DNA of 64,000 nucleotides from an uncultured Gemmatimonadales bacterium (lineage in GTDB: Bacteria > Gemmatimonadota > Gemmatimonadetes > Longimicrobiales > RSA9), in contig CAWAMW010000002.1 in NCBI GenBank assembly GCA_963783305.1, positions 32,001 to 96,000 on the forward strand, read 5' to 3'. Shown here piece by piece: positions 1 to 64,000 of this stretch. The notes under the pieces were generated by a model that was not told the DNA's origin, searched no databases, and saw only the letters and a program-made list of their open reading frames with translations. Position 1 is the stretch's first letter, and every line of letters starts with the position of its first letter. The position numbers and the translations under genes are program-made.

Positions 1-290
1 CGGGCGGCAAACGCCACGGCCTGCGCGTGGTTGCCGCTGGAGTAGGTCACGACCCCGCGCGCCCGCTCCTCCTCCGTCAGCCGCGCCACCATCGTGTACG
101 CGCCCCGCAGCTTGAACGCTCCAATGGGCTGGAACGACTCGCACTTGAGTCGCACCTCGACCCCCAGCTCCTCCGTCAGCCAGGCTGAAGGCAGGAGCGG
201 CGTGCGCACGGCCACACCCTCCAACCCGCGCGCCGCGTCCCGGACCGACTGGGGCGAGATCAGCGACTCTACCGCGGAATCCGGGCTCAT
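1..290 (-). CDS. Threonine/serine dehydratase (PLP-dependent), 5' part; runs off the window
   Basis: Hand translation from ATG 290 (overlapping the gyrA stop, ATGA): [33 protein letters not shown]...[18 protein letters not shown]...[18 protein letters not shown]. Contains the fold-type II PLP lysine motif (GAFKLRG) and SSGNHAQ. Confidence 0.9.
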
Positions 291-2887
291 CCGTCCAGCC
301 CTGGCTCGGCCTCCAGCGCCTCGGTCTCGTCCAGATCGGCGCCAGCCGGCTCCTCCTCGGGAGTGGCGTCGGCATCAACGGTCATCACATCCTCGCCGTC
401 CAGGTCCTCCGAGCCGTCCTCTGGCACGAGACGGGCCACGTCCACAACCTCGTCCCCGTCATCCAGGCTGATCAGACGCACGCCCTGCGTGTTCCGACCG
501 ATGATCCGGATCTGGTCCACCGGCTGCCGGTTCACCACGCCGTGGCGGGTGATCATGACCAGCTCGTCGCCCGGCACGGTGCCCTTGATGGAAACCACCT
601 TTCCGGTCTTCGCGGTGGTGCGAACGTTGATCACGCCCTTCCCGCCCCGGCCCTGAAGACGGTAGTGGTCCATCAGGCTGCGCTTCCCGAGACCCTTCTC
701 CGTCACCACCAGGAGCGTCGGGTCGATGGGCTCTCCGTTCTCGTCCGCGGGCGCGTCATGACGACGGACGACCATGCCCACCACGTAGTCGTCGCCCTGG
801 AGCCGGATCCCGCGGACACCGCGGGCGACCCGGCCGATCCGCCGGGCGTCCTTCTCCTTGAACCGGATGGCCATCCCCTCGTGCGTGGCCAGCAGCACCT
901 CGTCCTCGCCCGAGGTGACCTGGACGTCGATCAGTTGATCATCGTCGTCGATATTGATGGCGTTGACCCCCGTCACCCGGATATGGCTGTAGTCGCTGAG
1001 CGCGCTCTTCTTCACCACGCCCTTCCGGGTGGCGAACATGAGGTTCAGGTCCTCACTGAACTCCCGCACGGGGACCACCGATGCCACCTCCTCCTCCTGC
1101 TCCACCTGGAGCAGGTTGACGATCGGCTTGCCCCGCGCGGCGCGACCCGCCTGCGGGATCTGATGGACCTTGAGCCAGTAGCAGCGGCCCTGGCGAGTGA
1201 AGACCATGAGGTAGTCGTGAGTCTGCGCCACGAACAGGTGCTCCACCCAGTCCTCGTCCTTCGTGTTCATCCCCATGAGGCCCCGGCCGCCGCGCCGCTG
1301 CGTCCGGTACGTGTCCACCGGCAGCCGCTTCACGTAGCCCGTATGCGAGATCGTCACGACCATGGGCTCGTCGGGGATCAGGTCCTCGATGCTCAGGTCA
1401 CTGGTCTCGCCCACCAGCCGAGTGCGGCGCTCATCGCCGTACTTGTCGGAGATCTCCTGCAGCTCGTCCTTGATGATCTGGTACCGGCGCGCCTCGTTGG
1501 AGAGGATGTCCTCCAGGTCCTCGATCGTGGCGAGTACCTGGTCGATTTCCTCCTGCAGCTTCTCGATCTCGAGACCGGTCAGTCGAGCGAGCCGCATGTC
1601 GAGAATGGCGCGGGCCTGGAGCTCGGATAGATCGAACTCGACCATGAGCGACCCGCGGGCTTCCTCCGTATCGCTGGAGGCCCGGATGATCTCGACCACC
1701 CGGTCGATGTGGTCCACGGCGACCTTCAGGCCCTGGAGGATATGCTCCCGGTCCTTTGCCGCCTTCAGGTCGTACTCGCTCCGCCGCACCACCACCGTAT
1801 GGCGGTGCTCGATGAAATGGCTCAGCAGCTGCTTCAGGTTCATCACCCTCGGCACGCCGTTGTCCAGTGCGAGCATGATGACGCCGAACGTCGACTGCAT
1901 CTGCGTGTGCTTGAACAGCTGGTTCAGCACGATGTACGGGATGGCGTCCCGCTTCAGCTCGATGACGACCCGCATGCCGTCGCGGTCGCTCTCATCGCGG
2001 AGGTCGCGGATCTGCGTGATCTTCTTCTCGCGCACCAGCCCCGCGATCTGCTCGATCATCCGGGACTTGTTCACCATGTACGGGATCTCGTGGACGATGA
2101 TGCGGGCGCTCCCGTCATCCTCCTCCTCGATCTCCGCGTGCGCCCGCATGATCAGCCGCCCGCGCCCCGTCTCGTACGCCTCCCGGATGCCGTCACGGCC
2201 GTGGATGAAGCCGCCGGTGGGCAGGTCCGGGCCCTGGATGTGGGTCATGAGACCGGACACGTCCATGTCGGGGTCGTCGATCAGCGCCTTCGTGGCCGCC
2301 ACCACCTCACGGAGGTTGTGGGGCGGGATGTTGGTGGCCATCCCCACGGCGATCCCGGTGGTGCCGTTGATCAGCAGGTTCGGCAGCCTCGACGGCAGGA
2401 CCCGCGGCTCCTGCCGCTGGTTGTCGAAGGTGTCGGTGAACGCGACGGTCTCCTTGTCGATGTCCGCCAGGAGCTCCTGCGCGATCGCCTGCAGCCGGGC
2501 CTCCGTGTACCGGTAGGCGGCGGCGTTGTCGCCATCGATGCTGCCGAAGTTGCCCTGCCCGTCCACCAGCGGGTAGCGCAGGCTGAACGGCTGGACCATC
2601 CGGACCATGGCGTCGTAGACCGCGGAGTCGCCGTGCGGGTGGTATTTACCCAGCACCTCACCCACCACGTTCGCGCTCTTCTTGTACGGCCGCGTCGGTC
2701 CGAGACCGATGTCGCTCATGGCGTACAGGATCCGGCGGTGCACCGGCTTCAGGCCGTCCCGCACATCGGGCAGCGCCCGCTGCACGATCACGCTCATGGA
2801 ATAGTCCAGGAAGGAGTCCCGCATCTCCTCTTCGATCAGACGCGGGAGCACTCTCTGAGTCGTACCGGGGGTCTCCGGTGTGTCCAT
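287..2887 (-). CDS. gyrA: DNA gyrase subunit A
   Basis: [23 protein letters not shown], catalytic AAAYRYTE, GyrA-box QRRGGRG, C-terminal pinwheel repeats and acidic tail. Confidence 0.98.
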
Positions 2888-3172
2888 CTGCAGTCGCTTT
2901 TTCTGTTGGATCTGGATCGGAGCGGCCGAGCGGCCAAATATCCGTTGAATTTACTAGGACATCGGGTGTTTTGCGAGTCAGGGTTTGCTACCCGGGAGGG
3001 GGGCGGGTGTTTCACGTGCGCGGGTGCGCGGGTGGCTCGGCGCGCCTCGCCGGGTGAAGTGTGGCGGCGCGGTGGCGCTGCCCGGGCGGGAGCGGGCACT
3101 GACACGGTTCGGGCACGATTCTTCCCTTTCTCGCCGCCGACCGGAGTCACAACTCCCCCCAGAGGAACGCGA

Positions 3173-4018
3173 ATGCCGATCACCGACATGCTGCCGTCCG
3201 GAGGGCGCGGATGGCGCCGCTGGGCCTTCGCCGCGGCGTCGATCCTGGTCCACGCCGCGCTCCTCGCCGCGCTCGTGGTCTCCACCCAGGCGGAGGAGGA
3301 GCCGCTGGAGGACGAGGGCGAAGAGGAGGTCACGTTCGTCGACATCCGACAGTTCGCGCCCCCGCCCCCACCCGCCCCGAGCTCGGCGCCCCAGCAGCCG
3401 GACCCCACACCCACGCAGCCGCAGACGCGACCGGAGCCGACGCCACAGCGCCCGGAGCCCCGGCCCCGGACGCCACCTCGAGCGACCGACATCGTGGAGC
3501 CGGTAGACTCGATACCCGACGAGCCGCTGGGCGAGACGCCGCCCCCGGCAGCGCCGCGGATCGAGCAGTCGGTGCAGACCGGTGCGGGGGCGCCCACGAG
3601 GGCGACGGGCGCCGAGGCTGGTGGTGTCGCGGGCGGTGTGGAGGGGGGGAAGGTCGGAGGCGTGGTGGGAGGACAGGGTGAGGAGGTCCCGGAGGAGGGC
3701 GGGACGTTCATCGCGGCGGTGGTGGATCGTCAGGCGGAGCTCACCAACCGGCGCGACCTGGCGCGGCTGATGACGCGGCTCTATCCGAGCGCGCTGCAGG
3801 ACATGGGCGTGGGCGGACGGGTCGTGGTGCAGTTCGTCGTGGGCACCAACGGCAGGATCGACATGGGGACCGTGAAGATCCTCTCCGCGAGCGATGACCA
3901 GTTCGCGGAGCCAACGCGGCAGGCGCTCCGGGAGTTCCGGTTCCGCCCCGCCAGGGTGGACGACAGGAACGTCCGGATGCTGACGCAGATGCCCATTGTT
4001 TGGGAAGTGGATGGCTGA
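3173..4018 (+). CDS. tonB: Energy transducer TonB family protein
   Basis: ATG 3173 after AGAGGA. N-terminal TM with S/H motif (ASILVHAALL), Pro-rich linker, TonB_C domain (YPSALQDMGVGGRVVVQFVVGTNG...FRFRPA). Confidence 0.88.
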   Translation: MPITDMLPSGGRGWRRWAFAAASILVHAALLAALVVSTQAEEEPLEDEGEEEVTFVDIRQFAPPPPPAPSSAPQQPDPTPTQPQTRPEPTPQRPEPRPRTPPRATDIVEPVDSIPDEPLGETPPPAAPRIEQSVQTGAGAPTRATGAEAGGVAGGVEGGKVGGVVGGQGEEVPEEGGTFIAAVVDRQAELTNRRDLARLMTRLYPSALQDMGVGGRVVVQFVVGTNGRIDMGTVKILSASDDQFAEPTRQALREFRFRPARVDDRNVRMLTQMPIVWEVDG

Positions 4019-4136
4019 CGGATCGACGGACGGAGCGGCGGAGGGATCGCCGAGCCGCTGAAACGGAAGCAAGACGCGGGGAGAGCCGCCAGAGCGGCAT
4101 CGCCGGAAACGGGACCGGAATCAGGGAGCGGGGCCA

Positions 4137-4853
4137 ATGGGATTGTCACTGGGTGAAATGTGGCTGCAGATGGGGTGGTTCGTCCGCGGCATCGTGATCG
4201 TCATGATCGGGATGAGCGTGGTGACGTTGTCGGTGTCGCTGGCCAAGTGGTGGCGGCTCCGGAAGCTGGAGCGTGCGACGAAGCGATTCGAGCCGGAGTT
4301 CGCCGCCGCCCGGGAGGCGGACGACCTGGGTCGGGCGCTGCGGGTGACGGACGAGCACCCGGAATCGCATGTGGCAGCGGTGCTGGGCGAGGCGTTGCGG
4401 GAGGTCATCCCGCTGCTGAAGCGGCAGGAGCTCGCGGGGGCCGCCATCACCTCCGCGGAGCGGGCCGTGGAGAGGGAGCAGATCATGCTCTCGGCGGACC
4501 TGAAGAAGGGGCTCGGGATCCTGGCAACCATCGGCGCCACGGCGCCCTTTGTGGGGCTCCTCGGCACGGTGATCGGGATCGTGAACTCGTTCCAGGCAAT
4601 CGCCGAAAGCGGGGGCGGCGGCCTCGAGGCCGTGAGCGCCGGGATCGCCGAAGCGCTCATCGCCACCGCCATCGGCTTGCTGGCCGCGATCCCGGCGGTG
4701 TGGCTCTACAACTACTTCACCGCGCGCCTCGAGACCGTCTTCAGCCGACTCGCCTACACGGGCCGTGAGACCATCGACTGGCTCATGCGAAGGGAGGCGC
4801 TCCGCGGCGGCCTCGGCCCCACGACGCCGGACGCCACCGCCGCCGCGGGCTGA
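4137..4853 (+). CDS. exbB: MotA/TolQ/ExbB proton channel protein
   Basis: LATIGATAPFVGLLGTVIGI...AGIAEALIATAIGLLAAIPA motifs. Confidence 0.93.
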   Translation: MGLSLGEMWLQMGWFVRGIVIVMIGMSVVTLSVSLAKWWRLRKLERATKRFEPEFAAAREADDLGRALRVTDEHPESHVAAVLGEALREVIPLLKRQELAGAAITSAERAVEREQIMLSADLKKGLGILATIGATAPFVGLLGTVIGIVNSFQAIAESGGGGLEAVSAGIAEALIATAIGLLAAIPAVWLYNYFTARLETVFSRLAYTGRETIDWLMRREALRGGLGPTTPDATAAAG

Positions 4854-4856
4854 CCC

Positions 4857-5366
4857 ATGGCCATCAGCGCACGCACCCCCATCGCGGGCGGCGGCTCCGC
4901 GATCCCTGAGATCCCCGGGATTGCCGGGGACGGGCTGTCCGCTCAGATCAACGTGACTCCGATGATCGATGTCATGCTGGTGCTGCTGATCATTTTCATG
5001 GTGGTCACACCCATCCTGACGCAGTACGAGGCGACGCCGCCCACGGCGCTCACCGCCCGGCCGGAGCCGGATGACGACATCGTGACCCTCGGGATCGACA
5101 CGGAGGGAGCGTTCTTCGTGGAGAACGTGGCGGTGGCGGACGCCGGACTGGCGGCGCGGCTGCGGCAGGCGGTTGCGGCCCAGCCGGAGGGCGAGCGGCT
5201 GCTCTACCTGCGCGCGGACCGCGGCGTCTCGTACGCACGGGTCCTCGACGCGCTGGAGGCGGCGAGCAGCGCGGGCGTCACGACCATTGGCGCCATCACG
5301 GTGCCCCTGGAGGAAGAGACGTCGGAGGGCGCTCGGTCGGCCGCCGCCACTGGCGGGGGTCGCTGA
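4857..5366 (+). CDS. exbD: ExbD/TolR biopolymer transporter
   Basis: INVTPMIDVMLVLLIIFMV and LRADRGVSY motifs. Confidence 0.92.
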   Translation: MAISARTPIAGGGSAIPEIPGIAGDGLSAQINVTPMIDVMLVLLIIFMVVTPILTQYEATPPTALTARPEPDDDIVTLGIDTEGAFFVENVAVADAGLAARLRQAVAAQPEGERLLYLRADRGVSYARVLDALEAASSAGVTTIGAITVPLEEETSEGARSAAATGGGR

Positions 5367-5815
5367 TGGCGATGTCGTCGGGAGGGACGGGCCACGGCCC
5401 GCAGTCGGACATCAACATGACGCCAATGATCGACGTGCTGCTGGTGCTGCTGATCATCTTCCTGGTGATCCAGCCGGCGCTCCAGAAGGGCATCAAGGTG
5501 GAGGTCCCATCGGTGCGGCAGGCGGAGACGACGGAGCAGCCGGATCAGGTGGTGATGCGGGTGGGGCCCGGCCCCACCTATTTCGTGAACGGAACGCCCG
5601 TCGAGCGCGAGGAGATCGCGGCGGCGCTGGACGCGGCGCTGGAGGGCCACTCGGAGCGCGTCGTCTTCGTGAACGGGAGCGAGCAGATCACGTACGGCGA
5701 CGTGGTGCACGCCATGGACGCGGCGCGTACGGCGGAGATCGAGATGCTGGGGCTCCTGCCCAGGTCGCAGCTCCAGGAGCTGGACGACGCGGGCGCGGGC
5801 GCCCTGCCGGACTGA
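5366..5815 (+). CDS. exbD: ExbD/TolR biopolymer transporter (second copy)
   Basis: INMTPMIDVLLVLLIIFLV; TGATG coupling with the previous gene. Confidence 0.92.
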   Translation: MAMSSGGTGHGPQSDINMTPMIDVLLVLLIIFLVIQPALQKGIKVEVPSVRQAETTEQPDQVVMRVGPGPTYFVNGTPVEREEIAAALDAALEGHSERVVFVNGSEQITYGDVVHAMDAARTAEIEMLGLLPRSQLQELDDAGAGALPD

Positions 5816-5907
5816 CCGCGCCGCCACGCCGGGACTGGCGCGCGCCGTCGCGATCCGCGACACTGCGGCCCAGCAGCGACCCGGTCCCCAGAACACGCGA
5901 TACGACA

Positions 5908-8298
5908 ATGAAGCGTCTCCTCCTCCTGGCCCTCTCCATGACACTGCCGGCGTGCGCCAGCACCGGCATCGGGATCCCGGTGGACCCCATGGTCCCCCCC
6001 GGCGGCATCGCGTACGACGACGACCCCGCGGAGCCCAGGCTCACCGACCTCCGGCGGCTGACCAACGCCGGCCAGAACGCCGAGGCCTACTTCAACGCCG
6101 CGGGCGACCGGCTGATCTTCCAGTCGACCATGCCCGGCGTCACCGAGTGCGACCAGCAGTTCGTCATGGACCTGGACGGCCAGAACCTGGAGAGGGTATC
6201 CACCGGCGCGGGCCGCACCACGTGCGGCTACTTCTATCAGGGGGGTGAGCGGATCGTGTACAGCTCGACCCACCGCGTTGGGGACACGTGCCCGGCCGAG
6301 CCCGACTACTCCCTGGGGTACGTCTGGGCGCTCTACGACTACGACATCTATACCGCCACCGACGACGGCGGAGATCTCACGCGCATCTTCGGATCCCCCG
6401 TGTACGACGCCGAGGCCACGCTGGCCCCGGGCGGCGAGACGATCGTGTTCACGTCGGCCCGCGACGGGGACCTGGACATCTACACCATGAAGACCGACGG
6501 CTCCGACGTGCGGAAGCTGACCGACGAGCTGGGCTACGACGGCGGCCCGTTCTTCAACGGTGATGGGACGAAGATCGTCTACCGCGCCCACCACCCCACC
6601 GACCCGGCCGCGATCGCCGACTACCAGCGGCTCCTGGGCGAGGGCCTGATCCGGCCCACCACGCTCGACATCTGGGTCATGGACGCCGACGGCTCCAACA
6701 AGACCCGGCTGACGAACAACGGCGCCGCCAACTTCGGCCCCTACTTCCACCCATCCGACGACCGGGTGATCTTCAGCAGCAACATGCACGACCCGCGCGG
6801 CCGCGATTTCGACCTCTACCTCATCGGCACCGACGGCTCGGGCCTGGAGCGCGTCACCGTGTACCCGGAGTTCGACGGGTTCCCCATGTTCAACCCCGCC
6901 GACCCCACCTCCTTCGTGTTCGCGTCCAACCGGGGCGGGAGCGTGGAGGGGGAGACCAACGTGTACATGGCCGACTGGGTGGAGGACGTTCCGCCCGTCC
7001 AGCTCACGGCCCCCGTGTACGGGGCCGGCGATCCGGCGCCCGCGGCCCACGCGGCGGCCGGCGTAACGGTGGACACCACTCGCCTCGTGACCTGTCCCGC
7101 GTTCGACCCCCAGGATCTGGGAGACGACCTCCTGGGGCACACGGGGCGCTACCTCTCCGCCGACGCGCTCGAGGGCCGGCTGGCCGGGAGCGCCGGCGCG
7201 GCGTGCGCCGCGTCCTACATCGCGTACGCATTCCGGCGGCTGGGGCTCTCGCCGGCGGGCGAGGACGGCTACTTCCAGCCGGTGCCGCTGGCGAGCGTCG
7301 CCAACCCGCACGCGCCCGGCGGGACGGGCCGCAACGTCCTCGGCATCCTGCCGGGCACGGACCGGAGCCTCCGCGACGAGTATATCGTCATCGGGGCGCA
7401 CTTCGACCACCTGGGCATGGGCGGCATGAACTCGCTGGCCGCCGGCGTCTCTGCGGTCCACAACGGCGCGGATGACAACGCAAGCGGTGTGGCCGCGCTG
7501 CTGAAGGTTGCCGAGGAGCTGGCGGTGGGGCCGAGGTCGAGCCGCCCGGTCGTGTTCATGGCGTTCACCGGCGAGGAGAGCGGGCTGCTCGGGTCGTCGC
7601 ACTGGATCAAGAACCCCACCGTGCCGCTGGAGAACGTCACGGCCATGCTGAACATGGACATGGTGGGGCGGCTGGCCGAGAACGGCCTGGTCGTCTACGG
7701 CACCGGCACCGCGGCGGAGTGGGAGCAGATCGTCGCGCCGGAGCTCGAGCGGCTGAAGGTCTGGAAGTCGAGCTACATCCCGGACGGCTACGGCGCGAGC
7801 GACCAGACCGCCTTCTACATGCGCGACATCCCGGTGCTGCACTTCTTCACGAACACCCATTCCGACTACCACCGGCCGTCGGATGACTGGGACCTCATCG
7901 ACGAGGCCGGGATCGCGACGGTCGCCGACGTGGTCGCGGCGGTGGCGCGGCGGGTGGGGAGCGACGATCGGATGGCGGTGATCCCGGACGTGGGCGCGCC
8001 GGACCCGGCCGCCGCCGCGTCCGCGAGCCCCGGCTACGGCGCCTACCTGGGCACGATCCCCGACTTCTCGCCGGTGGAGTACGGCGTTCTCCTGGGCGGC
8101 GTCCGCGAGGGCTCGCCCGCCGACCTGGCCGGGCTGGAGCGGGGAGACGTCATCGTGGCCATGGACGATACGGAGATCGCCGACCTCTACGCCCTCACGG
8201 ACGCGCTCCGCGCCCACCGCCCGGGCGACACGGTCACCCTCGAGTGGCTGCGCGGTGAGGAGCGGATGAGCGGTACGACCACGCTCGGCTCGCGCTGA
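5908..8298 (+). CDS. Lipoprotein: TolB-like (PD40) beta-propeller + M28 metallopeptidase + PDZ
   Basis: Start MKRLLLLALSMTLPAC (lipobox-like). PD40 repeats (YDAEATLAPGG..IVFTS.RDGDLDIY; GYDGGPFF). M28 ligands GAHFDHLG, GADDNASG, FTGEESGLLGS, NMDMVG, DYH. C-terminal PDZ (YLGTIPD...GSPADLAGL). Confidence 0.88.
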   Translation: MKRLLLLALSMTLPACASTGIGIPVDPMVPPGGIAYDDDPAEPRLTDLRRLTNAGQNAEAYFNAAGDRLIFQSTMPGVTECDQQFVMDLDGQNLERVSTGAGRTTCGYFYQGGERIVYSSTHRVGDTCPAEPDYSLGYVWALYDYDIYTATDDGGDLTRIFGSPVYDAEATLAPGGETIVFTSARDGDLDIYTMKTDGSDVRKLTDELGYDGGPFFNGDGTKIVYRAHHPTDPAAIADYQRLLGEGLIRPTTLDIWVMDADGSNKTRLTNNGAANFGPYFHPSDDRVIFSSNMHDPRGRDFDLYLIGTDGSGLERVTVYPEFDGFPMFNPADPTSFVFASNRGGSVEGETNVYMADWVEDVPPVQLTAPVYGAGDPAPAAHAAAGVTVDTTRLVTCPAFDPQDLGDDLLGHTGRYLSADALEGRLAGSAGAACAASYIAYAFRRLGLSPAGEDGYFQPVPLASVANPHAPGGTGRNVLGILPGTDRSLRDEYIVIGAHFDHLGMGGMNSLAAGVSAVHNGADDNASGVAALLKVAEELAVGPRSSRPVVFMAFTGEESGLLGSSHWIKNPTVPLENVTAMLNMDMVGRLAENGLVVYGTGTAAEWEQIVAPELERLKVWKSSYIPDGYGASDQTAFYMRDIPVLHFFTNTHSDYHRPSDDWDLIDEAGIATVADVVAAVARRVGSDDRMAVIPDVGAPDPAAAASASPGYGAYLGTIPDFSPVEYGVLLGGVREGSPADLAGLERGDVIVAMDDTEIADLYALTDALRAHRPGDTVTLEWLRGEERMSGTTTLGSR

Positions 8299-8327
8299 CC
8301 GGCCGGGCACCGCCCGCCCCACCGCAC

Positions 8328-8357
8328 GAGGGGAGCCGCGCCGGCGCGGCTCCCCTC
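8328..8357. terminator. GC-rich hairpin between convergent genes
   Basis: GAGGGGAGCCGCG-ccgg-CGCGGCTCCCCTC, perfect 13-bp stem. Confidence 0.6.
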
Positions 8358-9374
8358 TTACGCGATGGCGACGAAGTCCCTCATCTCCACCAGCCCCTGA
8401 CGGCGGCACTCCGCACGGATCTCCTCCCGCGCCCCCGGCTGCCCCACGGCGGCCAGGATGAGAGGGGAGTCCGGCCCCTCGATCAAAGCCGCCATTTGGC
8501 TCGGCGCCGCCACGGGAGCGCCGTGGATCTCCTGGCCGATGCGGTTCGGCGAGGCGTCGACGAACGCGGCGATTCGGGTGCCGGCGGCGGCGAGCGCACG
8601 GGCGAACGTCTTGCCGACGGGACCGGCGCCCACGATCACCGCTGGCCGACCCGCGGCGAGGAGCGTGCGTCGCAGGAAGAAGATCTTGATCCTCCGGAAC
8701 TCGGCGGGGTCGTAGCGCGCGTCCGTACGGGAGGCGCGGTCGGGGCTCTCCCGCCACTGGAGCAGCGTCTCGGGGACCTTGGTCATGCGGTATCCGGCGG
8801 CCCAGAGCCGGAGCACGACATCATAGTCCTCGGGCCAGCCGAGCTCACGGTACCCGCCGATCGCCAGCAGAACGTTCCTGCGGATCACGAGGGTGGGGTG
8901 CGGGATGGGGCACTCGACGAAGATGTCCCGGGCGATCTCGTCGTGGTCGACCAGCCCGTTCACCCAATGCTCGTAGCGTCGGGCGCCCGCGCGGACCTGG
9001 TCGGCCGGGAAGTAGCGGACCCTGGTGCCGCAGGCGGCGAGCGCGGGGTCGGCGTCCAGGAGCGCCACCTGCTTCTGCAGGCGGTCGGGGGCGGCGATGT
9101 CGTCGGCATCCATGCGGGCGATGATCTCGCCGCGGGCGCTGGCGAGCCCGGTGGCCAGCGCGGCCACGAGGCCGCGGCCGGGGGTCCGGAGCACGCGGAC
9201 CCGGGCGTCTAGCCGGGCCCACGTGTGGAGCAGGCCGAACGTATCGTCCCTGGAGCCATCGTCGACGGCCACCACCTCGAAGTCCGCGAACGTCTGCTCG
9301 CGGATCGAGGCGATGGCCGCTTCGAGATGCAGGGCCGCGTCGCGACACGGCATCAGCACGGTTACCCGGCTCAC
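8358..9374 (-). CDS. Glycosyltransferase family 2 with C-terminal Rossmann-like segment
   Basis: VLMPCRDA, VDDGSRD, ARMDADD (DxD), PEDYDVVLR; C-terminal IVGAGPVGK. Confidence 0.9.
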   Translation of the reverse strand: MSRVTVLMPCRDAALHLEAAIASIREQTFADFEVVAVDDGSRDDTFGLLHTWARLDARVRVLRTPGRGLVAALATGLASARGEIIARMDADDIAAPDRLQKQVALLDADPALAACGTRVRYFPADQVRAGARRYEHWVNGLVDHDEIARDIFVECPIPHPTLVIRRNVLLAIGGYRELGWPEDYDVVLRLWAAGYRMTKVPETLLQWRESPDRASRTDARYDPAEFRRIKIFFLRRTLLAAGRPAVIVGAGPVGKTFARALAAAGTRIAAFVDASPNRIGQEIHGAPVAAPSQMAALIEGPDSPLILAAVGQPGAREEIRAECRRQGLVEMRDFVAIA

Positions 9375-9387
9375 GCCGGTCGCCTTC

Positions 9388-11511
9388 CTACATGGATTTC
9401 AGCACGATCGAAACCGGCTGTCCCGCCAGCTCGCGCCGCACCACAATGTGGGGCTCCGCCTTCGTCACCCAGACCGTCATGGGCTGCGGTCCACCGAGCT
9501 CGAGGCGGTAGGTCTCGAACGTGCCCGCGGGCACCTCCACGGTCTCTTCCCCCGCCGCGGAGGCGCTCATGCTCTCAATGGCGCCCGCTCCCGTGAGGAC
9601 CTGTAGCGTCATCTCGCCCGCATTCTCGAAATCGGTGACAGCCAGGGCAATGTCGAACTGACCCTCCAGCGCCGTGCCGGGGGCCACCTCGACATCGACC
9701 TTCTGCGGTCCGCGCTGCATGTCGAGCGCTGTCCCCACCGCGCGACCGTCGCGGATCTCGACCTCGAACTCGCCCATGGCGCCCGCGGAGGTCGTGGTCC
9801 GCAGCGGCGCGAAGGTGAGCGCGTGGAACTCGGTGGTCTGACTGACGGTCATCCCCGGCATTTGCTGCTCGGTCACCACCGCGAACGCCTCGCCATCCCG
9901 GGTCCAGCGGGTGACCATGGTCCCCACTTCGTTGCCCTGGAACATGATGCCGTACAGCATTTCCAGGGGCCGCAGCTCGGACGCGTCGTAGCGCACGGCG
10001 GCCGCGGCATCGGCGGCGGCGGCGAGAGCCGCCACATCCACCGGCTCGCCCTCGGCATCGACGACCTCGACCCGGTCGGCGAACGGGCGGAGCGAGTCCA
10101 GCACCTTCAGCGCATCGCCCACCACCACCACCAGCATGCGGTCCGGATGGATGTTCTCGCGCGCGGCCTCGGCGACGTCCGCGACGTCCACCGCCGCGAC
10201 CCGGCTCCGATACTCGGTGAGATAGCTGTCCGGCCGGCGCAGGAGCCGGTTTCGCGCCACCTGACTCGCCACATCCTGCGGCGTCTCGATGCCAAGCGGG
10301 AAGGAGCCGGTGAGGTAGAGCTTCGCGTTCTCCAGGTCCGCCTGCGGGATGTCCCCCGCACGGAGGCGCTCGGCCAGGTCGAGCATGATCATGAGGGAGC
10401 TGTCCGCGACCTCGTTGCGGAACTCGCCCGTCATGAGGAAGGTGCCGGGGCCCTGACGCTCACTCATGGAGCTGTAGGCCCCGTAGGTGTAGCCCTTCTC
10501 CTCGCGCAGCACCTTCATCATCCAGGCGGTGAACTGGGCGGAACCGGAGCCGAGCACCTGGTTCGCTGCGTCCAGCGTCGCCCAGTCGGCGTCCGTGGCG
10601 CTCGGCAGCAGGTGACCGATGCGGATCACGGCCTGGACCGATCCGGGCTTGTGCACGAACACCATCGTGCGGTCCGACCGCGTGGGTGGCGGAGCGTGCT
10701 CCGAATCCAGCGCGGCTCGGCCCTCCCAGCCGGCGAACGCCTGCTCCAGACCGGCGGCAATCGCGTCCGGGTCCACCGCGCCGGCCACCACGAAGAGCGC
10801 GTCTTCGGGCCGGTACGCCCGCTCGTGGTATCGCGCCAGCGCCGTCGCGTCGATGGCCTCAATGCTCTCCACCGTGGCCGTACGGCCGTACGGGTGCTCG
10901 CCGTAAACGCCCTCCACGAACGCCCGCTGCGCCAGCGCGGATGGCTGCGACTTCTCGAGCTTCAGTGCAGTGATCCGCCGCTGCTTCTCCGTCTCCAGCT
11001 CGGCAGCCGGGAAGACCGGGTCCAGGACCACGTCGCTCAGCAGGTCCAGGCCCTCGTCGAGAAACTCGGTGATGGTGGTGAGATAGACGCTGGTCCATTC
11101 CGGGGAGGCGCCGGCGCCCAGCGAGGCGCCGATGAAGTCCACGGCCTCCGCCAGCTCCAGGGCGTTCATGGACCCGGTGCCCTTGTTGATCTGGGACGCC
11201 GTCAGACTCGCCAGACCCGTCCGGTCGGCGGGGTCGGCGGCGGATCCGCCGGGCATCAGGAGCTGCACCGTGACCACCGGCTGCTCGTGGTTCTCCACCA
11301 CGATGAGGCGAGCGCCGATGCTGAGCGTGCGCTCGTCGTACTCGGGGAACGAGACATCCTGCACCGGCAGCGGCGCGGGCGCCTCGGACGGGAAGGAACG
11401 CTCGGGCGCGGGGGCCGGCGGCGCCGGCGTATCCACGGTGTGGGCTCCGCCGCACGCGGTCAGCGCCAGCGCGAGGCCGGCGGTGGGGATCAGTCGTCGC
11501 ATATCCATCAT
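9388..11511 (-). CDS. M16 peptidase, non-catalytic subunit, lipoprotein with extra C-terminal domain
   Basis: Lipobox LALTAC. M16-like sequence without HXXEH; LREEKGYTYG substrate-binding motif. About 200-aa C-terminal extension ending ...VEVPAGTFETYRL. Confidence 0.85.
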   Translation of the reverse strand: MMDMRRLIPTAGLALALTACGGAHTVDTPAPPAPAPERSFPSEAPAPLPVQDVSFPEYDERTLSIGARLIVVENHEQPVVTVQLLMPGGSAADPADRTGLASLTASQINKGTGSMNALELAEAVDFIGASLGAGASPEWTSVYLTTITEFLDEGLDLLSDVVLDPVFPAAELETEKQRRITALKLEKSQPSALAQRAFVEGVYGEHPYGRTATVESIEAIDATALARYHERAYRPEDALFVVAGAVDPDAIAAGLEQAFAGWEGRAALDSEHAPPPTRSDRTMVFVHKPGSVQAVIRIGHLLPSATDADWATLDAANQVLGSGSAQFTAWMMKVLREEKGYTYGAYSSMSERQGPGTFLMTGEFRNEVADSSLMIMLDLAERLRAGDIPQADLENAKLYLTGSFPLGIETPQDVASQVARNRLLRRPDSYLTEYRSRVAAVDVADVAEAARENIHPDRMLVVVVGDALKVLDSLRPFADRVEVVDAEGEPVDVAALAAAADAAAAVRYDASELRPLEMLYGIMFQGNEVGTMVTRWTRDGEAFAVVTEQQMPGMTVSQTTEFHALTFAPLRTTTSAGAMGEFEVEIRDGRAVGTALDMQRGPQKVDVEVAPGTALEGQFDIALAVTDFENAGEMTLQVLTGAGAIESMSASAAGEETVEVPAGTFETYRLELGGPQPMTVWVTKAEPHIVVRRELAGQPVSIVLKSM

Positions 11512-11537
11512 GTTCTCCTCGTTCGCGGTGCGGCGAG

Positions 11538-12872
11538 TCAGTTGGACGCGCCGGCAGGGACCGTGATGACCACGGTCCGGTTGTCCGGCGTGATGTAGGT
11601 GCGGGCGACCCGGATGATGTCGTCGACGGTGACCGTCATGTACTCATCCAGCGCCCTGTTGATCTCGGAGACATCCCCGCTGGCGCGGTACCGCTGCAGC
11701 ATGCTCGCCTTCGATCTCACCTGGAGCCGGCTCCTGATGATGCCGGACCGCGTCTGGTTGCGGGCCTTCTCGAGCTCCCGCTCCGATACGCCCTCCTCCC
11801 GGATCCGCTCCAGCTCTTCCCACACCAACGACTCCAGCGCATCCACCTGGACCCCCTGGTTCGGGAGCGCGTAGACGCTCAACGAGCCCGGCCCGAGGCC
11901 ACTCGAGGCGCCCCCGAAGACCTGCAGCGCCGCCCGCTCCTCCTTCACCAGCCGCTGGTTCATCCGGCTCGACTCGCCCGTCATGAGGATGCGGCCCAGA
12001 AGCTCCAACGCGGGCGTGTCCTCATGGCCTTCCGGTGGCGTGGTGTATGCCGTCATGAGCAGCGGCAGCGTCGCCTTCTCGTCCTCCAGCGTCACGCGGC
12101 GCTCCCCGTCGGTGCGCGGCGTCGCCGGGACCGGCGGCAGCGGCTCCATCTCGGGACCCCGCGGGATCTGGGCGAAGTACGCCTCGGCCAGCTCCCGGAT
12201 CTGCTCGGTGGTCACATCCCCGGCCACGACCACCGCAGCGTTGTTGGGGACGTAGAATCGCTCGTAGAACTCGCGGGCGTCCTGGGCGGTGCCGGCATCC
12301 AGGTCGTCCATGGACCCGATGACCGTGTGACGGTACGGCTTCCAGTCCGCGCTGAGTGTATCGAACGTCATCATGGCCTGGCCGTACGGCTGGTTGTCCA
12401 CGCTCCGCCGCCGCTCCTCCTTCACAACCTCCCGCTCGCGCTGGAAGTTCTCCTCGTTGATGACCAGGTTGTGCATGCGGTCCGCCTCCAGCCAGAGCGC
12501 CACGTTCACCTGGTTCGACGGGAGAGTCTCGAAGTAGGCGGTCCGGTCCTTGTTGGTGGTGCCGTTCAGGTTTCCGCCCGCCCGGTTTACGTAGGCGTCG
12601 AACTCCCCCTTCTCGATGTTCTGGGTGTTGATGAACATCATGTGCTCGAAGAGGTGGGCGAAGCCGCTTCGACCCTCCGGCTCGTGGGCGCTGCCCACGT
12701 CGTACCAGACCTCCACGTGGACCACGGGGACCGAGTGGTCCTCGTGGACGATGAACTCCAGGCCGTTGTCGAGCGTGAAGGTCTCGTACTCGATGGGCGG
12801 CGCGCCCTGGGCGCTCGCTCCCGCGGCGAACGCGAGGGCGAGGGCGGCGTGCAGAATGCTGCGTGCACTCAT
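11538..12872 (-). CDS. M16 (pitrilysin-like) zinc peptidase, catalytic subunit
   Basis: Signal peptide; GFAHLFEHMMF (HXXEH), NGTTNKDRTAY, EREVVKEERR. Confidence 0.93.
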   Translation of the reverse strand: MSARSILHAALALAFAAGASAQGAPPIEYETFTLDNGLEFIVHEDHSVPVVHVEVWYDVGSAHEPEGRSGFAHLFEHMMFINTQNIEKGEFDAYVNRAGGNLNGTTNKDRTAYFETLPSNQVNVALWLEADRMHNLVINEENFQREREVVKEERRRSVDNQPYGQAMMTFDTLSADWKPYRHTVIGSMDDLDAGTAQDAREFYERFYVPNNAAVVVAGDVTTEQIRELAEAYFAQIPRGPEMEPLPPVPATPRTDGERRVTLEDEKATLPLLMTAYTTPPEGHEDTPALELLGRILMTGESSRMNQRLVKEERAALQVFGGASSGLGPGSLSVYALPNQGVQVDALESLVWEELERIREEGVSERELEKARNQTRSGIIRSRLQVRSKASMLQRYRASGDVSEINRALDEYMTVTVDDIIRVARTYITPDNRTVVITVPAGASN

Positions 12873-12961
12873 GATATCTCCTGGGAATGCGTTCCGGCGG
12901 GGGCTGGTACTCCTCGAATAGAGTACCGGCCCGCTGCCGCTATTTCAACCAGTGCAGCGTA

Positions 12962-15928
12962 TTACGAGGCGGGTGTGGCGCCCAGCGCCCGGACCACACC
13001 GGCGGTCAGCGCGGCCGGTGTGAAGGGCTTCGCCAGGAAGCCGGAATCGTCGAACGAGTCGGCGAGCAGGTCCTCGTCGTAGCCTGACATGAACAGGAGC
13101 GGCAGCCTGGGATTTCCACGGCGCAGGTGCACCGCGAGCTCTCGGCCGCCCATGTCGGGCATGACCATGTCGGTGACGACGAGGTCGATCTGCCCGTCGT
13201 ACTCTTCGATCACCCGCAGCGCGTCCGCCCCATTCTCGGCGGAGAGCACCGTGCAGCCAGCCCGCTCCAGGACCCGAACCGCGAGCTTTCGCACGGCCTT
13301 CTCGTCCTCCACCACCAGGACCGTCCCCCGCGGCTGGTCGCCGACGAGCTCCGAGGTCGAACCAGCCGCGGACACGGGCGCCGCCTCCACCTGGGGGAGG
13401 ATGACATCGCAGCGGGTGCCGACCCCCGGCCTGCTCTCCGCCAGCACGTGCCCCCCCGACTGCTTCACGATTCCGAACACCGTCGCCAGCCCGAGGCCCG
13501 TACCCTTCCCCTGCTCCTTGGTGGTGAAGAAGGGCTCGAACGCGTGCGCCAGCGTTTTGGCGTCCATCCCGGTGCCGGTATCGGAAACGCGGATCCGGAC
13601 GAACGGGCCCACGGCCACTTCCCAGCGGCCAATGCGAGGGTCGCCGGGCTCCAGCGTGAGCGTGTCGGTCTCCATGGTTATGGTGCCCCCGTCGGGCATG
13701 GCATCGCGCGCGTTCACGACGAGGTTCATGAGCACCTGCTCGAGTTGGCCGCGGTCGGCGCGCACGCGGATCGCCTCCTGCGTCAGCCCCGTCTCCACCC
13801 GGATGTGCTCCCCGATCAGCCGCCTGAGCATCGCGTGGACCTCCAGCACGACCGCGTTCGGGTCCAGCAGCTGCGGGTGGAGGACCTGCCGCCGACTGTA
13901 CGCCAACAGCTGCTGCGTGAGCGAGGCCGCGCGCGTGCCCGCCTTCTCGATCTCCAGCAGGTCCTGCTGCAGCGGGTGGTCGGCGCCCATGTCCTCCAGC
14001 GCGAACCGGGCGTGGCCATTGATCACCGTCAGCAGATTGTTGAAGTCGTGAGCGATGCCGCCCGCCAGCTTTCCCACCGCCTCCAGCTTGTGCGCGTGAC
14101 GGAGCTCCTCCTCCCGCTCCCGCAGCGCCCGCTCCGCTTCGACCCGATCACCGATGTCGCGGTAAACGCCGTACAGCTGTTCCCGCTCCCCCGGGATCGG
14201 GAGGCTCCGCGCCAGCACCGAGACGTCCACGGCCGTGCCATCCTTGTGGCACCGGACCGTCTCCGTCCGCAACCGCCCGCCCTCGCGGGCCGCCAGGTTG
14301 AGCTGCGACCCCTCCCACTTCAGGTGGTCCGGCACGATCAGGTCGTTCAGGTTACGACCCACCGCCTCCTCGGCGCTGTACCCGAACATGCGCGTGAACT
14401 CGCCGTTCACCCGCAGCACCCGGTCCGTCTCCGCTTCCACCAGCACGATCCCCTCCGGCGACGCCTCGAACAGGTCGGCGAAATAGCGACGCTGCACCTC
14501 CAGCTCCTGCTTCACGCGCGTCTGCTCCGTCACGTCCAGCGCCACGCCGAACCCGCCCACCACCTGACCCTGCTCGAAGATCGGGATGCTGACGCCACGG
14601 ACCTCCGCGGGCACGCCCTCGACGCCCAGGACCGCCAACTCGTACTCCGTGGAGTCACCGGCCAGCACCGACGCGAACACCACCCGCGCCTGGTCCATCT
14701 CGCCGGGGTCCAGCACCTCCGCGAAGGAACGACCCCGCAGCTCCTCGCCCGTCCTGCCCACCAGCCGCTCGCCCGCCGGGTTCAGCGCGACGATGTGCCC
14801 GGCGAGGTCGAACTCGTAGAGGATCCCGGGGTTGTGCCAGAAGAGGGCGCTGTAGCGACGCTCGATCGCCTGCAGCGCCCGATCCGCCTCCAACCGCTCC
14901 TCCATGTCGCGCGCCACGACCACAGCCCCGACCACACGACCGCCAACATGCAGCGGCTCGGTGGACACACTCACCGCCAGTCCGCCCGCAGGCGTGCGTA
15001 TCGCCAGGTCCAGGTCCCGCTGCGGCGTCCCCGGGTCCAGCAACCACCGCTCGCGCTGCCGGTCCCAGCGATAGCCGAACAGCTCGTCCACCGCCACGGA
15101 CATGAGCTCCTCGGCGGTCCGACCCAGGAGCCGCCGAGCCGCCGGATTGCTGCCCCGCACACGGCCGCCGCTGTCGCACACCAGCACCACGTCCGACATG
15201 GCCCGGAGGACCGCATCGGTCCCAAACGAATGCGACAGCAGGAACACCCGGTAGCGACCCGCTATGACGGCGGCCATGCTGAGCGCCAGCACGAAGACGA
15301 TCGGCGTAAGCAGCCCCACCCGGAACGGGTCTGTCGGGAGCCAGTAGTCCAGCAGAGTAAATGATGCGATGATGGCCGCGACCGTGAGCAGCACCGCCTC
15401 CTCGCGCTCCTCCCGCGTCGCCGCCCGTTTCCGATTCCTCGCCAGGTCCCGCACGCCGATGGCGAGCAGGCCCAGCACGAAGGCGAAGTACAGCGCCCCG
15501 AGCCAGCCCCAACCATCGAGGGTGTATCCACGCGTCAGCGACTGGAGCCCACGCACCACCCAGGGGCCCGCCACACTGAGCCCCCCCAGTACGCCGGCGG
15601 TCAGCCAGGCGGCCGTTTGCGCTCGCGAGCGCCGGACCGGCACCAGTCCGGAGGCGAACCAGTACATGGCCGGCGCTGTGAACGGATCGATGGTGAACGC
15701 GACCCGCAGCCAGAGCTCGGTCGTTTGCGCGTCCGCGGCCATGACCGCCACGCCCAGCGGCGCCAGCCAGCCAGCGGTGATGGAGGTGAGGAGGAAGAAG
15801 CGGCGGCTCGTCTCCGCGAACCGTTCGTACAGCATGATCCCGGCACCGAACGCAAACATGGCCAGCGCTGCCACGAAATACAGCAGCGCCAGCGGCTCCC
15901 ACGTGTAGTAGACCGGGTCCAGGATCAT
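12962..15928 (-). CDS. Hybrid sensor histidine kinase (7TM-like N-terminus, 3 PAS, HisKA, HATPase, REC)
   Basis: Hydrophobic N-terminus, three PAS-like repeats, LAGGIAHDFNNLL, FEPFFTTKEQGKGTGLGL, receiver VLVVEDE...DMVMPDMGG. Start may be 15928 or 15982. Confidence 0.93.
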   Translation of the reverse strand: MILDPVYYTWEPLALLYFVAALAMFAFGAGIMLYERFAETSRRFFLLTSITAGWLAPLGVAVMAADAQTTELWLRVAFTIDPFTAPAMYWFASGLVPVRRSRAQTAAWLTAGVLGGLSVAGPWVVRGLQSLTRGYTLDGWGWLGALYFAFVLGLLAIGVRDLARNRKRAATREEREEAVLLTVAAIIASFTLLDYWLPTDPFRVGLLTPIVFVLALSMAAVIAGRYRVFLLSHSFGTDAVLRAMSDVVLVCDSGGRVRGSNPAARRLLGRTAEELMSVAVDELFGYRWDRQRERWLLDPGTPQRDLDLAIRTPAGGLAVSVSTEPLHVGGRVVGAVVVARDMEERLEADRALQAIERRYSALFWHNPGILYEFDLAGHIVALNPAGERLVGRTGEELRGRSFAEVLDPGEMDQARVVFASVLAGDSTEYELAVLGVEGVPAEVRGVSIPIFEQGQVVGGFGVALDVTEQTRVKQELEVQRRYFADLFEASPEGIVLVEAETDRVLRVNGEFTRMFGYSAEEAVGRNLNDLIVPDHLKWEGSQLNLAAREGGRLRTETVRCHKDGTAVDVSVLARSLPIPGEREQLYGVYRDIGDRVEAERALREREEELRHAHKLEAVGKLAGGIAHDFNNLLTVINGHARFALEDMGADHPLQQDLLEIEKAGTRAASLTQQLLAYSRRQVLHPQLLDPNAVVLEVHAMLRRLIGEHIRVETGLTQEAIRVRADRGQLEQVLMNLVVNARDAMPDGGTITMETDTLTLEPGDPRIGRWEVAVGPFVRIRVSDTGTGMDAKTLAHAFEPFFTTKEQGKGTGLGLATVFGIVKQSGGHVLAESRPGVGTRCDVILPQVEAAPVSAAGSTSELVGDQPRGTVLVVEDEKAVRKLAVRVLERAGCTVLSAENGADALRVIEEYDGQIDLVVTDMVMPDMGGRELAVHLRRGNPRLPLLFMSGYDEDLLADSFDDSGFLAKPFTPAALTAGVVRALGATPAS

Positions 15929-16023
15929 GAGTCGATTGGGTGGTTCTGGTTCACGGGGAAAGTATCGATCCCGCGGCGCCAAAGCTTGAGCGCCGGGAGA
16001 CTGGGCGCCTCAGGGTCACCGCG

Positions 16024-19080
<3,057 letters not shown>

Positions 19081-19317
19081 GGCATCCTCGTTCTCGAGCG
19101 TCGGTCGCTGGCGCCCGCGGTCGGCGGCGGCGCGCGTGCGCTCCCGCCACGGGCGCACCGGCAGCCTGGTTCCGGGCGAAGGGTGCTGTTACACCGCTGG
19201 CGCGAGAAGGTGCGGGGCGGTCGCCACTCCTCGACGCCGAACCGCCGGAGCCCCCGGGGCGGGGGGAGGAGAGGGCTGGAGGGCGCGACCAGCACAGAGG
19301 ACCGGTGCTCCACGGGT

Positions 19318-19360
19318 CCGCCACCCGCCCTCGACTCGCCCGCCACCCGCCCTCGACTCG
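19318..19360. repeat. Two-copy 22-bp-period direct repeat upstream of uvrA
   Basis: CCGCCACCCGCCCTCGACTCG repeated twice. Confidence 0.7.
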
Positions 19361-19493
19361 GCCCCGACCGGACGAGTGGACCCATTCGGCTATTCTGCCG
19401 CCCCACGCTGCGACGCATGATGCTCCTCGTCGTCGGGCGGCGAGGACGTCAGGCCGGCGGCGAGGGCGTAGGGGGGGCGGCCCATGGCCTGGG

Positions 19494-19670
19494 GGTGGAC
19501 AACCCGCCGGGCGCGCGGCGACAGTCTCGCCGGGGGCGAATTGACCACCGCGGAGGTGGACAACCCGCCGGGCACACCGCGGCGGCCTCGCGCTGGGCGA
19601 ATTGACCACCGCGGAGGTGGACAACCCGCCGGGCACACCGCGGCGTCCCGCGCTCGGCGGGTTGACCATT
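19494..19670. repeat. 61-bp-period tandem array of imperfect hairpins
   Basis: 40-bp GGGCGAATTGACCACCGCGGAGGTGGACAACCCGCCGGGC is exact at 19534 and 19595, with partial copies on each side. Hairpin GGCG-TTG-CCACC/GGTGG-CAA-CGCC. Confidence 0.9.
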
Positions 19671-19714
19671 GCGACGAACGTCGCTCGATCATCACTCGCG
19701 ACCCTATCCCGAAC

Positions 19715-20635
19715 ATGTCACGCCTCACCGACGCCACCATCGATCGCATCGCCGCAAACCAGCACGGCGTAGTCACGCGCGCACAGCTCCTCGATGCTGG
19801 CGTGACCGGCCGCCAGGTCGAGCGACGACTCGCGGCCGGCCGGCTACATTCGCTGCACCGCGGCGTCTACCTCATCGGGACGCTACGCGGCCCGCTCGAG
19901 CCCGAGTTCGCCCCTGAGATGGCCGCGGTGCTCGCTTGCGGGTCGGGTGCGCTCGCGAGTCACGCCAGCGCGGCCCGTCTCTGGGAACTGGGACTGGTCC
20001 GGGGGCCCGGGTCGCCTGTGGAGGTGATGATACCGGCTCGGGTGCATCGGGAACGACGGGGAATTCGCGTCCACCGCGCCAGCGGGCTCACGCCCTCCGA
20101 CTGCTGCGTGCGTGACGGAATTCCCGTGACTACGCCGGGGCGCACCCTGCGGGACCTCTCCGCGCGCCTGGGAACGCAGGCATTGTCCCGCCTGATCGCG
20201 CGGGCGGAGCGGGAGGGGCTGCTCGACGATCAGGACCTCGCCGCCATGGTTGTCCGACACACAGGACGACGCGGGGCGCCGCTGCTGCGGGCCGTGGCCG
20301 GGCCGCATGCCGATCGCCCGTTCACGCGCTCGGAGGCCGAGAGACGGCTTCTGGGACTCGTGCGGTCCGGGGGCCTGCCCGCCCCAGCGACGAACGTGAT
20401 CGTGCTCGACCACGAGGTGGACTTCCTGTGGGCGGCGGAGCGGCTCATCGTCGAGGTCGATGGGTTCCGCTACCACGGGTCTCGGCCGGCCTTCGAGAAC
20501 GATCACCGTCGCGACGCCCGTCTGGTCGCGGGCGGGTACCGGGTCTTGCGATTCAGCTGGCGCCAGATCGTACACGAGCCCCGGAAGACTCTTGTTGCGC
20601 TTGCCCGAGCGCTCGCCGGGAGTACCGGTTTATGA
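19715..20635 (+). CDS. AbiEi-type N-terminal wHTH + DUF559 (Vsr-like) nuclease domain protein
   Basis: IAANQHGVVTRAQLLDAG...LHRGVY; SHASAARLW; IPVTTPGRTLRDL; TRSEAERRL...VDFLW...LIVEVDGFRYH...DHRRDARLVAGGYRVLRFSW. Confidence 0.88.
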   Translation: MSRLTDATIDRIAANQHGVVTRAQLLDAGVTGRQVERRLAAGRLHSLHRGVYLIGTLRGPLEPEFAPEMAAVLACGSGALASHASAARLWELGLVRGPGSPVEVMIPARVHRERRGIRVHRASGLTPSDCCVRDGIPVTTPGRTLRDLSARLGTQALSRLIARAEREGLLDDQDLAAMVVRHTGRRGAPLLRAVAGPHADRPFTRSEAERRLLGLVRSGGLPAPATNVIVLDHEVDFLWAAERLIVEVDGFRYHGSRPAFENDHRRDARLVAGGYRVLRFSWRQIVHEPRKTLVALARALAGSTGL

Positions 20636-20721
20636 TTTGGCGGCGTACTTTCGACGCGTGCCGGTGGTCATCGCCGTGTCGTACCCACCAGGCACGCGAC
20701 CCGTCAGGAAGGGTGTGGCCG

Positions 20722-21051
20722 ATGCAGGCAAGGACGATACGAACCGTTCGGACCCGGAAGGGCGTGAGGGAATACACGCACCTGGGCTGCCCGCTCACGA
20801 AGAGCCGGACGGCGTGGTGCTACGGCCTGTGCGTGCCCGACGCGCGGGGGAACGGCGAGTGCGGCCGACTGGCCCCCCACGGCCTGAAGAGCCGGACCCA
20901 GTGCGCCATCGCGGACCACGCCCGGAAGACCGCGGGGGCCACGACGGGGGCCGCGTCGGGGGCCGCGTCGGGGGCCGCGACGGGGGCCGCGACGGGGGCC
21001 GCGACGGGGGCCGCGACGGGGGCCGGCGCGGGGGCCGCCACGCCGGAATAG
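20722..21051 (+). CDS. Small Cys-rich hypothetical protein with repeat-encoded tail
   Basis: ATG after AGGAAGGG; MQARTIRTVRTRKGVREYTHLGCPLTKSRTAWCYGLCVPDARGNGECGRLAPH...(GAAT)n. Confidence 0.6.
   Translation: MQARTIRTVRTRKGVREYTHLGCPLTKSRTAWCYGLCVPDARGNGECGRLAPHGLKSRTQCAIADHARKTAGATTGAASGAASGAATGAATGAATGAATGAGAGAATPE
20935..21042 (+). repeat. 12-bp VNTR, 9 units (consensus GGGGCCGCGACG)
   Basis: Read directly; encodes GAAT/GAAS repeats. Confidence 0.9.
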
Positions 21052-21073
21052 GCGCCGCGCCCCCGCGCCGGGC

Positions 21074-22672
<1,599 letters not shown>

Positions 22673-22751
22673 ATCCGTTCGATTACGGGTCTAGGTTGCG
22701 ATCCGTGCTGCTAAATTGAGAGAAGCGAGCGGGAGCGAGTGGGATCAGCCA

Positions 22752-25700
22752 TCAGTCTGGCGCAATCTCCTGCAGCAGCCGAACAGCGACGGCGTACCCG
22801 GAGAGGGTGGCCTCGCCCTCGGCGTTCAGCTCGTCCACCACTTCCCGGTAGGCGGCGATCTCCCGGGGACGTGCCTCGTGGATCTCGGCGAGGCAGGCGT
22901 CGGTGTCGCCGCGACGGGGCATGCAGGTCAGAAGGGAGCGGGCGAGTCGCCGGTGGGCTCGACCGAGGTCCTCGATGAGCCCCTCCACGAACCGCTTCTC
23001 CCAGCGCTCCTCCTGCGCGGCGGTCCGGAGCGCCCCGCGGAGGGCGGCGCAGCCGAAGCGATCGGAGACGAGGTAGTAGGCCCGGGCGGTCGCCACGGGG
23101 TCATGATCGCCCTCGTGGGCGATGCGGAGGATGTCCAGGAGCTGCGGCAGGAAGCGCAGGGTGATGAGGCGCTGGGCCAGGGTGCGGTCGACGCCCACCT
23201 GCTCGATCTCCTGGATCCGGGCCTCGAACAGGACGCGGTCCTCGCCGGCCACGAGCGCGGGGAATTCGTCGCGGAGGCGGGCCAGCCCTTCCCTCTGCTC
23301 CTCGATGGCCGCCGCGGCCGTGACGTCGGGGCCCACGTTGGCCAGCGCCCAGTGCGTGGTGCGCTCCAGCACACGCGCCAGAGCGTGCATCCAGCGGTAC
23401 ACCGTCCCGGCCTCGAACCGGCTGCGGATCAACGCCAGGTCCTGCCGGATCTCGCTTGCACCCGCCACGGCGTTCGCGATGACCCACGCCCGCGCGACGG
23501 CGGCCACATCCGCACCCGTGTCCCGGACGGCTCGGTGGAGAAACGACGCGCCCATGAGGTTGACCAGGTCATTGACCAGCTCGGTAACGATGATCTCGCG
23601 CCGGAGCCGGTGCTCCTGGAGCCGGTCGTCGCCCGCGGCGGTCACAGCCTCGGGCGGGAAATAGCGGCGCAGGAGCGGGAAAAGCGCCGGGTCGTCCGGC
23701 AGTCCGGAGTCGCGGATGACCGCACGGGCCTCGAGCTTGGCGTAGGCCAGGAGCACGGAGAGGACGGGACGGGTCAGGCCGAGACCGCTCTCCGCCCGCT
23801 CGCGGAGCGTGTCGGAGCTGGGCAACCCCGCTGAGCCCCGTTCCAGCAGCCGCTCGCGCTCGAACGCGCTCAACAGCGCCGCGAAGTCCTGGAGCGCGTC
23901 CCGGCTGCGGCGCTCGTCCAGCGACACGGCCAGCGACTGCTCGCGGCTGTTCCGCAGCACCCGTTCGCTGACCCCTTCGGTCATGGCCTCCAGCAGCGCG
24001 TTCCGCTCATCCAGGCCCATGGACCCCGCGTCCTGGACGGCGTTCAGCAGGATCTTCAGGTTCACCTCGTGATCCGACATGTCCACGCCAGCCGAGTTGT
24101 CCAGCGCGTCCGTATTCAGTCGGCCGCCCGCCAGCGCGAACCGGACCCGCGCCCGCTGCGTCAGCCCCAGGTTGCCACCCTCACCGATCACCTGGCAGCG
24201 GAGCTCGTCGGCATCAATCCGGACCGGGTCGTTCGTGGCGTCCCCCACCTCGCCGTGCGTTTCCTCCGGGTCCTTCACGTACGTGCCGATCCCGCCGTTC
24301 CAGAGCAGCTCCACCGGCGACCGCAGCACCGCCCGGATCAGCGCCTCGCCGTCCAGCTCCACAGGCAGCTCCTCGCCCCCCAGAGCCTCCCGAACCTCGG
24401 CGGTCAACGTCACCGCCTTCGTTCCGCGGGGCACGATCATGCCACCGGCGGAGAGCTTCGAGCGGTCGTAGTCGTCCCAGGTGGAGCGGGGCAGATCGAA
24501 CAGTCGCTGCCGCTCGTGGAAGGAGGTGGCGGGGTCCGGGTCCGGATCGAGGAAGATGTGGCGGTGATCGAACGCCGCGATCAGCCGGATCTGGCGGGAC
24601 AGGAGCATGCCGTTTCCGAACACATCGCCGCTCATGTCGCCGATGCCGGCCACGGTGAACGGCTCGGTCTGGATGTCCTTGCCGAGCTCCCAGAAGTGGC
24701 GCTTCACGCACTCCCACGCGCCCCGGGCGGTGATGCCCTCCTCCTTGTGGTCATAGCCGTGGGACCCGCCGGAGGCGAACGCGTCGCCCAGCCAGAACCC
24801 GTACTCCGCCGCCACCGCGTTGGCCGTGTCGGACAGGTGCGCCGTGCCCTTGTCGGCGGCCACCACCAGGTACGGATCGTCCCCGTCGTGCCGCACCACG
24901 TCGGGCGGCGGGTTCACGCGCCCGTCCACGATGTTGTCCGTAATGTCGAGCATCCCCCGGATGAGCGTGCGGTACTGCTCGGCCTCATCCGCCATCAGGG
25001 CGTCGCGGTCGTCCGACTGGAGCCGCGTCACGAAACCGCCCTTGGAACCGCCGGGCACGATCACCGCGTTCTTCACCACCTGCGTCTGAACCAGCCCCAT
25101 GATCTCGGTGCGGAAGTCGTCCGGTCGGTCCGACCACCGGATCCCGCCCCGGGACACCGCGGCGCCCCGGAGGTGGATTCCCTCCATGCGACTGGAGTGG
25201 ACGAAGATCTCGTAGAGGAGTCGGCTCCGTCGCAGCTCCTCCACTTCGGCGCACTTCACCTTGATGGAGATGTACGGCACGCCCCCGCTCCGGCGAGTGG
25301 GGTCAGCGCCGCCGTGGCGAAAGTAGTTCGTGCGGGTGGTGGCCAGCACCAGGCTCAGCAGCCGGCGGATGGCCCGGTCGTCCGCCAGCGAGTTGACGCC
25401 CTCCAGCGCCCCCGCGATGGCGCCCCGAAGCGCCTCCGTCGGGTCCCCAGCCGCCAGCGGCTCGGGGTGCTCACGAAGCAGCACCGGATCGAAGCGCGCG
25501 GCCATGAGCGAGACCAGCAGGCGGGCCACGTCGGGGTGGCGCAGCAGGGCCCGGGCCGGTGAGGTCCGGCTGGGCACCGCGTCCGCCTGGAACGCATAGC
25601 TGGCGTACGTCCGCAGCAGGTCCACCTCCCGCCAGCGCAGCCCGGCCGCGAGCACCAGCCCGTTGTAGACGTCGTCCGGGGCGTCGCCCGCCCGCACCGC

Positions 25701-27695
25701 CAGCAGCGCCTCCGCCAGCAGCCCCGTCCGCTCCGGCGACAGCGGCGCGCCGTCAGGCCCCTGTACCGCGAATGAGTAGACCATGAAGGTCGACGGACCC
25801 GAGGCGTCCACCAGGAACGGCGCCAGCTCAACCACCCTGAGACCCGCGTTCTCCAGCATGGGCATGAACTCCGAAAGCACCATGCGCTGGTCCCGCAGGT
25901 ACAGCTTCAGAATCGTGACCTTCCGGAAATCCCCCGCACGGCCCTTCCCCCGGGGCGCGCGAAACGCCACCGCTACCTCCTGCTCCTCGAGGCGCATTGC
26001 CTCGATCTGCTCCACGTCCCACACCGCCGCACCGGGCAGGAACGCCGCACGGTAATCCTCGCCGAACCCCGACGCGTAGCAATCCCACAGCCGGTGCCCC
26101 TCATCCTGCCCGTGCGCCGCCACCAGCGCGTCCAGAAGCCGGTCCTCCCAGGACCGGATGACATGACTGATCTCCTCCTCCATGGCCTCCACGTCCGCCG
26201 CCCGCACCGCCTCCCGCGGGGCCGAGACGTAGAAGTGCAGGCGCGCCTGGTCCGCCGAGCCGTGGGCATGGTGGAAGCTCAGCACCGTGCCCTCCAGACG
26301 ACGAACGATCACCTCCTCGATCCGCTTCCGCACCGGCCGGCTGAAACGCGCCTCCGGCAGGATCACGATCACGCTCGCGCCACGTCCCAGCGGGTCCGGC
26401 CGGAGCAGCACCAGCACTCCCGCCACGAACAGATGGGCCAGAATCGCCCGGATCTCCGCGCCCAGGCCCTCCGCCGAGGCCTGGAAGAGGTCCTGCCGCG
26501 GCATGGAGTTGAAGATCGTGATGATCTCCTTGTAGTCGTGCGATCCCTCCACTGCGCCCGAACGGTCCAGGATCTTGTGCAGCTTCCGCCGCAGGATCGG
26601 GATGTCCTCCGCCGTCTCCGCGTAGGCCTTCGACGTGAACAGCCCCAGGAACCGGCGCTCCCCCACCACCCCGCCATCCGAACCCTGCTCCTTCACCCCC
26701 ACGTAGTCCATCCGCGACCGCCGATGCACCGGCGACTCCGCGTTGGTCTTGTTGATGATCAGCAGAGGCCCCTCCGTCAGCCGGTCCACCAGCTCCGGTC
26801 GCATCTCGTCCAGCGGCACCCGCGAGACGTACGCCGACCGCTCCTCACGCCGCAGGATGCCCAGCCCCGACCCCGGCCGCACCATCAGCCCCCGTTCCTC
26901 ACCCGACCCCCCCACCTCGTACTCACGGTAGCCCAGGAAGATGAAGTTTCCCTGCTCCAGCCAGCGCAGGAACTCCAGCATCTCCACGCGCTCCCCGTTC
27001 CGATCCACCGCCCCGCTCGGCGTGGCTTCCACTCGCGCCCGCGTCTCCGCCAGCGCCTCCAGCATGGGGCCGAAATCCTCCGTCACCGCCACCACCTGCT
27101 CCAGGCGACCCCGCAGCTCCTCCGCCACCCACGCCCGCCGGTCCTCACCGGCCACCCGCCGAACCTCACAGTGCACCAGCGAATAGCGCTTCCCCGGCCC
27201 CCGCTCCGCCCCCTCCGAGACGGCCACCAATCCCCCCGACTCGTCCCGCTCCAGCCGCACCACCGGGTACAGGTACTCCCGGATCGCCAGCTTCTCCGAC
27301 CCGAGAAATTCACGGATCGTGTCCACGATGAACGGACGGTCGCTCACCAGCGTACGGATCACCGTCACCGGCGCCGACCACCCCTCCTCCACCGCGTTCA
27401 CCACCTGCACCCGCACCCCGCCCCCGCCCCCGCCCTCACCCCTCTCCACCGCGTCCGCCGTAGCGAACCGGTATGCTCCCAGCACCATGGCCCCCAGGTC
27501 CGGCACGCTCCGCTCCCGCACCAGCTGGCGCGGCACACGCGTGAAGAAGACCCGGGCGAACTGGCACAGGAGCGCGGTGTCTCCGTCGTGCGTGGATTCG
27601 AAGTGCCGGCAGACCGCCTCCACCGCCTCGGGCGTGGGGCCGGGCGCGGAGGTGGCGGAATGGGCGGAGGCTGCGGTGTCGCGTGGCGTCGTCAT
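22752..27695 (-). CDS. Large NAD-specific glutamate dehydrogenase (Bac_GDH type)
   Basis: 1647 aa; GIHLRG..VSRGGIRWSDRPDDFRTE, VVKNAVIVPGGSKGGF, DPYLVVAADKGTA, FASGGSHGYDHK, GIGDMSGDVFGNGML, GEGGNLG. Confidence 0.96.
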   Translation of the reverse strand: MTTPRDTAASAHSATSAPGPTPEAVEAVCRHFESTHDGDTALLCQFARVFFTRVPRQLVRERSVPDLGAMVLGAYRFATADAVERGEGGGGGGVRVQVVNAVEEGWSAPVTVIRTLVSDRPFIVDTIREFLGSEKLAIREYLYPVVRLERDESGGLVAVSEGAERGPGKRYSLVHCEVRRVAGEDRRAWVAEELRGRLEQVVAVTEDFGPMLEALAETRARVEATPSGAVDRNGERVEMLEFLRWLEQGNFIFLGYREYEVGGSGEERGLMVRPGSGLGILRREERSAYVSRVPLDEMRPELVDRLTEGPLLIINKTNAESPVHRRSRMDYVGVKEQGSDGGVVGERRFLGLFTSKAYAETAEDIPILRRKLHKILDRSGAVEGSHDYKEIITIFNSMPRQDLFQASAEGLGAEIRAILAHLFVAGVLVLLRPDPLGRGASVIVILPEARFSRPVRKRIEEVIVRRLEGTVLSFHHAHGSADQARLHFYVSAPREAVRAADVEAMEEEISHVIRSWEDRLLDALVAAHGQDEGHRLWDCYASGFGEDYRAAFLPGAAVWDVEQIEAMRLEEQEVAVAFRAPRGKGRAGDFRKVTILKLYLRDQRMVLSEFMPMLENAGLRVVELAPFLVDASGPSTFMVYSFAVQGPDGAPLSPERTGLLAEALLAVRAGDAPDDVYNGLVLAAGLRWREVDLLRTYASYAFQADAVPSRTSPARALLRHPDVARLLVSLMAARFDPVLLREHPEPLAAGDPTEALRGAIAGALEGVNSLADDRAIRRLLSLVLATTRTNYFRHGGADPTRRSGGVPYISIKVKCAEVEELRRSRLLYEIFVHSSRMEGIHLRGAAVSRGGIRWSDRPDDFRTEIMGLVQTQVVKNAVIVPGGSKGGFVTRLQSDDRDALMADEAEQYRTLIRGMLDITDNIVDGRVNPPPDVVRHDGDDPYLVVAADKGTAHLSDTANAVAAEYGFWLGDAFASGGSHGYDHKEEGITARGAWECVKRHFWELGKDIQTEPFTVAGIGDMSGDVFGNGMLLSRQIRLIAAFDHRHIFLDPDPDPATSFHERQRLFDLPRSTWDDYDRSKLSAGGMIVPRGTKAVTLTAEVREALGGEELPVELDGEALIRAVLRSPVELLWNGGIGTYVKDPEETHGEVGDATNDPVRIDADELRCQVIGEGGNLGLTQRARVRFALAGGRLNTDALDNSAGVDMSDHEVNLKILLNAVQDAGSMGLDERNALLEAMTEGVSERVLRNSREQSLAVSLDERRSRDALQDFAALLSAFERERLLERGSAGLPSSDTLRERAESGLGLTRPVLSVLLAYAKLEARAVIRDSGLPDDPALFPLLRRYFPPEAVTAAGDDRLQEHRLRREIIVTELVNDLVNLMGASFLHRAVRDTGADVAAVARAWVIANAVAGASEIRQDLALIRSRFEAGTVYRWMHALARVLERTTHWALANVGPDVTAAAAIEEQREGLARLRDEFPALVAGEDRVLFEARIQEIEQVGVDRTLAQRLITLRFLPQLLDILRIAHEGDHDPVATARAYYLVSDRFGCAALRGALRTAAQEERWEKRFVEGLIEDLGRAHRRLARSLLTCMPRRGDTDACLAEIHEARPREIAAYREVVDELNAEGEATLSGYAVAVRLLQEIAPD

Positions 27696-27745
27696 GCCGG
27701 TAGGCTACCCATTGCGCGAGGCCGGGGAAAGAGGCGCCGAAAGCA

Positions 27746-27777
27746 AATTCGAAATCTGAACTGAATTTGAATTTGAA
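27746..27777 (+). repeat. AT-rich hexamer motif (left copy of an inverted pair)
   Basis: AATTCGAAATCTGAACTGAATTTGAATTTGAA; matches the reverse complement of 35962-35988. Confidence 0.75.
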
Positions 27778-27871
27778 TGCGGCCCCAGTGGGTCCTCTTC
27801 GGCTTCAGATCCAGGTTCGACGTGCGAATCGATCTCATCGGTTCTGATCGCATCAAGACCCGGACCACCGG

Positions 27872-28692
27872 CACACCCGCACCCGCACCTGGTCCACCGC
27901 CAAAAGCATCGCCGCCACCCTCATCGGGACCCTGGTCGACGACGGTCGCATGGCGCTCGACGCCCCGCTCGAGCTGGACTGGCTGCCGCAGGCCCGGTCG
28001 CCGAGACGGACCCGCGCGACGCCATCACGCTCCGGCACGTGCTCCACATGTCCAGCGGGCTCGAGCCCATCGACAACCAGCGACTCGAGTACGCCACCGG
28101 CTCCGGCCTCGGCTACTGGGCCGGCGCCAGCTCCGTCCGCCTCGCCCTCGACCGCGGACTGATCCGCGAGCCCGGCACCAGCTGGGACTACGAGAACTCC
28201 GAGACCCTGCTCGCCGTCCGGAAGATGAAGGAGGTGCTCGGAAGCACGGAGGCGTACCACACCTTTCCCCGGAAGGCCCTCCTCGACCGCATTGGCATGC
28301 GCAACACACTCCTCAGCACCGACCGCTTCGGCGACTTCGTCCTCAGCAGCCAGGTCTACACCAACGCCCGCGACCTCGCCCGCTTCGGACTCCTGTACCA
28401 GCAGGGCGGCACCTGGAACGGAGAGCGCATCATCAGCCAGGAATGGGTCGACTTCGTCACCACTCCGGCGCCCGCCACCGTCGGGCTCGGCAGCTTCTAC
28501 GGCGGCCAGTTCTGGCTCGTCCCCACCGACCGCGACGACGTCCCCGCCGACGCCTACACCACCGCCGGCAACCGCGGCCAGTTCGTCATCATCGCACCCT
28601 CCCACGACCTGGTCATCGTGCGGCGCGGGCTCGACTGGGGGCGGCAGGGGTTCGACGAGTGGGACCTGCTGCGGGAGGTGGCGGTGCGGTGA
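27872..28692 (+). pseudogene. Serine hydrolase (beta-lactamase class C-like), 5'-truncated and frameshifted
   Basis: First frame RTWSTAKSIAATLIG (SxxK) has an in-frame stop just upstream (27845). Shift near 28001 into ETDPRDAITLRHVLHMSSGL...WDYEN...ARDLARFGLLY...GNRGQF. Confidence 0.8.
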
Positions 28693-28758
28693 CCGGTCGC
28701 GGCCCGCTCCGGCGGCCCAAAACATGCGTTTATTTCCGTCACCAGGACACTCTCGAAC

Positions 28759-28965
28759 ATGGACGACCGGAAAGAACGCGAGATGCGCGAAAAGGGCCTC
28801 GAACACGAGACCGAGGGCCGCGGCCGTGAGGTGAAGGGGAAGATCAAGAAGGAGGCGGGCCGGATCACCAAGGACCGCTCCACCCAGGCCGAGGGCGCCG
28901 TGGAAGAGGGCGTCGGCAAGGTCCAGAAGAAGATGGGCGAGGGGATGCGGAAGGCCGCCGACTAG
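28759..28965 (+). CDS. CsbD-like general stress protein
   Basis: EGRGREVKGKIKKEAGRITKD..TQAEGAVEEGVGKVQKKMGE; AGGA SD upstream. Confidence 0.85.
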   Translation: MDDRKEREMREKGLEHETEGRGREVKGKIKKEAGRITKDRSTQAEGAVEEGVGKVQKKMGEGMRKAAD

Positions 28966-28987
28966 CGGTGTCGCGATCCCAAGTACG

Positions 28988-29019
28988 GGAGCCCCGGGGC
29001 GGAAACGGCCCGGGGCTCC
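28988..29019 (+). terminator. Hairpin after csbD-like gene
   Basis: GGAGCCCCGGG...CCCGGGGCTCC, 11-bp stem. Confidence 0.55.
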
Positions 29020-29138
29020 TTGCATTCGTGGGACCTCGCATACAACCTTCTCTGTCCCCCCAACTGTCTAAGGGGTAGACACTGAGGCCGATGCCGCCGC
29101 CGCTGCCGCGCTTCGCCACTGCCCCTGAGGAGGACGTT

Positions 29139-29465
29139 TTGGAGCTCATGAAAGGCACACTCGACGCCATGGTCCTGAAGGCGCTGACCTGGGAGCCGAT
29201 GCACGGGTACGGGGTGACGCGCTGGATCCGGGGCCAGACCGACGGCGCCCTCGACGTGGACGACGCCGCGCTCTACCAGGCGCTGCATCGCCTCGAGCGG
29301 CGCGGCTGGGTGGAGGCCGAGTGGGGGCTGAGCGAGAACAACCGGAAGGCGAAGTACTACTCCCTCACCGACGACGGCCGGGAGCAGCTCGCGGCGGAGG
29401 TGACGTCGATCCGGAAGTACGTGGCCGCGCTGTTCGCGGTCCTCGAGGCGGAGGCGGGGCAATGA
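29139..29465 (+). CDS. PadR family regulator (ADOP-associated type)
   Basis: KGTLDAMVLKAL..PMHGYGV..ALYQALHRLE..GWVEAEWGLSENNRKAKYYSLT. TTG 29139 or ATG 29148 after GAGGAGG. Confidence 0.93.
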   Translation: MELMKGTLDAMVLKALTWEPMHGYGVTRWIRGQTDGALDVDDAALYQALHRLERRGWVEAEWGLSENNRKAKYYSLTDDGREQLAAEVTSIRKYVAALFAVLEAEAGQ

Positions 29466-32161
29466 CCCGCCAGAGCGACCGCCCCGACCACCGCAGGCTT
29501 CCGGACCGGATCCGGCGCGCCCTCCACCTCCGCCGGGAATCGGGCGCTCCCCCGGGCGACGACGTCGACGTCGAGATCCGGTTCCACCTCGAGACGCGCA
29601 TCGAGGAGCTCACCGCCGAGGGCCACGACCCCGCCCAAGCCCGCCGCGTGGCCACCGAGGAATTCGGCGACATCGACACCGCCCGCCGCGCCCTCTCCCG
29701 CGTCGACGAGAAGCGGGAGCGGAGCACCCGGCGGGTGGAGTGGCTGGGCGGCCTCCGCCGCGACGTCGCATACGGCTGGCGGAAGCTGCGGTCGAGCCCC
29801 GGCTTCGCCGCGGCGGCGGTGCTCACGCTGGCGCTGGGGATCGGCGCGACCACGGCGATCTTCAGCGCTGTGCACGCCGTGCTCCTTCGACCCCTGCCCT
29901 TCCCGGAGCCGGACCGGCTGGTGAAGGTGTGGGAGACGTCGCCGGAGGGGCTGACGACGAACGTGGTGTCCAGCGGCAACTACCTCGACTGGCGCGAGGA
30001 GACCGGCTCGTTCGCGGAGCTTGGCGCGCACTCCTGGCTCTTCGGGATGACGCTGACCCGGGACGACGGCGAGCCGGTCCGGCTGGGCGTGACCCGCTTC
30101 ACGCCGTCGGCGCTGGCGGCGCTGGCCCCGGCACCCGTGCTGGGCCGCCTCCCCAGCGCGGCGGAAGGTGAGCCGGGAGCGGAGCCCGTGGCGGTGATCG
30201 GGCATCGGCTGTGGCGGGACCATCTGGGCGGCGACCCGGGCGTCGTCGGGCGGCCGATCCGTCTGGACGGGCAGCCGTACACGGTGGTGGGCGTGATGCC
30301 GCCGTCGTTCGACTACCCGGACCCGAAGGTGGACGTGTGGCGGGCGATGGCCTTCGACGCCGAAGACGCGGAGAAGCGGGAGTCGCACCAGTGGAACGTG
30401 GTGGGCCGCCTCGCCGCCGGCGTGCCGTTGGCGCAGGCGCAGGCGGAGCTGGACGCGCTGGCCGAGCGCCTGGAGCGGGCGTACCCCGAGGCCATGACCG
30501 GCTGGGGCGTGAACGTGGTCCCGCTCCGGGACAGTCTCGTGGGCGAGGTCCGTACGCTGCTGTGGGTGCTGATGGGGGTGGTCGGTGTGGTGCTGCTGCT
30601 GACGTGCGTGAACCTGGCCAACCTGCTGCTGGCCCGGGCGACGGCGCGGGAGCGGGAGATCGCGGTCCGCGGCGCGCTCGGCGCCGGCCGTCGTCGTCTG
30701 GTCCGACAGCTGCTGGTGGAGAGCCTGCTCCTGGGCGTGCTCGGCGGCGGACTGGCGCTGGCGGTGATCGCCTTCGGACTCGACGCGCTCGTGGCCCTCG
30801 CCCCGCCGGACATCCCGCTCCTCGACGGTGTCCGGATCGACCCCGTCGTCCTCGGGTTCGCCGGGGCGACGACGCTGCTGGCCACGCTCCTCTTCGGCCT
30901 CATCCCGGCGCTCCGGGCCACGTCGTCCTCCCCGAGCGACACGCTCCGGGGCAGCCGCGGCTCCGCGGGCGGGGCGCGGCGGCTGCGTGCCGGACTGCTG
31001 GCGGGCGAGGTGGCGCTGGCGGTGGTGCTTGTGGTGGGCGCCGGGCTTCTGCTCCGGTCCATGGCGCGCCTCAACGCCGTCGATCCCGGCCTCGACCCGG
31101 AGAACGTGCTCATGGTCCCCATCGACGTGTCGAACCCCCGCTACCGGCAGAGCGCCGGCCAGGTCGACCAGTTCTTCCGGACGCTCCTCGACCAGGTACG
31201 CGCCATGCCCGGCGTGGTCGACGCCGCCGGGACCACCGAGCCGCCCCTACTCGGCTACGCCATGACGTTCAGCTACCAGATCGAGGGCCGGCCCGCCCGC
31301 ACTCCCAGCGGACGGGAGGACGACGAGCGGCTCATGGCCATCACCCCCGACTTCTTCCGCACGCTCGACATCCCCATCCTCGCCGGCCGACCCATCGACG
31401 ACACCGACCGGACCGGCACCGACCCCGTCGCCGTCATCAGCCGCACCCTCGCCGACAAGCAGTGGCCCGAAGGCGACGCCCTCGGCTCCCGCATCCGCTT
31501 CCGCGAGGGGATGCCCTGGATCGAGATCGTCGGCATCGTGGACGACGCGCGCATCGATGGCCTCGACCAGGACGCCGCCCCGTTCCTCTACATCGCCTTC
31601 GCCCAGAAGCCGTGGAACTGGATGTCCTGGCTCGCCCTCACCATCCGCACCGAAGGCGACCCAACGGCCCTCACCCCCGTCCTGCGACGCGCCCTCCTCG
31701 AGCTCGACCCCACCATCATCCCCGAGACCGTCACCACCCTCGAGGAGCAGTTTGCCGAGTCCACCGCCCGACGACGCTTCGCGACCCAGCTCCTCGGCGC
31801 GTTCGCGGCGCTCGCACTGGTCCTCGGTGCGCTCGGGATCTACGGGCTGCTGGCGTACTCGGTGGCGCAGCGGCGCCAGGAAATCGGGATCCGCATGGCG
31901 CTCGGCGCCGAGCCCTCGCGGGTCGCGCGCGGCGTGGTCGGCGACGCCCTCCGGATCGCCGCGATCGGCGCCGTCATCGGGGCCGGCGCGGCCCTGGGCC
32001 TCACGCGTGTGCTCACATCCCTGCTCTACCAGGTGGAGCCGACGGACCCGGCCGTGTTCGGGGCGTCGGTGGCGATGCTGATGGCGCTGGCGGCAGGTGC
32101 GGCGTGGCTGCCGGCGCGGAGCGCGACGAAGGTGGAGGCTGCGGAGGTGCTGAGCGAGTGA
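29462..32161 (+). CDS. ADOP-type duplicated ABC permease (MacB/FtsX domains)
   Basis: Prefix domain EIRFHLETRIEEL...ATEEFGD; LTLALGIGATTAIFS; VNLANLLLARA..REREIAVRGALGA; RQEIGIRMALGA. Confidence 0.93.
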   Translation: MTRQSDRPDHRRLPDRIRRALHLRRESGAPPGDDVDVEIRFHLETRIEELTAEGHDPAQARRVATEEFGDIDTARRALSRVDEKRERSTRRVEWLGGLRRDVAYGWRKLRSSPGFAAAAVLTLALGIGATTAIFSAVHAVLLRPLPFPEPDRLVKVWETSPEGLTTNVVSSGNYLDWREETGSFAELGAHSWLFGMTLTRDDGEPVRLGVTRFTPSALAALAPAPVLGRLPSAAEGEPGAEPVAVIGHRLWRDHLGGDPGVVGRPIRLDGQPYTVVGVMPPSFDYPDPKVDVWRAMAFDAEDAEKRESHQWNVVGRLAAGVPLAQAQAELDALAERLERAYPEAMTGWGVNVVPLRDSLVGEVRTLLWVLMGVVGVVLLLTCVNLANLLLARATAREREIAVRGALGAGRRRLVRQLLVESLLLGVLGGGLALAVIAFGLDALVALAPPDIPLLDGVRIDPVVLGFAGATTLLATLLFGLIPALRATSSSPSDTLRGSRGSAGGARRLRAGLLAGEVALAVVLVVGAGLLLRSMARLNAVDPGLDPENVLMVPIDVSNPRYRQSAGQVDQFFRTLLDQVRAMPGVVDAAGTTEPPLLGYAMTFSYQIEGRPARTPSGREDDERLMAITPDFFRTLDIPILAGRPIDDTDRTGTDPVAVISRTLADKQWPEGDALGSRIRFREGMPWIEIVGIVDDARIDGLDQDAAPFLYIAFAQKPWNWMSWLALTIRTEGDPTALTPVLRRALLELDPTIIPETVTTLEEQFAESTARRRFATQLLGAFAALALVLGALGIYGLLAYSVAQRRQEIGIRMALGAEPSRVARGVVGDALRIAAIGAVIGAGAALGLTRVLTSLLYQVEPTDPAVFGASVAMLMALAAGAAWLPARSATKVEAAEVLSE

Positions 32162-32192
32162 CGAGTGACGAGGGTCGAGGGTCGAGTGATTA
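32158..32192. repeat. Heptamer array at permease stop
   Basis: GTGACGA GTGACGA GGGTCGA GGGTCGA GTGATTA; the first unit contains the permease TGA. Confidence 0.6.
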
Positions 32193-32360
32193 GGAGGTCG
32201 AGGCGATGAAGTCGGCTCCACCCGCGCCAGCTCCTCCTCGGCCCACTCCCCTCCTCCCCCCCACACCTTGCCATCCGACAACAACCCAACCATCCTGACC
32301 CTCGTGCTGTCGAACGTCTAGGCAACACCACGTAACCCCACCACCCGGAGCGCCGCCCCC

Positions 32361-32693
32361 ATGTCTCCCAAACAGACCGACCTCCTCCAGGGCACCCTGG
32401 ACCTCCTCATCCTCAAGACCCTCCAGAGCCAGGCGCTCCACGGCTGGGGCATCAGCAAGCGCATCCGCTCCACGTCCAACGAGGTCCTGGAGATCAACCA
32501 GGGGTCGCTCTACCCGGCGCTCTACCGCCTGGAGGACCGTGGGTGGATCGAGGCCGAGTGGGGGGTGAGCCCGGAGGGTCGGCGGGCCAAGTTCTACGAG
32601 CTGACGAAGGCGGGTCGTGCGCAGTTGGTGGAGGAGCGGGAGCGGTGGCAGCTCTTCTCGACGGCGATGCAGGCCGTCCTGGCGACGCCATGA
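32361..32693 (+). CDS. PadR family regulator (second)
   Basis: LLQGTLDLLILKTL..LHGWGI..GSLYPALYRLE..WGVSPEGRRAKFYELT. Confidence 0.94.
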   Translation: MSPKQTDLLQGTLDLLILKTLQSQALHGWGISKRIRSTSNEVLEINQGSLYPALYRLEDRGWIEAEWGVSPEGRRAKFYELTKAGRAQLVEERERWQLFSTAMQAVLATP

Positions 32694-35435
32694 GAAGGGC
32701 GGATCGCGGTACACGGGATACGGATCACGGGGAGTGGACTCATGTTCTTCTCGGACCGCTGACCTCATCGCTCACCCGGCTCCGACGGCTCGGCGGCGCG
32801 CTCTTCCGCCGCGGCCGGCTGGAGGCGGAGATGACGGAGGAGATGCGGCACCACCTGGAGCTCGAGGTGGAGGACCGGATCCGGTCGGGGATGACGCCGG
32901 CGGAGGCGCGGCGGACGGCGCTCCGGGACTTCGGCGGCGTGGAGCGATGGAAGGAGGAGGCGCGGTCGGCGCGGGGTCTGGGCGGTTGGGACGCGGTGCG
33001 GCAGGATCTGCGCTACGCGGTCCGCACCCTCGTCGGATCGCCATCGTTCACGGTGGTGGCGGTGCTCACGCTGGGGCTGGGGATCGGCGCGACGACGGCG
33101 GTGTTCAGCGTCGTCGACGGGCTGCTGCTGGAGCCGCTGGGGTACGGCTCGCCAGACCGGATCGTGCGTCTTCTGGAGTACCGTGAAGGCGAGCAGGACG
33201 GGCTCGGCTTCGGGACGATCTCGCAGGCGAACTACTTCGACTGGATGGCGGAGTCGTCGTCGCTGGAGGTAGGGGCGCTCTACGACGAGTACCGGCCTAC
33301 GCTCCGGCTCGAGGACGGCGCGATGAAGGTCACGGGCGCGTCGGTGGGCGAGGATTACTTCGAGGTACTGGGTCTGCGTCCGCAGCTGGGCCGGTTCTTC
33401 CTGCCGGAGGAGGGCGAGGGCGGGTCGAGCCGGCTGGTGCTGAGTGATGGGCTGTGGCGGGAGGCGTTCGGCGCGGACCCGGGCGTGATCGGCCGGGTGC
33501 TGGACCTGAACGGGTACCCGTACACCGTGGTGGGCGTGGCGCGTCCGTTCGAGGACCCGGGGCTGTCGGGGCTGCACGGGGAGCCGCGGCTCTGGCGGTC
33601 ACCGCCGTCGTACTTCTACACGAACGGTCGGGGCGGCCGGAGCTTCACGGCCATCGCGCGGCTGGCGAACGGCGCGAGGGTGGCGCAGGCGCAGGCGGAG
33701 CTGTCGGCGATCCACGCCCGGCTGGCGGAGGAGTACCCGGAGGCGAACCGGGGGCGGGTCGTGCAGGTGGTCCCGCTGAAGGCGGACATGGTGGGCGGCA
33801 CGGCGTCCGTGCTCTGGATCCTGCTGGGCGCGGTGGGGCTCGTGCTGCTGGTGGCGTGCGCCAACGTGGCCAACCTGCTGCTCTTCAGGGCGGCCGGTCG
33901 CGGCCGGGAGATCGCGCTCCGGTCGGCGCTCGGCGCGTCCCGCGGCCGGATCATCCGCCAGCTGCTGGTGGAGAGCCTGCTGCTGGGACTGGCCGGCGCC
34001 GCGGTGGGCACGGCCGTCGCCTGGGCCGCGACCCGCGGCATCCTCGTCCTGGCCGCCGGTCAGCTCCCGCGTCTCGGCGGTGTGGCGCTCGACCCGGAGG
34101 TGCTGGGCTTCGCGCTGGCGGCGGGGCTCATCGCCACCGTCGTCTCGGGTCTGATCCCGGCGCTCCACACGGCCCGGCCGGACGCGGTCGAGGCGCTGAA
34201 GGAGGGCGGCCGCGGCTCGGCGGGGACGGGATCCCGCCGACAGGGTCGGCTGCGGACGGCGGTGGTGGCGGCGCAAGTGGCGCTGGCCGTCGTCGTCATG
34301 CTCGGCGCCGGGCTCCTGGGGCGGTCGCTGCTCCGGCTCCGGGCCGAGGACCCGGGGCTCGCGGCGGAGGGCGCGCTGGTGCTCCGGATCGACCCGCCAT
34401 CCGACCCGTTCGAGCCCTCCACCGACGAGGGATACGCCGCCACCCGCGTCGCTCCACGACCGGCTCCGCGAGCGGCTGCTCCGCGTCCCCGGCGTCGAGG
34501 CCGTCGGGATCACCGACCTGCTCCCGCTCTCCGGGTCGTTCAACGGCAACTCCTTCCGGATCGTCGGGCGTCCGGAGCCCGGGGTCGGCCAGGTGCCGAG
34601 CGCCGAGACCCGGGCCGTCGACTCCCACTACCTGGCGGCCCTCGGGATCCCCGTCATCCGCGGGCGCGGGATCGAGGCGTCGGACGGGACCGAGGGCGGG
34701 CGGCGGACCGTGGTCGTGAACGAGGAGCTCGCGCGGCAGCAGTTCCCGGACGACGACGCCATCGGCCACCAGCTCCGGGTCTTCGGCCGCGACGCGGAGC
34801 CCGCCGACATCGTGGGCGTGGTGGGCGACGTGAGCCAGTTCAGCCTGGACGAGGCGCCGGTGGCGACGATCTACGTCCCCCATCCCATGGCGCCGGACTG
34901 GATGCAGGATGAGCCGTGGCTGGTCGTTCGGGGCGCGTCGTCGATCCCCGCCGTCCGCGCCGCGATCCACGAGGTCGACGCGTCCATCCCCGTCTACGAC
35001 GCCGCCCCCATGACCGACGTGGTCGGCCGCACGCTGGCCCGCGCACGCTTCCGGACCTGGCTGCTGCTGGCGTTCGCGGGGCTGGCGTTCGTGCTCGCGG
35101 CCATCGGGGTCTACGGGATGGTGGCGTACACCGTGGCCCGGCGGCTCCCAGAGCTTGGCGTGCGGCTGGCGCTCGGGGCGACGGCCGGCCGGATCCGGTC
35201 GCTGGTCATCGGCCAGGGGCTCCGGCCCGTGGCCCTCGGGGTCGCCCTCGGCGTCGCGCTGGGGATCATCGCGATCCGGGTGCTCACCGGGTTCGTCTAC
35301 GGCGTCGGGCTGCTGGACCCGGTCACCTTCGTCGCCGCCCCCGCCCTGCTCCTGGCCACCGCCGGGCTCGCGGCGTGGCTGGCGGCGCGACGGGCGGCGA
35401 GAGTGGAGCCGGGATCCGTGCTGCGGGAGGACTAG
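32690..35435 (+). pseudogene. ADOP-type duplicated ABC permease with one frameshift
   Basis: Permease sequence in frame to about 34447, then continues in the +1 frame (SLHDRLRERLLRVPGVEAVGITDLLPL) to TAG 35435. Pseudogene or sequencing indel. Confidence 0.85.
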
Positions 35436-35465
35436 CCGCCGCCGGCGGCCGGCCGGGAACTTGCC

Positions 35466-35909
35466 GTGGAACCGCTCGAGGAGGTGACCCTGAGCGCTTC
35501 AACCGAATCGGATTCCGCCCGCATCCTCGTCGTCGACGACGATGCCAACGCCCGCACCATCAGCGCGACGTGGCTGACCCACGCCGGCTACGACGTCCGC
35601 GCGGCCCATTCGGCCGAGGGTGCGGTGGAGACCGCGCGCACGCAGCGGCCGCACCTCGTCCTCGTGGACCTGCTCATGCCGGTGGTGAGCGGCTGGAGCC
35701 TCCTGGAGCGACTGCGAGAGGAGCCGAAGACTGGCCACGCGATCCTCGTCGCCCTGACCGTCCTCACCCCCGACGAGGATCGACGCGACCCCGTCCGGCG
35801 CGGCTTCGATGAGTACTGGGTGAAGCCCATCGCGCACGGGGACCTGCTGGACCGCGTGCAGCGGGCCCTCGCCGATTCCGGGGCACCCGCGGCACGCGCC
35901 CGGGAATAG
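35466..35909 (+). CDS. Single-domain response regulator
   Basis: ILVVDDD, LVDLLMPVVSG, ALT, YWVKP. Confidence 0.88.
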   Translation: MEPLEEVTLSASTESDSARILVVDDDANARTISATWLTHAGYDVRAAHSAEGAVETARTQRPHLVLVDLLMPVVSGWSLLERLREEPKTGHAILVALTVLTPDEDRRDPVRRGFDEYWVKPIAHGDLLDRVQRALADSGAPAARARE

Positions 35910-35961
35910 GCTTTTCTATTTAGCTTCTGAGCACGCCGGGCGGCTCGGCTTCGCAGAACGG

Positions 35962-35988
35962 TTCAAATTCAAATTCAAATTTCGAATT
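35962..35988 (-). repeat. AT-rich hexamer motif (right copy of an inverted pair)
   Basis: Reverse complement is AATTCGAAATTTGAATTTGAATTTGAA. Confidence 0.75.
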
Positions 35989-35999
35989 GGGTTTCGTGC

Positions 36000-36800
36000 T
36001 CAGGCGGGGACCAGCGCCACGTACGCACCCACCGGGTCCCGGACCACGGCGTACGCCTGCGCCCCCTCCCTCCGCACCACGACCTCGCCGCCTTCCTCCT
36101 CCACCCGCCGCAGGCTCTCAGCGAGGTCGCCGACAGGGAGGTAGATGAGCCAGACGGGCGGGAGGCCCGCGTTCACACCGCGCGCGTGGCACACGCCCGC
36201 GACGGCGCGGCCGCCCTCGGCCAGCATGGCGTAGTCGGAATAGCGATCGGCGCCATCCTCCATGGCCACGTCGTGTACGGACCAGCCGATGACCTGGCGG
36301 TAGAAGTCGCGGGTCGCGGCGGCGTCCGGGACCGTCAGGTCGAGCCACGCGATCCGGCCGACGGGCTCGGCGGCATCCGGCGAGCCGGTGTCGGGCGCGG
36401 CGGTGTCGGTAGAAGGGATGGCTTCCGTTGGCACCACCGGGACGACCCCGAAGGCGGCGTCGTGGGGGTCGAGCAGGACCGCCCACCGGCACCCGCCCTC
36501 GTCGTCCCGATCGTCCATCGCGACGCGGCCGCCGAGCTCGACGGCCCGTTCCACGCTCATCGCCACGTCGGCGACCTGGATGTGGGGCATCCACTGGAGC
36601 GGGAGGTCGCCGTGCTCGCCGCCCCGCTCGCCCAGGCCGATGATCGGCATGGCCAGGCTGTTCATGAGGTCGCCCGCCCACAACGGGTCCTCACCGGTGC
36701 CGAGGACGCGGGAGTAGAACCGCGCCTCACGCGCGTGGTCGGGCACTGCGATGTCGGCGCTGAAGACGGCACCGACGCCGGGTACGAAGATCTCACTCAT
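36000..36800 (-). CDS. VOC/glyoxalase family protein (two domains)
   Basis: WMPHIQVADVAMSVERAVELGG, AVLLDPHDAAF, IAWLDLTVPDAAATRDFYRQVIGW, WLIYLPVGDL, VVRDPVGAYVAL. Confidence 0.87.
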   Translation of the reverse strand: MSEIFVPGVGAVFSADIAVPDHAREARFYSRVLGTGEDPLWAGDLMNSLAMPIIGLGERGGEHGDLPLQWMPHIQVADVAMSVERAVELGGRVAMDDRDDEGGCRWAVLLDPHDAAFGVVPVVPTEAIPSTDTAAPDTGSPDAAEPVGRIAWLDLTVPDAAATRDFYRQVIGWSVHDVAMEDGADRYSDYAMLAEGGRAVAGVCHARGVNAGLPPVWLIYLPVGDLAESLRRVEEEGGEVVVRREGAQAYAVVRDPVGAYVALVPA

Positions 36801-37227
36801 GGAACCCGCCGCCCTTTCCCTGGATCCGCTCCCGCAGCCGGTCCTCCTGCTCCCGCAGCTCCGGCGTGAGCTCCTCGCCGAAGTCCTCCGCCTCGAAGAA
36901 CGGCCGAATCTCGACCTCCGCACCACCGTCGAACGGCGCCCGCTTCAGCCACTCCACCGCGTGCTCCATGGAATCCACCTTCCACACCCAGTACCCGGCG
37001 ATCAGCTCCTTCGTCTGGGCGAACGGGCCGTCGGTCACCGTGCGATCGTCGCCCGAGAACCGGACGCGCACGCCCTGCGAGCTCGGGTGCAGCCCGTCCC
37101 CGTGCACCATGATGCCGGCGTCCACCAGCTCCTCGTTGTACTTCCCCATCGCCGCCAGCTCCTTCTCGCTCGGCATCACGCCCGCCTCGCTGTCCTCGCT
37201 GGCCTTCACGATCACCATGACTCGCAT
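36793..37227 (-). CDS. YciI/DGPF family protein
   Basis: MRVMVIVKASEDSEAG...TVTDGPFAQTKELIAGYW...AVEWLKRAP..EVEIRP; AGGAGG SD. Confidence 0.93.
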   Translation of the reverse strand: MRVMVIVKASEDSEAGVMPSEKELAAMGKYNEELVDAGIMVHGDGLHPSSQGVRVRFSGDDRTVTDGPFAQTKELIAGYWVWKVDSMEHAVEWLKRAPFDGGAEVEIRPFFEAEDFGEELTPELREQEDRLRERIQGKGGGFHE

Positions 37228-37300
37228 CCACTGCCTCCTCCTGGTTCGAAGCCGGGCCCCGGCCGCTCTCGACCGGCGTTGAACCCCGCTCTCAATGTGT

Positions 37301-37328
37301 GGTCGAACGGCGGCTCGTGAAATCGACC
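37301..37328 (-). promoter_or_regulatory. ECF42-like promoter upstream of the DGPF gene
   Basis: Minus strand GGTCGA-N17-CGAC, resembling the TGTCGA...CG(A/T)C motif described for ECF42 targets, which are DGPF genes. Confidence 0.55.
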
Positions 37329-37342
37329 ACTGGGACCTGCGG

Positions 37343-37978
37343 TCACAGGCAGCCTTCGACGTACTCGATGCTCGGGCCGCCGCCGCGGAGGTGGGCGACT
37401 CTCTCGTCGGAGCCGATCTCGAAGCGGATCCCGCGGGGCGCGGGATCGGCCGGTCCCCGGCTCCAGACGGTGATGTACCTGGCCGGCAGCGCCACGTACT
37501 TGTGGGGGTCCACCCGGGCTCGCGTCCCGTAGGCCGCCAGAACCGCCGCGGCCGAATCACCCACGCGGAGTCCCTCCGGTGTCGAGATGTCCGGGTTGCC
37601 GCTGACGGAGATACGGGTGAGCACGCCGTCCTCGATCATCACGAGCACGCCCTCGGGAGCGTCGCGAGGCCGGAACTCGTCACACGATGCGGGGTCCGGA
37701 CCGCCCACCGCTCCGGGGTTCGCGTCCTCACCGGCCGCGGCCACGACTTCGGCGCGGGTCATTCCGATCCCGAGCGGGCCCCAGCCCTCGGGTGTGAGCA
37801 GCCGCGGCCCCGGCTCGGTGTCCGGGTGCGCCTGCGACACGGCTGGGGCAGTCGCCTCGACCGAATCCGCTCCGGCCGGATCCGACGCGGAGGATGCCGG
37901 GGACCGCTGCGGGCTCTCCCCGCCGCATGACACGAGGGCCACCATCAGTGCGGTAAACATCAGGATACGGATGCTCAT
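37343..37978 (-). CDS. Hypothetical lipoprotein
   Basis: Lipobox VALVSC; LTPEGWGPLGIGMT...TPEGLRVGD...IEYVEGCL; GGAGAG SD. Confidence 0.75.
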   Translation of the reverse strand: MSIRILMFTALMVALVSCGGESPQRSPASSASDPAGADSVEATAPAVSQAHPDTEPGPRLLTPEGWGPLGIGMTRAEVVAAAGEDANPGAVGGPDPASCDEFRPRDAPEGVLVMIEDGVLTRISVSGNPDISTPEGLRVGDSAAAVLAAYGTRARVDPHKYVALPARYITVWSRGPADPAPRGIRFEIGSDERVAHLRGGGPSIEYVEGCL

Positions 37979-38133
37979 GTCTCTCCTGCCTGGCTGGCGG
38001 TCGTGAGGCGATTCGGGGTCAGCCGCCGGGCTGGCGGTGCCGGATCCGAAGCTCCAACGTATGTCTCGCGATCCTGTTGCGCCCCGTCGTTACGGCGCCG
38101 GAACGGGACGACCCCTGGCCCTCGAGGTGCTCC

Positions 38134-38406
38134 ATGTGCCGTAACATCCGCCCCCTCTTCAACTTCAACCCTCCCGCCACCGACGAGGAGATCGGGGCGT
38201 CGGCGCTCCAGTACGTCCGGAAGGTGAGCGGCTCGACCCGGCCGTCACAGGCCAACGCGGCCGCGTTCGAGGAGGCGGCGGAGCGGGTGGCGGCGGCGAC
38301 CCGTGACCTGCTGGGAGCGCTGGTGACCAGCGCGCCCCCGAAGGACCGCGCGGTCGAGGCGGAGAAGGCGCGGGCAAGGGCGACCGCGCGCTACCGGCGG
38401 GACTGA
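38134..38406 (+). CDS. DUF2277 family protein
   Basis: MCRNIRPLFNFNPPATDEEIGASALQYVRKVSG; GAGGT SD. Confidence 0.88.
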   Translation: MCRNIRPLFNFNPPATDEEIGASALQYVRKVSGSTRPSQANAAAFEEAAERVAAATRDLLGALVTSAPPKDRAVEAEKARARATARYRRD

Positions 38407-38454
38407 GCCGCCGGCGAGCAGGACGCCCGCCGGCCCTCGGCACGCCGGATGAGA

Positions 38455-38490
38455 AAAGGCCCGGTGGAGCTGAAGCTACACCGGGCCTTT
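38455..38490. terminator. Bidirectional intrinsic terminator
   Basis: AAAGGCCCGGTG...CACCGGGCCTTT with A/T tails on both sides, between convergent DUF2277 and the SpoIID remnant. Confidence 0.75.
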
Positions 38491-38510
38491 GTTTCGACAC
38501 TCGGTCCGCG

Positions 38511-38611
38511 TCAGCGGGTCACGATCTCGATGCCCTGATAGTAGTGGGCCACGATGTCGCGGTAGCTGCGGCCGCGCTCGGCCATGCCGACGGCGCCCGT
38601 CTGCGACATGC
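38511..38611 (-). pseudogene. Orphan 3' end of a SpoIID/LytB gene
   Basis: MSQTGAVGMAERGRSYRDIVAHYYQGIEIVTR*; 26/32 aa and 80/96 nt identical to the 3' end of the gene at 39890-41527. Confidence 0.9.
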
Positions 38612-38654
38612 GGCAAGGAAGACGGTGCCGGCATTGGGCTCGACTCCGGCATCC

Positions 38655-39158
38655 TCAAGAACCCCCCGCCAGCAGACGCTCGATCTCGCGACGCCGCGTC
38701 TCCAGTCCGCGCACCCGTCCGCGCGCGCCCAGCCACGCCCCGACCGCCAGCGCGAGCATCCCGCCCCCCACCGTCGCCGCGGTGAGCGCCCCGCCCGCCG
38801 GCACCGCCCCGGAGAGGCCCAGGGCGAGAGCCCCCGCCGTGAACAGCCCGCTCATCAGGATTCCCAACGCGGCAGCCGCCACCCGGTGTGTAGCGAGGAG
38901 CACGCGACGCCGTCGCAGCACATACCCGGCGAACACCGCCCACGCAGCACCGCCCAGGAACACTCCAATCAGCGCCAGCCGCGTACGCGTAGGCAGCCCC
39001 GACTCCGTGGCCGCCAGCGCGCCGCTGACGCCCGAGACCACTAGCCCCGCCACCAGCAGCGCCGCATACCGCAGCCGCGACGGCAGCCCCAGCTCCGCGG
39101 CCAGCCGACGCCGGATCTCCTCGGCCGACCGGTCCCCACTTCCATGCACTCCGTTCAT
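38655..39158 (-). CDS. Membrane protein coupled to ECF sigma (putative anti-sigma)
   Basis: ATGA overlap with the sigma gene; four hydrophobic segments. Confidence 0.75.
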   Translation of the reverse strand: MNGVHGSGDRSAEEIRRRLAAELGLPSRLRYAALLVAGLVVSGVSGALAATESGLPTRTRLALIGVFLGGAAWAVFAGYVLRRRRVLLATHRVAAAALGILMSGLFTAGALALGLSGAVPAGGALTAATVGGGMLALAVGAWLGARGRVRGLETRRREIERLLAGGS

Positions 39159-39745
39159 GACGATATTCCTTTCTCTTCGAGTCGGGCGCGGAGCAGACCG
39201 CGCGCGCGGTGGAGCCTCGACTTGACCGTCCCGTGAGGCACCTCCAGCACGGCCGCCACCTCGCGCAATGAGAGCTCCTGCAGGTAGAACAGCTCCATAA
39301 CCTCCCGCTCCAGGACCGGGAGCGCCTCCACCTCGGTCCGGATCTGCTCGGCCGTTCCCGACAGCGGATCCGGCGAGTGGCCCACGAGCGTGTCCACGGG
39401 GATCTCTTCCGCCACATCCGGACCCGCGTACCGCTTGCGCAGCCGGTCCATCACCGCGCCCCGGGCGACCCCGAACAGCCACGACCGCAGCCGTTCCGGA
39501 TGCCGCAGCCCCGGGATCCCGCGCAGGATTCGGAGCCAGACGTCCTGCACCGTCTCCGCGGCTTCCTCGGGGTGGTGGATCCGGCGGTGGACATAGCGCG
39601 ACAGCGCGCCATGCCAGCGCTCGACAAGTGCGTCGAACGCCTCCGGCTCCCCCAGTTGGCAGCGGATGGCCATGAGCTCGTCCGCCAGGACGACTCGCTC
39701 GGCCTCGGTCAGGCGCTCCGGTTCCTTCAGTCTCGGTGTTGGCAT
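39155..39745 (-). CDS. ECF-type RNA polymerase sigma factor
   Basis: Region 2 (AAETVQDVWLRI..LRSWLFGVAR..VMDRLR) and region 4 (LPVLEREVMEL..LSLREVA..GTVKSRLHRAR). Confidence 0.93.
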   Translation of the reverse strand: MPTPRLKEPERLTEAERVVLADELMAIRCQLGEPEAFDALVERWHGALSRYVHRRIHHPEEAAETVQDVWLRILRGIPGLRHPERLRSWLFGVARGAVMDRLRKRYAGPDVAEEIPVDTLVGHSPDPLSGTAEQIRTEVEALPVLEREVMELFYLQELSLREVAAVLEVPHGTVKSRLHRARGLLRARLEEKGISS

Positions 39746-39754
39746 CAATGAGGT

Positions 39755-39781
39755 AGTCGTACGAAGCCACCGAATGGTTCA
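39755..39781 (-). promoter_or_regulatory. Putative autoregulated ECF promoter (near-leaderless)
   Basis: TGAACC-N16-CGACT ending 9 nt before ATG 39745; no SD. Confidence 0.5.
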
Positions 39782-39812
39782 CGCGGGTCGCTCACTGAGG
39801 CGCCACGCACGG

Positions 39813-39847
39813 AGAGGGGGCGCGTCCTCCGTGGACGCGCCCCCTCT
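39813..39847. terminator. Hairpin downstream of SpoIID gene
   Basis: AGAGGGGGCGCGTCC-tccgt-GGACGCGCCCCCTCT, 15-bp stem. Confidence 0.6.
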
Positions 39848-39889
39848 GCATGGCGGCAGCTGCGCACCACCGCTTACCGTCGATCCGGG

Positions 39890-41527
39890 TCAGTCGCGGG
39901 TCTCGATCTCGATTCCGCGGTAGTAGTGCTGCAGGATGTCCTGGTAGCTGCGGCCCCGCTTGGCCATGCCTACGGCGCCAGTCTGGGACATGCCGACGCC
40001 GTGGCCCCAGCCCCCGCCGTACGCCTTCCAGCCCGTGACATCCTTGGTCCTGGAGTCGACGACGGGCTCGATGAAGAAGAGCGTGCTTCGCAGCGATGCG
40101 TGCGCTCCATTCGCGTCGAGGTAGCGCAGCGTCCAGCGGATCGCGTCCTTCTCCGCGGAGAAAGTGCCGGCGTCGGTGTCGAACTCGATCCGCCGCACGC
40201 GGCCCTGGTCGGCGCGGTCCTCGACGCGGACGCCCGTGACCTCAGTGATCGGCTCGCCGAGCGACGCGGCCAGCACCTCGGCCATCTCCTCGGCGGTCCA
40301 GTCCACGGTCCACCGGTGGTAGCGCGACCAGTCGGACTCGAAGTCGCCCTCGGCGTGCGCCCGGAGGTTGGTCGGATTGGAGTGTCGCATGAAGACCTGC
40401 ACGCTCGGAACATGCTCGAGCGCCGCTCCGCGCTCCGCGTCCGGCACGCCCCGCAGATAGGGCACGGTGGCGGTATAGACGTCCTCGCTGTTGGCCGTCC
40501 AGCCACCGCTCGTGGAATGGTACAGGGTGGTGATCAGCGAGCCGTCGTGCACAGCGACCTCGCCGGCCGTGGCGTTTACCGCGGCAGTCGAGACCGGGTG
40601 CTCGCTGTCGTACCCGCCGTAGACCTGGTCACTCGTCGTCGGCAGCAGGTCGTAACCATCGGCGCTGCGCTTGCCCATGTTCGCCAGCGCGTACGTCCGC
40701 GCGGTCACGGCCTGCGCCTTCTGCGCCTCCGGCAGGCCGTACGGCACGGGGGGAAGCTCCCGCGGCACCACGCCATAGAGGTACTCCTCGAGAGGAAGCT
40801 CGTTGATCCCCGCCAGCGTGCCGCCGCTGTTGGTCCACACCTCCGCAAGGCCGCGGTAGGTGCTGCCGTTAATGGTCACAAGGCCATTGCTGGACCACAG
40901 GACGACCGGCGACTCGAGCACCTCCGTCGTGCCCTGGTGCGTGACCTCGATCTCCGTGTTCCCCACGATCGTGATCACCTTGTAGAAGGCGTCGGAGGCG
41001 GCCAGCCCGTCGGCAATCGCCTGGTTCTTGAACGCAACGCGCGCGGACCAGCCCTGGTCCTCGGTTCCGAGCAGGAGACGCCAGCAGGGGACGGAGGGGA
41101 CGAACTCCGTCCGGGTTTCGTAGCCGAGGTCCCCGGCCCGCGTCAGCCAGTCATCGCGGGCCGCCTCGCCCGCGCACGAAGTCTGGAGCCAGTAGCGGCT
41201 ATCGACACCGCCCTCGGAGAGCAGCCGCACCGTGGCCGCGCCGTTCGAGCCGGTGAAGAGGGTCGCGCCGCTCGCCTTGTCCGTGATGGTGTAGGCGCCG
41301 GTCGCGCCGATGGAGATCTCGGTCGCCGACGGGACCACGCCGATCCGGACATAGCCGTCGGGCGTGGACTGGAGCGACGCGTTCTCGCTCGCCCAGGGCG
41401 CGTCCGCGCTCAGCGGTCCGCGGTCATCGACGGCGGGGCCGGTCGGAGAATCCGAGCAGGCGGCCGCCAGGAGGGGCAGGAGAAGAAGGGACGCAGTTCG
41501 ATGACGGAGTCTGGGGAGGATCGCCAT
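39890..41527 (-). CDS. SpoIID/LytB domain lipoprotein (lytic transglycosylase-like)
   Basis: Lipobox LAAAC; INELPLEEYLYGVVPRE, KAQAVTARTYA, TSDQVYGG, YHSTSGG, PYLRGVPD, GGGWGHGVGMSQTGA. Confidence 0.93.
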   Translation of the reverse strand: MAILPRLRHRTASLLLLPLLAAACSDSPTGPAVDDRGPLSADAPWASENASLQSTPDGYVRIGVVPSATEISIGATGAYTITDKASGATLFTGSNGAATVRLLSEGGVDSRYWLQTSCAGEAARDDWLTRAGDLGYETRTEFVPSVPCWRLLLGTEDQGWSARVAFKNQAIADGLAASDAFYKVITIVGNTEIEVTHQGTTEVLESPVVLWSSNGLVTINGSTYRGLAEVWTNSGGTLAGINELPLEEYLYGVVPRELPPVPYGLPEAQKAQAVTARTYALANMGKRSADGYDLLPTTSDQVYGGYDSEHPVSTAAVNATAGEVAVHDGSLITTLYHSTSGGWTANSEDVYTATVPYLRGVPDAERGAALEHVPSVQVFMRHSNPTNLRAHAEGDFESDWSRYHRWTVDWTAEEMAEVLAASLGEPITEVTGVRVEDRADQGRVRRIEFDTDAGTFSAEKDAIRWTLRYLDANGAHASLRSTLFFIEPVVDSRTKDVTGWKAYGGGWGHGVGMSQTGAVGMAKRGRSYQDILQHYYRGIEIETRD

Positions 41528-41784
41528 GGGTCTCTCGGTGTTGGGGGGTCAAGTCTTGGGGGCCGGGGAGAACCTCCAAAATGAAGTCTATATCCCGATA
41601 GATCAAGGACAACGTCCCCCCGGATAGGGCGACCATCGCCATGATTCCGCCAGGCCTCGAGGAGGGCAAGAATTCCGGAGGCCCGAACGGCCATGCAACC
41701 CGCCGCGCCTCACCGAGCGTCTGATACCGTCACAGGCGTCATCGCAACCGTGTGGGCGCTCCGGCAACGAGCGAGTGGGATGGA

Positions 41785-44232
41785 ATGAACGTGCTGAAAG
41801 AGCTGAGAGTCGCGTGGCGCGGCCTGGTGCGGACGCCGGGCTTCACGGCGGTGGCGGTGGCGACGCTGGCGCTGGGCATCGGGGCCAACACCGCGGTGTT
41901 CACGCTGGTGGACGGGGTGCTGCTGCGTCCCCTGCCCTATCCCGAGCCTGATCGGCTGGTATCGATCACGCACGAAGGGCGGGGCGGCGAGGACCAGCTG
42001 CCGATGTCGACGGGGCTCTACCTCCTGTACGGGGAGGAGGCGCGCACGCTGGAATCGCTGGCGCTCTTCCAGAGCACGGTGTCGAACTTCGTCGGCGAGG
42101 ACGGCGAGGCGCAGCGGGTGGACGGAGAGCTGGTGACGCCGTCGCTCTTCGACGTTCTCGGCGTCCCACCGCGGCTCGGACGTCCGCTCCTTCCAACCGA
42201 CGCGGAAGAGGGTGCGGAGCCGGTGGTGGTTCTCAGCCACGCGCTCTGGAGCACCCGGTTCGGCGGGGATCCGGGCGTCCTCGATCAGACCGTCCTCATG
42301 GACGGTGTATCCCGCCGCGTGGTGGGCGTGATGCCCGAGGGGTTCGCCCACGCGAGTGGTGACACCCGCCTGTGGATCCCGTTCCGCATCGATCCCCTGA
42401 CGGCGCCGCTGGCGGCGTTCGGCGCGAATGGCATCGCGCGGCTGGCGGACGGCGCGACGGTGGAGAGCGCGCACGCGGAGCTGACGAACCTCATCGCCCG
42501 TCTCGATGAGCTGCGTCCGGACGCGGTGCAGACCATCGCGTTCATGCGTGAGGTGGATCTGGGTGCCCAGGTGGAGACGCTGAAAGACGCGGTGGTGGGC
42601 GACGTTGCCCGGACGCTCTGGACGCTGCTCGGGATGGTAGGCTTCGTGCTGCTGATCGCGTGCGCGAACGTCGCCAACCTCCTGCTGGTCCGGGCGGAAG
42701 GGCGGCAGCGGGAGGTGGCGCTCCGCCGCGCGGTGGGCGCGAGCCGCTGGGACGTGATTCGGCCGTTCCTGGCGGAGAGCTTCGCGCTCGCGGCGCTGGG
42801 CGGCGGGCTGGGCGTCGCCGTGGCGGCCGTGGCCGTCCGCACGACACTCGCATTCGCGCCCACGGATATCCCGCGCATGGATGAGGTCGGGATCGATCTG
42901 CGGGTGCTGGCGTTCACCGCCGCCATCGCCATGGCCTCCGCGGTGATCTTCGGCCTCTTCCCCGCCGTGCGGTCCGGGCGCGCCGACCTGTCGAGTCAGC
43001 TCAAGGATGGCGGTGGACGTGGCGGCACGACGGGTCGGGAGCGGCACCGGGTGCGGAGCGGGCTCGTGGTGGCGCAGGTCGCCCTCGCGCTGATCCTCCT
43101 GGTGGGGTCCGGGCTCATGCTCCGCAGCATGCTGGCTCTGCTGGCCGTGGATCCCGGGTTCGATGCGGAGGGCGTTCTTACGGTGAGCGTGGCCGTGCCG
43201 CCGGGCGAGGTGGAGGGGGCGGTGGAGACGGCCGAGTTCTTCCAGCGGCTCACCGACCGGCTGGCGGCGCAGCCGGGCGTGGTGAGCGCGGGTGCGGTGA
43301 GCGCGCTGCCGCTCACGGGGCAGCTCAGCTTCGGCGGGCACACCATCGAGGACCACCCGACACAGCCGGACGAGCTGCCGCCCATGGCGTTCGGACTGTA
43401 CGCCGATCCGGGCTACCTCGAGACCATGGGGGTGGAGCTGGTGGAGGGTCGCATGCTGCAGCGCGGCGACGCGGCGAACGCGTTCCGGGGCATGGTGGTG
43501 AGCGAGAGCTATGCGGACCGATGGTGGCCGGAGGGCGGCGCGGTGGGGAAGCGGCTCCAGTGGGGCCCGGGCGAGTGGTGGGAGATCGTGGGCGTGGTGG
43601 AGGACGTCCGGCACCGAGGCCTGGCGGAAGAGAGCGAAGAGATGCTCTACCTCCCCACGTTGCTCGGCACGGCGGAGGAGCCGGTGGTGGTCCGGTCCCG
43701 CGCCATCGTGCTCCGGGTGACGGGCGACCCGGCGTCGTTCCTCCCGGTCCTCCGGCGTGAGCTGCGCGACCTGAACAGCCGCATCCCGTTCGCGAACCCG
43801 CGCACCATGCGGGAGGTGGTGGAGGCGTCGGCCGCCCAGACCTCGTTCACGATGGTGGTGCTGAGCGCCGCGTCGCTGGTGGCGCTGCTTCTGGGGGTCG
43901 TCGGGATCTACGGCGTCGTCTCGTACGTGGTGAGCCAGCGGACGCGGGAGATCGGTGTGCGCATGGCGCTCGGCGCGTCGGGCGCGACCGTCCGGCGGAT
44001 GGTGGTCAGGCAGGGCGTGAAGCTCGCCGCCATAGGCGTGGCCGTGGGGCTGCTGGGCGCATTCGCCGCGACCCGCGTTCTCGAGACGCTGCTGTATGGT
44101 GTGAGCCACACCGACCTCACGACGTACGCCGCGGTGGCGGCGATGCTGGCGGGCGTGGCGGTGCTGGCGAGCTGGGTCCCGGCCCGGCGGGCGGCCGGCG
44201 TGGATCCATCGGTCGCGCTGCGGAGCGACTGA
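41785..44232 (+). CDS. ADOP-type duplicated ABC permease (no prefix domain, no PadR)
   Basis: ATLALGIGANTAVFT, ACANVANLLLVRAEGRQRE, RTREIGVRMALGA, ARRAAGVDPSVALRSD. Confidence 0.93.
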   Translation: MNVLKELRVAWRGLVRTPGFTAVAVATLALGIGANTAVFTLVDGVLLRPLPYPEPDRLVSITHEGRGGEDQLPMSTGLYLLYGEEARTLESLALFQSTVSNFVGEDGEAQRVDGELVTPSLFDVLGVPPRLGRPLLPTDAEEGAEPVVVLSHALWSTRFGGDPGVLDQTVLMDGVSRRVVGVMPEGFAHASGDTRLWIPFRIDPLTAPLAAFGANGIARLADGATVESAHAELTNLIARLDELRPDAVQTIAFMREVDLGAQVETLKDAVVGDVARTLWTLLGMVGFVLLIACANVANLLLVRAEGRQREVALRRAVGASRWDVIRPFLAESFALAALGGGLGVAVAAVAVRTTLAFAPTDIPRMDEVGIDLRVLAFTAAIAMASAVIFGLFPAVRSGRADLSSQLKDGGGRGGTTGRERHRVRSGLVVAQVALALILLVGSGLMLRSMLALLAVDPGFDAEGVLTVSVAVPPGEVEGAVETAEFFQRLTDRLAAQPGVVSAGAVSALPLTGQLSFGGHTIEDHPTQPDELPPMAFGLYADPGYLETMGVELVEGRMLQRGDAANAFRGMVVSESYADRWWPEGGAVGKRLQWGPGEWWEIVGVVEDVRHRGLAEESEEMLYLPTLLGTAEEPVVVRSRAIVLRVTGDPASFLPVLRRELRDLNSRIPFANPRTMREVVEASAAQTSFTMVVLSAASLVALLLGVVGIYGVVSYVVSQRTREIGVRMALGASGATVRRMVVRQGVKLAAIGVAVGLLGAFAATRVLETLLYGVSHTDLTTYAAVAAMLAGVAVLASWVPARRAAGVDPSVALRSD

Positions 44233-44280
44233 CCGGGCGATTGCGGCCGGGAGTCGGAAGCCACAAGCTACTCCTCTTCC

Positions 44281-45123
44281 ACGTGCGCAGCCCGCGCCCT
44301 GCTCGTTGCAGCCGCGCTCGGGGCGGTGGCCCTCCAACCCGCCGCGGCCGCGGCCCAGGGCGATGACGGCTACGTGGTGCGGGACCTGGCGCCCGGCGTG
44401 TTCACGGCCGTGGCGCCCGACGGGGTGCCGTCGTACCTGTTCGCGAACTCCCTCGTGGTGATGGGCGACGATGGCGTGCTGGTGGTGGACTCCGGTGATC
44501 GGCCGGAACTGGCGCACGCGCTGATCGCGCTGATCCGGGAGCGCACGGAGCGGCCGGTTCGCTGGCTGGTGAACACCCACTGGCACGGCGACCATGTGCG
44601 CGGGAACGCGGTGTTCAGGGAGGCGTTCCCGCAGGTCCGAATCCTGTCGACACCCACCACGCGGGACAGCATCGCCACGGGCGGGCCGCGGCAGGTGGCG
44701 GAGAACGTGGCGCGACAGCGCGACGCGCGGGCGCGGCTGGCGGCGATGATGGACACGGCCGACACCGCGCTCCGGGCGCGGATCCGGGTGGCCGACTCGG
44801 TGCGCCGTCGGGAGACGACCCCCGGGACGGAAACGGCTACAGCAGCCGGGTCGCCGACGTGGACGAGGTACACGGATTCATCCGCCGCGGACATCGTCTC
44901 GCTCCCAGGCGGCCACTGCGATGGGATCGAGATGATCGATGATGACGTTCTGATCGCCAGCCAGGACGACACGTCGCTCCACCTGGTGGGGCACGGCGGA
45001 GTACGCCGCGTCAACATCACCCGCGGTCGCCCCGCCGATCTGGGGATCGACACCCACCGCGGACGCGTCGCCGTCCCGTACGTTGCCCTCGGCCGCGTCG
45101 ACATCTGGCCGCTCGCCCCATAG
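44281..45123 (+). pseudogene. Chimeric ORF: MBL-fold N-half fused to the C-terminus of an SMP-30/gluconolactonase-like propeller
   Basis: Signal-peptide-like stretch with no start codon upstream of it; VLVVDSG, VNTHWHGDHVRGN; MBL C-half missing; ends HCDGIEM...PADLGIDTHRGRVAVPY..GRVDIWPL. Confidence 0.6.
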
Positions 45124-45170
45124 CTTCCACGCGGCACCGCAACATCACCACCGGAGCGAAAGAGATCGCC

Positions 45171-47030
45171 GTGGAAGGACGATCAGTGAAGTCGGCCGAG
45201 GGCATCCCCCTGGAGCCATTCGAGCGGGACACGCTGGCGCGGGTGTTCACCGACGCCGTGGACCGGTTCGGTGCCGCGGAGGCGCTCCGGTCGAAGGTGG
45301 ACGGCGAGTGGGTCGGGCTGACGCACCACGAGGTGGCGGACATGGTCGGTCGGCTCGTGGCTGCGCTCCGCGCGCGGGGCGTCCACCGGGGCGACCGCGT
45401 GGCGCTGCTGGCCGAGAATCGGCCGGAGTGGGTGATCACCGACTTCGCGTGCGCCTGCGCCGGGGCGGTGAGTGTACCGGTCTACCCGTCGCTCCCGGCG
45501 GAGCAGGTGGGCGCGATCCTGGAGGACGCGGAGCCCCGTGTGGTGATCGCCTCCACGGTGCCGCAGCTCGAGAAGGTCCTGGCCATCCGCCACCGGATTC
45601 CCGCCCTCACCCACCTGGTGGTTATCGACGGGGAGCCCGGGGCTGTGGCGCCGGCAGAGACGTGGGCGGAGCTGCAGCAGACGCCAGCCGAGCCGGGGCT
45701 CGTGGACAAGGCGCGACGTGCGCGGCCGGACGATCTCGCCACCCTCATCTACACGTCGGGGACCACGGGGACGCCGAAGGGGGCCATGCTGACGCAGGGC
45801 AACCTGGCCTACATGGTCACGGCCACCCGCCAGCACGGCTCCGTGCCCGCCTCGCCGGGCGAGGTTGCGCTGTCGATCCTGCCGCTGTCCCACGTGCTCG
45901 AGCGGGCTGCGTCCCTCTACTTCTGGGACACTGGCGTGACCCTCGCCTTTGCCGAGTCCATGGACACCGTGGCCGAGAACCTCCTGGAGGTCCGGCCCCA
46001 CGTCATGGTCTCGGTGCCGCGCCTCTTCGAGAAGATCCACCACAAGGTCATGGCGGGTACGGGGATCCGGGGGCGGATCGCCCGCTGGGCCGCCGACGTG
46101 GGTGGGCGAGTGGTGGATCAGCGGCTGGCCGACGCGCCCGTCTCCCCCGCGGACGGTGTGCAGTTCGGCGTTGCCGACCGGCTCGTCTTCAACAAGCTGC
46201 GAGAGCGGACGGGCGGGCGGCTTCGAGGCTTCATCTCCGGTGGCGCTCCACTGGCCGCGGACGTGGCTCGTCTGTTCTTCGCGGCGGGCATGCCCATCTT
46301 CGAGGGGTACGGTCTGACGGAAACATCGCCGGTGCTGGCAGTGAACCAGCCGGGGGCGACCCGGCTCGGCACCGTGGGCCGACCCTACCCCGGCGTGCGG
46401 CTCCACCTGGGCGACCACGACGAGATCCTCGCGCAGACCCCTGGCCTCATGCGCGGCTACTGGAAGGACCCGGATGCCACCGCCGCGGCCATCGACGATG
46501 ACGGGTGGTTCCACACCGGCGACATCGGCGTGATCGATGCCGATGGCTTCGTCCAGATCACCGACCGACTCAAGGACATCCTGGTCACCGCGGGCGGCAA
46601 GAACATCGCGCCGCAGCCCATCGAGCTCCACGCCACGCGCTCGCCCTACGTGGCTCAGGCGGTGCTCATCGCCGACCGGCGGCCGTTCCCCGTCCTCCTG
46701 GTGGTCCCGGACTGGGAGCGGCTGGCGGAGTGGGCGAGCGCGGCGGGCGTCCGGGTAACCGATCGCGAGCAAGCGGCCGCGGATGACCGGGTCGTGCGGT
46801 TCATGGAGTCGCAGACGCTCGGTCGGATGGAGCGCTTCGCGCGCCACGAGACGCCCAAGCGCATCGCGGTGCTGCCGCGTGAGCTCACCATGGAGGAGGC
46901 GCTCCTGACCCCCACGCTCAAGGTCAGGCGGAGGGCGGTGGAACAGCGGTTCGCGGCCCTCATTGACCGCCTGTACGAGCCCACCCACAGTCCTCGCGAC
47001 GTGGTACCGGCGGGCGGCGCGCACCACTGA
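45171..47030 (+). CDS. Long-chain fatty acid-CoA ligase
   Basis: LIYTSGTTGTPKGAML, EGYGLTETSP, GWFHTGDIG, ITDRLKDILVTAGGKNIAP, LTPTLKVRR. Confidence 0.95.
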   Translation: MEGRSVKSAEGIPLEPFERDTLARVFTDAVDRFGAAEALRSKVDGEWVGLTHHEVADMVGRLVAALRARGVHRGDRVALLAENRPEWVITDFACACAGAVSVPVYPSLPAEQVGAILEDAEPRVVIASTVPQLEKVLAIRHRIPALTHLVVIDGEPGAVAPAETWAELQQTPAEPGLVDKARRARPDDLATLIYTSGTTGTPKGAMLTQGNLAYMVTATRQHGSVPASPGEVALSILPLSHVLERAASLYFWDTGVTLAFAESMDTVAENLLEVRPHVMVSVPRLFEKIHHKVMAGTGIRGRIARWAADVGGRVVDQRLADAPVSPADGVQFGVADRLVFNKLRERTGGRLRGFISGGAPLAADVARLFFAAGMPIFEGYGLTETSPVLAVNQPGATRLGTVGRPYPGVRLHLGDHDEILAQTPGLMRGYWKDPDATAAAIDDDGWFHTGDIGVIDADGFVQITDRLKDILVTAGGKNIAPQPIELHATRSPYVAQAVLIADRRPFPVLLVVPDWERLAEWASAAGVRVTDREQAAADDRVVRFMESQTLGRMERFARHETPKRIAVLPRELTMEEALLTPTLKVRRRAVEQRFAALIDRLYEPTHSPRDVVPAGGAHH

Positions 47031-47049
47031 GCCCACCGGCGGCGGAGTC

Positions 47050-48327
47050 TCAGCCGGCGCCGGGGCTCCCTCCCTCCTCGAAGAGGCTCCGCTGCTCCAG
47101 CACCATGTCGCGCTTGCGGAACTTGTCCAGGTACATGGCGCTGTCCGCGCGCCCGATGGCACTCGCGAGCGACTCGTTCTCCGCCCGCTGGACGCTCCCA
47201 ACGCTCACGTCGATGCCCATGCCGGAAAGGCCGGGCACCGGACCGATCTCGGACAGCGTCTCGGCAATCCTCTCCGCGAGCGTGCAGGCATCGGTGTGGG
47301 TGGATATGCACAGGAATTCGTCCCCACCCCAGCGGAATACAACGACGTGTTCCAGTCCGGCCGAGAGGTGAGCGGCCAGGTGGGCCAGGGCGGCATCGCC
47401 CGCCGCGTGACCGCGCTCGTCGTTGATGTCCTTGAGATTGTCCATGTCGAGCATTGCCACCGCGAGCGACGGCGACTCCGCCCAGCCACGGTCCCGGGCC
47501 AATTCCTCGAATGCGCGCCGATTGAACACCCCGGTCAGCTCGTCGTAGCGGGAGACGCGCCGCAACTGGTCGTGCGCCTCCTCCAGCTCCCGGTGCAGGA
47601 CGACCAGCCGGTCCTGCATGCTCCGGCTCGCGACGTGCCCCAGCGCGAACGCGAGCGAGAGGTGTCCGAACATGTCGACGTAACTGTTCAGCTGCACCAG
47701 TCGCAGGAGCGGGCCGCCGAGCGGCACGGCCACCGGAGCGCGGGTGAACGCTAAATTGTAGGTCAGCCAAAGCAGTGCGATGCCGGCAGCGGCGATGGCG
47801 GCGGGGCCGGTTCCGGCCAGGCGGTCGCCCCGGGGACCCAGCCGAGGCGTGAAGACGAGGGCGGTCGCGGCGAACAGCGGCACGATGATCGGCACCTGCC
47901 ACTGGACCAGACCGTACGGATCGTACGTCATGGCGGTCGACAGTGCCGCATACCCCAGGAGGGCCAGCGCGGCGCCCGTCAGCGCCGTTGCGGGCATCCG
48001 GAACCCTCTCAGCATGAGACCGCCCAGCAGCAGGAGCCCGGCATACATGAGCTTCCCGCCCTGGTAGACGAAGTCCAACGCGTTGCTCATGGCCGACGAA
48101 GACTGGAGCGCCTGGTGATCCAGGTCCGGCAGGAAGAGATACCGCGCGAGCATGGCGGCAATGGCCACCAGCGCGGCCACCCATGCCAGGGTCCAGACGA
48201 CCACCACCCCCCCGATGGCGCTGACCCGGCAGAGCAGCACGAACGCCAGCACGATCACGCTCAGAGCAGTGAGCTGTGCGGCAAGCCCGTGGACCGCCGA
48301 GAGTCCTCCGATATCGATGATGGACAT
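47050..48327 (-). CDS. Membrane-bound diguanylate cyclase
   Basis: About 8 TM segments, YDELTGVFNRR, DMDNLKDINDERGHAAGD, FRWGGDEF, ADSAMYLDK. Start uncertain. Confidence 0.9.
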   Translation of the reverse strand: MSIIDIGGLSAVHGLAAQLTALSVIVLAFVLLCRVSAIGGVVVVWTLAWVAALVAIAAMLARYLFLPDLDHQALQSSSAMSNALDFVYQGGKLMYAGLLLLGGLMLRGFRMPATALTGAALALLGYAALSTAMTYDPYGLVQWQVPIIVPLFAATALVFTPRLGPRGDRLAGTGPAAIAAAGIALLWLTYNLAFTRAPVAVPLGGPLLRLVQLNSYVDMFGHLSLAFALGHVASRSMQDRLVVLHRELEEAHDQLRRVSRYDELTGVFNRRAFEELARDRGWAESPSLAVAMLDMDNLKDINDERGHAAGDAALAHLAAHLSAGLEHVVVFRWGGDEFLCISTHTDACTLAERIAETLSEIGPVPGLSGMGIDVSVGSVQRAENESLASAIGRADSAMYLDKFRKRDMVLEQRSLFEEGGSPGAG

Positions 48328-48571
48328 GCTGCGCGCCTGAATGCGAACGACGGCGACGCTGCGAGGGCGGGGGGTCGAGCGCCGGCTCACAGTACGTGAA
48401 TTTCAGTACACAATATGCACCACCGCGCCGCTCGGCCATAGCGGCTCACCCGCGTGGATGCGCCGCACAGCATCGACGATCACGGCGAGCCGGCCCCTCC
48501 CCCTCTGGGGGGTCCCGCGACGTCAGGCGCCGTCAGCCGCCTCGTCGTCGTCCACCTCGAAAGGGGGACGG

Positions 48572-49468
48572 TCAGGGATCGGCCCGACCGTGGAATACGC
48601 TCGCCGAATCCAGCCCCGCCGCCTGGCCCTGGAGCTCGAGGAACTGCCCCACCACCAGGCGCGGGATCACCCGGCCGTACGAGGTGCTGCCCCCTTCACG
48701 GTACCGGTGCTGCCCCTGATTGACGCCGACAACACGGCCTTCCAGATCGAACGTCGGCCCACCGCTGACACCGGGGAAGAGGAAGAGGTCCACCTCGAGG
48801 ACGTTGGTGGACGGATCACCCGGCTCGAGTGTGCGGTACCCGCTGCTGAACCCCGCCGTGAACCGGCGAAACACCGTGTACTCGCTCGTCACGGCCGCCC
48901 GCGCGGTGTCCACCACCCCTCCCTCCGGGAGGCCGTACCCGATGGTGGCCAGCGGCCAACCCATGGGCACGTGGCCGTCGCTCCAGCGGAGAGGAACCAG
49001 CGAGGTGTCGGCAATCGCCAGCAGGCTGAGGTCGCGCTCCACGTCCAGCGCCAGCACCCGCGCCGGGTAGAGCGTGGATCCCGTGTCGGTCTGCACCAGG
49101 ACGTGCAGCCGCGGCACAAGCGTGGAGTCCCCTCGCACGACCACGTGCGCGTTGCTCAGCAGCACACCGTTTCGCCCCACCACGAAGGCCGTGCCCACCG
49201 GGCCGAACGCCGTGAGATCAACGCCGAGCGCCGGCTTGCTCCCCCAGACCGAGTGCACCGAGGACCGCACCCGCTCCGCCGCCACCGTCCAGTTCCCGAC
49301 CCCGGGCGTAGACTCCCCCTCCGACGGCCCGGCCTCACCCCCGGCGCAGCCCGCCCACAGCACCACCGCCCCCACGACCCACAGCCGATTGATCAGCCCC
49401 AAGGCCGCGCCCACGCCCGTCCGCGCGCGCCGCTCCCGCTTCCTCGTCCCGCTCGTGTTTGCGCTCAT
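48572..49468 (-). CDS. Trypsin-like (S1) serine protease, probable lipoprotein
   Basis: GTAFVV, SNAHVV, DLSLL, PGVSGGP catalytic triad motifs; LWAGC lipobox-like. Confidence 0.85.
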   Translation of the reverse strand: MSANTSGTRKRERRARTGVGAALGLINRLWVVGAVVLWAGCAGGEAGPSEGESTPGVGNWTVAAERVRSSVHSVWGSKPALGVDLTAFGPVGTAFVVGRNGVLLSNAHVVVRGDSTLVPRLHVLVQTDTGSTLYPARVLALDVERDLSLLAIADTSLVPLRWSDGHVPMGWPLATIGYGLPEGGVVDTARAAVTSEYTVFRRFTAGFSSGYRTLEPGDPSTNVLEVDLFLFPGVSGGPTFDLEGRVVGVNQGQHRYREGGSTSYGRVIPRLVVGQFLELQGQAAGLDSASVFHGRADP

Positions 49469-49496
49469 GATCGGGAATGGTACGCACGCACCCGCA

Positions 49497-49532
49497 CAAA
49501 AGAAAACGGGCTGCCATGAAGGCAGCCCGTTT
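49497..49532 (-). terminator. Intrinsic terminator
   Basis: AAACGGGCUGCC-uucau-GGCAGCCCGUUU whose U run continues UCUUUU on the minus strand. Confidence 0.85.
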
Positions 49533-49712
49533 AAACTCGGAGATCAGGGGCGAGGACAGCGCCCGGCCGGCGCACGGAAGGCGCCAAGGAAGCCGGAATC
49601 CCCCCCAGAATGACTTGCGTCGCGCTGTCGCTCGACACCCTTCACTCACGAGATATTTCCTGCTGTGAGGCACCCGAACTGGCGTGCCGCCACCATTGAC
49701 TATATGGTCAAC
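49497..49712 (-). ncRNA. Candidate ~215-nt structured small RNA or leader
   Basis: Bounded by a sigma70 promoter and an intrinsic terminator. Long stem, GAC-GCAA-GUC GNRA hairpin, CU-rich loops; no convincing ORF. Confidence 0.55.
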
Positions 49713-49747
49713 ACCCAGAGTCTAACACGCACTGATCGATGGGTCAA
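49696..49747. promoter_or_regulatory. Twin palindromic operators overlapping a minus-strand sigma70 promoter
   Basis: TTGAC-TATATG-GTCAA (49696-49711) and CTGAT-CGATGG-GTCAA (49732-49747). Minus-strand TTGACC (49747-49742)-17 nt-TAGACT (49724-49719) with extended TGn. Confidence 0.75.
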
Positions 49748-49757
49748 TAGGGGGCCA

Positions 49758-50378
49758 ATGCCAGGTCAGAGACTGCCGGAAGAAGAGCGCAGGGATGAGA
49801 TCCTGACGGGTGCGTTCCAGGTGGCGGTACGGGACAAGCTGCGGGGGCTGACCATGAGCGCGGTGGCGCAGGAGGCCGGGGTAAGCAAGGGGCTGGTCTT
49901 CTTCCATTTCGAAGGGAAGGAGGCGCTGCTGCTGGCGTTGCTGGACTGGTTGCTGGAGGGGGGTCCACGGGTGGAAGTGCCGCCGTCGCTGAACCTGGAT
50001 GAACGATCCCACCCGGCCCGGCGGCTGGTGGGGCTGCTGCGGCACCAGGTAGCGTTGCTGCCGCGTCGTCGTCAGCGGGTCGAGCTGTTCCTGGATTTCT
50101 GGGTGATGGGCACGACGCTGCCGGAGGCGCAGCTGCGGATCCGGGACGCGTTCGAGCGGTACCGTTCGGAGTTCCTGCCGTACACACGTCCGGTGGTGGA
50201 GGCGCTGCCGGGCCGGTTCGACGCCGACGGAGCGGAGGGTCTGTCGGGTGTGATCGTGAGCTTCATCCAGGGTTGTGCGCTGCAGCTGATCGCGGACCCG
50301 GACCGGTTCGATGTCGATCAGTACATGCGGGCGGTGGAAGGACTGGTATTGCGCGAGTACGGCCAGCTCTCCGACTGA
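49758..50378 (+). CDS. TetR/AcrR family regulator
   Basis: RRDEILTGAF..LTMSAVAQEAGVSKGLVFFHFEGKEALL HTH. Confidence 0.92.
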   Translation: MPGQRLPEEERRDEILTGAFQVAVRDKLRGLTMSAVAQEAGVSKGLVFFHFEGKEALLLALLDWLLEGGPRVEVPPSLNLDERSHPARRLVGLLRHQVALLPRRRQRVELFLDFWVMGTTLPEAQLRIRDAFERYRSEFLPYTRPVVEALPGRFDADGAEGLSGVIVSFIQGCALQLIADPDRFDVDQYMRAVEGLVLREYGQLSD

Positions 50379-51400
50379 TGCGACGGTTCGAGCCCGCGCG
50401 GTGGCTGTGGAACCCGCACGTACAGACGATCGCCGGCAAGCTGCTGCGGCCGGCGCTGGATGTGCCGCTGCGCAGGGAGCGCCTGGAGACTCCGGACGGC
50501 GATTTTCTGGACCTCGACCACGCTGGCGACGCCGATGGGATCGCGGAGTCGGCGCCGGTGGTGGTCGTGCTGCATGGACTCGAGGGTGCGAGCACGCGGC
50601 GGTATATGGGCACGACGTACCGGGCTCTCATGGCGCGCGGGCTCCGGCCGGTCGGCATGAACTTCCGCGGTTGCAGTGGTGAGCCGAACCGCACGGCGCG
50701 GGCGTACCATTCCGGGGAGACGGGAGACCTGCGATTCGTGCTGGATACGCTCCGCTCGCGGGCCGCCGGTCCCCTTGGACTGGTGGGCTATTCTCTCGGG
50801 GGCAACGTGACGCTGAAGTTTCTGGGCGAGGCGGGCGCATCGGGGCGCGTGCGAGGGGCGGGCGAGAGGGGCGAGGTGGGGGAGGCGGCGGAGGACCTGG
50901 TCTCCGCGGCTGCCGCTGTGTCGATCCCATTCGACCTGCGCGCCGGAGCCCGCGCACTGGAAGATTCGGTAATGGGTCGCTGGATCTACACCCGCTACTT
51001 CATGCGCAATCTGCGCCCGAAGATGCTGGCGAAGGGCGCGCTGGCGGCGAGCGCATGCGACCTGGACGCCGTGCGGCGCTCCCGTACCATCCGCGAGTTC
51101 GACGACGCCGTCACCGCCCCGATCTTCGGCTTCGAAAGCGCCGCGGGCTATTACGCCAGCGAGAGCTCTCATCAGTATATCCCCGGCATTCGAGTGCCGA
51201 CCCTCGTGGTCCACTCGCGGGACGACCCGTTCCTCCCCGCCGACGCCATCCCCGAGGCCGCCCTCGCCGCGAATCCCGCCACCACAGCCCTCATCACCGA
51301 GCGCGGCGGCCACCAGGGCTACATAGCGGGGTCCATCCTTCGTCCGCGCTTCTGGGTGGAGGAGGTGGTGGCGGACTTCATGAGGGCGCGGCTCACGTAG
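50378..51400 (+). CDS. YheT-family alpha/beta hydrolase
   Basis: NPHVQTI, TPDGDFLDLD, LHGLEG, NFRGCSGEPN..AYHSGETGD, GYSLGGN, DDPF, GGHQGY; TGATG coupling to TetR. Confidence 0.92.
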   Translation: MRRFEPARWLWNPHVQTIAGKLLRPALDVPLRRERLETPDGDFLDLDHAGDADGIAESAPVVVVLHGLEGASTRRYMGTTYRALMARGLRPVGMNFRGCSGEPNRTARAYHSGETGDLRFVLDTLRSRAAGPLGLVGYSLGGNVTLKFLGEAGASGRVRGAGERGEVGEAAEDLVSAAAAVSIPFDLRAGARALEDSVMGRWIYTRYFMRNLRPKMLAKGALAASACDLDAVRRSRTIREFDDAVTAPIFGFESAAGYYASESSHQYIPGIRVPTLVVHSRDDPFLPADAIPEAALAANPATTALITERGGHQGYIAGSILRPRFWVEEVVADFMRARLT

Positions 51401-51430
51401 TCGCCCCCCGCTCCTCGCCCGTGCACCCCC

Positions 51431-51459
51431 TTGACCGTCTCGGCCTGGCCATCTATCCT
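51431..51459 (+). promoter_or_regulatory. sigma70 promoter of the his operon
   Basis: TTGACC-17 nt-TATCCT, 8 nt before the leader ATG. Confidence 0.75.
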
Positions 51460-51467
51460 CCGGGACC

Positions 51468-51548
51468 ATGACGAACGCGATCCAGATGAACCGGCATCAC
51501 CATCATCATCACGGCCCGACGGGCTACGGTGGTGGCGTGCGTTCATGA
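51468..51548 (+). CDS. hisL: his operon leader peptide
   Basis: MTNAIQMNRHHHHHHGPTGYGGGVRS*, six consecutive His codons (51495-51512). Confidence 0.9.
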   Translation: MTNAIQMNRHHHHHHGPTGYGGGVRS

Positions 51549-51582
51549 TCTAGACCGACCAAACAGCGCGCTGGCCAACGTG

Positions 51583-51610
51583 GCCCGTCCGAAACGGACG
51601 GGCTTTTTTT
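51583..51610 (+). terminator. his attenuator terminator
   Basis: GCCCGTCCG-aaa-CGGACGGGC-TTTTTTT. Confidence 0.92.
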
Positions 51611-51685
51611 GTGCCCTCCGTCGTCGTCCGGGCCGAGACCGCCACGCTACTGACAACCACGACTGAGAGCCGAGACCAGGAGCCA

Positions 51686-52606
51686 ATGCCGACCACGACC
51701 GTTCGATCCCCGAGATCGCCATCCCCGTCCGCGCGCAGCGACGAGCGGCTGCGTATCGCCCTCCCCAACAAGGGCCGGTTGGCCGATGAGGCGCTGGAGC
51801 TCCTGGCCCGCGCCGGCCTCGAGCCCTCGGCCACCCACCAGCGCTCGCTGCGCGCGGAGCTCGGCGACGACTTCACCGCCCTCTTCGTCCGCGCCCGGGA
51901 CATCCCCGAGTTCGTGGCGGACGGTGCGGCGGACCTGGGGATCACCGGGAGCGACCTGGTGACGGAGTCGGTGCGCTCGCTGGACACGCTGCTGGCGCTC
52001 GGCTTCGGCCGCTGCCGGCTGGCGGTGGCGGTGCGCGACGAGACGGAGCTGGCGGACGCGGCCGGGCTTCCCGACGGAACCCGCGTCGCCACATCGTTCC
52101 CGCGCACCGCGGAGCGGTTCTTCGCGGAGCGGGGCCGCAGCGTGGAGCTCGTGCCGGTGAGCGGCGCCGCGGAGATCGCGCCGCACATCGGGGTGGCGGA
52201 CGTGATCGTGGACCTGGTGAGCACCGGGTCGACACTGAAGATGAACGGGCTGCGCGAGTTGGAGACCATCGCGGAGGCGGAGGCGGTGCTGGTGAGCCGA
52301 ACGGGCTTCACGCAGGGCGAGTGGGGCCCGCGGACTCTGGAGCTGGTGGCGGCGCTCGAGTCCGTGCTGCGGGCCCGGGGCAAGCGGTACCTCATGGCCA
52401 ACGTGCCGCGTGCGGCCCTCGATCGGGTGAAGGAGGTGCTGCCCGGCCTGAACGGTCCCACCATCGTCGATGTCATGAACGCCGGCGAGCACGTGGCCGC
52501 GCACGCGGTGGTGGACCGCGCGGAAGTCTACCGTACCATCGCTGCGCTGAAGGCGCTCGGCGCCGAGGGGATCCTGGTCACCAAGATCGAGAGGCTGATG
52601 CCATGA
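51686..52606 (+). CDS. hisG: ATP phosphoribosyltransferase (long form)
   Basis: LRIALPNKGRL, VRARDIPEFV..GAADLGITGSD, ADVIVDLVSTGSTL, C-terminal regulatory domain (PGLNGPTI...GAEGILV); AGGAG SD. Confidence 0.96.
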   Translation: MPTTTVRSPRSPSPSARSDERLRIALPNKGRLADEALELLARAGLEPSATHQRSLRAELGDDFTALFVRARDIPEFVADGAADLGITGSDLVTESVRSLDTLLALGFGRCRLAVAVRDETELADAAGLPDGTRVATSFPRTAERFFAERGRSVELVPVSGAAEIAPHIGVADVIVDLVSTGSTLKMNGLRELETIAEAEAVLVSRTGFTQGEWGPRTLELVAALESVLRARGKRYLMANVPRAALDRVKEVLPGLNGPTIVDVMNAGEHVAAHAVVDRAEVYRTIAALKALGAEGILVTKIERLMP

Positions 52607-55017
52607 TCCCCATCCAGCGACTCACGTCCCTCGACGACGTCGCCCTCGACCGCCTCCTGGTCCGCGGCCGCACCGGCGACCCGAACGTGACGGCCACCGT
52701 GGCCGGTCTCCTCGCCGAGATCCGCCGGGACGGCGACCGTGCCCTTCGCACGCAGACCGCCCGTTTCGACGAGGTGGAACTGGACGCGCTCGAGGTGCCG
52801 CGTGATGCGTGGATCCGCGCCCTCGACGCGCTCGACCCGGCGCTACGCTCGGCGCTGGAATCCTCGGCGCTGGCCATCCGTCGATTCCACGCCGCACAGG
52901 CGCCCGCGCCACTGGAGCTGGAGGTGGCGCCGGGACTCGTGCTCGGCCGGCGACCCGACCCACTCCGCACCGTCGGCGTGTACGCACCCGGCGGGCGGGC
53001 GGCCTACCCCAGCAGCGTGCTCATGGGCGTGGTCCCGGCCCGGGTGGCGGGTGTCGACCAGGTGGTCGTCTGCTCACCGCCCGCGACCAACGGGCTTCCC
53101 TCTCCGCTCGTCATGGCCGCGTGCGCCGTGGCCGGCGCGGATCGCCTCTTCGCCCTCGGCGGCACCGCAGCCATCGGCGCCCTCGCCTTCGGCACTGAGA
53201 CGGTGCCAGCCGTCGACCGCATCGTCGGGCCCGGGAACGCCTACGTGATGGAGGCGAAGCTCCAGGTGAGCACCGTCACCGGCATCGACTCGCCCGCGGG
53301 ACCCTCCGAGCTCCTCGTGATCGCGGATGAGAGCGCGGATGGGGAGACGGTGGCCACCGAGTTGATCGCTCAGGCCGAGCACGACCCGGACGCCGCGGTG
53401 GTACTGGTCGCCACCAGCCTCTCGGTGGCCGAGGACACCGCGCGGGCGCTGGAGCATCTGGTTCCGGCCACCCCGCGCCGGGAGATCGTGGAGGCCTCGC
53501 TGGCCACCGCCGGCGCCCTTCTCGTCGCCGACTCCATGACCCTGGCCACCGAGTTCGCCGAGCGCTACGCCCCGGAACACCTGCTGGTGCTGACCGACGC
53601 GCCACGAGAGACGCTCGCGGCCGTACGGTGCGCCGGCACCGTATTCCTGGGGCCGCGCAGCTCCGTGGCGTTCGGCGACTACGCCACGGGCGCCAACCAC
53701 GTCCTGCCCACGGGCGGGCTCGCGCGCTCGTACAGCGGCCTGTCTGTCGATGACTTCGTCCGCTGGACCACGTGGCAGGAGGTGGGTCCTGGCGCCGCCG
53801 CGCGGCTCGCCGACGTGGCGGGGCGACTCGCCGACGCCGAGGGGCTCCCGGCGCACGCCGCCGCCGCCCGCCGCGCCGGGACCTACGATGGCAGCGTCGA
53901 GACCACTCGCCCGGAGCTGGAGCCACGGCCGGCGTATCGTACCATGCGGCGCTACGACCCCGCCCGACCGGAGCTGGATCTGGACCTCAGCGCCAACACG
54001 AACCTCTGGGGCGCGTGCCCGGCGGCGTTGGACGCGCTGAGCGCGCCGCGGCCGCTCACCAGCTATCCGGCCGTGTACGCGGATCCGCTCAAGTCGGCCA
54101 TCGCCCGCGCCTGGACCGTGGACATCGATCAGGTCGTCACCGGCTGCGGCTCCGATGACCTCATCGATTCGGCGATCCGCGCGTTCTGCGGGCCGTCCGC
54201 CACCGTCGCCTTCCCCGCGCCCACCTTCCCGATGGCGGACGCGTTCACGCGGATGAACGATGCGACGCCGCGCCCTGTGGCGCTCGGGCCGGATGGCGAT
54301 CTGGACCAAACCGCCATGGCCTCACTGGCCGCCGCGGATCTCGTCTACCTGTGCCGGCCCAACAACCCAACGGGCGCACTGATCCCCCGTGACCGGGTGA
54401 GGGATCTCCTGGAACGGGCGCGCGGCCTCGTGCTCATCGACGAGGCCTACGGCGAATACGCCGGCGAGTCGCTGCTGGACCTGGCGCTCGGGTCCGGCCG
54501 CGCCGTGGTGCTGCGCACGTTCTCCAAGGCCTACGGGCTGGCGTCGCTCCGGGTCGGCTACGCGCTCGGGCCCCAGCCGCTGATCTCCGCCATCGAGCTG
54601 TCCCGCGGGCCGTACAAGGTGAACGGCCCCGCGGAGCAGGCTGCTGCCGCAGCCATGACTGGTGGCGCGGCATGGGTCCGCGAGATCGTGACCGAGACCC
54701 GAACGAATCGCGAGCGGCTCGCTGGCGAGCTTCGGAGCCGCGGCCTGCGAGTCCACGAGAGCGCCGCCAACTTCGTCCTCTCCGATGTGGCACCCGGGAT
54801 GAGCCCGACCATCAAGGCCGGACTGGCGGAGCGCGGCGTCGGTGTGCGCGCGTTCGAGGATCCGGCCGGCGACTCCCTCCGCATCACCATCGCACCGTGG
54901 CCGCTGATGGAGCGATTCCTGGACGCGCTCGACGAGGTGCTCGCGAGCGCCGTGGGCCCGGCGGCTTCCACCGGATCGGCACGCGCACTGACCGCCGACC
55001 TGGAGGCGCTGCCATGA
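52603..55017 (+). CDS. hisD: Fused histidinol dehydrogenase / histidinol-phosphate aminotransferase (HisD-HisC), 804 aa
   Basis: HisD motifs VGVYAPGG.AAYPSS, GPGNAYV, PAGPSE, QAEHD, YAPEHL, GDYATGANHVLPT, EGLPAHA. In-frame HisC motifs LSANTN, GCGSDDLI, CRPNNPTG, IDEAYGEY, LRTFSKAYGLASLRVGY. Confidence 0.93.
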   Translation: MIPIQRLTSLDDVALDRLLVRGRTGDPNVTATVAGLLAEIRRDGDRALRTQTARFDEVELDALEVPRDAWIRALDALDPALRSALESSALAIRRFHAAQAPAPLELEVAPGLVLGRRPDPLRTVGVYAPGGRAAYPSSVLMGVVPARVAGVDQVVVCSPPATNGLPSPLVMAACAVAGADRLFALGGTAAIGALAFGTETVPAVDRIVGPGNAYVMEAKLQVSTVTGIDSPAGPSELLVIADESADGETVATELIAQAEHDPDAAVVLVATSLSVAEDTARALEHLVPATPRREIVEASLATAGALLVADSMTLATEFAERYAPEHLLVLTDAPRETLAAVRCAGTVFLGPRSSVAFGDYATGANHVLPTGGLARSYSGLSVDDFVRWTTWQEVGPGAAARLADVAGRLADAEGLPAHAAAARRAGTYDGSVETTRPELEPRPAYRTMRRYDPARPELDLDLSANTNLWGACPAALDALSAPRPLTSYPAVYADPLKSAIARAWTVDIDQVVTGCGSDDLIDSAIRAFCGPSATVAFPAPTFPMADAFTRMNDATPRPVALGPDGDLDQTAMASLAAADLVYLCRPNNPTGALIPRDRVRDLLERARGLVLIDEAYGEYAGESLLDLALGSGRAVVLRTFSKAYGLASLRVGYALGPQPLISAIELSRGPYKVNGPAEQAAAAAMTGGAAWVREIVTETRTNRERLAGELRSRGLRVHESAANFVLSDVAPGMSPTIKAGLAERGVGVRAFEDPAGDSLRITIAPWPLMERFLDALDEVLASAVGPAASTGSARALTADLEALP

Positions 55018-55610
55018 ACCTCGTCCTTTTCGACTACGGCACCGGCAACCTGCACAGTCTGCGGAAGGCGCTGGAGCGGCAGGGCGCGTCGGTGACGGTC
55101 GCCGCCGGGCTGGAGGGTGCGGACGCGCTCGTGCTGCCCGGTGTGGGCGCGTTCGGCGCCGCGGCCCGGCGGCTCGCGCCCCATCGGGACCGGATCCGCG
55201 CCGCCGCGGCCGACGGCCTCCCGGTGCTCGGCATCTGCCTCGGCATGCAGCTCCTCATGGACGGGAGCGAGGAGGGCGCGGGCGCCGGTCTGGGCCTCGT
55301 GCCCGGGACCGTCCGTCGGCTCCGTACGCGGCGCGTTCCGCACATGGGCTGGAACGACGTCGCCGGGGACGACCCGCTGCTCCGTCCGGTTTCCGGCGAG
55401 CGCTTCTACTTCGCCAACAGCTTCATCGCCGAGCCGGCCGACCCCGCCGACGCCATCGGCTGGACCACGCACGATCAGGAGCGGTTCCCGTCGGCGCTGC
55501 GCCACGGAGCGGTGGTAGGCTTCCAGTTCCACCCGGAAAAGAGCGGTCGGGCTGGACTCCGGCTCCTCGGAGCGTGGGTGGACTCGCTGCGCTCGCCGGA
55601 GGGGTCGTGA
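55014..55610 (+). CDS. hisH: Imidazole glycerol phosphate synthase, glutamine amidotransferase subunit
   Basis: DYGTGNLHS, LPGVGAF, LGICLGMQLL, VPHMGWN, QFHPEKS. Confidence 0.96.
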   Translation: MNLVLFDYGTGNLHSLRKALERQGASVTVAAGLEGADALVLPGVGAFGAAARRLAPHRDRIRAAAADGLPVLGICLGMQLLMDGSEEGAGAGLGLVPGTVRRLRTRRVPHMGWNDVAGDDPLLRPVSGERFYFANSFIAEPADPADAIGWTTHDQERFPSALRHGAVVGFQFHPEKSGRAGLRLLGAWVDSLRSPEGS

Positions 55611-56344
55611 AGATCTTCGCGGCCATCGACCTGCGCGGCGGAGCGGCGGTCCAACTCGTGGGCGGCGACCCCGGCAACGAGCCAATCCGGCTCCCGGACC
55701 CCGCCGTCGTCGCGCGCCGCTGGCTCGATAGCGGGTTCCGCCACCTCCACGTGGTGGACCTGGACGCCGCCCTCGACGCCGGAGACAATCGCGAGGCCAT
55801 TGCCGCCATCGCCGAGGTCGCCGCCATCGGCGCTGCGTCCGGCACAGCCACGCTCCAGGTCGGCGGCGGCGTCCGTGATACCGACGCCATCGAGCGCCTC
55901 CTCGACCTCGGAGCCGACCGCGTCGTGGCGGGAACCCGGGCGGTGGAGGACCGGGCGTGGCTGAAATCGGCCGCGGCCCGATTCCCCGGCCGGATCGTCG
56001 TCGCCGCCGACGTACGCGATGGCAGGATCGTGACCCGCGGCTGGACCGAGACCACGAATCGCGATGCGGCCGCGTTCATCAGCGCCCTGGACACGCTGCC
56101 CCTCGCCGGCGTGCTGGTGACCGACGTCGGTCGCGAAGGCCAGCAGGCCGGGATCGACATCGACCGGTTCCGGAGCCTCACCGCCGCCACCCGTCACCCG
56201 CTCATCGCCGCGGGCGGTATCACCGACCCCGTCGACCTCGGCGCACTGGCCGGTGCGGGCGTCGCCGGCGCCGTGCTCGGCATGGCACTCTACTCCGGCC
56301 GGCTCGATCCGGCCGCCGCACTGAACTTCGAGGAGACCCGATGA
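55607..56344 (+). CDS. hisA: ProFAR isomerase
   Basis: IFAAIDLRGGAAVQLVGG, LHVVDLDAA, QVGGGVRD, TDVGREG, IAAGGI. Confidence 0.95.
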   Translation: MKIFAAIDLRGGAAVQLVGGDPGNEPIRLPDPAVVARRWLDSGFRHLHVVDLDAALDAGDNREAIAAIAEVAAIGAASGTATLQVGGGVRDTDAIERLLDLGADRVVAGTRAVEDRAWLKSAAARFPGRIVVAADVRDGRIVTRGWTETTNRDAAAFISALDTLPLAGVLVTDVGREGQQAGIDIDRFRSLTAATRHPLIAAGGITDPVDLGALAGAGVAGAVLGMALYSGRLDPAAALNFEETR

Positions 56345-56910
56345 GCACGCTCACACGAGAGACGAAGGAGACCCGCGTCCGGGTGACGCTGGATCCCGCG
56401 ACCGACCCAGCGACGGCTGGCGGACCCGGCATCAACGCCGGGGACGAGTTTCTGAGCCACATGCTCACCGCGTTCGGCCGGTACTCCGGTCTCGGTCTGG
56501 CCGTGGAGGCCACCGGTGACCTGAAACACCACCTGGTCGAGGACGTGGCCATCACCCTCGGCGCGGTCCTCGAGCGCGACACGCCCGGCACCTGCGTCCG
56601 CTACGGTGAGGCGACCATACCCATGGACGACGCGCTGGTGCAGGTCGCGCTGGACGCCGGCGGGCGGCCCCACTACGAGGGCGACCTGCCCAGCGACCTG
56701 TACGACCACTTCTTCCGGTCGCTCGCGCTCAACGCCCGCTGGACCGTTCACGTCCGGGTGATCCGCGGCCGCGACCGCCACCACATCGTGGAGGCCGCGT
56801 TCAAGGCGCTGGGACTCGCCGCCCGGGAGGCGCTGACGGTGACCGGCGCCGTATTCAGCACCAAGGGCTCGGTGGCGCTGCAGTGGGAGGAGGTCCCGGA
56901 TGCTGGCTAG
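56341..56910 (+). CDS. hisB: Imidazoleglycerol-phosphate dehydratase (monofunctional)
   Basis: [41 protein letters not shown]. Confidence 0.93.
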
Positions 56911-57712
56911 ACGGGTCGTCGTATGCCTCGATGTCGATGCCGGCCGCGTAGTGAAGGGCGTGCGCTTCAACGACCTCCGGGACGTGGGCGACCCCGCCGA
57001 GCTCGCCGCGCGCTACGAAGCGGAGGGCGCCGATGAGATCGTGTTCCTCGACATCACCGCCTCGGTGGAGAAGCGGTCCACGACGCTAGAGACCGTGCGA
57101 CGCACCGCCGAGCGCCTGTTCATCCCGCTGACCGTGGGCGGCGGGATCCAATCCATCGAGGACGTGCAGGAAGTGCTTCGCGCCGGCGCCGACAAGGTGG
57201 CCCTCAATACCGCCGCCGTGGAGCGCCCCGAGCTGATCTCCGCCGCCGCCGACCGCTTCGGCGCGCAGTGCGTCGTGGTGAGCATCGACGCCGCGCCCGT
57301 GGATGCCACCACCGACGAGCCGGGCACCGGCTCGTTCCCGTCCGGCTACCGCGTCTTCACCCACGGCGCACGCACGCCCACGGAGCTCGACGCCGTCGAG
57401 TGGGCCATCCGCTGCGCCCGGCTCGGCGCCGGCGAGATCCTCCTCACCGCCATCGACCGCGACGGCGTCCGCCGCGGCTACGACCTCGAACTGACCCGCG
57501 GGATCGCCGAGGCCGTCCCTGTCCCCGTCATCGCCAGCGGAGGCGCCGGCACCCCCGCGCACTTCCCGCCCGCCTTCAACCAGGCCGGCGCCGAAGCTGC
57601 CCTGGCCGCCGGCATCTTCCACGACCGCCTCGTCTCCGTCGCCGAGGTCAAGGAAGCCCTCCGCACCGCCGGCATAGAGGTCCGCAATCCACCGGAGGAG
57701 CGTAATCCGTGA
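56900..57712 (+). CDS. hisF: Imidazole glycerol phosphate synthase cyclase subunit
   Basis: [65 protein letters not shown]. Confidence 0.97.
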
Positions 57713-57812
57713 TCTGTAATCCGTAATCTGTAACCTGTGATCTGTAACCTGTAATCTGTAACCTGTAATCTGTAACCTGTGATCTGTAACCCGTATTCTG
57801 TAATCCCTGATC
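57701..57812. repeat. Heptamer tandem array, about 16 units, consensus YGTRAYC
   Basis: CGTAATC CGTGATC TGTAATC CGTAATC TGTAACC TGTGATC TGTAACC ...; AT-rich relative to flanks. Confidence 0.95.
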
Positions 57813-57827
57813 CCTGCACCCATACCC

Positions 57828-58625
57828 ATGCCGAATCCATCAACCTCCGATCCTGACACCTCCACGCCCTGGCGCCACGAACTCGACGTGGCCATGGACG
57901 CCGTCTGGGCGGCGGGCCGCGTGACCCTCCGCTGGTTCCAGGCGGGCGTGGAGGCCCAACGGAAGTCCGACCGCTCACCCGTGACCATCGCCGACCGCGA
58001 GGCCGAGCGCGTCATGCGCGAGCTGCTGCGGGAGCGGTTCCCCGGCGATGGCATCCTGGGGGAGGAGCACGGCGAGGACGCCGGCACTTCCGGCCGCCGC
58101 TGGATCCTGGACCCCATCGATGGCACCCGCTCGTTCGTTCACGGCGTCCCCCTGTACGGCGTGATGGCCGCCCTCGAGTCCGACGGCGAGCCCGTCCTCG
58201 GCGTCCTCCACTTCCCCGCGCTCGGCGAGACCGTGGCCGCCGCCCGCGGCCTCGGCTGCCGCTGGAACGGCCGCCCCTGCCGGGTCTCCGAGACCACGGA
58301 CCTGGAGGATGCCCTCGTGGTCACCTCCGGCGATGCCCGGCCCGACGACCCGCGCTCCACCGGCCTCTCCCGTCTCGCCCAGCGCGCCGACACCTTCCGC
58401 ACCTGGGGCGACTGCTACGGGTACGCCCTCGTCGCCACCGGCCGCGCCGACGCCATGCTCGACCCCGTCCTCGCCGTCTGGGACGCCGCCGCCGTCCGCC
58501 CTGTCATCGAGGAGGCGGGCGGCGTGTTCACCGACTGGGACGGCACGGAGTCGCACCGCTCCGGCCACGCCATCGGAACCAACGCCCGGATCGCCCAGGC
58601 GGTCCGCGAGGAGGTACGGAAATGA
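57828..58625 (+). CDS. hisN: Histidinol-phosphatase, inositol monophosphatase family
   Basis: SPVTIADREAE, GILGEEHG, WILDPIDGTRSFVHG, WGDCYGY, WDAAA; position inside the his operon. Confidence 0.9.
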   Translation: MPNPSTSDPDTSTPWRHELDVAMDAVWAAGRVTLRWFQAGVEAQRKSDRSPVTIADREAERVMRELLRERFPGDGILGEEHGEDAGTSGRRWILDPIDGTRSFVHGVPLYGVMAALESDGEPVLGVLHFPALGETVAAARGLGCRWNGRPCRVSETTDLEDALVVTSGDARPDDPRSTGLSRLAQRADTFRTWGDCYGYALVATGRADAMLDPVLAVWDAAAVRPVIEEAGGVFTDWDGTESHRSGHAIGTNARIAQAVREEVRK

Positions 58626-59221
58626 CCCTCGACTTCACCGCCGGAGCCCTGGATTTCGCCAAGGGCGGCGGCAGCGTGCCCATCATCGCGCAGCACTATC
58701 TGACGGGCGAGGTCCTCATGCTCGGATACGCCACGCCGGAGGCGCTGGACACCACCGTGCGAACCGGGCAGTTGACCTTTCACTCCCGCTCCCGTAACGC
58801 GCTCTGGACCAAGGGGGAGACGAGCGGAAACACCCTGCGGGTCGTATCGCTCCACGCCGACTGCGATGCCGACACCGTCCTCGCCCGCGTCCACCCGGCC
58901 GGCCCCACCTGCCACACCGGGCAGTGGAGCTGCTTCGGCGACGGAGCCCCGACGCTGCCGGCGCTGGCCGCGACGCTGGAGTCTCGCCGCGGCGCCGACC
59001 CCGGTACCAGCTACACCGCGCGCCTCCTCTCCGACCGGAACCTCCGCCTGAAGAAGCTGGGGGAGGAGGCCGCCGAGCTTGCGGTGGCGTGCGCGGACGA
59101 GGACATCGAGCGCGTCCGGGATGAAGCGGCCGACGTCGTCTATCACACGCTGGTTGCAGCGCTCGCCGCGGGGGTAAGCGTCGATCAGGTGCTGGAGGCG
59201 CTCGACGAACGGCGAAGCTGA
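58622..59221 (+). CDS. hisIE: Bifunctional PR-AMP cyclohydrolase / PR-ATP pyrophosphatase
   Basis: SRSRNALWTKGETSGN, DCDADT, GPTCHTGQWSCF, SYTARLL, KKLGEEAAE, EAADVVYH. Confidence 0.96.
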   Translation: MTLDFTAGALDFAKGGGSVPIIAQHYLTGEVLMLGYATPEALDTTVRTGQLTFHSRSRNALWTKGETSGNTLRVVSLHADCDADTVLARVHPAGPTCHTGQWSCFGDGAPTLPALAATLESRRGADPGTSYTARLLSDRNLRLKKLGEEAAELAVACADEDIERVRDEAADVVYHTLVAALAAGVSVDQVLEALDERRS

Positions 59222-59260
59222 GACCGCCCGGCCGGCGAAGTCCACCGACCCGATCGGGTC

Positions 59261-59533
59261 CTACTCCACGCGGGGCGGGCGCGGGTGCACGATGATGCGA
59301 TAGAGGATCAACAGGACCACGGAGCCGAGCACCGCGATCGCCAGTGACTTGAGGTCGAAGCCGGTGACCTCGCCCCACTGGAACACGGTTGTCCCGAGAA
59401 AGCCGCCCAGCAGCGCGCCCACCACACCGATCGCGATGGTCACGAGGCACCCCCCGGGGTCCTTGCCGGGCATGATGAGCTTCGCGATTCCGCCGGCGAT
59501 CAGGCCCAGCACGACCCATGTCAGGATGTTCAT
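59261..59533 (-). CDS. GlsB/YeaQ/YmgE family (transglycosylase-associated) membrane protein
   Basis: MNILTWVVLGLIAGGIAKLIMPGKDPGG..GVVGALLGGFL; GGAGG SD. Confidence 0.9.
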   Translation of the reverse strand: MNILTWVVLGLIAGGIAKLIMPGKDPGGCLVTIAIGVVGALLGGFLGTTVFQWGEVTGFDLKSLAIAVLGSVVLLILYRIIVHPRPPRVE

Positions 59534-59726
59534 TGGTGACTTCCCTCCCCGCAGTTCTCCGCTCCAACACGTACAGCGTCGCGCCCACAGCGGCAACCCG
59601 CGGGTCAGCGGCACCGGAGGTGCTGGCAGGGGTAGCACGCCGCTCGGCACCTGCACTACACTACGCTACGCGAGCCGACCGACCGTGCAAGCCGTGAGCC
59701 CGCGCATGGCCCGAACGAAGCGCTGA

Positions 59727-61532
59727 ATGCCCGCAACCGAGATCAAGCCGGCCCACGAGGAGGAAGCCCTCGGGAAGGCCTACGACGCCCAGCTGATGCG
59801 ACGGCTCCTGGACTACCTGAAGCCGTACCGTTGGAAGGTGGTCCTCGGCGTCGCCATCCTGCTGGTGGTGGCGGGCCTCGAGCTGCTCGGTCCCTACCTG
59901 ACCAAGGTCGCTCTCGACAGCGCCATCCCTGAAGGCGACCTCGCGCAGCTCGGGCTCCTGGCCGGCGCGTTCTTCGCCGCCCTCCTCCTCACCTTCTTCC
60001 TGGAGTACGCCCAGCAGATCCTCACGACATGGCTCGGACAGCGGATCATGTTCGACCTGCGCCGTCAGGTGTTCGGTCACCTGCAGCACCAGAGCCTGCG
60101 CTATTTCGACCGCAACCCCGTCGGCCGCCTGATGACCCGCGTCACCAATGACGTGGAGGTCCTGAACCAGCTTTTCAGCTCCGGTATCGTCACGGTGTTC
60201 GGCGACGTGTTCACGCTCATCTTCATCGTCGGCGTGATGCTCTGGATGGACTGGCGCCTCGCACTCGTGGCCTTCGCCGTCATGCCGTTCGTGATCCTCG
60301 TCGCATTCGTGTTCCGCGCCAAGGTCCGCCAGGCCTACCGCGACATCCGCGTCCGCCTGGCCCGCATCAACGCCTACCTCCAGGAGCGCATTACCGGCGT
60401 GGCCGTGGTCCAGCTCTTCGGCCGGGAGGACAGGACCACGGCGAAGTTCAGCGAGATCAACCGCGACCACCTCGAGGCGCACCTCCGCTCCATCACCTAC
60501 TACGCCCTCTTCTTTCCCGTCATCGAGGTGCTCACCACCATCGCCCTCGCCGCCATCCTGGTGTACGGCGGCGGGCGGCTCATGGATGGCACCGTGTCCG
60601 TGGGCGTGGTCACCGCATTCCTCATGTATGCCCGGCGTTTCTTCCGACCCATCCAGGACCTGTCGGAGAAGTACAATATGCTCCAGGGCGCCATGGCCAG
60701 CAGCGAGCGAATCTTCAAGCTGCTGGACAGCGAGCCCAGCGTCCGGGACCCCGACGTCCCCGACCACCTCCCGGAGCCCGGCCGGGGCGAGATCGAGTTC
60801 CGCAACGTCTGGTTCGCCTACACCCGCGACCAGGAGGACGACGACTGGGACTGGGTCCTCAAGGACGTCAGCTTCGTCGCCCGCCCCGGTGAGCGCCTCG
60901 CCGTCGTGGGACACACCGGCGCCGGAAAGACGACGCTCATCAACCTCCTCATGCGCTTCTACGAGCCCCAGAAAGGGGAGATCCTCTTCGACGGCGTGCC
61001 CATCCAGCGCGTCACCCAGCGGGAGCTCCGCGAGCGCATCGGCCTCGTCCTTCAGGATGTCTTCCTGTTCAGCCGGAGCGTCGAGTACAACATCCGCCTC
61101 GGTCGCGATGATATTGACGACGCCCGCATCCGGCAGGCCGCCGCCCGGGTCGGCGCCGACCGCCACATCGAACGGCTCCCACGCGGCTACGAGGAGCCCC
61201 TCGGTGAGCGCGGCACCAACCTCTCCGTCGGCCAGCGCCAGCTCCTGTCCTTCGCCCGCGCCCTCGCCTTCGATCCGCTCGTCCTCGTCCTCGACGAGGC
61301 CACCAGCTCCGTCGATTCCGAGCTCGAGCACCAGATCCAGGAGGCCCTCGAGCGACTCCTCGAAGGCCGCACCTCCCTCGTCATCGCACACCGCCTCTCC
61401 ACCGTACAGAGCGCCGACCGCATCCTCGTCTTCCACCACGGCGAGCTCCGCGAAGCCGGCACCCACGCCGAGCTCCTGGACACGGGCGGGCTGTATGCGA
61501 GGTTGTATGAGTTGCAGTTTGTGGCGGTTTAG
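59727..61532 (+). CDS. ABC exporter, fused permease/ATPase (MdlB-like)
   Basis: TM domain, GRLMTRVTNDVE, GHTGAGKTT, LSVGQRQL, VLDEATSSVD, IAHRLST. Confidence 0.95.
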   Translation: MPATEIKPAHEEEALGKAYDAQLMRRLLDYLKPYRWKVVLGVAILLVVAGLELLGPYLTKVALDSAIPEGDLAQLGLLAGAFFAALLLTFFLEYAQQILTTWLGQRIMFDLRRQVFGHLQHQSLRYFDRNPVGRLMTRVTNDVEVLNQLFSSGIVTVFGDVFTLIFIVGVMLWMDWRLALVAFAVMPFVILVAFVFRAKVRQAYRDIRVRLARINAYLQERITGVAVVQLFGREDRTTAKFSEINRDHLEAHLRSITYYALFFPVIEVLTTIALAAILVYGGGRLMDGTVSVGVVTAFLMYARRFFRPIQDLSEKYNMLQGAMASSERIFKLLDSEPSVRDPDVPDHLPEPGRGEIEFRNVWFAYTRDQEDDDWDWVLKDVSFVARPGERLAVVGHTGAGKTTLINLLMRFYEPQKGEILFDGVPIQRVTQRELRERIGLVLQDVFLFSRSVEYNIRLGRDDIDDARIRQAAARVGADRHIERLPRGYEEPLGERGTNLSVGQRQLLSFARALAFDPLVLVLDEATSSVDSELEHQIQEALERLLEGRTSLVIAHRLSTVQSADRILVFHHGELREAGTHAELLDTGGLYARLYELQFVAV

Positions 61533-61536
61533 CGGC

Positions 61537-61666
61537 GTGGCTCGCTGCGCTCGCAGGGTGGCTCGCTGCGCTCGCAGGGTGGCTCGCTGACGCTCGCAGG
61601 GTGGCTCGCTGACGCTCGCAGGGTGGCTCGCTGACGCTCGCAGTATGGCTCGCTGACGCTCGCAGG
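61537..61666 (+). repeat. Tandem array, 6 x 21-22 bp (left arm)
   Basis: RTGGCTCGCTG(A)CGCTCGCAGK repeated six times. Confidence 0.97.
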
Positions 61667-61669
61667 GGG

Positions 61670-62023
61670 TCAGGGGGGACGGGATCTGGCCCAGGTGATC
61701 AGGCGGTTCAGGTCGAGTTTGATATCCTTGAGCCGCCGGAGCCCCTCATCGATCAGGGGAGGCGGAAGGGCCCGGGCCGCGGCGAGGCCGCCCAGGCAGC
61801 GCTCACACTCACCGCAGGAGCGGTAGGCGTACCGGAAGAACCGCTTCTTGTCTCCCGTGCTGCTCTCGTCCAGCCCCTCCCCAACGTTCGCAAGCGCAGA
61901 GACCGCCGCCCGCCTCAACTGATCATTCACCTCCGACCAGTGCCCCCCCAGAGCCCGCTCCACCCGATCACAGAACCCCAGCAGCTCCCCCGCCAGCCGC
62001 GCCACCCGGTATCTCTCCCCCAT
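61670..62023 (-). CDS. Four-helix-bundle protein (23S rRNA IVP / Avd-like family), 117 aa
   Basis: AAAGGAGG SD; family signature DQLRRAAVSALANVGEG......DKKRFFRYAYRSCGECERCL. Confidence 0.88.
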   Translation of the reverse strand: MGERYRVARLAGELLGFCDRVERALGGHWSEVNDQLRRAAVSALANVGEGLDESSTGDKKRFFRYAYRSCGECERCLGGLAAARALPPPLIDEGLRRLKDIKLDLNRLITWARSRPP

Positions 62024-62099
62024 CGCCCCCTCCTTTCCATGCCTCCACAACCTCCCTCTCCCCCCAGGGCACCTCCATAGCCCAACGCGCCATCTCTCC

Positions 62100-62260
62100 C
62101 CTGCGAGGCGCAGCCGAGCCACCCTGCGAGGCGTAGCCGAGCCATACTGCGAGGCCCAGCCGAGCCATACTGCGAGGCGCAGCCGAGCCATACTGCGAGG
62201 CCCAGCCGAGCCATACTGCGAGGCGCAGCCGAGCCATACTGCGAGCCAAAGGCGAGCCAC
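62100..62260 (-). repeat. Tandem array, 7 x 23 bp (right arm, inverted relative to left arm)
   Basis: MCTGCGAGGCSCAGCCGAGCCAY; reverse complement RTGGCTCGGCTGCGCCTCGCAGK matches the left unit. Confidence 0.97.
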
Positions 62261-62334
62261 CCTGGCTCACTTCTTGCCCCTCCGCACCACCACGAGAACG
62301 CCGGAAATCGACCCGGCCAAACACCAGGCCCGCC

Positions 62335-62718
62335 ATGCCGGAAACGATCCTGATTGTGGACGATGACCCCGACTCGCTCGACATCGTCCGAACGTTCCTC
62401 GAGTCGCGCGGATATGACGTCCATATCGCTCGCGACGGGAAGTCGGGCCTCGCGAAGCTCGAAGAAGTGGAGCCGTCGCTCGTCCTTCTCGACGTGATGA
62501 TGCCCGGCATGGATGGCTGGCAGGTCGCCCGCGTGATCAAGAACCACCCGGAGCACGGCGACACCCGGGTGGTCATGCTCACCGCCCGCAGCGGGTTCAA
62601 CGACAAGCAGGAAGGGCTACGGTCCGGGGCCGATGATTATATCGTCAAGCCGATCCGGTTGGACGAACTCGCGGCCCGGGTCGAGAAGAACCTGGAGGCG
62701 CGGGCGAAGCTGACGTGA
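62335..62718 (+). CDS. Single-domain response regulator
   Basis: ILIVDDD, LLDVMMPGMDG, VMLTAR, GADDYIVKP. Confidence 0.95.
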   Translation: MPETILIVDDDPDSLDIVRTFLESRGYDVHIARDGKSGLAKLEEVEPSLVLLDVMMPGMDGWQVARVIKNHPEHGDTRVVMLTARSGFNDKQEGLRSGADDYIVKPIRLDELAARVEKNLEARAKLT

Positions 62719-64000
62719 AGATCCTCAGCCGCATCGAAGACCCCGAGCTGCGCGATCAGCTCGACCGGGTCGCGCAGCGAATCAAGGCAGAGGTATCGGA
62801 CAGCTCTGAGGCCTCTTCCCCCGGCACGGGCGCGGCGGCCTCGACCGTCCTCTTCGTCGAGATGCCCGCCGACCGATGTCTCAACGGCGTCGAGGAGGAG
62901 GCGAAGCGCGTGGGCGCGGCCCTCCTGATCGCGTGCCGCGACATGGAGGATTGCAGTGCCGCGGCCCTCTCACGCGCCGACGAATGGGTCCTCCTGCCCT
63001 CCTCCGAGGCGGAAATCGAGGCGCGACTTGGAACCGCGCGGCAGCGGGCGCTGGCCCGGGCGGTGTCGAATGCCGACCATGATGGCGATGTCGCCGAGTT
63101 CCTCCGCTACGAGGAGCTGCTCCACGATCGTCTCACCGGCTTCCCCACGCTCCCCGTCATGCTCGAAAAGGCGCGCGAGATCCTGGAGCGGCGCGGTGAG
63201 CTGACCATCCTCTACATCCAGTTCGTCTGGTACGAGAAGATCGAGGAGATCTACGGCTGGCAGAAGCTGGACGGCGTCCTCGAGTCCACCGCGGAGGGTG
63301 TCGAGCAGTTCTATCGTCAGCACCATCCCGAGGCCGACAGCCAGATGATGGTCAGCCACATCGGCGACGACGACTTCATCCTCTTCACCGAGCATCCGAA
63401 GGCGAGTGACTCCACCCAGCCGGAGCAGGCGCTGAAGGACCTCACGCAGCGCCTGGAAGGCTTCCTGCGCCAGAAGCTCGAGAACGACCACTCCGAGGAC
63501 ATCGCATCTCTCTGCGGCATCTACGTAGGAGCGGCGACCATCTTCCGGAACCCCAAGATCCGGATGGAGCGGCTGATCTACCGCGGTATCCGCGAAGCGT
63601 CGCAGGCTGCGCGGGGCGCCAAGGAATGGGAGCGGACGCGGAAGATCAGCGACCTGAAGACGCTGCTCCGGGAAGGGGCGGTCTTCATGGAGTACCACCC
63701 CATCATCGTCACCGCGACCGAGGAGATCTACGGCTACGAGGCGCTCGCCCGGGGCCGCCGCCCGGGGCTCCGATCCCCCGAGGTCCTTCTGGACGTGGCC
63801 AGCGAGGCCAACCTCCTCTGGGAGCTCTCCCGCCTCTTTCGCAAGCGCGCCGTGGAGGGAATCAATGGGCTCCTGGGCGAGGACCAGTACCTGTTCATGA
63901 ACGTGGATCCGCACGACTTCAACGATCCGGATTTCCGCGACCTGACGCCGGAAGCGCTCGGAGTGGAGAACCCCGACCGCATCGTGCTGGAGATCACCGA
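62715..64000 (+). CDS. Degenerate GGDEF + EAL domain protein (runs off the window)
   Basis: Hand translation from GTG 62715 (GTGA overlap): HDRLTGFPT...EEIYGWQKLD...HIGDDDFI; then YHPII...GYEALARG...LFMNVDP...IVLEIT. Confidence 0.88.
   Translation, partial: MKILSRIEDPELRDQLDRVAQRIKAEVSDSSEASSPGTGAAASTVLFVEMPADRCLNGVEEEAKRVGAALLIACRDMEDCSAAALSRADEWVLLPSSEAEIEARLGTARQRALARAVSNADHDGDVAEFLRYEELLHDRLTGFPTLPVMLEKAREILERRGELTILYIQFVWYEKIEEIYGWQKLDGVLESTAEGVEQFYRQHHPEADSQMMVSHIGDDDFILFTEHPKASDSTQPEQALKDLTQRLEGFLRQKLENDHSEDIASLCGIYVGAATIFRNPKIRMERLIYRGIREASQAARGAKEWERTRKISDLKTLLREGAVFMEYHPIIVTATEEIYGYEALARGRRPGLRSPEVLLDVASEANLLWELSRLFRKRAVEGINGLLGEDQYLFMNVDPHDFNDPDFRDLTPEALGVENPDRIVLEIT

Follow-up and report, generated by a model that had tools for sequence, protein, structure and literature searches.

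The 289-bp gap between a minus-strand peptidase gene and a plus-strand tetR gene (positions 49469–49757 of the window, i.e. the whole 64,000-nt stretch of Gemmatimonadales DNA analysed) raises the question of whether it holds only the control signals of its two neighbours or also a gene of its own. A first-pass annotation, made by eye, had proposed the latter: a structured small RNA on the minus strand, transcribed away from the tetR-hydrolase operon and under the control of TetR, with an attenuating leader of the protease gene named as the alternative. Whether such an RNA exists, whether TetR controls it, and whether it acts independently of the gene downstream are taken below as separate questions. 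The elements, their conservation and covariation, the strand and the association of the operators with TetR were all computed from the DNA sequences.

The tetR gene (49758–50378, plus strand) codes for a protein of 206 aa with Pfam TetR_N and TetR_C_6 domains; its assignment also rests on its homologues, whose source labels read Gemmatimonadota or Longimicrobiales. It is followed by a gene for a YheT-like alpha/beta hydrolase (50378–51400, plus strand), the ATG of which overlaps the tetR stop codon (TGATG). The hydrolase scored 247.8 bits against PRK10985, under the 267-bit cut-off. On the other side of the gap lies a gene for a trypsin-like serine peptidase (48572–49468, minus strand; Pfam Trypsin_2, E = 1.2e-19), hereafter the protease. 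Its start codon was set from the translation, in which a lipobox read by eye suggests a signal peptide of the lipoprotein type. The other neighbours in the window are genes for an AMP-binding enzyme and a GGDEF protein, hisG, and hisD/hisC. The histidinol dehydrogenase and class I/II aminotransferase domains of the latter pair (hisD, hisC) occupy a single 898-aa frame (52321–55017, plus strand), which may be a fusion or may comprise two genes that no stop codon separates.

An alignment of 37 TetR homologues served as the query for a scan of genome contigs, which returned 80 loci (L001–L080). Thirty-six of them (L001–L036) contained relatives of this TetR (tblastn E ≤8e-31, identity 38–68%); many homologues with 70–83% identity are known, on contigs other than those of the 80 loci. 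Of the 80 loci, only L001–L004 matched the intergenic region in blastn and nhmmer searches (nhmmer E from 3.7e-25 to 5.3e-23). L037–L080 were searched by these two methods only, and gave no match. The RNA is thus carried by four of the 36 loci with a tetR orthologue from Longimicrobiales or Gemmatimonadota MAGs, and these four contain the closest TetR relatives of the set (64–68% identity). Beside their orthologous tetR they all have the element, with compensatory changes in its pairs. The gene order protease, RNA, tetR, hydrolase is common to the window and L001–L004 and was seen in no other of the 36 loci; hisG comes next in three of L001–L004. The GGDEF diguanylate cyclase gene (47050–48390, minus strand), which follows just 3′ of the protease gene on the same strand, is present in the window only; it was not found downstream of the protease gene in L001–L004, and therefore lies outside the conserved unit. 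The five sequences (those of the window and L001–L004) could be aligned from the promoter through the terminator. A covariance model built from them (R1) recovered, in the 307,893 bases of the window and L001–L036, its five training sequences only (107–129 bits); the next-best match scored 15.1 bits. A blastn search of a plasmid collection gave no match to the RNA.

Two of the relatives showed additional features between the RNA and the protease gene. A minus-strand ORF of 309 aa (L003:2762–3691), with a signal-peptide-like N-terminus, is found at this place in L003 only; it had no Pfam or NCBIfam match. The corresponding gap of L004 is 577 nt long from the RNA terminator to the protease gene, and part of it is occupied by tandem repeats, 9.8 copies of the 13-nt unit GTGCCTGTGCCCT with 93% matches (L004:3518–3644).

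A promoter scanner recognised one sigma-70-like site between positions 48500 and 51000, on the minus strand, against a mean of 0.2 in shuffled sequences. This sole site is the near-consensus TTGACC-17-TAGACT promoter with a TG extension that the first-pass annotation had picked out. It spans positions 49719–49747, with the -35 hexamer TTGACC at 49747–49742, a spacer of 17 nt, and an extended -10 element, TGtTAGACT, of which the -10 hexamer lies at 49724–49719. The scanner picked up the promoter on the RNA strand in all five loci, that of L003 deviating in its -10 hexamer (TAGCAT, without the TG). Transcription is predicted to start near position 49712 and to end at 49495, which would give a minus-strand transcript of about 218 nt (206–210 nt in the relatives). 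Its 3′-end would be formed by an intrinsic terminator (49495–49532, minus strand) composed of a GC-rich stem (49532–49504) with 12 pairs and a 5-nt loop, followed by UUUUCUUUU and thus by a U4CU4 tail. The scanner placed the stem where a 12-bp terminator with a U tail had been proposed. It called a terminator in three of the five loci; on folding, the terminator hairpin had a pair probability of 0.96–1.0 in all five (0.96 in the window). The element therefore keeps its own promoter and, as judged by folding, its own intrinsic terminator in every locus where it occurs.

The RNA is predicted to fold strongly. The segment 49712–49495 had a folding energy of -106.8 kcal/mol, compared with -82.3 ± 4.7 kcal/mol for shuffled sequences (z = -5.18); all 200 shuffles were less stable. 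The features that had been read by eye were all present in the computed fold. A 5′ hairpin with a GGCAC/GUGCC stem (49665–49693, minus strand) is the second from the 5′-end; it is variable in sequence, with some hairpin at this place in all five loci. A three-way-junction domain follows (49546–49640, minus strand; defined with RNAalifold and pair counts), closed by the long interrupted stem P1, in which positions 49640–49622 pair with 49562–49546. Within this domain, the inner core (49560–49621, minus strand; 62 nt) contains three parts: the P2 hairpin (49621–49612), GAC-GCAA-GUC in the window and with a GNRA tetraloop, GCAA or GAAA, among the five sequences; the junction strand J2/3 with an invariant tract of seven G residues (G7, 49606–49600); and the P3/P3b arm (49596–49563), which has an internal loop UUCCU and a hairpin loop nUUCCnU, each with an invariant UUCC (the UUCCUU and CUUCCGU loops of the window). 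Of the columns of the inner core, 84% were invariant in the five sequences, compared with 57%, 62% and 29% for the first, second and third codon positions of tetR.

Each of the five sequences, when folded singly, gave the same architecture. RNAalifold predicted 65 pairs, 13 of which had changed on both sides among the five sequences, and the pairs of the terminator stem also covaried among the relatives. In a core of 112 columns, 97.4% of the cells of the 31 named pairs could pair, against 39–52% when the 3′ partners were slid. Six of the 31 pairs showed double changes, and none of 500 shuffles attained the covariation score, although these shuffles ignore relatedness. Since the sequences are few (five, all related) and the control is blind to relatedness, the covariation is suggestive but statistically insecure. 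The strand could be read from the G-U pairs: in the sense of the RNA, 151 of 155 cells are paired, 15 of them as G-U, and in the antisense 137 of 155. As the G-U cells pair in one sense only, the RNA is assigned to the minus strand. That a structured RNA is encoded on this strand is, on this evidence, very probable.

A further G run was observed outside the transcript. In all five loci, 5–7 G residues precede the tetR start codon (at 49758 in the window and near positions 3990–4000 in L001–L004), resembling the invariant G7 of the RNA junction, which is followed by AUUCC.

The first-pass annotation could not match the RNA to a known family by eye, and the database searches led to the same outcome. 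A scan of the whole window with Rfam 15 at the gathering thresholds gave no match. In E-value mode, over positions 49300–49900, only the terminator hairpin resembled known models, both below threshold: ctRNA_p42d (20.6 bits, threshold 50) and suhB (17.7 bits, threshold 41). In L001–L004, the sole Rfam match touching the element was SorY in L004 (21.1 bits against 111; E = 3.5), which spans the 3′ strand of P1, the linker and the terminator. Membership of a known Rfam family was therefore rejected, nothing having scored above a gathering threshold in the five loci. Literature searches found neither a published account of this RNA nor any described regulatory RNA in the Gemmatimonadota. The RNA would represent a new family, with an unusual three-way-junction core.

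The sequences around the predicted start contain two palindromes, which bear on the control of the RNA by TetR. Candidate operator A, TTGACTATATGGTCAA, covers positions 49696–49711, i.e. +1 to +16 of the predicted transcript, in which it also forms the first 5′ hairpin. It agrees perfectly with TTGACC-N4-GGTCAA in L001–L003; in L004 it has one mismatch to this motif and none to TTGAYC-N4-GRTCAA. Candidate operator B, CTGATCGATGGGTCAA on the plus strand, covers positions 49732–49747, overlaps the -35 region and the spacer of the RNA promoter, and lies 11–26 nt upstream of the tetR ATG. It is a degenerate version of TTGAYC-N4-GRTCAA that is kept at the same place in the relatives, with at most one mismatch in L001 and L003, and with 2–3 mismatches to the stricter TTGACC-N4-GGTCAA in L002 and L004. 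Two palindromes of the type TTGAC-N6-GTCAA had been proposed at these sites. Only the one at 49696–49711 fits this description with at most one mismatch, and the 36-bp spacing and the coverage of the -35 region and start site hold, but the one at 49732–49747 is degenerate; the relatives show both to be versions of TTGAYC-N4-GRTCAA, 36 bp apart.

This motif, with at most one mismatch allowed, occurs 46 times in the 243,893 bases of L001–L036. Thirty-seven occurrences lie at most 130 nt upstream of tetR, usually in pairs, and the other nine lie 1.4–1.85 kb upstream of it, in six Longimicrobium loci; in the two of these six that were inspected (L008 and L009), the distal operators immediately precede a desaturase gene, itself located upstream of tetR. 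No match was found elsewhere in L001–L036. The palindromes accompany this TetR subfamily in 30 of the 36 loci, 26 of which lack the RNA, with a spacing of 36 bp in the clade that has the RNA and of 31 or 27 bp elsewhere. Since all 46 matches are on the upstream side of tetR and none elsewhere, the palindrome is, by phylogenetic footprinting, the operator of this TetR subfamily, to which the protein would bind. In L028, a plus-strand promoter for a tetR-desaturase unit, TTGACC-17-TAAATT, is embedded in the same operator pair, mirroring the arrangement of the RNA promoter. At the operators of L027 (31-bp spacing), no promoter was picked up by the scanner. Nor did it recognise a plus-strand tetR promoter in any of the five RNA-bearing loci, which leaves the control of the divergent region incompletely explained. 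With operators lying on the RNA promoter, and with promoter, terminator and fold kept in five loci out of five, the proposal of a TetR-controlled RNA divergent from tetR-hydrolase stood up well, and control of the RNA by TetR is likely.

The relation of the RNA to the protease gene is less clear-cut. The RNA could be the leader of a protease operon, its structured domain and terminator gating read-through of a TetR-controlled transcript. It would then be a riboswitch, an attenuator dependent on a protein, or a terminator-resistance element of the put or EAR type; in a bolder version, a put-like element would let the polymerase pass its own terminator into the protease gene. Promoter, structured RNA, terminator and ORF do follow one another on one strand in all five loci, with a protease gene always downstream, and the near-invariant junction with its GNRA loop resembles a ligand- or protein-binding core. 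The protease ATG of the window lacks an obvious Shine-Dalgarno sequence and is only 26 nt from the terminator tail. In none of the five loci did the scanner recognise a further sigma-70-like site downstream of the terminator and ahead of the next ORF, which suits read-through. The first-pass annotation had noted a TACCAT hexamer 8 nt before the protease ATG as a possible separate promoter; the hexamer is present, but it has no matching -35 region, was passed over by the scanner, and is not conserved.

Against a leader stands the lack of any conserved pairing that competes with the terminator. When the transcript was cut before the 3′ half of the terminator, no consistent antiterminator was found in the five loci: the 5′ half gained just 0.7–5.7 kcal/mol from other partners, compared with about 20–25 kcal/mol for the hairpin itself, and these partners varied by locus and were never within the conserved core. 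P1 is long and stable and its 3′-end lies at least 10 nt before the terminator, with no overlap, while the linker between them varies in length and sequence. The distances from the terminator to the protease start in the five loci were 26, 61, 6–156, 577 (L004) and about 990 nt; further, the first downstream ORF is a different one in L003, and the gap of L004 contains the repeat array. The tight linkage is instead that of the RNA with tetR, through their common operator-promoter block, in five of five loci. The absence of an antiterminator, together with a distance to the protease gene that ranges from 26 to about 990 nt, therefore favours a stand-alone RNA over a cis leader, if by a modest degree. 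Of the alternative put forward by the first-pass annotation, an attenuating leader for the protease, the part that holds is that no other consensus promoter precedes the protease gene, and the missing antiterminator and the inconstant distance speak against it; a leader now seems rather unlikely.

The reading that best accommodates these results is that of a stand-alone regulatory RNA of about 218 nt, repressed by TetR and acting in trans, to which a probability of roughly one half may be given. The RNA would be transcribed from the near-consensus promoter, the -35 region of which lies in operator B and the start site in operator A. We infer that the neighbouring TetR keeps the RNA repressed, pending release by a ligand. 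The strong intrinsic terminator would stop the transcript ahead of the protease gene, and the RNA would fold into two 5′ hairpins and the P1 stem closing a three-way junction formed by the GNRA hairpin, the G7 strand and the UUCC-loop arm. The near-invariant 62-nt junction would be the working part, and the RNA would act at a distance from its gene. In the likeliest mode, its UUCC loops would pair with purine-rich, Shine-Dalgarno-like sites in mRNAs, with the specific binding of a protein as a close second. A duplex test against the translation start of tetR gave, in four of the five loci, nothing better than random 70-mers, and in L002 a duplex within the best 1.75% of the background, in a test that is weakened by the high GC content.

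A stand-alone RNA under TetR control might also work through its folded junction rather than by pairing, binding or sequestering a protein or a small molecule. The pattern of conservation is in keeping with this. Of the 14 pairs in the inner stems P2 and P3, 12 are invariant, whereas P1 covaries freely, with five of its 17 pairs changed on both sides and only six invariant (Fisher p = 0.009); of the unpaired inner columns, 24 of 31 are invariant, including 14 of the 15 in the G7 junction strand. GNRA loops usually make tertiary contacts, and the tetraloop of P2 is kept as one of this type. Such near-invariant inner stems would fit a constraint from a protein, a ligand or a tertiary fold at least as well as one from pairing. 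No gene for a partner protein is consistently adjacent, however, other than tetR and those for the hydrolase and the protease, and reading the sequence by eye revealed no CsrB-like repeats of a binding motif. An RNA that works by its junction, with no pairing, is a tentative proposal, and we would hold it to be improbable.

The genes that adjoin tetR where the RNA is missing may point to lipids as the signal. A fatty-acid desaturase gene stands beside tetR in 28 of the 32 RNA-less loci (e.g. L020:4612–5859 and L008:2216–3415), downstream of tetR in most and upstream in the six Longimicrobium loci; it is missing from L013, L023, L025 and L032, not all of which are full-length, some being short loci. 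In the RNA-less loci the operator pair, where seen, was ahead of the first gene. By contrast, tetR has no desaturase neighbour in the five RNA loci, and the 64-kb window contains no such gene. A comparable arrangement is provided by DesT, a member of the TetR family. In Pseudomonas aeruginosa, DesT is described as an acyl-CoA-responsive repressor of the desCB desaturase operon (PMC10634369). The TetR subfamily studied here resembles it in adjoining a desaturase gene in RNA-less relatives, most with an upstream palindromic operator pair, and differs in that the clade with the RNA has no desaturase at the locus and has the operators on the RNA promoter instead. DesT was absent from the PDB sequence matches of this TetR, so that homology beyond the family level is unsupported; the likeness is therefore one of regulatory logic, not demonstrated homology. 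By this analogy, the ligand of the TetR is probably lipid-like. It is conceivable, if doubtful, that in a TetR circuit that senses lipids a folded effector RNA of a new class took over from the desaturase as the principal output. If so, the junction would control a desaturase or envelope genes at other places in the genome, or would itself bind a protein or metabolite.

Translation of the five sequences in six frames revealed no common start codon or frame, and there were 1-nt indels within the core, the invariance of which was uniform rather than periodic by codon position. A small-protein gene was rejected on these grounds; no conserved ORF explains the conservation of the region. That there is no functional RNA at all, the conservation reflecting sites in the DNA, the remnant of a decaying gene or a gene for a small protein, is highly improbable: high-GC genomes yield many open frames, a GTG ORF (49673–49335) traverses the region and a frame of L002 is open through the whole element, but the 112-aa ORF had no Pfam match, no frame or start codon is shared across the indel-bearing core, conservation exceeds that of the first and second codon positions of tetR, and the pairs are kept by compensatory changes, with G-U pairs that suit one strand only.

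The proposed stand-alone, TetR-controlled RNA has parallels among known systems. In the OxyR/OxyS, GcvA/GcvB and SgrR/SgrS pairs, a small RNA is encoded divergently from the transcription factor that controls it. As in these, the present RNA lies back-to-back with its regulator, with sites in a common control region, and has its own intrinsic terminator. OxyR, GcvA and SgrR, however, are activators of the LysR or SgrR type, whereas the regulator here is of the TetR type, and its two operators are positioned as for a repressor. Neither in sequence nor in fold does the RNA resemble OxyS, GcvB or SgrS (no Rfam match), and its three-way junction differs from the typical small RNA made simply of a seed and a terminator.

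In Vibrio, the small-RNA gene qrr1 depends on sigma-54 and LuxO, and is not known to form a conserved divergent module with luxT. LuxT, a TetR-family protein, is described as a repressor of this gene (PMC8043402, PMC8764538). The two cases have in common a TetR-family repressor on the promoter of a small RNA; the RNAs themselves are unrelated. Both divergent pairs of regulator and small RNA and the repression of a small-RNA gene by a TetR-family protein, as for LuxT and qrr1, are thus already known.

The riboswitches that terminate transcription provide a third comparison, the purine and TPP classes having three-way junctions. Like them, the present RNA combines a conserved multi-stem junction with an intrinsic terminator on its 3′ side, and an ORF lies downstream. 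It differs in the lack of overlap between terminator and antiterminator, in the great length of P1 (17 or more pairs), and in a downstream gene and distance that are not constant; further, no Rfam riboswitch model matches it.

Almost nothing is known of regulatory RNAs in the Gemmatimonadota and Longimicrobiales. The RNA described here would give these groups a first well-defined case, for which promoter, terminator and fold are predicted and the operators of a candidate regulator have been mapped. It would also indicate that a repressor-operator module has been rewired, the promoter of tetR-desaturase in the relatives having its mirror image here in the promoter of an RNA gene. Finally, the near-invariant 62-nt junction offers a concrete object for biochemistry on the binding partners, ligands and targets that such an RNA may have.
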